NCBI GenBank assembly: GCA_030704615.1
Contig: CM060732.1
Location: 62,868,001-62,932,000, forward strand
Source: Takakia lepidozioides
Lineage: Eukaryota; Plantae; Bryophyta
Direction of reading: 5' to 3'
Length of the DNA: 64,000 bases
Shown: piece after piece, positions 1 to 64,000 of the stretch
Layout: every line of letters starts with the position of its first letter
Position numbering within the stretch: the stretch's first letter is position 1
Notes under the pieces: model-generated
Databases searched by the model: none
What the model was told of the DNA's origin: nothing
Seen by the model: the letters and a program-made list of their open reading frames with translations, nothing else
Program-made: the position numbers and the translations under genes

Positions 1-50
1 GTTTTCCTTTTTGGATAGTTATTTAATTTTTGCCGTCTGTCTGTTTTCAG

Positions 51-934
51 GTTTCGAAATGACAGTATTGGGTCAATGGTGCTCTGAAACCATGTTGTGC
101 CGACATGGTGATTGTGGACATTCCAGATGGGCTGCCAGTACCGGATATTCTACCCACAGGCACTTGCCCAACATGGAATGCATTTGATGAGAAGTACTGG
201 CGGTGGGTCTTTTCATTTTGCAAATTTTTTTTATCGGATGCAGGGGTTCTTGTAATGATCCAGTCGGTCAATACGAAATGTCGCCGGGAGCTTGCAAACT
301 ACCTCAAGGCCTCGGGGATGAAAATCATCAGAACGTGGAATGGTGTAAACAGCCTGTACTTGACAAAGGGCGACTGTCTCGGACAAATGGTAATCAACTT
401 TCTCTTACTTGCTTCATTTGAAGCTCCATTTCACCCCTGAAGAAATGAGTGCGTCAATGCACTCATTTTCGGAGGTTTCAAGCACTGTTCTTTCCAGATG
501 AATTTTTGTGGATTCACTAATATCTGCTTCATGTTGTCTTGTGTGTAGACCCGCCTTTTTGAGGCCGTCTGCCTCGTCAGAGTGCATCCTGCTTCAACTC
601 CCACAGCAGTGAAGGAGTTCAGGCTTCATGGGGGAGGTTGTTTCATCAACGATAAGTTCGATCCAGTGGTGGACGACATGCACTACAATTATGTGGATTC
701 CAATGCGTGCTTGCGAAAGTCCAACTCCACACCATGGAGAGGGGCCAAGGAGAAGAGCCCAACATTTATTCAAACAATTGTGTATAGGGCCCACCCCTGA
801 AAGGGGGCAGTAGCTGCAAGATGAAGTGGCTCTTAGTTACATCGGCCTCGGCCGGAGTCTTCTCTCTCTCTCAAACAATTGTGGAGACTTGTTCCCATCC
901 GGGGGCGCGTATCGTGGACCTCACTCTTGGCACA
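51..934 (+). pseudogene. Divergent beta-class amino-methyltransferase-like (N4C/N6A type) gene, partial and disrupted
   Basis: Exon to 389 (ADMVIVDIPDGLPVP...FLSDAGVLVMI), phase-0 GT-AG intron 390-548, exon from 549 (TRLFEAVCLV...PWRGAKEKSPTFIQTIV). Removing the insert and one TSD copy (783-883) restores ETCSHPGARIVDLTLGTG in frame. A DPPY-like motif IV ahead of a DxxxGxG motif I is the beta-class order. In-frame TGA at 60-62. Confidence 0.65.
783..870 (+). mobile_element. Short retroposon insertion with (TC)n tail
   Basis: 88-bp insert ending in a tc repeat, flanked by 13-bp direct repeat tcaaacaattgtg (770-782 and 871-883). Confidence 0.85.
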
Positions 935-1761
935 GGTTTCACCCCGAACCTGCTGCGGTGTTTTCTTCTTGGTGCAAAATTTGTTTATATGTGTCCTAAG
1001 TGTCTGAAGACGTTAATATTGTCGTTGAGAGCTGTGGATCCCCGTAGAGACGGTGGTGGTGGAGTATTTGTGGACATTGGAGCTATTGGTGGAACTCAAC
1101 GATGTCTTCGAAGGTGTGGAGGCCATGCCGGACCTCGACTGCCGACTGTGCAACTAGCTAGCACGAGGACGTTTGCGTGTGCGCGGGCCGTTCTGGATGC
1201 ATAGCTATTCGATGCTGTCGTTGTCATCCACTCGTCTCTCCACCATGAAGTGATCGATAAATAATAGAATATACCTCTTGCAAATATTTGTCAACAAATA
1301 GTTCAAGCAAGAGCTCAGAAGAAAGCACCCTCCGTAGCTTTGCCCACCCATCTCAATAGTAAGACACACCCAAGCCCAAGCCCAACGAGGATGTCAACTG
1401 AAATGGTCTCCAAAAGATATTTGGGGGAACTTAGGGCACGACATTGTTATAAATATGTTCCCAACGACGGGAACGCCTGCTAGCCGAAAAACATTGTGGA
1501 CGCTGCCCACTTGCTCAGCCGAGCGAGAAAGAGATCCTGGGAGCTCTCAGAGTCTCCGACTCTTGTCTCCTTTCCCCCGTGTGTGACAGCTTGCTTCCGA
1601 CTCCCGGTCTTGTGTTTGGCAGTCTTTCCCGATTTCTTTTCTTTTCTGTTGTTCTTTTGGAAACTTGTGGCATATGCTTTTGGCTCGCGTTCTTAAGAAG
1701 GTAAGTTCCTTCCCGACTACAAACTTCTCCCTGTCGCTGTCTCTAAGGTTTGTGTTTCTCA

Positions 1762-2658
1762 ATGACGTTGGGGGATGCAAACAAGCCCCGCTCCCGAAGG
1801 AAAATGAGGTACTGGTTGGAGCAGATGGAAGCAGACAATCCATCCTTTGCGGAGAAAATTGCTTTGCTGTGTCAAAAGGGTCTGACTATTGAATGCAAGA
1901 GAAAATTATCGAATGAAGAAGAAATGGCATACTATGATGAACTTCGACAACAGCTGAAGGAGAAAATGAGAGACGATGCTCAGCACCACAAGCGTCTCCT
2001 TCGATCTTTGAAAACCGAATTTCATTATTTGAAGTGGAGCAGACCGGATTTTGAATTGTATCTGACAGCAGGAACTTGTAGATGGCGAGCAGCTTTCGAC
2101 ATTCTTGACATGGTGCATTCACGGTTATCAGGGTTTGTGAGAGATTTCTTTCATGCGAAGCAATCGGCTATGGTGACGGAGGACCAGAAGAAGGATTATT
2201 ACAATCTTTTTGTTCAGAAATGCAATGGTCCTTTCAAAGGAGGAGCACCAGGACGGTGGACCTACTTTAGATTGGCAGCCTTCATCTCCAGTGATCCAAA
2301 CAAGTTCGTGCAGGTTGAGCATTCAGAGTGTGCAGATATGGCAGATAGAGAGCTGCAATATTTGGCTGCGAGGAAAGGCTATGATGTTGATACCATGGGC
2401 GACATCAGGATGCAGATTGTGGCAGCTTTTTCTGGCCCTTTCCCTCTCAGGAATCTGGATTCTTCCTCCAGCATACTCATGTTGCAAAATCTGGACCTCA
2501 GGGCCAAGGTCCTGGAGGATGTGCAAAACATGGCAGACTACAGTGATTTCAGAGTAGCCTCAGGGCTCATCAAACTTGAATGTTATTTGCAGTTACGATT
2601 GTGTCACAGACAAAAATACAAACATAGACATGAGACTGAGCCTCCATCTCCCAAATGA
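1762..2658 (+). CDS. Hypothetical protein of about 298 aa, no recognised domain
   Basis: Long single ORF with protein-like composition; possible 5'UTR intron (gtaagt at 1701). Confidence 0.5.
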   Translation: MTLGDANKPRSRRKMRYWLEQMEADNPSFAEKIALLCQKGLTIECKRKLSNEEEMAYYDELRQQLKEKMRDDAQHHKRLLRSLKTEFHYLKWSRPDFELYLTAGTCRWRAAFDILDMVHSRLSGFVRDFFHAKQSAMVTEDQKKDYYNLFVQKCNGPFKGGAPGRWTYFRLAAFISSDPNKFVQVEHSECADMADRELQYLAARKGYDVDTMGDIRMQIVAAFSGPFPLRNLDSSSSILMLQNLDLRAKVLEDVQNMADYSDFRVASGLIKLECYLQLRLCHRQKYKHRHETEPPSPK

Positions 2659-3369
2659 AATATTGAAAAAAAACTTGTTAGCTCTTTGGTCTCTCTGCAC
2701 ATGGTTTCTACTGTCTCCTCACTTCGTATTACTGATGGAGGATTCAGAAATGCTTGATCTCCACATGGCCACTCCTCCCTTCGATAATCTCTCACTCCCT
2801 GCCAAGAAAAGGCTGAGAGATAGCACCAAGGCTAATGTGTGTATTAGAAACTTCACCTGTATTAAAAGGAAGAGCAATCTCTTGGAAGATGACGAATCTT
2901 CCTCCTAGACATCCCACAGCTTTCCCGAAGGATTCCTATTCACTGACGAGACTGCTGAGCTATATAAACTCCAATTCCATGACTTGTGGACACTAACTGC
3001 ATGCATCATCAGTTCACAGTTTCAGGATACTAAGCTTGCAGGTAAAACGCCAGGAATAGTGTAGTAGTGTCTCATTGTCAGGGAAAACAAAATTATACTT
3101 ACAGTCAAGTGTAAATTTTGTCATCACCGGAACGCATACAAAATTGTGAACAATATCTCTGAGCAGTGTTGCAGGCTATTGAGTGACACAACCTGCAAGT
3201 AAAGACTGAGAGATGTGTCTCTCTGGCACCATGCATTACTGGCCCATGGGAAGATTATTGGGTTTCAAGCCTATTATTGCCTTCTACTAGGCAGCTGGAT
3301 TCTCATATGATGAAAGTGGGACTGCATTCAAGACCTGGAGCCTTTGGTGTACACTCTTTTGCATCTTGT

Positions 3370-3437
3370 TTCCCGCTCAAACTGGGCGCGGGGTCAATGG
3401 CCACAAGGCTACGGCAAACAACGTCTTATGAGTACAA
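3370..3437 (+). mobile_element. Extremely 5'-truncated LINE 3' end (family A)
   Basis: Core atggccacaaggctacggcaaacaacgtcttatgagtaca; 15-bp TSD tcttttgcatcttgt (3355-3369 and 3438-3452). Confidence 0.85.
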
Positions 3438-3512
3438 TCTTTTGCATCTTGTGACTGCTCTGCCGTCCTTGTGTGTAGAAGAGGCATTTCCTTCCATGGA
3501 AATAATTTTTTT

Positions 3513-6239
3513 TCACCAATAATCCCCACAAGAACAAACCCCATCTTGGAAGTGATGAAAGCGGTTGGCATCCCGTACAATAACTGCTCGACCAACAATC
3601 TTTGAGATGAATTTGGTCGCCGTGTGGCAGTCACCACATACCCGAAGATTCTTTATGATGCGGATAGGTGTCCCGGGGTGAGTCCTAAATAGCCCAAACG
3701 CAATAGCCAGCTTCTCGCTGTGGTAGCTAAGGGAAATTTCCTTCTGCTCCTCCTCCACATCATGTAACACAAATCGTGTGTCAGGCACATACCCAGCCTC
3801 CTTCATCAGCCCAGCCAATCTGTTGAGCTCAGCATGTATTTGCTCAATTTGTGGATGCATTGTGTCATCTACAACAAACGTGTGCACCTGGTTGTCCACC
3901 TCAATGCAGCTGCACCCTGGCTCCTTCATGACACCTCTGTCCTCCATCATTTTCCTCACCTTTGCTTTGTGGTCCCACCTGCCAGCTGCTGCATAGATGT
4001 TTGATAGCAGCACATAAGCTCCGACGTCCTGTGGATCACTGTTGAGGACATTTTTTGCTGCACGTTCTGCTACCTTCACATTGCCATGAACTCTGCAAGC
4101 ACCAAGCAAGGCCCTCCACACCCCGGCGTCTGGTTCGACTGGCATTTGAATAATGAGGTTCTCTGCCTCATCCAATTGCCCTGCACGCCCAAGAAGATCC
4201 ACCATGCAGCCAAAATGCTCCACTGTAGGACTGACGCCATGATCTTGACTCATGGAATTGAAATAGTGACAGCCCTCATCCACTAGCCCCGCATGGCTAC
4301 ATGCAGAGAGAAGACATGTAAAGGTGATGCCATCTGGCTTCAAGCCTTCTTGCTGCATTTCTTTAAATAGTTGAAGGGCTTCCCTGCCACAGCCATTCTG
4401 GGCATATCCTGCGATTATCACACTCCAAGAGACCACATTTCGTTGTACCATACTGTCAAATACTTGGTGTGCATCCTTCATACTGCCACACTTTGCATAC
4501 ATGTCAGCCAGAGCTGTCTCCAAGTTAATATACGGCACAACTCCAGCTTTCCTGATGTCAGCATGGACCATTTTGCCTTTCTCTAGGGCCCCTACACTAG
4601 CACACGCAGTGAGAACAGAAATGAAAGTGACCGTGTCTGGTGTCAAACCTTCCCATGGCATTTGCTCATACATCTCGAAAGCCTCTTTACCACACATGTG
4701 CCAAGCATATCCTGCGATCATGGCATTCCATGAGACTACATCCCTTTGAGACATATTGTCGAACACTTGACGTGCCTCCTTCATACTCCCACATTTGGCA
4801 TACATGTTGATAAGGGTATTGTCTAGATTAATGTAAGACGCAATTCCAGCTTTCATGATGTCAACATGAACCTCCTTGCCCTTTTCCAGAGCTCCTAGGC
4901 TCGCACATGCATTAAGAACACAAATAAACATGACCCTGTCAGGCTTCACTCCTTTCTGTTGCATTTGCTCATACATCTCTAGAGACTCTCTACCGCATCC
5001 ATGCCGGGCATATCCGGCAATCATTGCACTCCATGAGACCACATTTTGTTTCACCATACCATTGAATACTTGACACGCATCCTTCATGCTCCCACATTTT
5101 GCATACATGTCAACAAGGGTATTCTCTAGAATTATATCTGGCACAATTCCACTTTTCCTTATGTCAGCATGGACCTGCTGGGCCTTTTCCAGAGCTCCTA
5201 CGCTGGCACAGGCATTTAGAACACAAGTGAACGTGACCCGGTCAGGTGTCACCCCTTCCTGTTGCATTTGATCATAGATCTCCAACGCCTCCCTACCATA
5301 CCCATTCTTGGCATATCCTGCTATCATTATAGTCCATGAAAACATATCTCTTTCACCCATTTTGTCAAACAGTTGGCGTGCATCTTCCACGCTCCCACAC
5401 TTGGCATACATGTTGATAAGGCTAGTCAGTAGAAAGATGTTTGGCTTGAATCTACTTTGGATAATGTGGGCATGCACCTGCTGTCCTTCTGCTAGGCTGT
5501 TCATCTTGATGCACTCCTGCAAGAGACAGACATAAGTACTGGAGTCTGGCCGGATGCCCTGTTTGTTCAAAGTGTGCAGGACCTCTTTCAGTTGTCCTGC
5601 CTTACATAGTTTCCTCACATACTCACAAAGGCCAGAAGAATTCTTGTTCACTCCATCTGTCGGTCCCATTTTAAAAGCAGTTGTGATGGTGGAGGTGCTA
5701 GCCCTGCTGACAGTTTGCTGTCCGAGATTCAACCCTGTCATCCTGTAGTCACAAAGATTCTTAGAAAGGGCACCTTTGCACTTGAACACATAGTATGTTA
5801 TGGATAGGATAGACAATAAAGAGAATTTTCTTGCTACATATTAGCAGGGTTATAGATCCAATGCAGTCATATACATTGTACAGATTCTATCTATTCGAGA
5901 TGGCTCTGACAAATCATCATCAAATAAATACCTGTTGTGGTCTTGGCCTAGAGCTCCATGGTCTTCATCCATATTAGAACTATCACCAAATTGAGCTCGA
6001 CCCCGTGTATCAGCAGATGCCTCTGCTTTCACCCAAGGAGGGTCCAACCACCTCTGAATCCGAAGGAACTCCTTGGTGTGCTTGTGTATGAAGTCTGGTG
6101 ATCTTGGACTTGTCTGGGAAAATATAAGTACACAGATGAGCTGCCAAAGCCTCGCCCACAGCCACAGCCTCACATAGACCCAGCCACAACCACCAACACT
6201 CCAAGCATCTTTCCAATCCAGGGACCAAACCTTGAACAA
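3513..6239 (-). CDS. PLS-class PPR protein with E1/E2/DYW domain (organellar C-to-U editing factor), intact
   Basis: PLS triplets (LVDMYAKCGS, VVSWNAMIAGY, PDRVTF), E domains, PG box KEPGCSCIEV, HSEKLA, CGDCH, terminal DYW. A phase-2 intron 5931-5743 joins an upstream exon (PWVKAE...QDHNR) in frame to MTGLNL. True start codon uncertain. Confidence 0.95.
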
Positions 6240-6689
6240 CTTAATTTGATGTTATTGGAAAAGTGCAGATATTTACACAATGAATATCAGAACTACTGTG
6301 TTTCTAAGGAGCTGGAGGCACAATCTAGTCTACCATCATAACTGTTTCAGCCACAAGCCCTTGACCAACTCTTTCTTAAATAGGAGTCTCAAACCTGTTG
6401 TTCCAGCACTGCGGACCATCTGAAAAGCACTCCCACAGCGGTTCTATGCTCATTGCTTGGCCTGCATGTAAACACAACTACTATAGTGTTCATTAGCACC
6501 TCCTAGTAGCCTGAGATTAGCTGAGGAATGGTAGCATAGCCTTCTACCATCTACCTTATATATATTTCTCTCTCTCTCTCTAACTTGTTTCCAGTCTGTG
6601 ACAGGGTAAGGACCTTAACGATGATCTGAAGGGCCTGCCTACCCTCAGCACTAGCTGAAATTTTAACTCGGGGCAGGGAGCCTACCTTT

Positions 6690-7140
6690 GAACAATAAAC
6701 AGATGCAGAGAGGAAAAGGAGATTGTAATTGCTCATTGTGCGGGCAACCTGAAGAAAATATCCATTTTCTGATACATTTTCCGGGTGATTCTCACCAGAC
6801 TGTGACCCTCTTCAGGAACATCAAGAACATGGTTCCTGCACCTCTGTTCATTTTCAAAATCTCTAAGGCTGTGCCTACAGCCCTGGCCCTATTGGGTCTA
6901 ACTTTTGGGCTGCTCACACAGCAGATTGATGCTTGTGTGAAGGGCTTTCGAGAGGATATCTGGAAAGCCCAAACTCATTGTTTAAACCAAGGTTAACTCA
7001 CACTACTGGAGTGAGCCCCGCACAAAGATAGTACCCATTCCCTATGTTTCCGTCCAAACTGGCGCAGGGCCTATGGCCACAAGGCTACGGCAAACAAAGT
7101 CGTTGAGTACATCCCTCTCTCTCACTCCCTCTCACTCTCC
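6690..7140 (+). mobile_element. Degenerate LINE ORF2 C-terminus plus 3'UTR (longer copy of family A)
   Basis: CSLCGQPEENIHFLIH resembles the C-terminal zinc finger of LINE ORF2; it is followed by the family A tail and a ct-rich end at 7050-7140. Confidence 0.6.
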
Positions 7141-8406
7141 ATCCATCATGTGCCTGTCAAGTGCATTCCACGAATTTCTTTCCTATTCTTCCCCTTGCTA
7201 TTTTTCAAGCAGAGTACAACTGTTAGTAAATTCACTGCCATGAGTGTGATGTCTGTATCAAATTGGGGGCTAGAGTCCCTATGAGACTCTCTGTAACGAT
7301 CTTCTCGTTGGGCAGGCATGCACTGCAGCGTAATTAGGCTGAGTTCCAAAAGAGAGAGTTGATATAGAATGGAGCTATCCCCTCAACGGCTAATGAGTGG
7401 AAGTGATCTTCTCCTGCCCTCTCGGCGTGACTGGCAATTGTTGTTATGGACCTCATCAATGTGTGATATCTATGGTACTAGCCCCTCATTAAGGTGTAAC
7501 TTGAATGCTAGCACTGGCAGCCGAACTTCAGTGGGCTATGCCCCATCCCTGTCATAGATCTCATGTAAGAAAAAATGCTGGTGGAATTTCTGCCAAAACA
7601 GGGTATCCAACAGGGCAATGGCCATGCAACTAAAATTCCCTCTCACACGCAAAACTTTCAGACATTTCAAGAGACAATCGAGCTGAAGGACATGTTGTCA
7701 ACACTCAGCTGCCCTTTTTTATGCCTCTTCTATGCTACGAGCTTTCCGAAAAAATGGGGTATACTTTCTGCTCGTATGGTTCAAGGAGAATATGGGACCC
7801 GGACCGCTCCGACCTTTTTAGCTTACAATTTAGGGACCCAAGAAGAGCCACATGTTCGTACCTTTCATCGCTTCCCCCGGCGCTTGGGGCCATGTTCTCA
7901 GGCCCCGCATTCCCAAGCTGGACTCCCAGTTCAGCTCCACCACCGGACCTGTTAATCTGCTGAGGTCGAGTCCCACCCGTTCACCGCAAGGACAAAATAG
8001 GGCTTTGGGCATTGCCTCTCCAAACGAGCGCAGGACGGCACCAGAGCACGCTGCCATCAGAGAAGAGGAACACGAGAAGAAGAACACCAACGAGTTCTTA
8101 CCTCCGCAGAAAAAATCCCTGAGACGTTGAGACTTGAGACGAGAGAGACGAGACTACTTATGCAAGAAAGAAGGTGCGGTGTGGGCAATCAATATAGGAG
8201 ATACATAGTTACTGAGAATTAATCATTTGGTAATGCAAAACTTTAGTATAGAAAATAAGAATTCAAAAAGACGTTGGTGGTAGGTACAGTCTCGTTCTTC
8301 ACGGCTTGACGACGTACCTACAAGCAAGAATCGATCGGGGGGAGAGAGAGAGAGAGAGAGAGATTTCACCTGGGTCTCGATGATTCCCGTATCTGATAGA
8401 AGGACC

Positions 8407-9029
8407 TCATATCATTTGAAACTGGTGGATCTTTGTAGGAGTGTCTGACTTTTGTTTTGGAAAGAAAAAGTGCTCAATAGCGCCAGTAGACAGCTCTATG
8501 ATTCTGAGTCCCCTTTTTCTCATACTCCAGCGTCTCCATGGAATAATGAGGGTTGTCCAAGTTGTTGCACTGGCGTTGAGATATTTTTCCTCCTTTTCTT
8601 GAAGGAAAGTGAGTGCTGGATTGAATTGTGAGTAGGGAGGTCTGTCATCGGCCATGAAGCTGACACGGTCACCCTTGCTGCTGGCATTGCTGGTGGTCTG
8701 CGTGCTGGCCATCTCCTTCTACGTCGCCTGCCTTTCCACTTTGGGTGCGCTCTCTCACCTGACTTGTTTGAGGAGTAGCTTGAGTGAAGACCATAGTGTG
8801 GCAGTTTGATGATGAACATAACCATTCGAAAGAACCCATGCAGCACGGAGAGCATGAACTCATAACGTGGAATGTACTTTGGAGTTTGCTCTTCGTATAA
8901 TTGCTTAAGCCAAGTGCAAATTGTCTCTACACCATCCAGAAGAAAAGGATATAAGGACGGCTTGGTTGTGATGGCTTCGCGAGACGCAGGGATCATAGCT
9001 TGATTGAGAGGAATTAACTCATCAGCCAA
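8407..9029 (-). mobile_element. Possible retroelement ORF1-like relic
   Basis: Two overlapping frameshifted ORFs with weak similarity to the dispersed repeat B translation. Not securely identified. Confidence 0.25.
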
Positions 9030-9457
9030 GTTGGATTGGAATTTGAGAAAACATGTCCGCGGAGAGTAACAACTACCGATATTTGGTTGTCAGTTTCTCT
9101 TTCTGCTTTAGCTTAATCATCAGGTGCAGATCGTAGACCAGTGCTCGTAGTTTTGACAAACACCGGGTCCAAGAATTTGCAGTGATTAGGACAAAGGGGC
9201 ATTGCTTCTGAGAAGGCAGCCTTCCAGTCTCCGTAATACTCTAACTCAGAACAGCAACGAGTCCCTTCCACAGTGTCAAAGTAAAATGTCTAGGCATATC
9301 CTTTCTTTTGACTAATTATATTTCTGTTTGTATCCCTGGAGAGTTGATCTGGGGATGCATCATATTTAGGACAAGAGCAGGCCTGGTGAACAGCAGCAAA
9401 TTTCTACCTCATTAATCCCTCAAGTTGTAGTTATATGTTGGTTGGCTGCTATTGCAG

Positions 9458-12400
9458 CTGGAGAATGGCTTCGAAAAGTTGAGATATCAAAAAGTGACCG
9501 CACTTTGTTGAGGTTTTTGCAGCAGGGCTTTCAGCAATGTGTGGTGGGTTATCCTTCATTCAGCAGGCCTCATTGACAGATCATGAGCTGTGTTCGAACC
9601 ACACTTGAACATTTTAAATGTTGAGCTAAACGCCTTGTAGGCAGTCAAAATTGAGAACTTCTGCATGGTAACTAGAATGTAACCCAACAAGAAAGTTGTC
9701 AAAGCAGCTTATATAGTTTGGGCAGTGGGCTGCTGAATCATCCTGTTGTCTCCCTGTTACCTGGCAGAATGTTTGCAGTAAATAAACCTAGGATTTGCTA
9801 ATTTGTATCGATGAACATGCAGAGGGAGAAAGGGTTAGGTTTGCGTGCAATAGCCCTCGACGAATGCCGAGTTAGTCTCGAATTCCCAAAGAATACACAG
9901 CAGATCTGGGTATGGTATGTCTCTCCTCATGTGTTCTCCACAATTGAGTTCAGAGTGCACTGGCATAGACACCTAATCACACCTTGTGAATTCTCAAATT
10001 TGTTTTGGATTGAGATATGATTGTCTGCTTATGTAGATTCCAATACTTGTACACTTATCGAGAATCATTTCCATGCTGTCAGAGAGACCCTAAGTCTGGA
10101 CAGCTGGAGGGTTTGACCTACACCTTCAACCTGTGCAAGGTGGCAAGCCTTTGGGAACAGGCAAGTGCCAACTGCTGCTGCATAAAGACTGTAGATGTCA
10201 GAACTTCCGGTTTTTAATCGAGGTTGCGTATCAGATATCCACTCTAGAGAATGTACTCATAAGACGTTGTTTGCCATAGCCTTGTGGCCATCTTGTATCC
10301 ACTCTAGAGAGTGGGAGAGGAAGAAAAGTTCTCAGTCTCAATGCTGTACTAGTGATTGACCGGTCCTTCAAGCCAATTTGAGTAAGATATGTATAATAGT
10401 AGAAGAGTTTTGGATGAGATTTTCTAATCTGAAGGAAGAGTTGTGGTGTATGACAGGTGCGCAACAGTAGCACAATCTTGACAAAGGAGTATATTAATGC
10501 CCTCCCACATGGGTGGCATGATTATGCCTGGAAGCGCATCAATAAAGGCTACCTGCTGTACGCCCCATCTTCCCCTCATTGTCATGTGCATACTATTGCT
10601 TCCCTAAAGTCTCAAAGGCGGTCTTGTGACATTGGCGTATGAAGAGTTTGTGTTCGTGGATAATGTTGTTGTGCTCTGATCCTGCCATACTTGAGTGATG
10701 ATGCCTTTATGATAATTGCAGCAATAAGTGCACCAACACTAGTTTGTGTGAGGAAAAGCTTCGCCTGGTGCTCCCTTCCTCCCCACCTTTCAGGCCCCGC
10801 CAGTTTGGTCACTGTGCAGTTGTGGGCAACTCAGGAGACCTGCTCAGGACTCAGTTTGGGGCAGATATTGACACTTTTGATGCTGTAATCCGTGCCAATG
10901 GTGCACCTGTCCAGGTAGGAAGCGGAACAATCAGTTATGCAGATCCTTTAATCTTAGTCAATTCGAGTTGAAGTTGAAAGTTGTAGAAAGAAGAAGCTTG
11001 CTGACACTCTGCATTTCATTACTTGTAGAATTACACACGATATGTGGGAAAGAAGTGTACATTTAGGTTGCTGAACCGGGGATCAGCCAAGGCACTCGAC
11101 AAAGTTGCAGTTCTTGATGGTAAGATCCCTGCGACTGTAAGTCAAATTCAAATTTGTGGCCTGGCAAGGTTTTGACAGCTTTTTCTCTGATATTTCTTTC
11201 TTTGTGCAGAAACTGGAAAGGAGGTTCTGATTGTGAAGACAACCATCCATGACATTATGAGTACTATGATCCGGGTATTACTTCTGGAACTGTGATGCAT
11301 TGTCATTGCCATGTATTCACCTTACATGGATGCCCTTCTCCTGGTTGTTCTAGTGTTTATTATCTTTTGGTGGTTTTATCATCTCTTGAGAAGCAACTGA
11401 TTATCCCATGGTTACGAATCTGCAGGAAATACCCATTCGGAATCCAGTGTACTTACTGTTGGGCATGCCATTGGGTGCCTCAGCAAAAGGCACAGGTCTT
11501 CAGGCGCTTGAGTTTGCGCTTTCTGTTTGTGAGACAGTGGACATTTTTGGTTTCACTGTTGATCCTGGCTACACTGAGTGGTACGCTTCCCAGGAGATAT
11601 TGACATGATTTCATCTCTTATTGTATGTGAGATGAAGAAGGTAGACATGAAACATCCAAGTTTGGATTGCCTACTTACATTGCTCAATGTCTTCTATGTG
11701 CTTTTCAGGACCCGGTATTTTTCGGAAGCTAGGAAGGGCCACACCCCTTTGCAAGGGAGAGCGTACTACCAAATGATGGAGTGCCTTGGGGTGATTGGCT
11801 TTGCCTCCTTGACTAATAGTAGCTTTTTCTGGTTCCAGCACAAAGCCATAACCATCAAGTCCAGCCCAGAGGCATAGCTCCACAGATAAAACTCTGTTTG
11901 ATTAGTTGCACCTTGGTCATTAGAAGTCAAAGAGGTAGGACCTCCCCATTTTTTGGTTTATACCTCTCTATTTCACCTTCTCTGTCACTCTCTTATAAGA
12001 TTACGTGACCCATGTAAGACACCCTTCAGCAATGCTGAGAGCCCACATTCTGCTATCTTTCATCCCCCCTGCCCTATATCCCCTCTTTCTGTTCAGGAAG
12101 GGGGACAATGCCATAAGGCTGCTGTAAGCACAATCTTGGTCAAGTTCACACAGGTGAAGATTTTCAGCCCTGTCCCAGCATGTGATACATTCAGACAGGG
12201 GGTGCGTTTCTACAAGGCTGCTGTCGGTATTTTTGGTCACAGTTGACACAGGCTGAAATTTTTTCAGCCCTGTCCTGACATGTGAGTATGTATCCATCTC
12301 AGCGAAGCCCTTAGACGAGATGGACTGTCAATTCTATGTTTTGGATAATATCTCATTCAATTCAGCAGGAGATAACATGGGAGACATTTTGGGTCTTCCA

Positions 12401-13035
12401 TTTTGGTAAGTGTTGTTGGCCGGACAAGTCATGCATTCCATGTGTTGATGATGGATGCAGCTAATTACTATCCATTCCCCCAAGAGGGCGATTAGCAGTC
12501 ACGTGGTGCAAATGGGACCAAGCAGGAGTGTCCTTGAGGCTGCAAGGCGACAAGTGCACAGATATGGACAGTGAGTCATACAGGGTCTTGTGTTGCCCTT
12601 TGTTACCTTCCATAACTTGCCATGAGATTGTTTTTGTGAATTGTGGAGATGGTTGTTGCATATGGCATACACATATTTGCACTTGCTATCATTCTCACTG
12701 CAATGATTTTGAGTTCTGAAGCTCACAGGGGTCACCTACGGTGGTGAAAGAAGCAATTCGCCAATGGTGTCTGAGGCAGGTGAAAAAATAGTGAAGCATT
12801 GCTGCTTGGAGGCTGGAGCTTTTTCCGTACTTACTGCTGTTGGCTGGTGATTGTTGATGGATGCAGAGTAACAATGAGCACAGACAATCCTTTGAGATTG
12901 TGCACAGTTTGGGCAAACAGGATGCCTAGCAAAGTGCAGCAGCTATCTCACATGGGAAAATCTGCCCAAACTGCTGTCACGCAGTATCCATTGGACCATA
13001 CATCAGATGAGATGCTGTGTGTACAGCTACAGTAA
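9458..13035 (+). CDS. SIA2: Sialyltransferase-like glycosyltransferase (GT29), similar to Arabidopsis SIA2; first (TM) exon not located
   Basis: Exons 9458-9543, 9823-9909, 10083-10160, 10457-10557, 10722-10914, 11029-11119, 11210-11274, 11426-11580, 11709-11790, 12461-12570, 12867-13035. Motifs [57 protein letters not shown]. Confidence 0.9.
10251..10295 (-). mobile_element. Family A LINE tail in a SIA2 intron
   Basis: Reverse complement of the family A core; 15-bp TSD tatccactctagaga (10236-10250 and 10296-10310). Confidence 0.85.
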
Positions 13036-13348
13036 CTTAATTGGTGTTTGTTAAGTACCTGTAGCTTGCTAGTGGCAGGTGGAGGGATCGGTCGCATCTT
13101 CTGATGATACTGTTACGTTGGTATTGCATTTGTACAATGCATTACCACATTTGGGATTTGCTGCCACGGTAGCTACGACTTGATAGTAGACGAGCAAGTA
13201 GACATAGAGCTTGACTGCGGGCTAATATGAAAGATCAAGCGGTGGATCAAATGTGACACCGAGTGCCCGTGAGGAACACTTATTGTAGGGTTGTCTCCTT
13301 GGAGCTCTTGGCAATGCCCAATCAAGATGACGACTAGCAAATCATAGA

Positions 13349-13378
13349 ATGTCCTCATAAGACGTTGTTTGCCGTAGC
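13349..13378 (-). mobile_element. Family A LINE tail, only 30 bp
   Basis: 16-bp TSD actagcaaatcataga (13333-13348 and 13379-13394). Confidence 0.8.
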
Positions 13379-14058
13379 ACTAGCAAATCATAGAGTCTGG
13401 CAGAGAGAAAAGAAATGACTGACTGTGACAATCAGCTAAAGGTGAGCTGCTGACCACTTGGGATTTCACCTATTTTGGAGTAGCTAAGCAATCGGATATT
13501 TTTGTGTAGCAAGCGCCAGGAGTTGAGTTGTCCTCTTGTAAGTCGTGCGTGACTTGACCAGAAGAGAGTCCAAAAGCTCTGACTTAATGTAGGCCCTCAC
13601 AGGATAATTGGTAATGGAGGCTTTACTGGGAAAAAGAAATGGTTCAGTGTAGGTAGTAGTAAGATAGAAACTCCAAACTAGATAAGTAAGAGCACTTAGC
13701 CAAACGATGTACCGATGGTGCGTGAAACTCAGGTTCCGTGAAAATTTCACAGCTCTGCGCGGAGTCCCTGACTGGGGCATTGCCAGCATAGAAACAGAAA
13801 TTGAAGGAGAGAAACGATGTCGCTTCTGAATGTACTGGTACTGTGTCTTCACTTACATCATATTATCTATGGATAATAATTATAGCAACAAGTTCTGTGA
13901 GTCATGCTGCTTCTGAGCTCAACGATGTAAGTGCTTTGGATTACATCAATGGGAAGGTGGTCAGGAATATGTGACAGGAAGATTGGTGCACCCGAGATTG
14001 GACACAGGAGGCTTTTGTGAGAGTTAACATATGTATTGTTTCGTGGTGTTTGCAGGAG

Positions 14059-17000
14059 ATGGACGATGAAAATAAGAGTTGTTCACCAGACATTGTGGTC
14101 TCAAAACTGAAATACGAATTAGAGAACGGTCGCACAGAACTCCGACTGTTGAGGGTACCGTGTTTGACTCTGAAATCCCTCATGTGAATTTTGATGCATG
14201 ATCGTTGAGTGCGGATCCAGTGCCGAGGAATGACATTGACAGAAACCACGAGATATAATTCCGCAGCAGCTTCAAAAGACGCCGGGGCAGCAAATACGTT
14301 GCAGCACATTATAATCGATAGTCTTTGTCTTCATACACAATCTGCAATAACTTCCATACATATTTTAATTTTTGCAGATGTATATCAGAATTTGAGACGA
14401 TAGCATTTGCAGGGTACTGTACACCTGCGTCCATGTAGTACTCACACAACCATTTGTTCAGGAGAAGGAGAACAATACAAGGAATGAAGTCGAAACGCTT
14501 CTGGAGGTCATTTCTTGCTCTTGGAGCAAACTTCAATCAGTTTCGTTGTTTCTGTGCTTACGACGGTTAAAGTTTTGTAGATTGAGCTGGTTGAAAGAAA
14601 GAAAGAAAGGAATATTACAACGTCCGGGAGAGTAAGTATGGGGTTGAAGGTCAAGCATGCAGCGGGGAGAGAGAAATGAAATGAAATGAAATGGTGCTTT
14701 ATAACGTCCCCGGAAAGCTCATAGAGCTTATGGGACAAAATGGAAGAAAACATGAGAAAGGAAAAGAGAAAGAAAAAGAAATAAACGTACAACGTCCACG
14801 CCCCACCCCCGAGAGAGAGGGAGGAGGTGAGGGCACAAGAAATGAGGGCGGCGTACAAACAAGTTTGTGATGAGGAAATTCTGAAATACAGAAGCAAAAG
14901 GCTCTTCAGCTGGAACGGGAGCAAGAGGTGGGCACTCTCCAGGCTAGTCTTGCAGCAGCCGATTTTTCCCGTCAAAAGTTTGAAAACGCTGTGAGAACTA
15001 CAACATCCTTTCTCCCTTTAGTGTGAATTGCTAGGCTCGTCTTGTAAAGCAGCTACAGACTCCTCGTCAAGGTAGCAATGTGATAGCCACAAAGGAGATA
15101 ACCTCCATCATTGGAACACACCATGGGGTCGCCACCTTTGTGCATTGCATATATAGGTAGGTAGCCCTCAGAACTTGGTAGTTTGGTTCATTGTGTAGGG
15201 GAGAGCAGGCCCAACGGTTGGATGGCACCTGGTGAAATTGACTGAAAGACTCTGTGTTTGCAGCTAAACAACACAAGGCAGGATAAATCTGCCAAGGAAG
15301 GGGAATGTCATCAGCTTAAACTACAAATCAAGGCAATCCTCCAGTCAAGAAATACTGTAGCAGAACAGTTGAAGGTATGTTGGCATACTTGCTAGGTGTT
15401 CCTGACTCGTGTGGCCTGATTAGCAGTGAAAATAAACTTTTGCCTATCTTTGAGTATGAAGCTAGATTGTCTACAACAGACTTATATTTGATTTGTAGGT
15501 ATTCCATGCTTCCATCCTCAACTTTGGGTAACTGGATCAGCAAGGACATGTCTGAATATGGATGCTTCTTTCAATTGTCTTAGGCTGCAAATTATGAGTT
15601 GGAGAACAGCCTAAAGGCTGCGAAATCTGAGCTAGTGGCTACCCAGGAGAAGCTCAGCAGACATTCTATTCTGTCTGAAGCCCTTGAGAGTGAGGCCACC
15701 TCTGTGACAAAAGTCCTGCATGAGACTCGCGAGCTTGTTCTCTCCAAGGAAGAATACAGTAAGACTGGTCTGAAAAGCCCTTACTGCATACACGTCATAT
15801 GGGCTCAACAACTGGTAAACTGAAGCTACCAGGAAGTCTGTCTGTAGGATAGCAAAAATCACGGACGATGAAAGCAAATAGACAGTATGTCATGTTGGAG
15901 AAACCCTGCTAAGACCTGAAGCCACAGACCTACTCATGTGGTGATGAAGCTGCAACAGATTCTCATCTCTACTATCTCATTACAGCTACAGTGTGTGATA
16001 TTCTTCAGGCAATAATATCGCACAATAGTCTGGTGTCACTTAAACATCTGTTGTTTGGCTGATAGCCACCCTTGTTGCTTGCTTGCCAAATAAAAAGAAG
16101 GCTAAGTATGGATATGGTAGTTGCTTTGGTTCCACTGCAAGTGACTAAGCTTCCAATTAGTTTGGAAGTCTTCAAATAAGCAACTGTGGTGCTGGTATCC
16201 TGGCAGCACTGGGGCTGCAAAAACAACTGGACTACGTTCTTGGGTTTGAGAAAAGATTTGTAGGTGAGATCCCCTATCTCCTTTTGGCTTATGGTCATCT
16301 GCTCTGATGGACTTGCATAGTTTCTCTGTTTTCGACATGGATGAGAATGAAATTTGTGGTGGATATAACTTTTACAGCCCAGATATGTACTCTGGAAGGA
16401 CAAGTGAAGGATGATTTGGTGCACCTCTCAGCCAAAGATATGGAAATTGTAAATTTGAAGGAAAGTTTGGAGGCCTTGAAAGATGACAGTGAGCATAAAG
16501 CCAAATTGACATCAATATCCTCCTTTACTATGGTCATAGCTGGACCTTTAGTTATCACTACATTACTTGACTGGTGCTTGAAGCAGATGCACTTCGTCAA
16601 TATCTGTACCTGGTGTTTCCCTGTCGTATATTCTTCTTTCATGCATCATTGGCCTTTTGTATGTTTGCCTTAACTGGGAAACTTGAGACAGAGCATTGAG
16701 AATAAAGAGAAACTCATCTCCAAAATGGTAGAAGACAAGGAGGTAAGGTCAAAACTGCAGTGCCTACCTTATTGAAGAGGATGCATCTCCACCTAGCATG
16801 CTTATGTATGTTGATGATGAGATGCCTATATTCGGAAGAGGAATATGTGTCTGCATCATGGGTGAGTGAGCCTGTTCGTTTGAAGGTGTAAAGAGAAGAA
16901 CTGTCATCATTTGGTTTGAAATAGGGATGCAGACAGAGAGAGAGGAGAAAGAGAGAAATGAAATGAAAGTGAACATCAACAAAGGGCCACGAGGGCCCAT

Positions 17001-20000
17001 GGGACAAGGGAAAGCAAACCAAGGACCCCAATGTGACGGCAGCCAGTTCACGATATTTTGCAGGTACTGCTTTCTCAGTTAGAGACTTGGGGTCAACTGG
17101 TGAAAAAGTTCGAAGCAACAATCACGTCGCAGGAAATGGTGTTAGAGAAAACCCGTGAAGGGATGTTGCGCTTCCAGGAACAGGCGAAATTCTTTCGGTC
17201 AAAATATAATCAAGTGAGGATAAACACTCCAGCAAGCAGATATAGGAATCTCTGTTTTTTGTTCATTATATTTACTGCAAGACCATGTAATGTCTCAATC
17301 AAGATGTGATACCTTATTTGCATTTCCTTGAAGACATTAAGGATGTGGGGCCATAACCAGTATAGCTAAGAGCTAGCATCTCCAAGATGGTACTCCTCTC
17401 TCCTAGGGAGCTCTTATCGAATACCAATCATAGCTTAGTAGAGGCTGGCATCGCATGCTGCTTACACTAAGCTTCATGAAAGCCTGTCATTTTAAACTCT
17501 TCAACTTTCATCTCCTGATATGGAAGTCTCAATGCACATCCTGGCTTCATAGGTTGAAGCACAGCTCTCCGTCTCTATGAAAACTAATGACAAACTCGTT
17601 GAAGATCAAAAGGCAAAAACACAAAGGTATGTTTGTCTCAGTCCCATCCTTTGCGTGAGCTTCAACTAGTATAAATACCATTCAGAATTTGTATGACAAT
17701 CTTTCTCTACCTGGATCCACAGACCGTGCTCTCAATGTTCTCTCTTTCTGTTCTTGTCAAAGGTCTAGGAGTGTGTATTTCTTGTATGAGGACTTCTTAG
17801 TTAGGAAGTCAAATAAATTTTCATAATCACCACCCCTTTGCTCCTCCTTCTGGTTTGTCACTTCAAGGGGGAGTACTAGGCTGTTTGTCTCATTTGTTGC
17901 ATTTGACCAGATATGGAGAAGAGAGAGATGAATGGAATCGTACGGAAGCAAAATTGCATCTTGAGCTGTCGGACTTGCGCAAGCACATTGCCAATCTGGA
18001 GAATGAAAATAGAGCCACAACCTCAACTAAATTCTCTGGTGGGCACTGGCTGCAGAGACCTCCTAATGTCTTCTTCTCCTTAAGTTTCATTTCTTCTTCT
18101 TCACTGGCACGGCACATATGTGGTGAAAAGCTCTTGCAACCACAAAGTCTACTCTGTTTTCGAGGCGTTTATGAGCTGCAGAGAGGGGAAGAAGGTCTCT
18201 TTTTTGAAAAACTATGTCCGTAACACTCTATGTGTGACCTGCAGGTTTTGTTGTCCTGTGGGGGTGCAAAACCTGTAGTAGGTACAGAAGATGCACATGT
18301 AGATATCTGCGGCATCTGCAATCTTGTGAGACTGTTGTTCTGGATTGGTGTGATTTCACTTGTAATGTTGCTCATTGGTAGCGCATAGTTCATGAGAAAT
18401 ATGAGCCCTCCTGGCGCCAGTTATTATGTTTCTACCACCACGAACATGCGGTCATTTATACCATGGTGTAGGACAAGATTTTGGACAGAGGGTGTTGGTC
18501 CGTACAATGACTGGGGCAGACAGGGTTGTCATCGTTGATCCTGCTTGGAATCCAAGGCAATCAAACTCAGGCCCAGAGGGCGGAAGGGACAGAACAAAGA
18601 ATAGGAACCACTACCATTGGAGAAGGCTCACTCCAGTAGAGGACCACCCCTGAAAATCAAGAAGACCTTTACGGAAGCATCAAGTATAGATCATCAATGC
18701 ATGTATTCTTTTGACTGACTCTTGACTTCCATCTTTCTTACAGTTACAAGTGCAAGAACCATGCCAAACCATGACCTTCCAGCACCTGCGGGCCCTCACA
18801 ATGAGCAGCAGAAGGTAGCATTAGACACCAGTGGTGATAGAACCTCTCAAACATCAGACATTTCTTCTCACAAGATCAGCTCTATTCTCACGCGATTGGG
18901 TCGACTATTGCCTCCCTCCTTGGAAACTGTGATGGAGAGCTCCCTTCCCATGGGCACCCATGCGGATGACTTCAGCTGCATGCCTGTGTTGGGAGAGACA
19001 CTGCTGCATGGATATGGTTGTGACCTAGAAGGTAAGAGTACCACATATGCTGTGAGCGTACCTGTTACTGTCCCCTCCAGACATTCTGCAATGATGATTG
19101 GCATATGCTGCCTATACATGTGGTAGGTGTGGATTTACTCCTTAAAACTTCTACAAAAGATTGGGGAGTTTTGCTTTTGTACCCTTGACCACTTCCAGTC
19201 CTAGGATGAGCTTGTTGTAATCTGCTGCTACTTGCAGGATTCAGATCAGTTTCAATGTAAGTGGGCATTGACTGTCATTCTAGGAAATTCCTGACCCCAG
19301 CCTCCAAAATTATGTGTCATCACCTTGTATAGGTTTGCAAGGGGGTCAAAATGCAGGTTGTAGATGTGACCTATTCTCCAACCCGATTGATAGGATAATC
19401 TACAGTATTTTATGCTAATGTAACTGCCGCAAACCATTTAGCCTTCCGACCATGGGCCAATGTTGGATCCATAGTGCCCACTGACAAAAAAGCATCAGCA
19501 CATTCCAGCATATTTGGTAACTGTCGATGCTTTTAGGTGCAGGCAACTCAATTTGTCAAAATCTGCAAGATTTACACAGCCTGCAGTGGAGCCCAGTACT
19601 CCAAAATGGGTCGCTGCAGCAAGTAAGGCTTATATTTGTTGTGTAACACTCTCTGGACATGCAGATGAAATCAAGAGCGTGGAAGCACTGCTCTGTCCTG
19701 CAGTAGAGGAACCTGGAAGTCAGGTCTTATGTCAGTTGGAGAGTTCTGGGGATTGCCAGCCAGGTGTCTCTTCTGTCCAACTCACATCAAACACACTCAT
19801 GAATTATGCAAATTCACTGCCCTCAACTATGCTAAATGTGGACTTTGTGATTTTCACGGATGTAAAAGAGAGTGGGGAATCCTTGCTTCGACCAATTAAG
19901 GGAGTCGAAACCACCATCCAGGTCTCTGGTGGGTTGGAAACAACAGCGATTGATTGTGCAAGAGCAGACTTGCCAGCTCAACCTGGACCGGTCTCTTCAT

Positions 20001-21249
20001 CAAGAGTGAAATCTCTCAGTGGCACGCCATTTGAAGATGGGGGTGGTGATGGACCACCACAATGGCCTGATACGACTGTGATTGACCTTACCGAAGTAGA
20101 GGAGCTAAAGGATGTCTGCTATGATGGTCAAGGATACAATCTTCCCCTTAATATTCCCACAAGCAGGTCAGCTTTGCTTGGTGCAGCTTCTGTTGAAGAG
20201 GTGCGACCAGGAAAGGAGCCGCCTGTATCACCAGCACTGCATATTCTTGAAGCAACTTCAGAACCACCTTTCTCCATTGCCAGGGCAGAGACTTTTCGCA
20301 ACCCTGTTCAAGAGCAAAAGACCCTGGATACTGGGCTTTCTCATGTTACCACAGTACTTGAGCCAACAAATCCTGCAGTTACCCACCTTACAGCAAGAAA
20401 GGGCTGTGTCTCCACAACCCTGCATAATCCAATTTCTGGAACCTCAGGAGCAGCGCAAATTCTTCATCCAAGAACAACTTGCATGTGCAATAATCCACCT
20501 TATGGTTACATGGTAATTTCTCTACAAAATATCTCGTCGGATCACTCATAAGTGAGCTATTGATCAGACTTGCCTTAGGCTGGCAAATAGGCAGGGTCCC
20601 AGTGGCCATGTGTCTCCAGATTTCAGATATTTCAGTTCTTTGAGCAGCTTAAGGTACTGGTGTACCATTGTCGTCTGGATTACAATACAAGCTGAGGTAG
20701 AGGGGCGAGGACAGGGGTTTTAAGGGGGGATGATGATAGAGGTGGTTTCATGCTTGTTTTTTTAACACCCTTGAAACTCCTCCATTGAAGTACCTACATT
20801 CTCATTTGAGAACCAGCTATTTGCACAAATCATTAAGTCTGCAGCTGGATGGTTTGAGCAATGAGGGCTACTGATGTTTATTGCAGGTGAAATGCGTTGT
20901 ATGTGCTAGGCATTTCCATGCTAGCTGCATACATCTTCAATCCAGCCTTCCAGGTGAACTTCGGCTGTATAGCAAATTCTTTTTGCACATGTTACCATCT
21001 CTTTCCTATCCTTGTCTTTTCCATTGTCTGTCCTGGGTGTGTTGTGCCATATATTACAGCAAGCACATGCACATTGTCTATTCTTGCATGTGAGCACACT
21101 GCCTTAACATGATTTTGGTTACAGGGGCAGATTATATCTGCCAAAATTGCAAAAATATGCCCACTAAGAAGCGCCGGCGCCTGGATCCCAGGAAGCGCAA
21201 GCAGGGACCTGCCAAGACGAACCTGTTGAATTTTCAAGCAAAGCCTTGA
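14059..21249 (+). CDS. Multi-exon coiled-coil protein with C-terminal PHD finger and basic NLS
   Basis: Heptad-rich exons near 14059, 15584, 16377, 17084, 17553 and 17911; low-complexity exons at 18744-20511. Spliced C-terminus TCMCNNPPYGYM|VKCVVCARHFHASCIHLQSSLP|GADYICQNC (C4HC3) then KKRRR, TGA at 21247-21249. Middle exons uncertain. Confidence 0.65.
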
Positions 21250-21590
21250 CCCTCTGGTATTTTGGTAGTATAGTCCAGTATGCTTTGTCTTCTGGATTGT
21301 GAGATTAGGCCTCAAAAACTTCGAGCTCCAGCTGCTTATTCATAAACGTGTTTGTGAACTTGGGCCAATTTTCTTTCACTCATAACCTACTCAAGTCAAG
21401 TGCAATTTGGGCTAATTTTCCACTTAGTTGTGTAGACCACAGACCAGCTATTGGAAGGTTGATGTGCAACAGGAAATGTCCTCAATAGTAAATCGTAGTC
21501 AATATTCTCAGGGAATGGTGGATGGACTAAGTAGCTACACTTATCAATGAATGAAGCAAGACAATCCTACCTTTCCAGAAAAACATTGTT

Positions 21591-24500
21591 TCACCAGTAA
21601 TCCCCACAAGAACAAACCCCATCTTTGAAGTGGTGAAAGCGCTTCGCATCAAGTACAATAATTGCTCTGCCAACCATCTTTGAGATGAACTTGGTGGAGG
21701 TGTGGCAGTCACTACACACCCGAAGATTCTTGATGAGACGGAGAGGCGTCCTGGGGGACGTGCTGATCAGCCCAAAACCAATGGCCAGCTTCTCACTGTG
21801 GTGGCAAAGAGACAATTCCTTTTGCTCCTCCCCCACATCATGCAATACAAAACGCGTGTCAGGCACATACCCTGCTTCCTTCATCTGCCCAGACAATCTT
21901 CTCAGCTCAGCATGGATTTCCTCAATTTTTGGATGCGATTTGTCATCTACAACAAAGGTGTGCACCCTCTTGTCGACCTCAATGGAGCAGTAACCTGGCT
22001 CCTTTCTAACCCCTCTGACCTTCATCATATTTCTCACTTTTGCACTATCATCCCACCTGCCGGCTGCGTCATAGATGTTTGATAGCAACGCATAAGGTGC
22101 GGCGTCCTATTCATCCCACTTGAGAATAGATGTTGTCGCACGTTCAGCCATCTCCACATTGCCGTGGATTCTGCAGGCACCAAGCAAGGCTATCCACACC
22201 ACAGCATTTGGTTTCATTGGCATTTTTTCAATGAGGTCCTCAGCCTCATCCAATCGCCCTGCACGGCCAAGAAGGTCCACCATGGAGCTGAAGTGTTCCA
22301 GTGCTGGGGTGATGCCATGATCTTGACTCAGGGAGTCAAAGTAGTATTTGCCTTCCTCCACTAGGCCAGCATGGCTACACGCAGAAAGAACACATAGAAA
22401 AGTGATACTGTCCAGCTTCAGCCTTCCACTTGCATTTCTTCCAAAAGTTGCAGGGCCTCCATATCATAACCATGCTGTGCATATCCTGCGATCATGGCAT
22501 TCCAGGACACCACACTTCGTTCAGCCATATTATCGAACACCCCTTTGCATCCTCAATGCGCCCACATTTGGCATACATGTCCACGAGGGTATTGTTCAGA
22601 ATGGTTCAATACCAGCTTTGATGATGTCACCATGGACCTCTTTGCCCTTTTCCAGGGCTGCCAGGCTCGCACATGCATTGCAAACACAAACAAATGTGAC
22701 GTGGTCAGGCTTCACCCCATTCTGCATCATTTGCTCATAGGTCTCCAAAGCCTTCATCCCGCACCCCTGGTGTGCATATCCTGTGATCATCGCGTTCCAA
22801 GACACCACATTTGTTTCGGCCATATGGTTGAACACTCCCTTTGCATCTTCGATGCTCCCGCATTTGGCATACATGTCCACCAGGGCAGTGTTGACATCTG
22901 GTACAATCCCAGCTTTGATAATGTCACCATGGACCTCTTTGCCCTTTTCCAGGGCTGCCAGGCTCGCGCATGCAGTGCAAACACAAACAAATGTGACCTG
23001 GTCTGGTTTCATCCCTTCCCGCATCATTTGCTCATTTGCCTCCATCCCACACCCATGCTGCGCATATCCTGCAATCATTGCATTCCAGGACACCACATCG
23101 CGTTCAGCCAGATTGTCGAAAACTCCCTTTGCATCCACGATGCTGCCACATTTGGCATACATTTTCATCAGGGCAGTGCTCAGAAGGACATGTGGTACAA
23201 TTCTAGCTTTGATGATGTCACGATGGACCTTTTTACCATTTTCCAGGGTTGCCAGGCTCGCACACACATTGCAAACGCACATGAATGTGATCCGATCCGG
23301 CTTCACCCCTTCCCACATCATTTGCTCATAGGTCTCCAAAGCCTCCATCCCACACCCATGCTGTGTGTATCCTGCTATCATCACATTCCAGGACACCACA
23401 TCACGTTCGGCCATATGGTCGAACACTCCCTTTGCATCCTTGATGCTCCCACATTTGGCATACATGTCCACCAGGGTACTGTTCAGAATGACACCGGGTA
23501 CAATTCCCGATTTGATGATGTCACAGTGGACCTTTTTGCCCTTTTCTAGGGCTGTCAGGCTCGCACACGCATTGCAAATGCCAACAAACGTGACCCTGTC
23601 GGGCTTCACCCCTTCCCGCATCATTTGCTCATAGGTCTCCAAAGCCTCCATTCCGTACCCGTGCTGCACATATCCTGCAATCATAGCACTCCACGACACC
23701 ATATCTCGTTCAGCCATATTGTTGAACACTCCCTTTGCATCCTGGATGCTTCCACATTTGGCATACATGTTCATTAGGGCAGTGTTCAGAATGACATCTG
23801 GTACAATTCCAGCTTTGATGATGTCACCATGGACCTCTTTGCCCTTTTCCAGGGCTGCCAGGCTTGCACATGCATTGCAAACGCAAACAAACGTGATGTG
23901 GTTGGGCATCACCCCTTCCCGCATCATTTGCTCATATGTCTCCAAGGCACTCTTACCACACCCATACTTGGTAAGTCCTGCCATCATAATATTCCATGTG
24001 ACCAAACCTCGTTCAGGCAAGTTGTTGAACACTTGGTATGCATCCACGATGCTCCCGCACTTAACATACATGTTGACAAGGGTGTTGTGTAGAAACACGT
24101 TTGGCTTGAATCCGCTTTGGATAATGTGAGCGTGCACCTGCTTTCCAGCTTCCAGGCCTTTCATCTTGATGCACTCACGCAAAAGACATACATACGTATC
24201 TGACTCTGCTGAAATGCCTCCTTGGTATAAAGTCCGTAGAGCCTCTTTCAGTCGCCCTGCCTCACATAGCATCCTCACATGCCCAGAAGTGCCAGAGGAG
24301 GCATTGTGGACTCCCTCTCTTCGTCCTATTTCGGAAGCTGTGGTCATGGTGGAGGTGCCTGAATTTATCAACTGTGCTACTGCTGCTGCTTCCAGTTCAC
24401 CATCCACCCATGTAGGTTTCTTGTAGCTACCGATCCACATGGAATTATACGTAATCTTGTGATTGAAATCCAGCCCTCTTGGATGAATCTGGAACCACAA

Positions 24501-25179
24501 TCCATCCCGGCTCCTTCAGCTATCCCTGCCTCTGCACCAATAATCTATAGATCCTTGCCTTGATGCTAGAAGTTGACGGCCTAGACTGTTCTAGCAAGCA
24601 CCCCAACCTTACTTATCACACACAAGTTCCTATGCTAAATTGCTCCCAAGACTTTACAAATGTGCTGGGGAGAGAGAGGATGACAATTTCCAAGAAATCT
24701 TTGGGAGGAATATTGAAGTCTGCTTCTCTCTGTAACCTTACAGGCACTCACCTTTTTGCCTTGATTGTCCCACCATGGACTAAAGTGTGAAAGATATTTA
24801 TTCCAAAGATTCTCCTCGTCTCTGTCATCTTCTTTCGGATACTTTCCTGTTGCCACATTGGCAGTAACATGTCATAATTACTCCAAACAACCAAAGATCC
24901 ACCCCATGAGCTTGGAGAACTCAAAATGAAAATTCAGGGACGACTCTGATAAGAGGGCAAAACTGGCCAAAATATGTTGAAGAAGCAGGTGTCCTCACCA
25001 CATTGTCCTTCACCTTGTGTCATGAATGCGGCTAGCTTTTCTTTCACCCACGGAAGATTCAACTGACCATGAACCCAAAAGGACCTCTTGTGTGAGCTGC
25101 TTGTGTCTGTAGTCAGGTGATCTCCGATTTGTCTGTGACAACCACCACGGTGCAGCTCAGCAGCCAGAGATTTAAACAC
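21591..25179 (-). pseudogene. PLS-DYW PPR pseudogene
   Basis: PLS array ORF 22596-24500; frameshifts at about 22430-22620; in-frame TAG at 22107-22109 (Gln in the paralog); DYW domain still intact (HSEKLA, CSDCH, DYW); upstream PWVK module at about 25000-25100. Confidence 0.88.
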
Positions 25180-25740
25180 GGCCTCCTAAGACCAAGCTGA
25201 TCCTCCTAAGTACCGTGTAAATGAGACCCAATCATGATACTCACAGGAAGAGCCCACATTTGCAGAACGGACAACCTTCTTCACATCGTACAGTAAGAAA
25301 ACCACACCTTGCAATTGCGGTTGTCCCACCATTGTGAAGGAACTTCAAAAAACTCATGCCAGATGCTCCACGCTCCCCAGTACAACTTTGTGCCCGAAAA
25401 TCCGACAGCATCAACATTTTGACAAGCTCCTTTACAGCGGAGTGCTGTGGAGCTTTCAACAGCATTCATGCAAGGCTCCATTGGACCCTACACAACCGAG
25501 AGTCCACAACGACGAGCTTCGGGGCAGCACTTCACCTACCTAAAATCCTGTCTCTCTGTCAGTGTATGGGGGTATCTCGACGGATGTCGATCGATGAATA
25601 CCATTGGCGTGTGGGTACAGTAGATGAACACTGACCCGCTGGAAAAACAGGCGCCCCATCATTTCGGAGGGTCTTCTCGCACAGGAGAAGATCGCCCTCT
25701 TGTAGTTACACAAACCCCAAGCCACAGCTCCTGATCGGCT

Positions 25741-26750
25741 ATGGCGGGCGCAGGGTGGCTGCGGGGATTAGCTCGGCGCTGTCTCTCACAGTTTTCGGCT
25801 CCTGCTGGTGTATCTCTGAAATCTGGGAGCATTATATTAGCCCCTTCACATGAGTTGCATACCCCCCTCTCCTCCCTTGTTGTTTCTAGGTCTTCCTCCG
25901 TAGCATCTCCGGCTGGGCTGAGGTCGTTGATCGATACGAGGTTCTTGGTACCCAGTAGTGTCCAGTATCCAGGTGCAGGGATTGATAATGGGAAGGATTT
26001 TTTTTCGATGCTGACGAGCGTGCGGCATTTTGCGAAGAGGGCAAAGAAATGGCAAGGCTGTATGTATGGCTCTCTCTGTCTGCAGGCATTGGAATCCCAA
26101 TTTTTCTATTTTGATCCTTCAAAATTTGATAGAGTGTCACATGTGGTTTTGGAAGGAGTTAGATATTTGAATTTACCATCGAAACATCTGTGCGTTTGTT
26201 TAAAGGCAGTGAGTCTAATGATGCAAACCTGTACAGCTAGTACCTGAGTCTAATAATACAGAATCCAAGAAGATTGAAACTCTAGGATAGTTTGAAACAG
26301 GAACTTGGTTTGGGTACAGTAGGATCTAATGTCTTCATGGGAGGTGGTATGCAGCACCATATGTCTGGCTACCGGTGGTCCCAGGGGAGCAAGTGCCAGC
26401 GTCCCGCCCCAATAAAGGAAGCGTAAAGAATCGCAACCACCAGAAACGCATGGCACAGCGCATGGCATTTGCCAAGGTTAGTGAATTCCCTCGTAACTCT
26501 CTAGGCGGATGTAGTAGCGGTTACTGCTAAGTCAAATTCTTGTGCTACAAGTTCTCATTTGAAATGTGGGCACTTATCGTCTCTGAGTGAACAGCTGCAA
26601 GCTCAAACACGAAGAGAACAGCAAAGGGCAGCCAATATTGCTCGGGATATTGCTCGCAGAAAGCGTTGGAAAGAAGGGGCTGCAAGAGCCAAGGCATGGG
26701 CAGAACTACAAGCAGAACGGAAGTCTGGAAAAGTTGCAATGAAGGGTTAA
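25741..26750 (+). CDS. Plant mitochondrial ribosomal large-subunit protein, mL87-like (At3g51010-like)
   Basis: Exons 25741-26059, 26355-26476 and 26595-26750 splice in frame. Presequence-like N-terminus; PYVWLPVVPGEQVPASRPNKGSVKNRNHQKRMAQRMAF...ARAKAWAE recalls the PNEGSVKRRN...RAWAE motif. Confidence 0.7.
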
Positions 26751-29700
26751 AAATCAACAGGGGTATGCTTCCTGGCAGTGTCCCTATCTCAGTACTCCTC
26801 CAAGCAGGTCATGCGTTTGACAGCCATGGTCATTGTTCATCAGAGTCTGTTGGATTTAGTTGTGATCTGTGGCATTTAAATTTGGCGATGTGCCCTTCGT
26901 AGTAGAGCAAGGTGTTGAGATTCAGAGAAGCTAACCCTAATTTTGGGTGCTACACAACGTGATAGAGGAGTCCAGTGGGGCTGCTCATGGTGTCTTATCA
27001 TCACAGCATTACACTCTGTTTTGTAATGGAGTGTGGTTTGTCTATCAGATACCATGTCGTAGGCAGGTGGAACATGTCGAACTGACCTTTTTAGACTGAG
27101 AACTTGAGCCATTTCCTGTGGATGCCAATAGAAGTTCACGCCAATTATTATGGCTAGAGTTTCTGGCAAGCTATTTGCAAGGCATGGGTCTGGGAATCTG
27201 AATGTACGTTTTAGGAGGTGATATGGCAAGTTACTATAACCTGTAACACTGCTGATCTTAATCCTATCCAATTTTGCAAAACCTCCAAGTGAATTGTTTG
27301 TCATCTGGATTAATGTACATATGGATCCCACCCTATTAACAGTGGCTACAGTGCATCCCCATGAGGACAATCCTTGTGGGTTACTTATCCTCTCGGGGGT
27401 GGAGCTTGAGTCGCAGCCACCAGCCCAAATTGCCGATTGAGATTGGGGATGACCGTCTAACTTGCAGCCCTAGAAGAGGAGATCCCAGAAATGACCACTG
27501 CTGAATGTGGGACACCGTTTTGGGTAAACTTTGGTTTTCACCAGAACAATCTTTGTTTTTACAGGGTTTGGAATTAGGATCACAGCCATTTTTGGGGACA
27601 TGTTGCTTGCTACATGGGCTGGTCGAACATGAGGGGAGCCCATGAAATGGTAAGATCATTTGATAAAACACTAAGAGAATGCCTGTGTAACAGTACAACA
27701 GCTTTCTATACCATTGTGGCCATAACAGAGTCCACCCCCAACACGAGGCAATACCCGCAACGGGAAATGGCCTTTGTCTACACTTGGCCAGAGTCTTTTC
27801 TCTCTCATCTACACAGATCCTGTGTCCTGCCCACACATAGAAGAGAGCCGGGATGGATTAGAAGGGAAAGAAGACAGCAGAAGGAGACGCAACATGTGCA
27901 GGCTCACTGTGTAGTGAATCGAAGTAGTTCCCCAAAAAGCTCTTCACTAGTGCCTTGATCTGAAGTTCCGCAGTAAGTTCTTCACTAGTGCCTTGATCTG
28001 CAATAGACTGATATGATGTAATTGATTGAACTACTCCCAAGATAACCAAATGCCTAAACAAGCTTTCCCAATATACAAATTGGAATGGTCCACCATAGAG
28101 CTGTGAACTTTCTGTTGAACTAAACTGAAACATTCAAAAACTACAACAGATCAGCCAAATGTGATCAAGTCTTTTCTCATTCATAGTCATGCAATGTTCA
28201 CACCCACTGGAGACATCCTTGTCTTCCTCACTGTTTTCATTCACAATTCTGGACAAAAGGGGGACAGCTGCAAATTATCAAAACAGGTTATCTTGTTACT
28301 TAGTGGCAGCTTGGATATGAGTTAAACTGTCCTCTTGGCATTATGGAAGATTGGATGCTCCAAGTGAACGTTCTGTAGGGTCGGGGGTGCATCAGTGCTA
28401 CTGTGATGGCCGACTGGGTCTTTTGCAGAACAAGAGATACCTATGTACTTGTGACATAAATTTCCCACAATCGGTAAAATGCTGTGTTAACACAGAACTG
28501 AGTCTTGTCAGGCAATTGCATGTGAAGACAACCAGAAATACAGGAATTGCTGTATGCAAAACTGCTGGCAAGAGAGAACCACCCTCTCAGCAGTTGGACA
28601 AGTAGGTGTACTGATTCCTATCCCTGGTGTCAGATGCGTTGATCATCGCACCTTGTTGATTCACACCTCCCTTCCACTTGCCCTGGACAGGTGGTGGTCA
28701 TGATTTTGTAGCAAAGCTCTCACTTCACAGCTTGTTTTAGTGCCGTGCAGATGTGAATGGACAAAAATCTTTCTCTTGACTCTTGGTTCTGATGTTATTG
28801 ATAACTTTGCAAATTGATATCCTTGTCACTGCGGTCCTTCCACAAGGAAGGTGACAAGGATAAGGCAAGAATATTGCTCAACTTCCTCATCCCTTAGTTT
28901 GGCACACATTCTTACCCACCATTTGTTTGCATTGCCACATAGGACACATGTTTTGAAGGTATCAAGCATGTGCTCATGCTAAGAGAAAAATTGGGAAAAG
29001 TGACCAAGCAAAGCATTTTCTGCTTCTTGAAAGCACTGGCAGGCAAGACCTTGAGTTCATATTTGTAAATACATCTGTTTATTGAGTACGTAATTGTTGT
29101 TGATAGATAATGAATATTCTCACTTGTGAGCTGGTGATGCACTGCTTGCTGTGTGTTCCAGTTAGCATACTGTGGCTTTTGGGTGCTCAAAGGCTGCAGG
29201 CCACCGTGATACCACACATTTGCTGACCACACAGAAAACCAGCAGTACCTGTCGTATGACCATATAGCTTGGCGAGGTGGCCATTTACTTCTGAACCAGT
29301 ATCTGAATTAAGTCTTTTACAGTTTTGTGGAATCCGTTTGTGGATAAACATTCAAGCAGAAGATTGGAGAAATTCCGCTTGATATAGGTCCAAGACAGGT
29401 CTCATAGCAACCAAGCATTCTCATAGCCTACGATTGATACTAAAGCAGGTGGTCTACTGTTTGAGTGTACCTACATGCGTGCAATCTGACACCCGCGGGA
29501 AACTAACCCTTCCTGGTCCTCTGCAAAAAATGAGCGAAGTTGGCTTGGCATGTGCTAGTCCAAGATTCGTTTTTAAGACAGAGGGTGTGTTTGTGTGTAG
29601 TATTAGTGCCAAACAGGCAGGTCAGTATACTTGATAGGTCGGGTGTTGCCCATGGATACTATGTAGAATGCAGCTTATGGTCTGTAGTATTCCTCATGTA

Positions 29701-30409
29701 AGTAGCATGTGCAGATTAGTGAGCAGAACATCCATGTGTCTATCAAGGAGTGTTTTCACCTTAGCTGGGTGCAGAATTAGCTTTTTCTCCACCATAATTG
29801 ATACTGAGAGTCCGACCGGTCTCATTCTATACCGTTACTGCTATCCCCTTTTTCCATATAGGATTTCCTCCTCTCTGTCTTTCTGTAGCCTTTCTCATTA
29901 CAGTGATTAGCAATGTTGTCACATGACAAAAGGGAGGCTATAGCACCAGTGTTGGAATGTATCTCTTACTACTGGGTATGAAATCTGCTAAGGAAAAATT
30001 TGGTCGCTGGCAATTTTGGGCAATGATGCACCCTTTTAACCTGCTGACTAATACATCTTGAAGCCCCTTGTTGGGTTTCAGCTGACCTGGTACATGAACT
30101 GAAACAAAATGTCCACTGTGCTTATGCAGAACTGAGAATATGAAATGAATGTTATGTATTTGCTAGCAATGCTTAGTTCATATCAGAAAAAATGAGATTC
30201 TTCTCAAATCTGCTGCTCTAGCTGGAAATAGATCATAACATGGCTACTGGACTGCCAGTTATACAAAAGGGAGCGATAGAAAGAAGTTTACTTTTGGCTT
30301 TCAAGCCAAGAATGAAAGGGTGCATTCCTGTGGTCTAAAATAAAGTTGCACTTTCTTCCTTGTTTCTTGTCCACATTCAAATTTAGAGCATCCTGCACAG
30401 AAGAAAGAC

Positions 30410-30690
30410 CTGCAAGCTTCTCTTCATGAACTCTTTACAGATCTTCGAGGAAACCCACAAGATCCTATGTTTGACGAGGCTACTTCAACCGAAGGCTCTC
30501 AATCTCTGGCACTCTTAACTATGGATTTTGGACTAGTTAATGTCCTGTCAGACAGCATGCCCGGCCTCCAGATGCTGAGTCACTAGGTCCTTGATGATAT
30601 TACTTGTCTTCGGGTCCCAGCTTGGGAGAACCATCACGCGGAGCCTGTGGACAACCCACCTCCACAAATCCTCAGAAAACCATGAGGCTT
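30410..30690 (+). repeat. Dispersed repeat B (probable retroelement coding relic)
   Basis: Reads ASLHELFTDLRGNPQDPMFDEATST...VPAWENHHAEPV; homologous to 48540-48790 on the minus strand. Confidence 0.65.
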
Positions 30691-30852
30691 GATTTTATGT
30701 GTCTGAAAGAGAGAAGCAGAAAGTGGGCAACCGAATTCTGCTCTCCTCTCAACAGTATGTTCACTGCCATGTAAATCACACTAGGGAAGCTGCCATGATG
30801 TACTTAAATGCACGAGGTGCATGGCGATGCTATCCCATGTAGTGGATCCATA

Positions 30853-31644
30853 CCAGTGTTGGACTGGTATATAGGGTCTGGCCAGGTATCAACCAGGGTA
30901 TTGAATAACTGACCCGGCTGGTATTGGCTTTTGTAATACTATGGTTCATAACCCGGCCGGTATTGGAAATTCCAATACTATGGTTGATAACCGGACCGGC
31001 TGGTATTGCCAGGGCAATACCCAGGTGCATACCCGTATGTGGGCAAAAACAAGGACTATACCATGGTATGAATAGGAAATTGGCTGGGTGCACAATATGT
31101 CAGGGTCAGGGTAAGAGGGTGCACATGTGAGGGAGGGCATGTCCAGCCCCAAGGGTCCGCCACTATGCTTCATTTCTTACCACATGTAGGCAGGCCCACC
31201 CCTATTCTTTTATTTTCTTAGCACATGTCTTATGTGGTTGCAATCAGTCTTCTTTTAACTAAGCTTGCTTCAATTTGGATACTAGAATCTGCAACGTTGT
31301 TATTATGTATTGCAAAGACTGAATTTTGCAACATAATAATTAATTTTTTTGTGAAATCAACTGAAATCTTCTAAATTCATACATATTAACGATTTAGTGG
31401 TTTTTTTTATTTTTATTTTTTATTTTTTATGCCCGGGTTGATAACCGGCTGGTATTAGATTGGAATACCCATCCTATTGATACCCGTCCGCAAATCGAAA
31501 ATCATATTACTATTGAGAAGCGGCGGATATTAAAATAAAGGGAATCTTTCAATACTATGGAACCGGCTGGTATTTGCAAATTAATTTCTTTTCAATACCC
31601 GCTGGTATTAGAAAAAATAATACCCGCCCAAGTATCCATACTCT
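30853..31644. mobile_element. Non-autonomous DNA-transposon-like element with ccggctggtatt subterminal repeats
   Basis: Clusters of ccggctggtatt/aataccc at 30870-31030 and 31430-31630 around an AT-rich core. No clear TIR or TSD. Confidence 0.45.
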
Positions 31645-31849
31645 TAAGGGTGTTCTACAAATCCAGTTCTATTCACTGCCAAGTAAATACCCTGCAGCAA
31701 AAAACTTGGCAATGCTAATATCACACTGAGCCACATTTCAGCAGAATTTTAAATGTGAGAAACCCAGTTGCATTCTTGAAGGAACAGCCATGTGAGTTGG
31801 ACTGGGATTCTTCATCTCCTAAGAACTGGTGATATTACAATCAATGTCT

Positions 31850-33890
31850 GCTCCTTTATTGTTGCCGGGCGTATCCATGCCCAATTCTATGCATCTGTCA
31901 CTCCCCTCTACTACAGTCATCATTCTCGCCTAGGTGAGTGCTCCATCATTCAATCCGAGGTTGGGACCCGCCAAGGCGACCCTTTAAGAGGACCTTTGTT
32001 TTCCATGGCTCACGTCCGTGCCCTCATGGCTTCTGCACAAGTACACTCATCTTGTCTCTTTCCATCGGTGGTAGACGACACGCACATTATAGGCCCTGCC
32101 TCGCAGGTACTTCCAGCTTACCATCATTTTGTCACCCAACTCCATGCCGTGTGCAACCTCGCAAATGTGCGGTGTGGTCTCCGTTCGGTCTACGTGCAGG
32201 TTTTGTTCCCCCCGCTCACTTCATTGCTCCGCCCAATGGCATAATCTTGGGAGTCCCCTTTGGCACCACCCAGTTCACAAAGTCCTTCTTGGAAGATGCA
32301 CTCCACCAGGATGTCACCCACGCTGATCTCCTTCCTAGGCTTAGAGATGTGCAGGTAGCATACGAAATCTTGACCAAATACTTCCTTCAGCGTCCCTTCT
32401 ATCTCTTGCGCACAGTTCCACCTAGCCCAAATTTCCTACACCTTTTATTTGGGTTTGATTATACCATGATAGCCATTTTCGGGAGATTGTTAGGACCAAG
32501 AGCTCTGGAGGGTGCTCAGGTTGCCACGGCAGCAAGCCACCTTGCCCATCTCTTCCAATGGTGTGGGTCTTTTGTCCACCGTCATTATAGCCCCGGCAGC
32601 CTTCCTTGGCAGTTGGGCGTTGGTTGCGCCAGCCCTCGCGTCACGATTTCTCTGCGACCATCGTTCCATCTTTATGGACGCCGTTGCGCATGTCGACAAA
32701 TGGCATTTTACCTTCCAACAGCATCTCCGCTCTGCACATGATTTCTTCCGGCACCGGCGCGAGCATGTCTACCACCATTTGAGCAGCTGGTTGCTCAAGA
32801 CCATCTTCAGGAGTCCATTTCCGAGCGCGTACACCGTCATTCCTTTTCCGGCATGCTCTCAAGTGCTTCTTCTGAGTTGCATCGGGCCCGACTTCTATCA
32901 TGCGCAGGACCTGGAGCAGGGGCGTGGTTGGCAGCTCGACTCACTATCGCACCTTTAGCTGCCAACCACGCCCCTGCTCCAGGTCCTGCGCATAATTTTC
33001 ACTACTGCGCTCCGCCTTCGACTCGGTTTACCTCATCCTTCGGCATTGAGCCTTCAGAGATGCGTCTGTCGTCAGCCCATCGATGACCTTGCCATCCACC
33101 TCATTTGCTGCCCATGTGGTGGCGAACGCACTGCATCTCATGATATGGTTCGTGATGCGGTGGCATCTGTTGCTCTGGGGGCAAGGTATTATGTACTACG
33201 TGAGCAACCCCATCTTCGGCCGACGCTCATATCTCACTCTACACGCCGCCTTGTTGACATCCTCTCTCTGCATACGCTTGCAGATGTTGTTCTTGTTGAC
33301 CCCACTCGAGCAGATCTGCTATCTCGTGCAGCCACCACACAAGGCATAGCAGCCACTATAGCAGCTCAAGCCAAGGAGCGCGACTACAGTGATCGTGACC
33401 CCACCGATAGATTTCTTCCGCTGGCGGTCGAGATATTTGGCTCCTTGCATAGGCACTTCGATGATTTCCTTTAGACATGTGCACATCATGCAGCGCAGAG
33501 TAGGTCCACTAACATCTCGCATGCCTCCGTTCTTGTCGCATACTATCGGCAGCGTGTTACAGTTGCTTTGCAGAGAGCACAAACCATATCTATTTTGCAT
33601 CGGGCTGATGTGGCTGGTTCCGCGTCATCTCATCTTCTGCCTATGCTGCCTGACACTTTGCCTGATCTCCTCCAGGCTGTTGGCTGGGAGGGTCGTTCTG
33701 GTTGAGTAGCCTACTATAGCTTTTGTTTTCTTCCTGGTTGAGTAGCTTACTATAGCTTTGTTTTCTTCCTCTTGTTTCTTTTTTCTTTCCCCCCCCCTTT
33801 TTTGGAACTTCTCATCTTTTGTACGTTCGCCCATTGTACATGTTGTAAATAAAATTTTACAGGGTTTCATCATCTTTCTCCTCTCAGGCT
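31850..33890 (+). mobile_element. 5'-truncated CRE-like non-LTR retrotransposon (RT + zinc knuckle + restriction-like endonuclease), degenerate
   Basis: GTRQGDPLRGPLF, VDD, LPISSNGVGL, AGAWL, CVC...HLICC...HDMVRD, DVVLVDP, AKERDY, FLPLAVEIFG. Several frameshifts; about 35-bp tandem duplication in the 3'UTR at 33700-33770. Confidence 0.85.
32900..32993. repeat. Perfect 37-bp inverted repeat with 20-nt loop
   Basis: 32900-32936 is the exact reverse complement of 32957-32993. Confidence 0.95.
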
Positions 33891-34099
33891 TAATCAGATT
33901 CTTCTACTTTCAACTTTGACTACGAATCTACATAATGTATGAAGAAGCAATCCACAAGAACTAAAGGGAAGCTCAAAGAGTTTATGGGACAAAGAAATAA
34001 ATGAATACTTTATAAGGTCCACAAAAAGGTCAAATAGCCTAAATCTTTGCGTGACAAATCGCACCTGAGCAATTCTGTCCCAGTAGGCTGACATAGTCT

Positions 34100-34262
34100 T
34101 CTCTTCATGTTTGTCCCGAAGCTGTGTTGCTGGCAGAAGGGCTAGAGATAGCAAAGAACTTTCTGATAGTCAGGCGGCAGAGAGACAAAACCCATTGCTC
34201 ATGGATTCAACTTGGGGGGGGGGGAAGATGCTATTCTTGACACATTTAGTTTTGGAGCTTAT
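34100..34262 (-). repeat. Dispersed repeat B copy
   Basis: Clearly similar to 48785-48940 (gaagggctag...agagacaaaacccattgctcatggattcaa...ttcttgacacatttagtt). Confidence 0.7.
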
Positions 34263-34649
34263 GCCTTCACTGTAATGTGAAAGTGTTTGTAGATGTTGCT
34301 GTACTCAGTCCACTCTTGTGACTTCACTTTTGTGACTTGAATTATCCCAGATATATTTGGCCTTGAATCTAAGCTTAAGCTAGTATCATCCTCCTATATG
34401 AGAGGTAGCATTGTGTTTCCCTCCATTGAAGGGGACTACACTTCAATTAACTGAACTCATGTGTACTCAGTGACCCACCCGCCTTGAGCTGTCCCACTTT
34501 CGCAGGGGAGAGAGACAAGACTACTGGGTCAAATTCCTGTTGGACAAAAGCCCAAGCAGCTTAGAAAGTAAAGCTTGCAATCTATTGAGATTTTCCGCTA
34601 AAGGACAACGCAACCCATTTCGGGCAAATCATGATCTCAAACATGTTTG

Positions 34650-35140
34650 GAAAACATGTTTATTGGAGACCCTCCAACTAAATATTCGAAACAATTGAAA
34701 CATGGAGTAAAGCTAGACGGTGTCAACTTTATTTCAGTTGTATCTGCTTGCAGTCATGGAAGTCACTGCTTTGATCTGAGGATAGAGATTATGGCGTCAC
34801 AGCTATGGTTGCATGGTGGACCTTCTTGGAGGTGGATGAGGCAGAGGATTTGGTTACCAAGATGCCAATGGAACCGTGCAGGTGTGGGGGTCGTACTCGG
34901 TGTTGCAAACTTCCATGGCGACATGGGGTTAGTAGAATGTTCAGCATATGTACTACTGTCAACATATGCTTTAGCATCTGCCAGCTGCAGCATAAAAGTG
35001 AGAAAATGAGGGAGGGGAGAGGCATCAGGAAGGTGCCAGGGCACAGCTGCATCGAGGTTAGCAACCAGGTGCATGTTTTATTTGTACAAGTCAACTTACA
35101 TACACATGGAAATACATGCTGAGCTAGAAAGATTGTTGTG
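34650..35140 (+). pseudogene. Decayed PPR E-domain fragment
   Basis: DGVNFISVVSACSH, DEAEDLVTKMPMEP, AYVLLS and RKVPGHSCIEVSNQVH spread across shifting frames. Confidence 0.8.
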
Positions 35141-35408
35141 CACAAGAAAGTTAGATTGATTGAGTCACATGTATGTCAAATGAAATATACACTCGGTCCA
35201 TGTGCATCGATATTAATACTTCAGCATCGGAAGTATTTAAAACATGGGACTTCACAGCATAGATTCCGTGTATACATGCGCAATAACACTTTCCAGCTTT
35301 TTACGACTACGCATTAGCAGCTGTTGCTGATTGAAGAGTCTGATCGCTATCTATGTACAAAATGTACAAAGTTCAACCAAAAGATTCATAGGAATCTTTG
35401 CATCAGCT

Positions 35409-36105
35409 TCACGAGTCATTCTTGAACTTCGATTCATCAATTTCGACTCCCTTTTCTGCCGCAGCTTCCTCTCCAGACTTATCAGTCGTGGCAAGTCCAC
35501 CCTTGCGGCCCATTTCCTGATAGCCTTCTTTCCCAAGCTGCTCAGCCCGAGTTTTTCCTCCCTTACTGCGGCCTGCATACGTGCAAAAAATTCAATATCA
35601 ACAGACTTGCATAATGCGTACTTACGATAATACTATGTGGACTTCTTCCAGGTGTTTGCTTATGTGACATGTGAAACAATTGCAGTGCAAATATGAATCG
35701 TTCCTCCTCCATTCTTGTTTATTTCTCTCGTCAAGAGTTTGCTGCGCTCAGATTTTCAAGTAGCTGCCAAAACTGTTGTCCTAACATTTGATGGATAAAC
35801 TAGAGAAACCAGGTGATTCCTGCTAGATTGTCTTCTCTATGATCGGTTGAGAAAGAAACCATAGTTTCTAACCAACTTCTTATAGTTTCGGATTAAAGCC
35901 TCTCAAGCGGCAGACGAGAGAGAGTACAACCAACCTCAATTGCAGTTAACAAAATTCATGGAAAATAAACCATATATATAATGTTCATACCCTCCGCCAA
36001 GTGCTTCTGAGCTTCCAGGCTCTTGCCACCGGTGCCTCCCTCCACCACAGTCTCGCCGGCGCGAGCTTTGGCTTCGAGCTCGCTCCTATCGGTATTAGAC
36101 GACAT
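35409..36105 (-). CDS. Em: Em-like late embryogenesis abundant protein (group 1, LEA_5), 92 aa
   Basis: Exons 36105-35991 and 35572-35409 give [92 protein letters not shown]. Absent from the ORF track. Confidence 0.95.
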
Positions 36106-36689
36106 TTTCTCTCCTCTTAGCGGCTCGTCTTTCCCTGCACAGCATGAGGTTCGTCTGGAGATTTATGTATGATTATACAAGACGATAAAATCTGCATTCA
36201 ATGCGAGAAACACGCGCGGATGATTGCCAGCCGGTACAATGGACCAGTTAACCTTCAACCACAGAGGACCACAGCAGCGAGTCCTGAGTATCCGACAGGC
36301 ACAAACAACCCATTCATAAACTAAAATTCGAAAGCCTCAAGTTCCAAGCTACCCTCTTCCTCCCGGCTCTCAGATAGATCTCTCACACATCCACTGTCAA
36401 CTGTTATAGCTCGTTCGACTGCAAGAAAAACTGCTGACACCTAGGTGCATTCTGTCGTGACCAAGCCATTCGAGGCCCCCGAGGGCTCAACAACGCAGAT
36501 ACCTTGCTTCCAGACACTGGAGACTGTTGAAAGCGTACTGTGTGCTGAGGTTGACGGCGGCGCTAGCCTTTATATGCCCACCCAGGAGGGAGGAGCCGGT
36601 CACACCTCGACTGGTGACAGCCGGTTCAGACATGTGGGCCCCCACAATATCGGCAAGTGTGGGGTATGATAACCGGTAATCGCAGGTCG

Positions 36690-36890
36690 CCCATGCAACC
36701 TTACAATTGTTGTACGCAGCGTCGCTGACATGGGCGCTGCCGCTGCCACGTTTCCTTGCTTCATTCCACGTGGCAGAGGTCTCTGCCACGTAAGCTCTGC
36801 TGGGCATGCACTGGACGGCTGCTTCAGTGCGTGGAGAAGAGTCAAGTGACAAGCGATATGGCAGGGCTTGCATGGATTAAGTTACATGCA
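36690..36890 (-). promoter_or_regulatory. ABRE cluster plus RY elements upstream of Em
   Basis: Three ACGTGGC-type ABREs (36745-36751, 36766-36774, 36785-36791) and CATGCA RY motifs (36692, 36805, 36885). Confidence 0.7.
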
Positions 36891-39800
36891 TTTGTTGATG
36901 GAGTTCCCTACCACAACCATGCTGGGCTTATCCTGCAGTAAAATTTGCTTCAGAAATAAGTGAGGGCACCAAGAAGGTTTGACATGCAGGGCGCGTGCGC
37001 ACAAAGCTTTGTAGATCGGTTGTGAGGGTTCCTACGATTTGTTGTGTGATCGGGCTCTGCCTAACTGTATGTGTATAGCTTGCTGGGTAAAGCACATGTG
37101 TAGATGCATCATTAAAGAGAAGCAGGAGGGTTTTCCAGGTGCATGAGTAACAGTTTGATCATTTGAGCTTTATTGTGTGAGACTCAGCCATGGAAGATCG
37201 AGCTGGTGGATGCAGAGCTGTGAAGGAACTAGATCCAGAGTTAAAATTAATGTTGATCCACCCAAAAATCCTTCCACAATACTTTGTCCGCAGGGGATTG
37301 AGGTTCTCTAATTGTCAGTCAGCGTAGTGGATTGGGTATATCATACAGGAATAGTCCCTGCAAGATACTAACGTTCCAGGGCTCTTTGTTAGTTTCAGCC
37401 CAGCAGGGTGCATATACAGACAAAGATAGTCCTACTACGGCACTCACAGTGCCAGCATACCGATAAGAGCTAATGTCCTACAGTGCTTCATATCTCCATC
37501 TGGAGAATCAATATGAAAGTTGCAGCTTAAGCTCAGTAAAAAGGGAGCCCAAGTCACATTCGGTAAGACAAACCTCAAATTATTTGGCTTTTTCAGTCTC
37601 CATTTGCAACAAAGATGATAAGTGAGTACCAAATGTAGTTGACCTGATGTTGCTGGTGCAAGACAAATAACTCTGCCAAACCAAATAAACAAAATGGAAT
37701 AATCAGGTAGATGTAAGAGCAAGTTCCAATCCGAGGATCCTGAATGAGGATAAGGGCAGATGCCGTGTGGATCAAATGAGCCCTGGCATCCACAAAATAT
37801 CCCATAATACAAACCCCAGTTGAGGCCTGGCTTCAAACTTCACCAAGCATACAGGCGAGTAGCAGTGTTTCTGACTTGTTAAGTATGGTCTCTGGCTCAG
37901 AAGAATAGCCGATATACTGAACCCCCCCATACATTCTCTGGCCAAACATTGTCAGCTTTCCGTGAACTGGGTAGATTCATAGAACAGAAATGAGAGTGTG
38001 TAAGCTTTAGCATAAAAGATAGATCGAGCTCTGTCTTTAAGGATATCCAGGTTTTTACGCCTGCAGGTAAGTGCACAGTGACTATGTGATGCTAATCAAG
38101 TGTGATGCAGTTTGCCATCCCATGGACACATTGACACAGGGTTTGCTGCATGGTGCTTGGTGACAGTCAGTTAGGCTTAGGGCTACTTCATTGTCAGGCT
38201 AGAATTATCAGCAGGTTGGAATCTCAGAAAAGGAGGTAAGGAAGAGATGGGGAACCAGGGGCAGAAGAGGCTTGTTCCCAACGACCCTTTATGTGTGAAG
38301 ATAACTGCCCTTCACAGCCCGAAGGCTATAAGCCCCAACTGCCCTTTGCACAGTAAGTGATCAATAGCCCATAGCAATGCATAGTGGTGCCTGATCATAC
38401 TCAAGTCTAGGTGTGATAACTGATTGCAGAAATACAAGTGGAACTATTTATTCATTTCATCGGACCTCATGATAGCCGCAGTTATCAGCCGTTGTTGTCT
38501 GCTGTCTACTCTCTTGGGTGGCCACTTTGTCTCATCAAGTTCAGGTGTGATAATTCAAGCACTATTCATTCATTTAAAGTGTACCTGATGCATGATCATG
38601 AGAGGGATCTCTTCCGCTTCCAACAAGCCAGCAAGCATAGGATGCCAATATTTGCAACCACAGCTGCAGCCGCAACAGCAAAAATCTTCGCAAGGGAACT
38701 ATGATAATGGGAATCTTTCCTTCTTGCCTCTGTCACATACACTCACCCCTCTCTAACATCAGTGGTATCATGATTCAGTTCATTCGCATCTACAAAGCAA
38801 GGCTAATTCAAGGATTCATACAGAGACACTTTTAGCATGTCTCCTCCCATACTGAAGCACCATAAAGAAGCCCACAACCAAAATATCCCCACAACCAAAA
38901 TATCCGTAAGCCAGAAAAAGCCCCATTGCTTCCCAGCTTACCACAATACACCTATACACAGCAATTAATGTGCAGAGCTAATCCTACTGATGCCCTTGTT
39001 TTGTAACTGAGTTTGAATTGATGTGCAGTTGCCCAAAATTTTGATGATGGAGGTGGGAACAACATGAGCTCAACCAGTATAATAAGAGTTTCACTCTAGT
39101 CTTTGAAAGTCGTATGACGACGATGACGTGGCTGACGATGACGTGGTACTATGGCACCCTATTCCTGCTCTATGCTAAACTAGCTTCCGACCTTCGTTCG
39201 TCGCTAGAATAAAAAATTATGAAATTCTTACCATGGTCATAGACATGCATATAAACGATTCTAGAGTGAGGTCCGGGATGGAGGATGCCTTCTGACATTT
39301 GGGAAGTGCAGTTTATGGTACTGCCTCCCTTCTCTTCCAAGATAGGTGTCAAAGCTTGATAGCTCACCAGAACGGCCGCAGAAAAGTTGAAAGGTAGAAA
39401 CATCAATTAATATGCTGGCAGGGTCCAAAGTAGTTGGCAAAAACTGGCTAGCCCGGCCCTCTCTTCTGTTTTTCCCACTGGAGTGCCCCTGACCGAACTA
39501 TATGTAATGAACAAGACCCACTGCAACTCAACTTCCACGGGCTGGCGTTCGGTCCAGCTGGGATGAACCCCAAGAGGTTCAACTTGTTGTGTTTTGGTGC
39601 ATCCCCCTTTTTTTGAAGGTAGAACTGCACTTGGCTTGCAATCATATGCGCATGCGAGTGAGCTCTCTAGGGACTGCCAAGCTCTGCCCTGCAACATTTG
39701 CAGCCAAACCATTGAGTCAAGGAAAGCAGTCTCATCTCCAACATGCAGCATACGCCTTAGTGGATTCTCTCTCCATACGACGTCACATAACTAATTCCTA

Positions 39801-40953
39801 ACCAGCCCCTTCATAATCAAGAGTAAGATAGGATGTACTCAACAGCTGTATGTCCCTTTCAACATTCCCAGTCATGCACCAGTAGCTAGCCTGTGGATTG
39901 CATTGGAAATTGCCAGCAATAAAAGTTTACTTCAAGTAGTGCACAAATACATGACATCTGTACATGTCTCCAATAGCTTCGATTTGAGTTGCCGTGCAAG
40001 TCCAGCAGCACCAGGTGAAACGGCCCATCCTAGTGCACCTGTATCCATCAGCTTCCTAGCCCTGCCATGCCATGCCACCCTTCATTTGTCATCCCTTGGT
40101 TCTTATGTGGAACCCTTTTCGCTTAGTTTCGAGATCAAGATACAACATTTCAGCCCAACTTTCTTTTCTCCAACTCCAATTTTATTGTAAGAACCTGTGC
40201 TATTTAAAACAGTGCGCTACAGTGGTTTGAGAAAGACCTGGTTGACGTCCCACGGTGATATGCCCAAGCCTCCTAAGACAGCCACCTGCATGAGTACAGG
40301 CACTTCCGCTTGTAAGATATCCAAAAGATATCCAGGTGACTGTAGTCAGGACTTCACTTAAATTATGTAGAGCGGCCCAACGCAGTCAGCTGCAAGCAGC
40401 AAGGACAACTCAAATCTGATCCTAAATATCGACATATGGTTATCCTGCAAATGCTGCATGGCACTACGGGATTGGCATTCAACCGGTGGGGCCATTCGGC
40501 TCTTTGAGGCCCTGCTTCGCAATGGTTGAGTGACCCAAATCCTGCACATATTTGCAGCTCTAGAAACACATTCAGGAAAGCAGAACTCCAAAATTTGTAG
40601 CATGCCGGGGCAAAGTAAATTTCAATGCATAACTAGACTACTACACAGCACCAACACAGTAGCACGCATTATCACACACTCAAGTGCCCTTCCACCTTGA
40701 TATGTCTGGCAAATAGCTTGGCTGCTCAGCATTTTCCTGCAAACACATCCAATCCCCTGTTCATACACGCTTCTGTCACCTGCAGCAGACCCACTTTAGT
40801 CATCATCACCCGTTGAATAAATCATCTTGGATTAGATGCCCAGAGGCAATCATTTTATGCTGACTTTGGTCGGCATCATCTCTCTTTGTTAACTCCACAT
40901 CGCCATGAATTTTGCCAGCAACAAGCAAGGCTGTCCACCCTTCAAAATCCAGT

Positions 40954-43723
40954 TCAATCAGCACTCTGCTTGAGAAGGAAATTTTCTGCATCCCACTTGA
41001 GAAGGCATTTTGCCACACGTTCTGCTACGTCCACATCACCATGAATTCTGCAGGCACCAAGCAAAGCCCCCCAGACCGAAGCATCTGGCTCGATTGGTGC
41101 CTTGCTAATGAACTCTTCTGCCTCATGTAATCGCCCTGAGCGGCCAAGAAGGTCCACCATGGAGCCCAATTGCTCCAATGTAGGAATGAGGCTATAATCC
41201 TGAGTCATAGAATCGAAGTAGTGACAGCCTTCCTCAACTAGGCCCACATGGCTGCATGCAGAGATGACAGAAGTGAAGGTGATACAATCCGGATTGAAGT
41301 CTTCCTGTAGAAATTTTTCAAAAAGTTGGATGGCTTCTCTACCACAACCGTGCTGTGCATATCCTGTGATCATCGCATTCCATGAGACCACATTTCGAGT
41401 AGCCATTATGTCAAACACTCGGCGTGCATTGTCTACACTTCCGCACTTTGCATACATGTCAACGAGGCTTGTTCCCAAATAAACATCTAATGAGAGTCCA
41501 GCTCTGAGGATGTCAGCATGGACCTGCTTGCCCTTCTCTAGGGCACCCAAATTGGCAGATGCATTGAGAATACAAATGAAAGTGACATTGTCAGGACTCA
41601 CCCCTTCCCGCTGCATTTTCACATAGAGTTTAAGAGCCTCCTCACCATGCCCCTGCTGAGCATATCCTGCAATCATTGCATTCCATGAGACCACATCTCG
41701 TTTGGCCATTTTGTCGAACACTTGATATGCATTCTGCGAACTCCCACATTTGGCATACATGTCAACAAGGGTTGTCTCCAAGTTAATATCTGGCACAATT
41801 CCCGCTTTGATGATATCAGCATGGACCTGCTCACCCTTCTCTAGGGCCCTAAGGCTGGCACACGCATTGAGAACACAAATAAAGGTGACCTTGTTGGGTT
41901 TGACCCCTTCCAGTTGCATTTGCTTGTACATGTTTAAAGCCTCTACGCCATGCCCATGCTGAACATAGCCGGAGATCATTGCAGTCCATGAAACAACATC
42001 TCGCTTGGCCATCTTGTCAAAAACAACACATGCATCCTTTACACTCCCACATTTGGCATACATGTCAACCAGGTTTGTCTCCAAAATCATATCTGGTGAA
42101 ATTCCAGCTCTGATAATGTCTGCATGAACCTTTTCACCCTTTTTAAGGGCTCTCACACTGGTACACGCAGTAAGAACACAAATAAATGTGACATTGTTGG
42201 GCGTCACTTTTTCCCATTGCATTTGCTCATATATTTTCAAGGCCTCTTCCCCATGCCCATGCTGAGCATATGCTGTGATCACTGCATTCCATAAAACCAC
42301 ATTCCGTACAGCCATTTTCTCAAACACTTCATGTGCATCCTTTGCACTCCCACATTTGACATACATGTGGACAAGGGTTGTCTCCAAAACAATGTCTGGC
42401 CCAATTCCAGCTTTGATAAAGCTAGCATGGACCCGCTGGCCCTTTCCCAGGGCTTGTAGGTTGCCACATGCATTGAGAACACAAATGAAAGTAACCCTGT
42501 CAGGCATCATTCCTTCCCCTTGCATTTGCTCATACAATTTGAGAGCATCATCACTATGACCTTGCCGAGCATACCCTGCAATCATTGCATTCCATGACAC
42601 CACATTTCGTTTGGCCATTTTGTCAAAAACTTGCCGTGCATCATCTACACTCCTGCATTTGGCATACATGTCAATAATGGTATTGTCCAAATCGACATAT
42701 GACCCAATTCCAGCTTTGACGATGTCAGCATGGACCTGTTTGCCCTTTTGCAGGGCTCCTAGACTGGCACAAGCATTGAGAACACAAATGAATGTGACCC
42801 TGTCAGGCATTACTCCTTCCATTTGCATTCGCTCATATATTGTGAAAGCCTCCTTGGAGTTTCCATGCTTGGCATACCCTGCAATCATCATAGTCCACGT
42901 GAAAATATCTCGTGCTGACATTTCCTCGAACACTTGGCGTGCATCCCCCATGCTCCCACACTTCATATACATGTTGACAAGTGTATTGACTACAGATATT
43001 TTTGGTGTAAATTCACTTCGAATGATGTGGGAATGCACCTGCTTTCCCTCTGCCAGGGCTTTCATGTTGATGCAGCTCTGCAAGACACATACATAAGTGT
43101 TGGAGTCTGCACAGAACCCTGGGTGGTCCAGAATATGCAGCGCCTCTTTCAGTCTTCCCTCCTTACACATTGTCCTCACATCCCCACCTGCACTACACAT
43201 AATTTTGTTGACTCCCTCTCTTGGTCCTCGTTTAGGAGTGGCACTCGAAGTCGAAGTACCACCACTCAGATGTCCCACCGTTTGTCCTCTATGTAAACCT
43301 GTCATCCTGCATGACTCAAAAATGTCAACGATAAAGTTTGTTTCAATCCAACTTCATATTTCAAGATACCCAAAGACACGTATCCTCCGAGGACAGCCTT
43401 TCCAGGAAAATCCAACAGCACTGCGGTAATTTGATCCACTCATAGTTGAAACAATCATCATTCCAAGAACAATACCCGATATATTCTTGGCCTGGAGGTC
43501 CATGCAGCTCACCAATAATAGAACCATCACCAGCCTCTGCTCTACCTTGTGTCATGGCAGCTAGTTCTGCTTTCACCCAAGGAGCATTCCCTGAACTCTC
43601 CATCCATAGGCCCTCCTTTGTGCGCTTATGTTTCAAGCTTGGACATTTTGAAAGATTCTGTAAAAACGACCTGTGTGTGCAGTCAGCAGCTGTAGCTTCA
43701 AGCAAGCCTACCACCCTTATCAT
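40954..43723 (-). CDS. PLS-class PPR protein truncated within the E region (no DYW)
   Basis: Open 783-aa PLS array ending ...AKCLLKWDAENFLLKQSAD*. A phase-2 intron 43475-43307 joins the upstream PWVKAE exon in frame. Confidence 0.85.
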
Positions 43724-44604
43724 AGACCACGCTCCAACCAGAAAACTCCCTGCCTAATCCAAGGGAACAAGCCTTAACAAAAGCAACTTTCATCCCTGCC
43801 TGAAAAGGAAGAATGACCTGACATTGATCAAATCTTACCATTCCAAAATGAAGAAAGTAGTGGACATAAAGTAGCTGAACAGACAATTTAGAACACAAAA
43901 AAATCATGCCACCTTCAGTCAAAAGTCCATCTTGATGAACTCATGTCACGGGTGATGAGGCCTCACCTTCAGAAACATTTTGTCCGCTCCCTGTCAGGGA
44001 TTTGAGAAGAATACCACCCAGGGCCCTTCTATGCTGTAAGTTCATGCCCCAGACCACAAGGACACGAAGTATCAGCCACCTTTCTTATGTCTTGATAGAT
44101 GACCCTCACAGTATCAAACATGTTCTCTCACCACCACCACCAAGGACCTCCTGCGAGAGCCATTCCAAGAAAATACTTGGCCTACATGCAAGTGCAACTA
44201 AAACAAGATCCTTACCCATACTTGCCTTAGCCTTATTGAGTAATGCTAGTGTAACTATCCACTAGTTGATTCCGGCTGTGGCACAATCTCAGCTGGGGAT
44301 AGATGTTGAATGATAACCCAATTGCTCCAGGCCAATTTCAGTCTGCAGGTCTGGCCTCTCAGATGTCCTCCAAGGCAGCAAATCAGGATGTTCTGTATAT
44401 TGCTGATTTGATTTATGCCTGGGGACCAACAGCTGGCAAAGCACCAGACTGATTCTTCCAGCACTTCAACTACCAACACCGTTCCAGCAATTCTCAAGTG
44501 GAATGAGTCCCGGTTGGTTTTAAGCAGCTGAATGATTGGTCAGAAACGGATTTGTCACTGAGCCTGATAGGAGAGGAGTAACCTCTCTCTCTCTCTCTCT
44601 CTCT

Positions 44605-44722
44605 GCTATGGCAAACAACGTCTTCTGAGTACATTCTCTCTCTCTAAAATCTGTGAGTCAATGGCCCTAAGGTTATGGCAAGCCAATGTTGGTAGGGAAC
44701 AGCATGAGTACATTCTGTCTCT
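44605..44722 (+). mobile_element. Two family A LINE tails, the first inserted into a (CT)n microsatellite
   Basis: gctatggcaaacaacgtcttctgagtacattctctc, followed by a degenerate second copy. Confidence 0.7.
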
Positions 44723-47700
44723 AATTTGGTTGACTTGTCCACTACCCACATGGTATCTAATTTTCTAAGGTCCTTAGGTGGTGCCCATCAAGTGAGCAAG
44801 GTCTCTTCCTTTGCACCTTCCACAATTCAAGAGGTAGAAGCAGCTCGGACTACTCGCCCCAAAGAAGAAGGCACTCTCAAGTGGAATTGACGTTGTGATG
44901 CTGCAATGCTATGCTTGTCATCTTTGTCTCTCATGGTGGACTTGGATAGCAAGGAGGTGAGGCCATGTACCTGGGGTTCCACGGGGATCACTCACTCGGT
45001 TTGTTGGTTGGCTGTGATGGATCCAGGTTAGGCTTCACCTTTGCCTTGATAGCTAAGAGTGGCTGCTGTCTAATGACTTTCTTCTCCAACCTTGTAAATA
45101 AGGATCGGTTGCTTAGCATAGAATTTGGAAAGCACATGAAAAGGTGTTCTTTAAATCTGCTGGCTGATTCTTCTGTTGTATGGTGTTAATATTGATCACA
45201 AATCTGAAATACATATGTTCAGCAGCTTTGGCTTGGGTTCATTGAGCTCCTCTCTCTCACCCACACACACAATTGATGAAACAGGGATATACCAGAAATC
45301 CCACAGAAGATGATGACGTAGGACAAGGGCTCCGGCCATTCTCACGTTCCTCGACAGCCCTCGCTTGATCGTCACGTGAAAGAGTCCTGCGAAGCAATTG
45401 GATGTTCTTGCCAGTAATGTAGGGCAGTCTGGAGCCTGGGTCACTCTGACGCAGGGCACATTGTGACCATGGCACTCTCCGCAGATTTCCGTGGCCTATT
45501 TACGCTAACTCCGGCTGGCATCATATCTCTCTCTGGCTATAACTGCACTGACATGAGGCACACTACTTACAATCTGCGACCCTACATTTCCACCTGAGAG
45601 AGAGTATGTAGCTCACTGCGAGTGTGGTCGGCTTAGTCTGCTGATTAGGGCGAGGCGACAATTAGGTTTGAGGTTTAGGTCTAGGTTTTACCATCGAGAT
45701 CAACTCCGTTGGCCCTGTCACCCCTGCTCCAGGCAAAGGGGAGTTGCCACTTATTCTGGGGACCAATTTATCGACAAGTGTAGGTGGATTTCATCCATAT
45801 TTACAGATGAACACCCAAGAAACATAGTGGGCTGGACACTTCTGTTATGGACACACAGAAGAGGAAAAACTGGAGAACAATAGTGTAAGAACTTAATTCG
45901 ATATCTGACAACATAGTACACCGGTTTCCTGCATGTCAAATCTTCCCCACCCCTTCTAGAGTGGCACAGATTGGGATAACATCATGTGGGATCCGAGGTG
46001 ATAGGGAAGGGAGTATCAGTTCAATTGGTGTAACTCCCACTCGGTGTCACGAAATTTGACCATCCCCTCTCGAGAGTGACATAGGTCGGAAGGGAGTATC
46101 ATTCCAATCGTGTATCTTTCACTTGGTGTCACAAAATTTGACGAAGTCCAAATTTGACTAAGTATAAAATAAGAGGAAGTCACACCAAACACCGGATGAC
46201 ACGAACTACACAATCTGGGGTGACACTAATCCACACAGAGGAGTTGGACGGACCACTACCTACCCATTAAGCCACACGTTACAGCTATGGTCACAATCGC
46301 CCTTGCGTAGGATAGGAACCTTCTGCATTCTGAAATATTTAAATAGTAGTCCAGGATAAGAGTGGGTGGGGAGGATTTGACAAGGGCTCTGTCGAAGGAG
46401 CCGATGCTGCTAGTATCTGAGTGTCAGATCGTAAGCATGCATCACAAATTCATGTCAATCTAGCACTTGAAAAATCTAAGGCCCTAGCCGCACTGGACGA
46501 TTTAGCCATGGCTAAGTTTATGTAACTGCCGCATCACGTCATTTAGCCGCTGTTAAAGTTAGTCAGCGCTAATCGTCGCTAACTACCCCCGGGTATTTGT
46601 CCGACGAGATAACCCCTACCCACCCCCACGTACTAACTTTAACCACGCGGGACAGCATATGGAAAATTCCAACGCTCCCCGTTCTACCTCCTTCCTCGCG
46701 CCCGTCTTCTCGCAGACCATAAGCCACAGAAGGAGGATGGGAACCTGAAGGGGTTCTTGGCTGCTTGCAGTATGAGAACATGATGAGGACTTTGCGGCAG
46801 GGAAATATGATATTTCTAGCTTCCCTACTGGGGAAGAAGGCTTAGGCTTACCTGCACTTGCTTTCCGCTGAGATTTCTATTTTTGGCAAGTCTATGACCC
46901 GTCTTTGGCTAAAAATGTTTCGGGTAGAAATGTAGTTCATCTGCCAGCCCCTTTGAGGAACATGATTTCTACAATTCGAGGTAGCTTCAAGTGATGTCAT
47001 TAATTGCAACACTGGTTTTCTACACATTCCTGCTCTAGTGTGTCTAGTTTCTTATGTAGGCTGAGCTTTGTAGTTCCAAGTTCAAGTGTCTCTCATGTTG
47101 GAATCTAATGCCTGGTGTGCACAGGTGAACAGGATAAGAGAGCTTCCTGGTGAACAGCAAAATTGTTGTGACCCATACTAACAGTCCTGAGGTGACTCAC
47201 ATATATATTGGTTTCCATTTGGGTAGAGAAAACAAGAGAGAATGGTGTTTATTTGCTACTCCAGCTGGCCTCGTGATGATTGTATAGGAGGAGTACGGCT
47301 ATTGGAAGTTTGTTCTTATAGGAAGCAGGTGGAAGCTTCTAGTGTTCCTTAGCAATCACAAGCAAATTGCAGAAGAGACAGAGAACTAGGGCAAAATTGA
47401 GCTAATGTGTCTGTGGTTGTAAATTTCGTTCGAGATCATAATGCCCTTGATGAAATGCAGACCTTTGATTTTCTCAGCGTCCTGAGCCCCAATATGAAGG
47501 TGGACCTAGTTATATCTGTTCTTGTGATTGTGGGGGATTCCATGATGGTGGCGTTCCTCATAGCCTCGTGCATGACTTTGGGCTACTGGGGCTATCTCTC
47601 CATTGTGGTCCATAAGGAATTCTTACAGGTATTTCTCTCCTAGTGAAGAAAAGAAACAGTTGGAGTACATTGGCTCATCATTTGTTGTTTTATCCTTGGG

Positions 47701-48539
47701 AGGGGTATCTGGCATCTTGAGAAGTCTTTGTTACTTTGTGGAGTGGGAGGGTAGCATATACTAGGATGTTGTAACTCCAGCAAGAAAAGATCAGAGACCC
47801 TAAACCCTAAACTGTATGATTGTGGTGGAGATGATTTTGGATGGCAGACCATGTCATATGAATCAATAAGATTTTTTTGAAGGAAAAAAAGAACCCTCGA
47901 CGATGCTCAGCTTTGTGGAAAAGTATTGCCAAACTTGCATAAAGATAATCTTGTCACTCAATGTTCAATTTACTTCTGAAGCCTAGTCATTTTATGGAGA
48001 TCATCAATGGTGATTTACGAAGTCTGGTAATTTATGATGTACCCGGTTTGGGTACCTCAGCTTTACAGCTCCAAGTGTACTTGAGATTGAAAAATTGATG
48101 AAAACAACCTCTCTGGGAGGGGGTCATTGCAGGTAGTATCTGAAAAGAAACTACAATGGAAGCATGCGGCCATCAATGATCTTCCATGGCTTCTCACAAT
48201 CTCAGCCCCAAGAGCATCTATTCTCAATTGGATATTGGATCTTCAGTCAAGCTTTATGAGCACATGGTTGCATTATTTTCTGTTGGTTATGGCTGCTAAA
48301 TGCCTATTGACTTCTCTGAAGTCTTTTACAACATTTGGCTGCGCCATTCTTGCCGCTAGGTACTGGACTCTATAACTTGTCATTATTTCTGTGGGATAGT
48401 TCCTGACATCCCCCTCATATGACATTTACTAGGCCAGATAAAGTCTTCCTAGATTTGGTAGATGATTCGGCTTATTGGGTACATTGATGAAACACAAGCA
48501 TAAATAACACCTTGTTTGGTAGGAATTGTGCAAACACAG

Positions 48540-48945
48540 GCTCCGCGTGATGGTTCTCCCAAGCTGGAACCTAAAGACAAATAATATTATCAAGGATCAA
48601 GTGATTCAGCATCTGAAGGACAGGCATACTATCTGACAAGACATGAACTTGTCCAAAATCCATAGTTGAGAGTGTCAGAGATTGAGAGCCTTGTAAGGGG
48701 TTGCTTGGGTTGAAGTAGCCTTGTCAAACATAGGAACTTGTGGTTTTACTCGAAGATAAGTAAAGAGTTCATGAAGAGAAGCATTCTTCATGTCTGTCCC
48801 AAAGCTGTGTTGTTGGGGGAAGGGCTAGGGACAACTTTGAACTCTTTGATAGTCAGGTGGCAAAGAGACAAAACCCATTGCTCATGGATTCAATATTGGG
48901 GGTGGATGTTGTTCTTGACACATTTAGTTTCGGAGCTTATTCTCT
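48540..48945 (-). repeat. Dispersed repeat B, longest copy
   Basis: Overlaps both the 30410-30690 and 34100-34262 copies. Confidence 0.65.
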
Positions 48946-48989
48946 ATTTGGCATCCTTACATCTTATTCCCTGTTTTCTGATTTATAGG

Positions 48990-50397
48990 TATGTCAGGAG
49001 ATGTTGGAATTCAAGTACGGAAAAAAAAAGACCAAGAGAGAAGAATTGGTCCGATGCAGAGATGCATTGGCTCGCTGTGGCAAAGAGGAAGGAGTGGGAG
49101 GAGTATAAATCATGCAACCCTCGTGAAAACATGGTCGCTGACAAAGGACCAGTGGATGAAGATCGCGGATACTCTGGAGAGTGATGGTGTGCAAAGCCGC
49201 GACTGGGAAGGGTGCAAGAATAAGTGGAACCAAATGAACAAGCAGTATCGTCAAATCAAAGACTTCCAACTCCATAGTACAGGAAATCAGGATTACTAGA
49301 CCATGTCCAGTCAATACTATGTTTATGGGGTTTAACGACGCCCAACCCCCCGCGCCCCATTTCCCGTGCGATGCCGTCGCCACGTCGGTTTCTGCGACGC
49401 CCTGAGCGTCATTTGTTTTTTATTTGGTCAAGTCCCTACCGGCGACGCCCGAGGTTCAGGTTGTGCCCGGGGTCCCACCACCAAAAAAAAAAAAAAAAAA
49501 AAAAAAAACCCGCTTTCTTAATGCAACGCTATGGGGGTTACTGTTTGGGAGCGACGCTCAGGGCTTTGGAGTTTTTTTTTTGGATAAATCACGCTAAAAA
49601 TTACTTAATCATTTTTTGGTCTCTGTAGTAGATGATGCAAGAAAAGCGACGCCAAAGACGTCGCTTACATTTGAGCAACGTGAGGAGTGTTGCTTTGAGG
49701 TCCCGACGAGCAACTGATGTATGTATGAACTACCTTATGTATAATTAAATCATGAGTTTATGTGTAAGTTTTGTAATTGATATGTTGGTTAGTGTGAAGT
49801 GTCTTACTATATATATAACGTAGAGGTCTTGAGTTCAAATTTGCCTAACAACACGTTGAATGATTTAGGAACTCGATATGTGTCGGCTACTTGCAAACAC
49901 ATGCTAATGGGTTAGGTTTGACACTACGTTCCGAATGTGTGTCCCGCCATTTTTCAAAATTCAAAATTCAGAGAAACTTCAATAAGCGACCCCCAGGGCG
50001 TCGCTCCAATACAGCGACTCCTAGGGCCTCGCTTTAAAAAACTGACGTTTGTGTTTTTTTTTTTTTCCCTCCCTCCTGTATGGCTATTGCGACGTTTGGG
50101 GCGTCGCTAGTGGGGATTTTCAGGGAGGTCAGATTTGCGACCCCCCCCCCCCGGCATCGCCTTAAGTCCGGAATCTCTGACGTCCCCATAGAGACGTCAG
50201 AGGCGTCGCAGAAATACGCAATTAGCGGCGCCCGGGCCGTCGTTAGGGGGACGCTAACCCCCCCGAACGGTGTAATGAGTGAGGAGCGGATGGAGGCCAA
50301 CCTGCCAAAGACATTCCTCAAGGATCTCTTCGAGGATATGGATTGGCAGGGCAAGCGGGCGTGTAACGCTCCAAGACAAATGTCAAGGAGCATGAGG
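48990..50397 (+). pseudogene. Myb/SANT-like (trihelix) DNA-binding protein, disrupted
   Basis: NWSDAEMHWLAVAK [frameshift] KDQWMKIADTL...RDWEGCKNKWNQMNKQYRQIKDF...DY*TMSS [insert] EERMEANLPKTFLKDLFEDM. Confidence 0.8.
49312..50277. mobile_element. Non-autonomous CACTA (En/Spm) element, 966 bp
   Basis: Termini CAATAC... and ...GTAATG (CACTAC variants), 3-bp TSD agt (49309-49311 and 50278-50280), dense GCGACG/CGTCGC subterminal repeats. Removal restores the host reading frame. Confidence 0.85.
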
Positions 50398-50679
50398 GTG
50401 AGCATTTCTAACTCTCTAGTTTTGTTGTTCTATTTGTTGTTTCTTCTTCCATTTGGACTTCTATCTAATATCTCTGTTTTATTTTGTGCCTGCATGTTAC
50501 ACGTAGGTAGCTGTACACAGCCACCAAGTTGTGCCCCTACATCACGAAGCTCGACTTCAGGCCCATTCATGGCACTTAATGCAAATGCTAATGACCGTCA
50601 ATGCTATAAAGTTAGAACACTCGTAAATGGATCCTTGGAAAAATAGAAGAAACATGTGACCAAAGAGGAAAAAGACACT

Positions 50680-51390
50680 TCATTGCTTTCCCATTTGGGC
50701 ACGGGCATCAAGAAGAAAGGGTGTGGTCTAGGTTCTATCCAACTTAATCGATGAAGACAAATAACCTTATAACATTCAACCACGTCTTGCACATATCAGG
50801 TTACCACATGACAATGTTTTTCGGAAGCACAGCGGCATATATTGAGCTTCCAATTTTTGCTGAAACTTTTTGTGTATCTGCATCACAAAGCTTTGATAAG
50901 TCATTGAGCTCTAATAGGTACAAACACATATATCACATAACTTAACACTCTTTTGTGTGACAGACCAAGTTGATTGGAAGATAACTTGACATTACCTCAC
51001 GTACTCTCCGAGTTCATTTTTCTCTTGGCTAAAATGATGATCAGTCAAATTTCGCATTTCCACCCCACCACGAACAAAGAAATTGCGGGTACAATAGTAG
51101 CTGAATCGTTTCAAGGATCCCTCCGGTGTTGTTCATGGTTGACAAATTTTTTGGCTAACATCTTTCAAGTTCATCGCGTATGGTGAGAACATCTAATTTC
51201 TTCCTAACTTTGCCCACGCCAGCTTTTCTAGAATCTTGAATGGCCTTGTTGGTAGCCATAGTACATTTCTGATATCGTGCAATATCATGTATAATGTTGA
51301 ATGGTATCTCGGCTTTGCCTAATTGAACCATTCTCACTTATTGGCTGATCGAATGATCTGACCAAGAGTTCTATACATACCACTGATGCT
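50680..51390 (-). pseudogene. DUF3504/Crypton-like tyrosine recombinase fragment
   Basis: KAIQDSRKAGVGKVRKKLDVLTIRDE...TPEGSLKRFSYYCTRNFFVRGGVEMRNLTDHHF...YVR | intron | YTKSFSKNWK...QDVVECYKVICLHR...PFFLMP, with frameshifts. C-terminal catalytic part absent. Confidence 0.65.
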
Positions 51391-51929
51391 GCACATACAC
51401 ATGCAACATAGACCAATATATCAGATTAAAGAAAAATATCTAACAATGTATACATTCAAATGGATTGAAACAAAAATATCTAAGTAATTATTTCCATAGT
51501 AGTTTGGAACTACAACTATAGTAAGAGTGTTCGTTCACATTTCCAGAAATTGCAAATATCGAATGCATGATCGTCTGACTACAAGCCAAAAGATAAAGAA
51601 GGCACGTCGGACATGGATGCTTCCCCGTATGATACATCCATAACCTAGGGCTAACTACACACATCAATTACATCACAGAGATTGAAGCAGAACAAAAAAT
51701 GCATGTGTAGTGACCAAGAGTGAGACAAAGATGTAGCAGGAAATGCAAGAAATGCATTTATGAGAGAACGGGGACGGGAAATACGGGCGTCACGTTGGGG
51801 AATGCCTGAGGCATTCAATCTGTTGTATTTTTAAGCAATCTGTTGCACCTCAAAATGTCAAAGTCCCTCTGGTCTGATATCTCCCTTATTCTGCCCCCTT
51901 ATTCTTGCTTGTTTCAGATTGCTTCGCTT

Positions 51930-52438
51930 CCACCAGTTTTCCTAAATGTTGCACCATCATTTGGCGATCCTATGTTGCAGCCACTTGGTGATGCTCTTCT
52001 TTCTCTACCTTTGGTGACTTCGAGATGGAGCGTCCTCTCGAACCGTGCCTCCCTCTCCCTACGTCCTTCCACCTTCTCCCTTCAATCTTCCACTTTCTCC
52101 AGCCGGTTTGCCTCCATGCTGGAGGCTAGCTTGACCCAGTGCCCTCTTTGAAAGCTTCCAATAAATTGACACTAGCACCGCCTTTCTTTTTCTTTTGACC
52201 AGTAGAATTTGGAAAGGGGTGGGGAGAATTGTTGGTGTACCATTGTGGTCCTGCCACTGGCGCTGGCTCACGTGGATGGATGTCTGTTTCAGTAGAGGTA
52301 TCCTTTGCGATATATGAGCTAGCATCTCTTTGCTCATCTGTAAATGGGTCGTTATCTTCTCCCTACGCACGCAGCCCCCCTAGGTTCAAACAGTTGTTTC
52401 TTAATAATGGATTTTTGCAGTGGTTCAACAATCTCCTA
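51930..52438 (-). pseudogene. Degenerate exon with basic patch and coiled coil, possibly the C-terminus of the Myb/SANT gene
   Basis: NSTGQKKKKGGASVNLLEAFKEG...SSMEANRLEKVED*REK...REREARFER. Confidence 0.35.
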
Positions 52439-52754
52439 CTGGAAGGAGGGCAGCAAAGCCGTGAGTAGAACCTGTGAGTAGATTCCTGGATGCGTGAGCA
52501 GATTCCCCGAAGCGTGAGCAGATTTCGCGCTGGACCCCAAAACTGTGGGAACAAGTAGACCTATTTCCGTGGACGCCAACTTCACTGGAAAGACGCAGTC
52601 TCCGCTCCATCGGACCAAAGGCAGACAGGCTCCATGACGACAGAAGTGGCACGAATGCACGATGATACATTCACGGATGAATGGATTTGGGATGGACGTA
52701 AAAGTGTAATGGATGAACATTGGATGAAGCACGGATGAGAAGTTGTCCAGATGG

Positions 52755-54360
52755 ATCAAAGAGCTAGAAGACTGGTTGGGCTTTTGGCACTTCAGATACA
52801 GACAGTGGGGTGCCTTCATGACCGCTGTAAGTTTGACTCATACTACCATGATTTTCAATTCTTCTTATATATATGGGGGTGTGCACCAGCGGCCTTGCTA
52901 TCCAGTCCAGTCCAGTTGAATACTGCTCCACATAACAGTGGCATGTGTGTGGCATTTACCTACAGAATATGTCACTGGAAGACATTGCGGATATGCCATC
53001 TTGCAATCTCGCGGAGACTGTTCATAGTATGTGGATGGCGCAATCTGGTAAGAACGGCCGGAACCTTTACGTTGCAACTGCAGATGACCTTATCTGTGCT
53101 CTTTCGCAACAAACAAAGTACCGAGACTTCCTCAGGGGATGGGATGCTGGTAAGGGGCCGGACAGGACAGAGTTGCTGCTCAGGGCTGCTAACAGATGCA
53201 AGCATCCTGCAAAAATGGCGCGGGCTGTTAACGAGTACACGATTGGAACACCTTTGCAGTCCAGGCTCCCACATCTGGAAGGTGAGGAGAGATTCGGATC
53301 ATGCAAGCGCAAACTGGACACCCCTCCAGGATCGGCGGGTGACTCCCATCGGCATGATCGAGATAATTTCTCCATACCTCGTGTGCCTGTGCCACCCAAT
53401 TTCGGATGTACTACTCCATCTGTGGATGCAGGTTGTTCTGCAGATTTCGATGCAACATATGCCACAGCTCCGGCACGGGGAGAAGGACGGACGCTGCTGC
53501 CGGTTGAGGAGACCGATTGTGGTGATGCAATGTGGCACATAGAACGGACTCCGAAAGGATCGAAAGTTGGTTGTTCTACTATCAGGGCACTGTCTTTTGT
53601 GAAGTGCACAAGTAAAATTTGCAGAGGCGCTGGCGGGACTCCAGCACCGACATTCACAGGTTTGTTCAAATATTACTCAGCGCGGGAGTCTAGACCTCAC
53701 AAGTTCTGGTTCTGCCCCGATGACATTCAGCATTGTGTGATGGGGACTTGTCGGGATTCAGTCATCAGCAAGCCTACCATCCCTGTCGTCTGGCCAGTCA
53801 AGGTCGGAACATCTCTCTCCAAACAAGAGATTGACATGCTGGAGGATGCAGGGTTTCGACTTCCAAGAGGCCCAACAGTCCTAACACCAACATCATCTCG
53901 TGGTACGCCATCCGCATTCCCTACACGTCCACCACATGGGAACGACTGGCCAACGAAAATGAATGGAAAACCGGTTCGTCGTATTGAGGCAGGTGCAGAT
54001 AACCAGTGCAAAATTGAGTCTGCGAGAACCCTGCAGTGTCGGGTTGCCCAAATTGTGAATGTCCCCCCTCCAGGCTATGGGTGGGTGTACAATATGGTGA
54101 CTTTGGGATCGGTTCTTCATGATAGGACTTATGAGATTACTATTGGGAATTTTCCTAATTGCACATGCCCGGACTTCGACAACACGATAAACAACTCCAT
54201 TGGAAAGAGATGTAAATTTGTTCCATGCAAACATCTTTACTACATCTACATTCACAGGATGTTTTGTGATCCTCAACGAGACACGTGCATTCACCAATGC
54301 ACAATGGGTCCTAGTGACGTTCAAACACTTCTGCAGAGAGATAGGATAGTTGACATCTGA
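52755..54360 (+). mobile_element. MULE-type transposase, C-terminal half with SWIM zinc finger
   Basis: KELEDWLGFWHFRYRQWG | intron | DMPSCNLAETVH (putative catalytic E)...YEITIGNFPNCTCPDF...CKHLYYIY. Confidence 0.75.
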
Positions 54361-54418
54361 TGTGTTTTCTCGGAGTTCTGTATGTGTCAATGACTCCACT
54401 ATGTTGAATTACTTTGAT

Positions 54419-54811
54419 ATGCTCCACTATCGCGAGTTCACCAATGTTTCTTAATTTGTCCACTATTGGAAATGAGACCAGTCACTCTTCATGGATCCAC
54501 TTTGCTCAAGTAACCCAACCTTTCCCCATTTTTGGGCTTTTATTTATTTTATTTTATTTTTGTCTTTTATCGTATTTGGTGAAATTCCATTGTCCAAACA
54601 GGGCATGGGATTAAGATGCCGTTGACGACATCTTAATTAGTGCTTCCCTGAGCAGGATTACAGTTCCCCCCTATGGGTCTCTCCAGACAATCTTTTTTTA
54701 TATGCTCCACTATCGCAAGTTCACCAACGTTTTTTAATAGATCCACTAATGCAGTCACTCTTCATGGATCCACTTTGTTCAAGTAAACCCAGGCCTTTCT
54801 CCATTTGGGGC

Positions 54812-54849
<38 letters not shown>

Positions 54850-55059
54850 TGTGATTGATCCTGTTTGGTGAAATTCCCATGTTCAAAGAGGGCAGGGGAT
54901 TAGATGCCGTTGACGACATCTTAATTCGTCATTCCCTGAGAAGGGTTACAACTTCCCCTATGATTTTTTCCAGGCCACATTTTTCTTCTTGCAACGATTT
55001 TCATGGGTTCATTTCTCATGTTGAGCTTGCGATTTAAGATGTCGTTGACGACACCTTAA
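54419..55059. repeat. About 285-bp tandem duplication with three 26-bp palindromes
   Basis: Units 54419-54672 and 54702-54960; TTAAGATG(C/T)CGTTGACGACA(T/C)CTTAA at 54611, 54900 and 55034. Confidence 0.85.
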
Positions 55060-55089
55060 TGCCTGGTGCATGCGCTTGCTGATCCCTCA

Positions 55090-56330
55090 GGAGACATGCT
55101 CATACAGTCCTCCATAGTCACCACCATGCTCTGATAGTCTGAAACATGACATTTGCTTCCCTTTCTGTGGTGACATCTTTGTATAGACGACATAGTCGCA
55201 GGTGCTCCTCTTGCAACTCCAATTTTATGGAATTTTTTGTGTGCCATCGAAGGGACTGGGTCCAATGAAAGAGGCAAGTGCGTTCCCGGCCTTGCATTGG
55301 TATTTTCGGGTCACCAGAGCCAAACACAGTCCGCACAACATTTCAATTAGCTTGTGCGCTGTCTGCCATGAACCTTGTGAAATTTGCATTTGGCAAACCA
55401 TGAACTCTCATGACGTTAACTAGAGCCTTCCACATAAGAATTTGGCACTCTGTGTCCTCCGACTGCATGTCACAAACAACAATAGTCATAACTCGCTGGT
55501 ACGTATGATCATACACATGACAGGCCATGGTCGTCCAATCCTTCACTCGCTTCACGTGATCAAACATTACCCAGGACTTATGAAGATCACCCCCGGCCTG
55601 CATTCTACGCACCAGGCTAACTCCAGAACCCTCCGCAACTGAGGACATCTTGAACAAATATACTTTTTGGGACCCTTGTCCTGGGAAAACACTGTCTTGG
55701 ATGAAGTCGTATCGACTTCTGCGCTTCAATTCTAGGATGCTATCTACGTATCATTTGTTGCCTGCCCCAGTCCTAAGGACGACGTTGATTTGATAACGAG
55801 CATTTGGATAAGTCAATGTTGAGAAATGGTCTATCACAAAGTTAAGCGATGCACTATCAAACTTAGTCGTTGTCTCCTCCGACTCCCCTAGCAGATGTTT
55901 CTGTAGGAAGCCTTTGCTTGTTGCCATAGCAATGGCTGATGGTGATGCAGGGGGAGCATTTTGAAATTCTTGCTGAAGCAGCGAACGCACTGTGTCAACA
56001 CTCTCCCTGCAATCTCCTTGCGACACTGGATGTGCATGGGTGCCAAAATGGATACAAGCCCGTGTGAGGTGGTTGATACGGTGCAGTACGTAGTACATTT
56101 GTGCATTGCATTCCGCCATGCACTGTGGCACGACTTTACAAAACTTGCAAACGACGGAACTGCTCTTTGGAGGAGCATACCTTACTTGAAATGGGTTGTC
56201 GCAGACTCCTTCCCACTCCGTCTCATTTTCCACACCGGCCATTTGGAAATGCTGGCAATCCAAATTTGCACAACGTGTCGCGCACCTCCCTTCGGTAAGC
56301 TCCCCTTCACGTCCTAGTTACTCGCTTGGA
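55090..56330 (-). mobile_element. MULE-type transposase, N-terminal half with GCM/WRKY-like zinc domain
   Basis: CKFC...C...RACIHFGTHAHPV; WVMFDHVKRV...FMADSAQAN*NVVRTVFG...CLFHW (CxxH)...IRAWW; stops and frameshifts. Confidence 0.75.
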
Positions 56331-56433
56331 TGCGCGCGCCGACTCCCCAACGGCCGCGGGCCAACTTGGAGCTTCGGTGCCGCACCGGGACATAACGGTC
56401 CCCCTTCGCTTCCCACTAAACCCTCCCCCTATT

Positions 56434-56933
56434 NNNNNNNNNNNNNNNNNNNNNNNNNNNNNNNNNNNNNNNNNNNNNNNNNNNNNNNNNNNNNNNNNNN
56501 NNNNNNNNNNNNNNNNNNNNNNNNNNNNNNNNNNNNNNNNNNNNNNNNNNNNNNNNNNNNNNNNNNNNNNNNNNNNNNNNNNNNNNNNNNNNNNNNNNNN
56601 NNNNNNNNNNNNNNNNNNNNNNNNNNNNNNNNNNNNNNNNNNNNNNNNNNNNNNNNNNNNNNNNNNNNNNNNNNNNNNNNNNNNNNNNNNNNNNNNNNNN
56701 NNNNNNNNNNNNNNNNNNNNNNNNNNNNNNNNNNNNNNNNNNNNNNNNNNNNNNNNNNNNNNNNNNNNNNNNNNNNNNNNNNNNNNNNNNNNNNNNNNNN
56801 NNNNNNNNNNNNNNNNNNNNNNNNNNNNNNNNNNNNNNNNNNNNNNNNNNNNNNNNNNNNNNNNNNNNNNNNNNNNNNNNNNNNNNNNNNNNNNNNNNNN
56901 NNNNNNNNNNNNNNNNNNNNNNNNNNNNNNNNN
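56434..56933. other. Assembly gap (500 N)
   Basis: Run of N. Confidence 1.
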
Positions 56934-59900
56934 GGCTCATGCATGGATCTGCTATCATACCATCCGCATCCCGATTGACCAACCCTGTCGATGCACAACC
57001 TGAAGGTCATACTCTTGGAGTATAAGTGCCCACCGTGCAAGCTTCCCCCGTAAGCTTGTCTGACTCCATCACCACTTGAGTGGCTGGTGATCCGTGACAA
57101 GGTGAAAAGATTGCCGTATAGATAGCCACCTGAAGTGTGCCCCGGACCCACACTGCAGCTAAGCACTCTCCTCATATGAGCTGTACTTACCTCTGCAGCG
57201 TTGTTCGAGCGGCTAGGCGTAAGCCACTACGAACTCTCTTCCCTCATCATCCACATGTGTGAGCACCGCTCCAAGCCCCAGCATGCTCCAATCCAATATG
57301 CAGCTGAAAAGGACGCCCCTGATAGGTCGTCTCAAGATATGCGCCGAGGTCAACCTCGCCTTGAGCTCTGAAAAAGCTCGTCCTGGCTCATCTTCCATTG
57401 CCACTCCTGGTCCACCTTGTCAGCGTGGTTAGAGCCCTTTGCCAATGGTACTAAATCCTTGACAAACGTCTATAAATAGTTTGCCAACCCCATGAAAGCT
57501 CGAACTCGCTCACATCCGTGGGGCGTGATTTTGTGCAATGGCCTCTACCTTAGTTTGCTGTACCCCAATCCTCCAGGATATATCATGTGACCCAGATACT
57601 CAATCTGGTTGTGGAAAAACTTGCACTTCCCCGTGATTGCAACTTCAATCCGTGCGCTCTCAAGCGCTCCAATACCACCTGAAGGTGTCTCTCATGCTCC
57701 TCCATCGTAACACTAAAGATGATGATGTCATCTATGTAGCACCGAGCAAAGTCCACCCCTGCTAGAATCCTATCCATGACTCTCTGAAACTCTGCAGGAG
57801 CATTCTTAAGCCCAAATGGTAAGAACCGCCACTGGTATAGGCAATCCTTGCCGTGCTCATTGATCCCCCAGAATGCCGTCTTCTGCTTGTCCGCCTCCTT
57901 GATTGCAACTGGTGATATCCGGATCGTAAATCCAAAGTGCTAAAGGCCTTAGCATGCCCGATGGCATCAAAGATCTCCTCTGGTGTTGGCATGGCATACT
58001 TACGGACTTGTCTGACGATTTTACAGGCCGGTAATCACCGCACATACGTCTCTCCGTCCAATGCCATAGACATCCTTCTTGGCTGGCATCACTGTGGCTG
58101 AAGCATACTCTCCACCAGAGAGCTCTACCAAACCTGCCTCCCAGAGATCTTGAGTCCTCATCTGATCAAGACCTCTCCATGTCACTGTATCTATAGGGTC
58201 TCCGAAAGATTGGCGTGTCAGTGGCCAACTCAATACGGATCTCTTGACCCTTCAGTGCTCCCAAGTCCTTCAAACTGAAGGCAAAGCAATTCCGTAAGCC
58301 CTCAGGAACCGCCGTATACGTCGTCTCTCTCCTCCGGTGACAATGGTCCAATGTCAGGCTCCCAATGTCCTCCGTAACTACACCTTAAGTCCAGTGGGCT
58401 TAGAGGTAGATGACTCGTCCCGTGGTTGCTATGCTGCACCTCTTGGCATTACTCCTAACCTCTCAGACAAGGCATCATCTGCCCTGCTCTTAGGACAAGT
58501 CATCTCATCCTTGAGGACCTCCTCAACTCGAGAAGAATCCCCAACCTCATCCATCACAGCCGCCTTGGCTGCCAACTCCCTCTGAACCTCGAGCACCTCC
58601 CACGTGTGCCATGGATGCATGCACCCCGTGGTCCTCATATGCTCGCCCCCACTCACTGCCTGTACCGTCTCGGTAGGCAGAGAGACCATTGAGGGAAGTG
58701 TATTCCGCACTCTGCGTTGCTCAGCTAGAGCCAAGCTGATAATCCAGGTCAAGCAATTGAGATCCATTGCTTGCCCCAACACTTGACGACGTGATGCCTC
58801 AGAAAAGACGACACCGCCGTGGTACCAGTGGTAAAACCCATTGCCCTCTCACGCTCGTCAGCATTAGGCTCCACTAACTGCTGCACTGAGCATCCCACAG
58901 GAGGCCAGGTCCACTATCCCGGAAAGCATGCGATCCTGGGAAGCTGAGGCAGTGTAGGTAATGCTGCTCGTGGTTGACCCACCTTGTTGACCACTGGCAA
59001 AGGCGAACGGTCATCGTGTCTCACACGTTGAGACTGCCTCCCTGTGTCCAGAATGTTATCCACTGTGAGATGTGCTGGCCGCTGCACCCCATCAAATGCA
59101 CGCTTGAGCAGTGCGGGTGGCATCATGTTTGTCCACCATAGCCGTGGACGATGAGCCCGTGACCCCACTGTAGCTGCATCTAGCAACACTGCTGACCCAA
59201 GCCACGACCGGACTTGATGCACACTGGCCATCACCCTGGCCCGAATCGCCATCAGTGGCACATTCTCCAAGATGTATGCTGAGATACAGCTTGATGAAGC
59301 TGCAAGTGGCGCAAAACCCGCCCATCTCCCAAAACAGACCCGACCTCGAGTCTCGCAATCCATTGCCATGCCCGGCTGATGAATGCCCTTGGCAGGGCCA
59401 ACCTGCCACTACCAGATCAATGGAGCCAACCCGCTCCAAATCCTGCGCCCCCAGCAACGAAATGTCTGCTGGCAAGGCCTGCTGATATCCACGAATGCAG
59501 ACACCGACAACAACTCAGGGTACCGCTGCACAACAAGAGCAACATGGCGAAGTGAAACGCGTCGTGCATCTCATCCCTCTCCACATACAGGTAACCGAAC
59601 TCGTACACCTGCTTGTAACACAGCAGCCAATCCGGTGCTGATCCCGCCAAACAAGTCCAGAAGACAAATGCCTTCATCCGGATACTGCCACACAATAGGT
59701 GTGGTGTCCAATGGAGACAATTGAGGTGGTCCTGGTGCAATCCCCACACTCTCCTCCTCTCCTGACGGTACAAAAGCCTCCACCCAGGCTTGTTGCACCC
59801 GTCGATCAGCATCCCGCTGCAAATCCTTGCTCGTGCCCCACAATGGAGTCTGAGCAACCATGGTAGGCAACTCCGCCATACCATACATGTCATCTTGCTC

Positions 59901-62572
59901 TCCGGAGGTGGTACATCCTCTGAATGAGCATTGCCCTCAAGCAACTCTCTAGGCCAACTCACTGCCGTTGTGAAGCTGCTAGTGTCGGCATCTTGCCTCG
60001 CTGGGCAACCGCAACTCCTCCTATGAACGTCACAGGGAGCTGCACACGCCGGCCCTCCCCTGACTGCCATGCAGGCCTATAGGAAGCTGATTCCTCCCAA
60101 AAATCCAGGGTGAAGCCCATGGGGTACAACACTGCCCCACCAACCAGGACATCGTATGAGACTGCGTCTGTCACAATGGCCTTGGCTCGCATCACTGAGC
60201 CATCTGTAGGGTGATCCGGCCGTAGTCTGATAGCCAACTCATGCCGTGTCATGCCCCGAGCCTGCTCCGATCCTCCCAAGACGTCTGTATCTGGAAAGGA
60301 CAAGGCTCCATATCCGCCTCCGTGAGGCCCAAGCCTGCAATAGCAGCTCTGCCCAGCATCAATGGCTGAGCTCCCGAGTCCAACAAGACCCGCAGTGGCC
60401 GGTACCTCTTGCCTGCCGGTCCACTCAAACAGAAAATGCCATCCTGGTTGTCTAACATGACAACTCCAGGTGTCACCATGGCGCGCTCAATGGCTGGCCT
60501 AGCTGGCAGCTCCATCAACCTGGCAGCTGCAGCTTGCCATGGCGCCGCCGTGGCAGTCTTGACCCTCAAATCCGAGGATCCCTCCGGCACTACACCTCCT
60601 ACTATCTCCGCAGAAGATGAAGTAACCTCCCACTCTCACAGAGTGTAGCTGCCAGCCTGAACACCTCAGCTGGTCTTACCCCCGGCGTCGCAATCATGGT
60701 AGCCGAGAACAATGGAGCCTGGCACACAGATGTGGCCGCTCCTAGCAGCACACTAGCTGCCGTAGCCTTGGCAACACTAGGTAGTGGTGCTACCCGTGTA
60801 GCTCTCCCCAATGGCATAGTAACCTCCGCCTCGGTAACAGTCGGGCGAGAACTAGGTGCCATGGATGGCGTCGACACTGTCTCCGCCAATGTGAATGACT
60901 GAGGAAGCCTAGCCTGACGGCTTGCCTCCCCACGCTGTGGATCCAACTCCACCTCTGCACCTCGTGGCTCAGGAACTCGTGCTGCTCCTCGAGTCACGGC
61001 TGCAGCAGACTCCACCTGCACTAGTGGTAGTGCTGCTCCACTCATGAATCCCATGCCTCCCATATCTCCTCCCTCAGGAGCAGGAGGTGGACCATCCGGC
61101 CTTAGAGCCGGTACCACCTGAGCTGTAGCCATGGCAGCGAGCCTCTGCTCTAGCTGCTGAAGCCGTTGGCCATGCCTTGGTCACACCCTGACCTCCGCGT
61201 CCTTGGCCACGTTGAGCTTGCCCTTGGCCTGCACCTCGTGGCTGGCCACCTCGTCCTCTCTGGGCTGCTCCACCTCGCCCCCGGCCACCATTGTTCCCTT
61301 GGAACTGGCCTGGGCGCAACTCAGGATGCAAACTATAACACTGGGCCTCTCCATGCCCGTGCTTGCCACAATGCCCACACTGCAACTGTGCAGGCTGTGC
61401 ATGTGCCGACCCTCTGGGCAATCCTTCTTGACATGGGGTCCTCCACATGTCCAGCACACCACATCCGCCCGTTGTTGGCCAGCAAATGAAGGGAGAGACC
61501 CCTGCATTTGAGGTCCTCTCTGTCCTTCCTGAGCTTCACCTGAGCCCCCTTGTTGCCTTGAGCACGTTGAGGTAGTGGTTGGCTAGGAGCACCACTACCC
61601 CGTGGTGTCTCCTTAGCAAATCCCACCATGACCACTTGTTCCTCCACCATGTTGAGCTCTATCTGCTCTGCCAGCAAAAACACATTTGCTAAGGTGGGTT
61701 GGGCCGCTTGTAGGAGAGTTGCATCCCGCACCCTTCTCCTCAGCTCCTTGTCCAATATCCCATACCAGAATTGGACTGCCTGAGCTTCCGTAACCCCTTG
61801 GGTTACATCTATCAAGCGCCTCATGCGAGTGAAAGCCTCCCTCAAGCTCTCGGTCGGCTTCCGTTGGAACTCTTGCAAGCTCCGCAACTTCTCTGTCCTC
61901 ACCCCTTGGTAGTTCCCTCTCAACTCTTCGAAGAACTCCACAACAGGGTTGAAGGCAGGCACGGGTGCTAGTGCTGGTGCGGTAGTGGCTTGGGTGGACG
62001 TCGTAGCTACTGTACCACCAGTCCCACTGCTGCTTGCTGAAGCTGCCGGTGCAGCGGCAGGTGTAGCCACTGCCCTCGTGGCTCTAGTGCCCCTAGTGAT
62101 GGAGACATAGTCGGGTGACCAGTACATCCTCCACTCCTCGATCTCAACCTCATGCCCCCGCCTGAACTCATGGTAATCATCCATAGGCGGCCCCTCAAGG
62201 TGCTGAAACAGCCCTTTCCATGCCATGAACGGCGTAAATAGTTGTGGATTGCGCATTTGCTGCAAATCACACCAACTATCAAACTCTTGGATAAAATCAT
62301 CCAACTCAATGGTGCCCACCGCCCCAGAGTATCTTCGTGGCCCCTTGGTAGCTCCATACATCTCCTCCATTGTGTCCCACAATAATGGCAAAGAAACAAC
62401 TTGCATCGCCGGTATGAGCCCTCCTGATTCACAATCCGAATCAGAACATTCCGTGGAAGACACAGGAGGTGAAGGTGGCCTAAACCGCACACCTCGTCTC
62501 GTGTACCCACTAGTATCGCTAGTGCTCGAACCGGCACTGTCCCCAGCACTAGTGGCACCTCCGTGTTGACAT
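56934..62572 (-). mobile_element. Ty3/Gypsy LTR retrotransposon internal region: gag - protease - C5 DNA methyltransferase - RT - RNase H (integrase and LTRs not in view)
   Basis: Gag with two zinc knuckles (CWTCGGPHVKKDC, CGHCGKHGHGEAQC), protease LLDSGA (60380), RT CGDYRP/LDLRSGYHQ/PFGLKNAP/YIDD (57738), RNase H DWSMLGLGAVL...VAYASR. Many 1-bp frameshifts. Confidence 0.93.
58740..59680 (-). pseudogene. C5-cytosine DNA methyltransferase domain embedded in Gypsy pol (frameshifted as assembled)
   Basis: Motif I LLDLFGGI (59652), motif II YVERD, motif IV AGWPCQGHS (Cys codon 59394-59392), motif V RSGLF, motif VI LENV (59267), motif VIII AHRPRLWW, motifs IX/X ERERAMGF...LGQAM. Confidence 0.92.
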
Positions 62573-62864
62573 TCAACCGGTCATGAACATGTCCCTAACC
62601 CCCTCTCCACAAGGTAACCGGGTAGAGAACCTGTTGCGGCTTATGGTTTGGAATACTAAGTTCCTAACATAGCCTACACCTGAACTTGCATGACCATGGG
62701 AATATCATGAAGATACTCCTCAAACCGCCCTCCACGAGCTTCAAAATTCGGCCTTCCAGACCACATGCCAGTCCTTAGTCCACCAGTGCCTCCACGAGTC
62801 AGCACAGGCCATCCACAGGTCAACACGGGCCACCACAGACCAGCACAGGCCCACACAGCTCACT

Positions 62865-64000
62865 GGTCACAGCCGTCACAGTCCCACAGGCCACTGGGCA
62901 CAGCCTGTCACAGCCCCTCACAGCTCGTCACAGCCTCAAAGGCCTCAGGCACAGCCTGTCACAGCCCCTCACAGCCGTCACAGCCCCAAAGGCCATGGGC
63001 ACGGCCTGTCACAGCCCCTCACAGCCCGTCACAGCCTCAAAGGCCTCAGGCACGGCCTGTCACAGCCCATCACAGCCCCAAAGGCCTCAGGCACGGCCTG
63101 TCACAGCCCCTCACAGCCCGTCACAGCCCCAAAGGCCTCAGGCGCGGCCTGTCACAGCCCCTCACAGCCCGTCACAGCCCCAAAGGCCATGGGCACGGCC
63201 TGTCACAGCCCCTCACAGCCCGTCACAGCCTCAAAGGCCTCAGGCACGGCCTGTCACAGCCCATCACAGCCCCAAAGGCCTCAGGCACGGCCTGTCACAG
63301 CCCATCACAGCCCCAAAGGCCTCAGGCACGGCCTGTCACAGCCCCTCACAGCCCGTCACAGCCCCAAAGGCCTCAGGCGCGGCCTGTCACAGCCCCTCAC
63401 AGCCCGTCACAGCCCCAAAGGCCATGGGCACGGCCTGTCACAGCCCCTCACAGCCCGTCACAGCCTCAAAGGCCTCAGGCACGGCCTGTCACAGCCCCTC
63501 ACAGCCCGTCACAGCCCCAAAGGCCTCAGGCACGGCCTGTCACAGCCCCTCACAGCCCATCACAGCCCCAAAGGCCTCAGGCACGGCCTGTCACAGCCCC
63601 TCACAGCCCGTCACAGCCTCAAAGGCCTCAGGCACGGCCTGTCACAGCCCCTCACAGCCCGCCACAGCCTCAAAGGCCTCAGGCACGGCCTGTCACAGCC
63701 CCAAAGGCCTCAGGCACGGCCTGTCACAGCCCCTCACAGCCCATCACAGCCCCAAAGGCCATGGGCACAGCCTGTCACAGCCCGTCACAGCCCCACAGGC
63801 CTCAGGGCACAGCCTGTCACAGCCCCGCACAGCCCGTCACAGCCCCAAAGGCCATTGGGCACAGCCTGTCACAGCCTGACACAGCCCGTCACAGCCCCAC
63901 AGGGCACAGGGCACAGCCTGTCACAGCCCATCACAGCCTCAAAGGCCTCAGGCACGGCCTGTCACAGCCCCTCACAGCCCATCACAGCCCCAAAGGCCAT
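62865..64000. repeat. Tandem array of 51/41-bp units built from 10-bp (nncacagccc) subunits
   Basis: Consensus ggcacggcctgtcacagcccctcacagcccgtcacagccccaaaggcctca; continues past the window end. Confidence 0.97.

Follow-up and report, generated by a model that had tools for sequence, protein, structure and literature searches.

Why would a retrotransposon carry a cytosine DNA methyltransferase (DNMT), an enzyme that normally silences? The question is raised by an element in a 64,000-nucleotide stretch of Takakia lepidozioides contig CM060732.1 (this whole stretch is called the window here). On the minus strand, Gag, two zinc knuckles, an aspartic protease, the DNMT, a reverse transcriptase (RT) and an RNase H follow one another in this order and without introns. 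Domains were placed by frameshift-aware alignment against intact relatives, and Pfam E values are from scans of single unbroken reading frames. The N-terminus of the first open reading frame (ORF1) and a capsid-like Gag domain lie at 61621–62590, with an uncertain start codon (ATGs at 62590, 62584 and 62572). The Gag alignment extends from 62343 to 61621 with 75% identity to Gag of relative P0024 across 217 codons; its Pfam match (PF03732, E = 0.001) is under the Pfam cut-off. Two CCHC zinc knuckles of the nucleocapsid, located by alignment (61323–61456), precede the protease (60022–60542, LLDSGA at 60386), which is 65% identical to that of P0024 and has a weak Pfam match (PF13650, E = 0.019). 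The DNMT (58705–59672) contains eight frameshifts and no stop, and is followed by a poorly conserved ORF1 tail (58432–58704; 40% identity to P0024, 26–60% among intact relatives) and by the ORF1 stop, beyond which ORF2 begins. A pre-RT segment and the RT occupy 57593–58364 (PF00078, RVT_1, E = 1e-18; 78% identity to the Pol of relative L036), the RT proper spanning 58210–57593 in the alignment, with YIDD near 57741. The RNase H (56953–57566; PF17919, RT_RNaseH_2, E = 1e-8; 15 frameshifts) is cut by the contig edge at a gap of 500 N (56434–56933), the expected place of the integrase, a PHD finger and the 3′ repeats. Integrase and termini of this copy lie in the gap or outside the window, and both are described below from relatives. 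Upstream of gag, a tandem array with a 51-nt period and about 23 copies (62867–64000) is probably part of the 5′ untranslated region of the element; contig depth across 62600–64000 is for the most part similar in magnitude to that across the coding region. The copy has 37 frameshifts as against only two internal stops; of its 27 losses of 1 nt, 18 fall at doubled bases, no excess over the background of 0.70. No tRNA genes were found.

What kind of methyltransferase is it? The first-pass annotation had read C5-methyltransferase motifs in order, on one strand and without introns, between protease and RT, and alignment together with a PF00145 match (E = 4e-8, unbroken frame) locates them there: I LDLFGG (59660), II YVERD (59587), IV GWPCQG (59403), VI ILENV (59273), VIII RAHRPRLWW (59159), IX ERERAMGF (58856) and X LGQAMD (58779). 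Across the 75 sequences compared, hardly any variation is seen at the catalytic C, E and R. An AlphaFold model of the DNMT from L036 reached a pLDDT of 96.9 when based on an alignment (31.6 from the single sequence), and its best Foldseek matches were DNMT3A/B/C (E 1e-19). Judged by motif order and modelled fold, the enzyme is of the DNMT3 type and non-permuted, as had been proposed. Plant DRM enzymes have permuted motifs, and MET1 and CMT have BAH or chromo companion domains. Pfam scans of the intact ORF1s of relatives gave no BAH or chromo match, and with the canonical motif order this rules out DRM, MET1 and CMT. Among solved structures, cellular DNMT3A and DNMT3B are the best matches in both sequence and fold; the element DNMT is nevertheless only about 21% identical to them and is without a PWWP or ADD domain, and their target specificity cannot be transferred to it.

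The domain belongs to a family. Relatives with 62–72% identity over most of the query were found in Marchantia polymorpha, Calypogeia fissa, Riccia sorocarpa, Sphagnum jensenii and S. troendelagicum; those of M. polymorpha are gene models on chromosomes 1, 2, 4, 5, 6, 8 and V, including full-length ORF1 models such as Mp_5g06330, Mp_4g09160 and Mp_Vg00370. The same layout recurs in Marchantia, Calypogeia, Sphagnum and Riccia assemblies and at 64 metagenome loci. The elements are abundant, and common in liverworts and peat mosses. The prokaryotic genomes searched held no relative, and the viral contigs searched held no Gag relative and only one distant methyltransferase. Both trees place the window element inside a group of bryophyte elements, in the RT tree with 28 rows and support 99 and in the DNMT tree with 14 rows and 98; their roots rest on long branches, and the comparison set is without plant cellular DNMT3. 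In the RT tree a 66-row set (96) with the Klebsormidium elements further includes a frog Gypsy on a long branch, together with two RT-DNMT rows; in the DNMT tree the PR-DNMT elements are unresolved at the base. The host is a land plant, as first noted, because the window carries three PLS-type PPR genes, two of them with DYW ends. The PPR-DYW region is 63–71% identical to Ginkgo-labelled, Sphagnum, Calypogeia and Diphasiastrum proteins alike. Most likely, the lineage was inherited from streptophyte algae.

Since the element begins directly after an assembly gap and this copy is rich in frameshifts, the methyltransferase could have been a chance passenger or nested insertion in a single copy, or the post-gap contig algal contamination, alternatives that the first-pass annotation had itself named. 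Neither is borne out. The DNMT sits at the same position, between protease and RT, at dozens of loci as well as in liverwort and moss assemblies of chromosome scale, the same sequencing runs cover both sides of the gap, and the bryophyte placement in both trees and the purifying selection described next also contradict this reading, which we regard as refuted and as having a negligible chance of being right.

Among intact ORF1s the DNMT is 71–82% identical, Gag 71–80%, the protease 61–78% and the linkers 32–67%; by this measure the constraint on the DNMT is on a par with that on Gag or protease. Between families its pN is 0.19–0.26 and its pS, at saturated synonymous sites, 0.67–0.82. Within a family, 43 de-duplicated Sphagnum-type copies were compared. 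Singleton changes in the DNMT are neutral (pN/pS 0.99) and changes common to exactly two copies are not depleted (1.47), but for changes common to at least three copies the check on selection raised at first pass gave ratios below 1 (0.61; 0.32 without C>T/G>A). The constraint on shared changes is weaker on the DNMT than on the RT (0.32 versus 0.08). These substitution patterns indicate that the DNMT is a family-wide domain under purifying selection.

Where the enzyme stands relative to Pol differs from what had been assumed. The first-pass annotation placed it inside pol and envisaged a single open frame from protease to RT. The wording "inside pol" is inaccurate because a stop conserved in relatives separates DNMT and RT: the DNMT is the last domain of ORF1. 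All eight full-length ORF1 proteins compared (1280–1331 aa) read Gag-ZnK-PR-DNMT and terminate shortly past the DNMT, and across the stop the relatives continue with CAA-CY and RT-RH-IN-PHD. The DNMT-RT junction is visible at 45 of the 64 metagenome loci; in 44 of them the stop shares the frame of the RT, and in one it is shifted by one base. The stop is not universal, given that in 7 of 150 distant relatives, Closterium gene models among them, DNMT and RT share a single frame, and L036 carries a second stop between protease and DNMT. In the window the stop and its context cover 58423–58431 (stop codon 58431–58429), and indels directly after it make the RT frame relative to the stop not demonstrable in this copy.

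The DNA context was read in the window, L036, L061 and Sphagnum-type copies; Marchantia and Calypogeia are known from proteins. Window and L036 have TAG CAA CCA, L061 has TAG CAA CTA, and the Sphagnum-type CAA CCC agrees with CARYYA at five of six bases and is followed by an in-frame ATG; 11 of 32 de-duplicated Sphagnum-type copies have TAA instead of TAG. Three families with saturated synonymous sites (pS 0.67–0.83) all retain TAG CAA CC or CT. TAG followed by CARYYA occurs at one of the 55 TAGs in the window element and one of the 74 in L036, both at the DNMT-RT junction, and at 7 of 1271 in the remainder of the window. In tobacco mosaic virus (TMV), CAR-YYA alone is reported to direct readthrough (PMC2194720), and after the stop of the element we found no stable RNA structure (z −1.3 to +1.1). 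We consider it highly probable from this context that RT-RH-IN-PHD is reached through readthrough of the UAG-CAA-CCA stop. Pol could instead be made from a spliced message, with the TAG as 3′ splice acceptor, or by re-initiation at a nearby ATG, the DNMT still being on the Gag side. In Sphagnum-type copies a T-rich stretch leads up to the TAG and an ATG stands two codons beyond the TAG, several Pol-only gene models begin just ahead of a conserved WEP motif, and for Tca2 an in-frame stop is reported not to imply local readthrough necessarily (PMC2194720). However, no ATG directly follows the stop in the families of the window element and L036, and neither route would require the retention of frame and CAA-CY seen across the three saturated families, which makes a separate Pol message improbable in our view.

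The earlier assignment to Ty3/Gypsy stands: Gag, protease, RT and RNase H are seen in the window and a DDE integrase in relatives. The integrase, with rve and H2C2 domains, follows RNase H in L036, L049 and P0365, and past RNase H the relatives read IN-PHD-PPT-B-A-B. Full-length Sphagnum-type relatives have an A-coding-B-A-B repeat layout; full-length relatives have TG...CA terminal repeats and a polypurine tract (PPT), and 4-bp target site duplications (TSDs) flank five of five distinct full-length sites. Their junctions suggest integration from circular cDNA. Other assignments were rejected: DIRS elements, as in the relatives an integrase with rve and H2C2 domains, together with 4-bp TSDs, stands in place of a tyrosine recombinase; chromoviruses, as a PHD finger closes each of three complete Pol proteins scanned from relatives, without a Chromo match; and Troyka elements, which have CG...CG ends and 3-bp TSDs and occur in animals.

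What, then, could the element gain? Because the DNMT ends ORF1 before the stop, it would be made at the level of the capsid protein as part of a Gag-protease-DNMT3 product, and a high enzyme dosage is predicted; occasional readthrough would yield RT-RNase H-integrase-PHD. The protease of the element likely frees the DNMT from Gag, and the enzyme would be co-packaged in large excess. It would then methylate the new cDNA before or at integration, a step to which we give even chances, and the new copy would arrive pre-marked, resembling host chromatin. Taken as a whole, this sequence of ORF1 translation, occasional readthrough, packaging of excess DNMT and methylation of the element's own new cDNA is the reading we moderately favor. 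Packaging and self-methylation of cDNA were already proposed by de Mendoza et al. in 2018, who also raise self-restraint and RNA roles (PMC5890265). Along such lines the DNMT may have been kept for another purpose, namely methylation of resident copies or host loci in trans, modification or binding of RNA, or service as a structural or decoy domain. Expression at Gag level would supply far more enzyme than one cDNA needs, the element is not CpG-depleted and bears no self-methylation scar since its CpG o/e of 0.54 exceeds that of the host PPR genes (0.36–0.37), and the algal enzyme showed no activity in yeast (PMC5890265). Against such roles stand the nearly invariant catalytic residues, the fold of a DNA-type DNMT3 and the reported de novo CG methylation by Symbiodinium retrotransposon Dnmt3s (PMC5890265), and we regard them as rather unlikely. 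Methylation of cDNA by packaged enzyme may also be one part of a wider scheme, which we offer tentatively: a DDE-integrase lineage ancient enough to reach from algae to bryophytes, with integration of circular cDNA via an internal abutted-end site that would yield A...B-A-B, tRNA-free priming, capsid-level DNMT3 and pre-methylated copies, possibly steered by the PHD finger. If true, the element would write its own epigenetic mark while replicating by a new route.

Because DNMT elements are common in liverworts and peat mosses, with full-length ORF1 gene models in Marchantia polymorpha, the question why a transposon carries such an enzyme is testable in a genetic model plant. The copies also push up the number of DNMTs counted in annotations of bryophytes. 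Elements of this kind are already known: retrotransposon-borne cytosine methyltransferases were described from dinoflagellates and one charophyte (PMC5890265). A 2019 hypothesis paper denies their presence in land plants "such as tracheophytes" (PMC6338049). A literature search run mostly outside subscription papers and Repbase returned no description of bryophyte DNMT-Gypsy elements; Sarre et al. 2025 speak of "streptophytes", and their trees may include Marchantia copies (PMC12344493).

The closest known system is KnitGypsy-Dnmt3 of the charophyte Klebsormidium nitens, likewise a Gypsy element whose Dnmt3-like domain is intronless, non-permuted and subject to purifying selection, and with DIRS-like A-coding-B-A-B repeats that match those of the full-length Sphagnum-type relatives (PMC5890265). 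With A...B-A-B repeats and 4-bp TSDs in its full-length relatives, the window element is most likely a land-plant variant of this algal kind. It differs in its land-plant hosts and the high copy number of its family, and its DNMT is only 37% identical to the K. nitens protein, for which no methylation was detectable in yeast, a result the authors call inconclusive (PMC5890265). According to that paper the DNMT belongs to the Pol ORF, in contrast to the bryophyte DNMT, with which the Gag ORF closes ahead of a conserved stop. This description may stem from annotation, because the K. nitens gene models split at the same place: KFL_013780020 (ZnK-PR-DNMT), presumably KnitGypsy-Dnmt3, neighbours KFL_013780010 (RT-RH-IN) on a 7497-bp contig. 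A second type, RT-RH-DNMT-IN-PHD, fits 75 of 150 distant matches and is labelled green-algal-type after one named protein, from Scenedesmus sp. PABB004. Its DNMT is related (35–44% identity) and its integrase also has a C-terminal PHD finger; unlike in the bryophyte family, the DNMT is genuinely a Pol domain, with RNase H before it and integrase after it, and in the DNMT tree these elements make up a clade of their own (41 rows, 97). SymbioDIRS-Dnmt3 of Symbiodinium is also a retrotransposon-borne Dnmt3, which methylates CG de novo in yeast, but the element is a DIRS with a tyrosine recombinase and, according to the same paper, an independent acquisition (PMC5890265). As to the stop, MuLV, SIRE1, Tca2 and TMV likewise have an in-frame stop between structural and enzymatic frames, and the CAR-YYA readthrough context of TMV is like that in the window (PMC2194720). 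In contrast to these four, no hairpin or pseudoknot signal was found at the stop of the bryophyte element, which has its protease and an accessory enzyme upstream of it.

Directly after a 500-N gap, at 56934-62590 on the minus strand, a Gypsy element carries in series Gag, two zinc knuckles, an aspartic protease (PR), a C5 methyltransferase (DNMT), reverse transcriptase (RT) and RNase H (RH). Pfam searches of its unbroken pieces returned PF00145 (E=4e-8), RVT_1 (1e-18) and RT_RNaseH_2 (1e-8); matches for the Gag and protease pieces were weak. In a frameshift-aware alignment to intact relatives, DNMT motifs I, II, IV, VI, VIII, IX and X retain their sequence and canonical order (59660-58779). 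Across 75 sequences, almost no variation occurs at the catalytic Cys, the ENV Glu or the RxR arginines. The first-pass annotation had described ordered C5 methyltransferase motifs on one strand between protease and RT, which the alignment and the PF00145 match bear out. Its likening of the enzyme to DNMT3 also held for L036, an intact relative from a metagenome scan: the best match of the L036 DNMT domain among solved structures is DNMT3A (E 1e-11), and its predicted fold (pLDDT 96.9, built from a 75-row alignment) aligns structurally with DNMT3A/B/C (E 1e-19; identity about 21%). On the upstream side, gag is adjoined by a tandem array of short TCACAGCCC-like units (62867-64000), CpG-poor and with 67% GC.

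The host belongs to the land plants. Three PLS-class PPR genes, built on a 303-bp repeat period and located at 3513-5840 (minus), 21591-24515 (minus) and 40954-43353 (plus), have their best matches in land plants; two have DYW ends, and one is intact with its DYW, one is split and one lacks its end. A 474-aa ORF with a weak SWIM finger (52936-54360, plus) and the neighbouring Cys/His-rich broken ORF (55343-56317, minus), between which lies a 270-bp direct repeat (54413-54669 / 54696-54958), are probably a Mutator-like transposon.

DNMT relatives with 62-72% identity occur in Marchantia polymorpha (many loci), Calypogeia fissa and Riccia sorocarpa, and further members of the DNMT cluster in Sphagnum jensenii and S. 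troendelagicum. The metagenome scan yielded 64 loci. Identity to a Sphagnum protein is 69-92% for most, and the domain order is the same in nearly all. A word-based search gave no named vascular-plant or Physcomitrium protein among 23 DNMT and 55 RT matches, many of which carry no species name. Quick trees, which omit near-duplicate rows and short domains, place the window within bryophyte-type elements for both RT (28-row set, support 99) and DNMT (14-row set, support 98). Because relatives throughout the family share the layout and the trees give this placement, a methyltransferase nested in this copy and an algal contaminant are both excluded; together with the PPR matches, the placement upholds the initial assignment to a land-plant element. 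DNMT is conserved as strongly as Gag and protease and more strongly than the linkers, and between families its pN is 0.19-0.26 with pS saturated. Among 43 de-duplicated Sphagnum-type copies, drawn from 58 loci, singleton changes in DNMT are neutral and changes common to exactly two copies show no depletion of replacements, whereas replacements are depleted in changes common to at least three copies (0.61, or 0.32 without C>T/G>A; for RT 0.39 and 0.08). The dN/dS comparison suggested at first pass thus reveals constraint between families and in the more widely shared changes, but not in pairs.

In the window copy 37 frameshifts, 27 of which look like losses of a single nucleotide, stand against only two internal stops; in four domains of the metagenome relatives the ratio is reversed (397 stops to 64 frameshifts). 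Frameshifts are densest near the contig edge (17, 7, 7, 3 and 3 per kb), and for many of the sites the other allele is present on other host contigs. Probably, then, the copy is young and its frameshifts arose in assembly, although doubled bases show no excess of them, which counts against this reading. Run X1 gave 57,683 contig records over 55500-64000, with a summed depth of about 8,000-33,000 over the coding part; ahead of the gap, the first two bins have 82-817. This shows a large and diverse family and is no measure of copy number. P0366, a complete protein of this lineage with RT, RH, integrase (IN) and PHD, derives from an assembled transcriptome, which makes transcription of at least one member probable.

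The earlier view of DNMT as part of pol, and the one open PR-MTase-RT frame proposed for checking it, are not supported. All 45 junction-bearing loci have TAG or TAA between the DNMT tail and RT, with RT in frame in 44, and CAA-CC or CAA-CT follows the stop in all but two. Each of the eight full-length ORF1 proteins retrieved (1280-1331 aa) ends shortly past DNMT. In the window the junction reads TAG CAA CCA (58431-58423, minus strand), indels hiding the register between stop and RT. TAG followed by CARYYA is found at one of 55 TAGs in the window element and one of 74 in L036, in each case the junction TAG, and at 7 of 1271 in the rest of the window. In TMV, CAR-YYA is reported to drive readthrough by itself (PMC2194720). 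ORF1 is thus Gag-PR-DNMT and ORF2 RT-RH-IN-PHD, the stop between them lying in a predicted readthrough context. The Sphagnum-type context is CAA CCC ATG, and the stop is TAA in 11 of 32 de-duplicated copies, plausibly arisen by G>A decay. In seven of 150 distant relatives, DNMT runs on into RT uninterrupted by a stop.

Element ends are seen in relatives only. Full-length Sphagnum-type loci have the layout A...PPT-B-nn-A-B, where A and B are repeat segments, with TG...CA ends and 4-bp TSDs at five of five distinct sites. At 9 of 15 loci (L020, L037, L040, L043, L049, L050, L051, L058 and L060), 9-11 of the 11 nt that follow the 5' A are complementary to a segment lying 31 nt below a TATA box; the predicted transcript start thus complements the primer-binding position, as in self-priming of the Tf1 type. 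At the B-nn-A joint, in 8 loci, two inverted ends abut with 2 nt between them. The final A/B joint is a fusion of the two expected cDNA ends, keeping extra primer-site or other sequence at two sites (primer-site sequence in L040/L041), and resembles a 2-LTR circle junction. Three loci end in a single B. These features come from the 3' repeats of L026, L034, L040/L041, L049/L056, L051, L057 and L060 and from L013, L015 and L030. Ordinary reverse transcription would yield BA...BA, whereas cutting a 2-LTR or 1-LTR circle at B-nn-A gives exactly A...BAB or A...B. Because the observed layouts match the cut circle, we lean towards integration from circular cDNA by the DDE integrase, although the single-B ends could also form via recombination between the two B copies.

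Most ribosomes would terminate after DNMT, and a minority would continue through the stop to RT and integrase. The protease would free DNMT within the particle, where it would be in large excess over one cDNA, and its methylation of that cDNA would let the new copy arrive marked like host chromatin. Methylation of the cDNA appears to be the most likely purpose of DNMT; the window element shows no CpG depletion, which counts against this reading. The K. nitens enzyme is reported as inactive in yeast (PMC5890265).

The element is genuine and forms a land-plant variant of the KnitGypsy-Dnmt3 kind, named for a Klebsormidium nitens Gypsy element with a Dnmt3-like domain. The survey of de Mendoza et al. 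(2018) covered Physcomitrella, and Marchantia and Sphagnum do not occur in its searched supplements (PMC5890265). Such elements are said in PMC6338049 to be absent from land plants such as tracheophytes, and a literature search, with most subscription papers and Repbase outside its scope, returned no description of DNMT-bearing Gypsy elements in bryophytes. The present analysis adds three points: DNMT sits in ORF1 ahead of a predicted readthrough signal, the elements occur widely in both liverworts and mosses, and the repeat junctions speak for a circular intermediate. A 2026 preprint reports DNMT-bearing LTR elements in Cymbomonas and Euglena too. Adjacent gene models in K. nitens share the domain order and the split with the window lineage, the reported repeat layout of KnitGypsy-Dnmt3 is that of the full-length Sphagnum-type loci, and Closterium has the order PR-DNMT-RT. 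A large group of related Gypsy polyproteins (P0081-P0221), one member of which is a Scenedesmus protein, has the order RT-RH-DNMT-IN-PHD; there DNMT lies between RNase H and integrase, a slot unlike that in the streptophyte elements.
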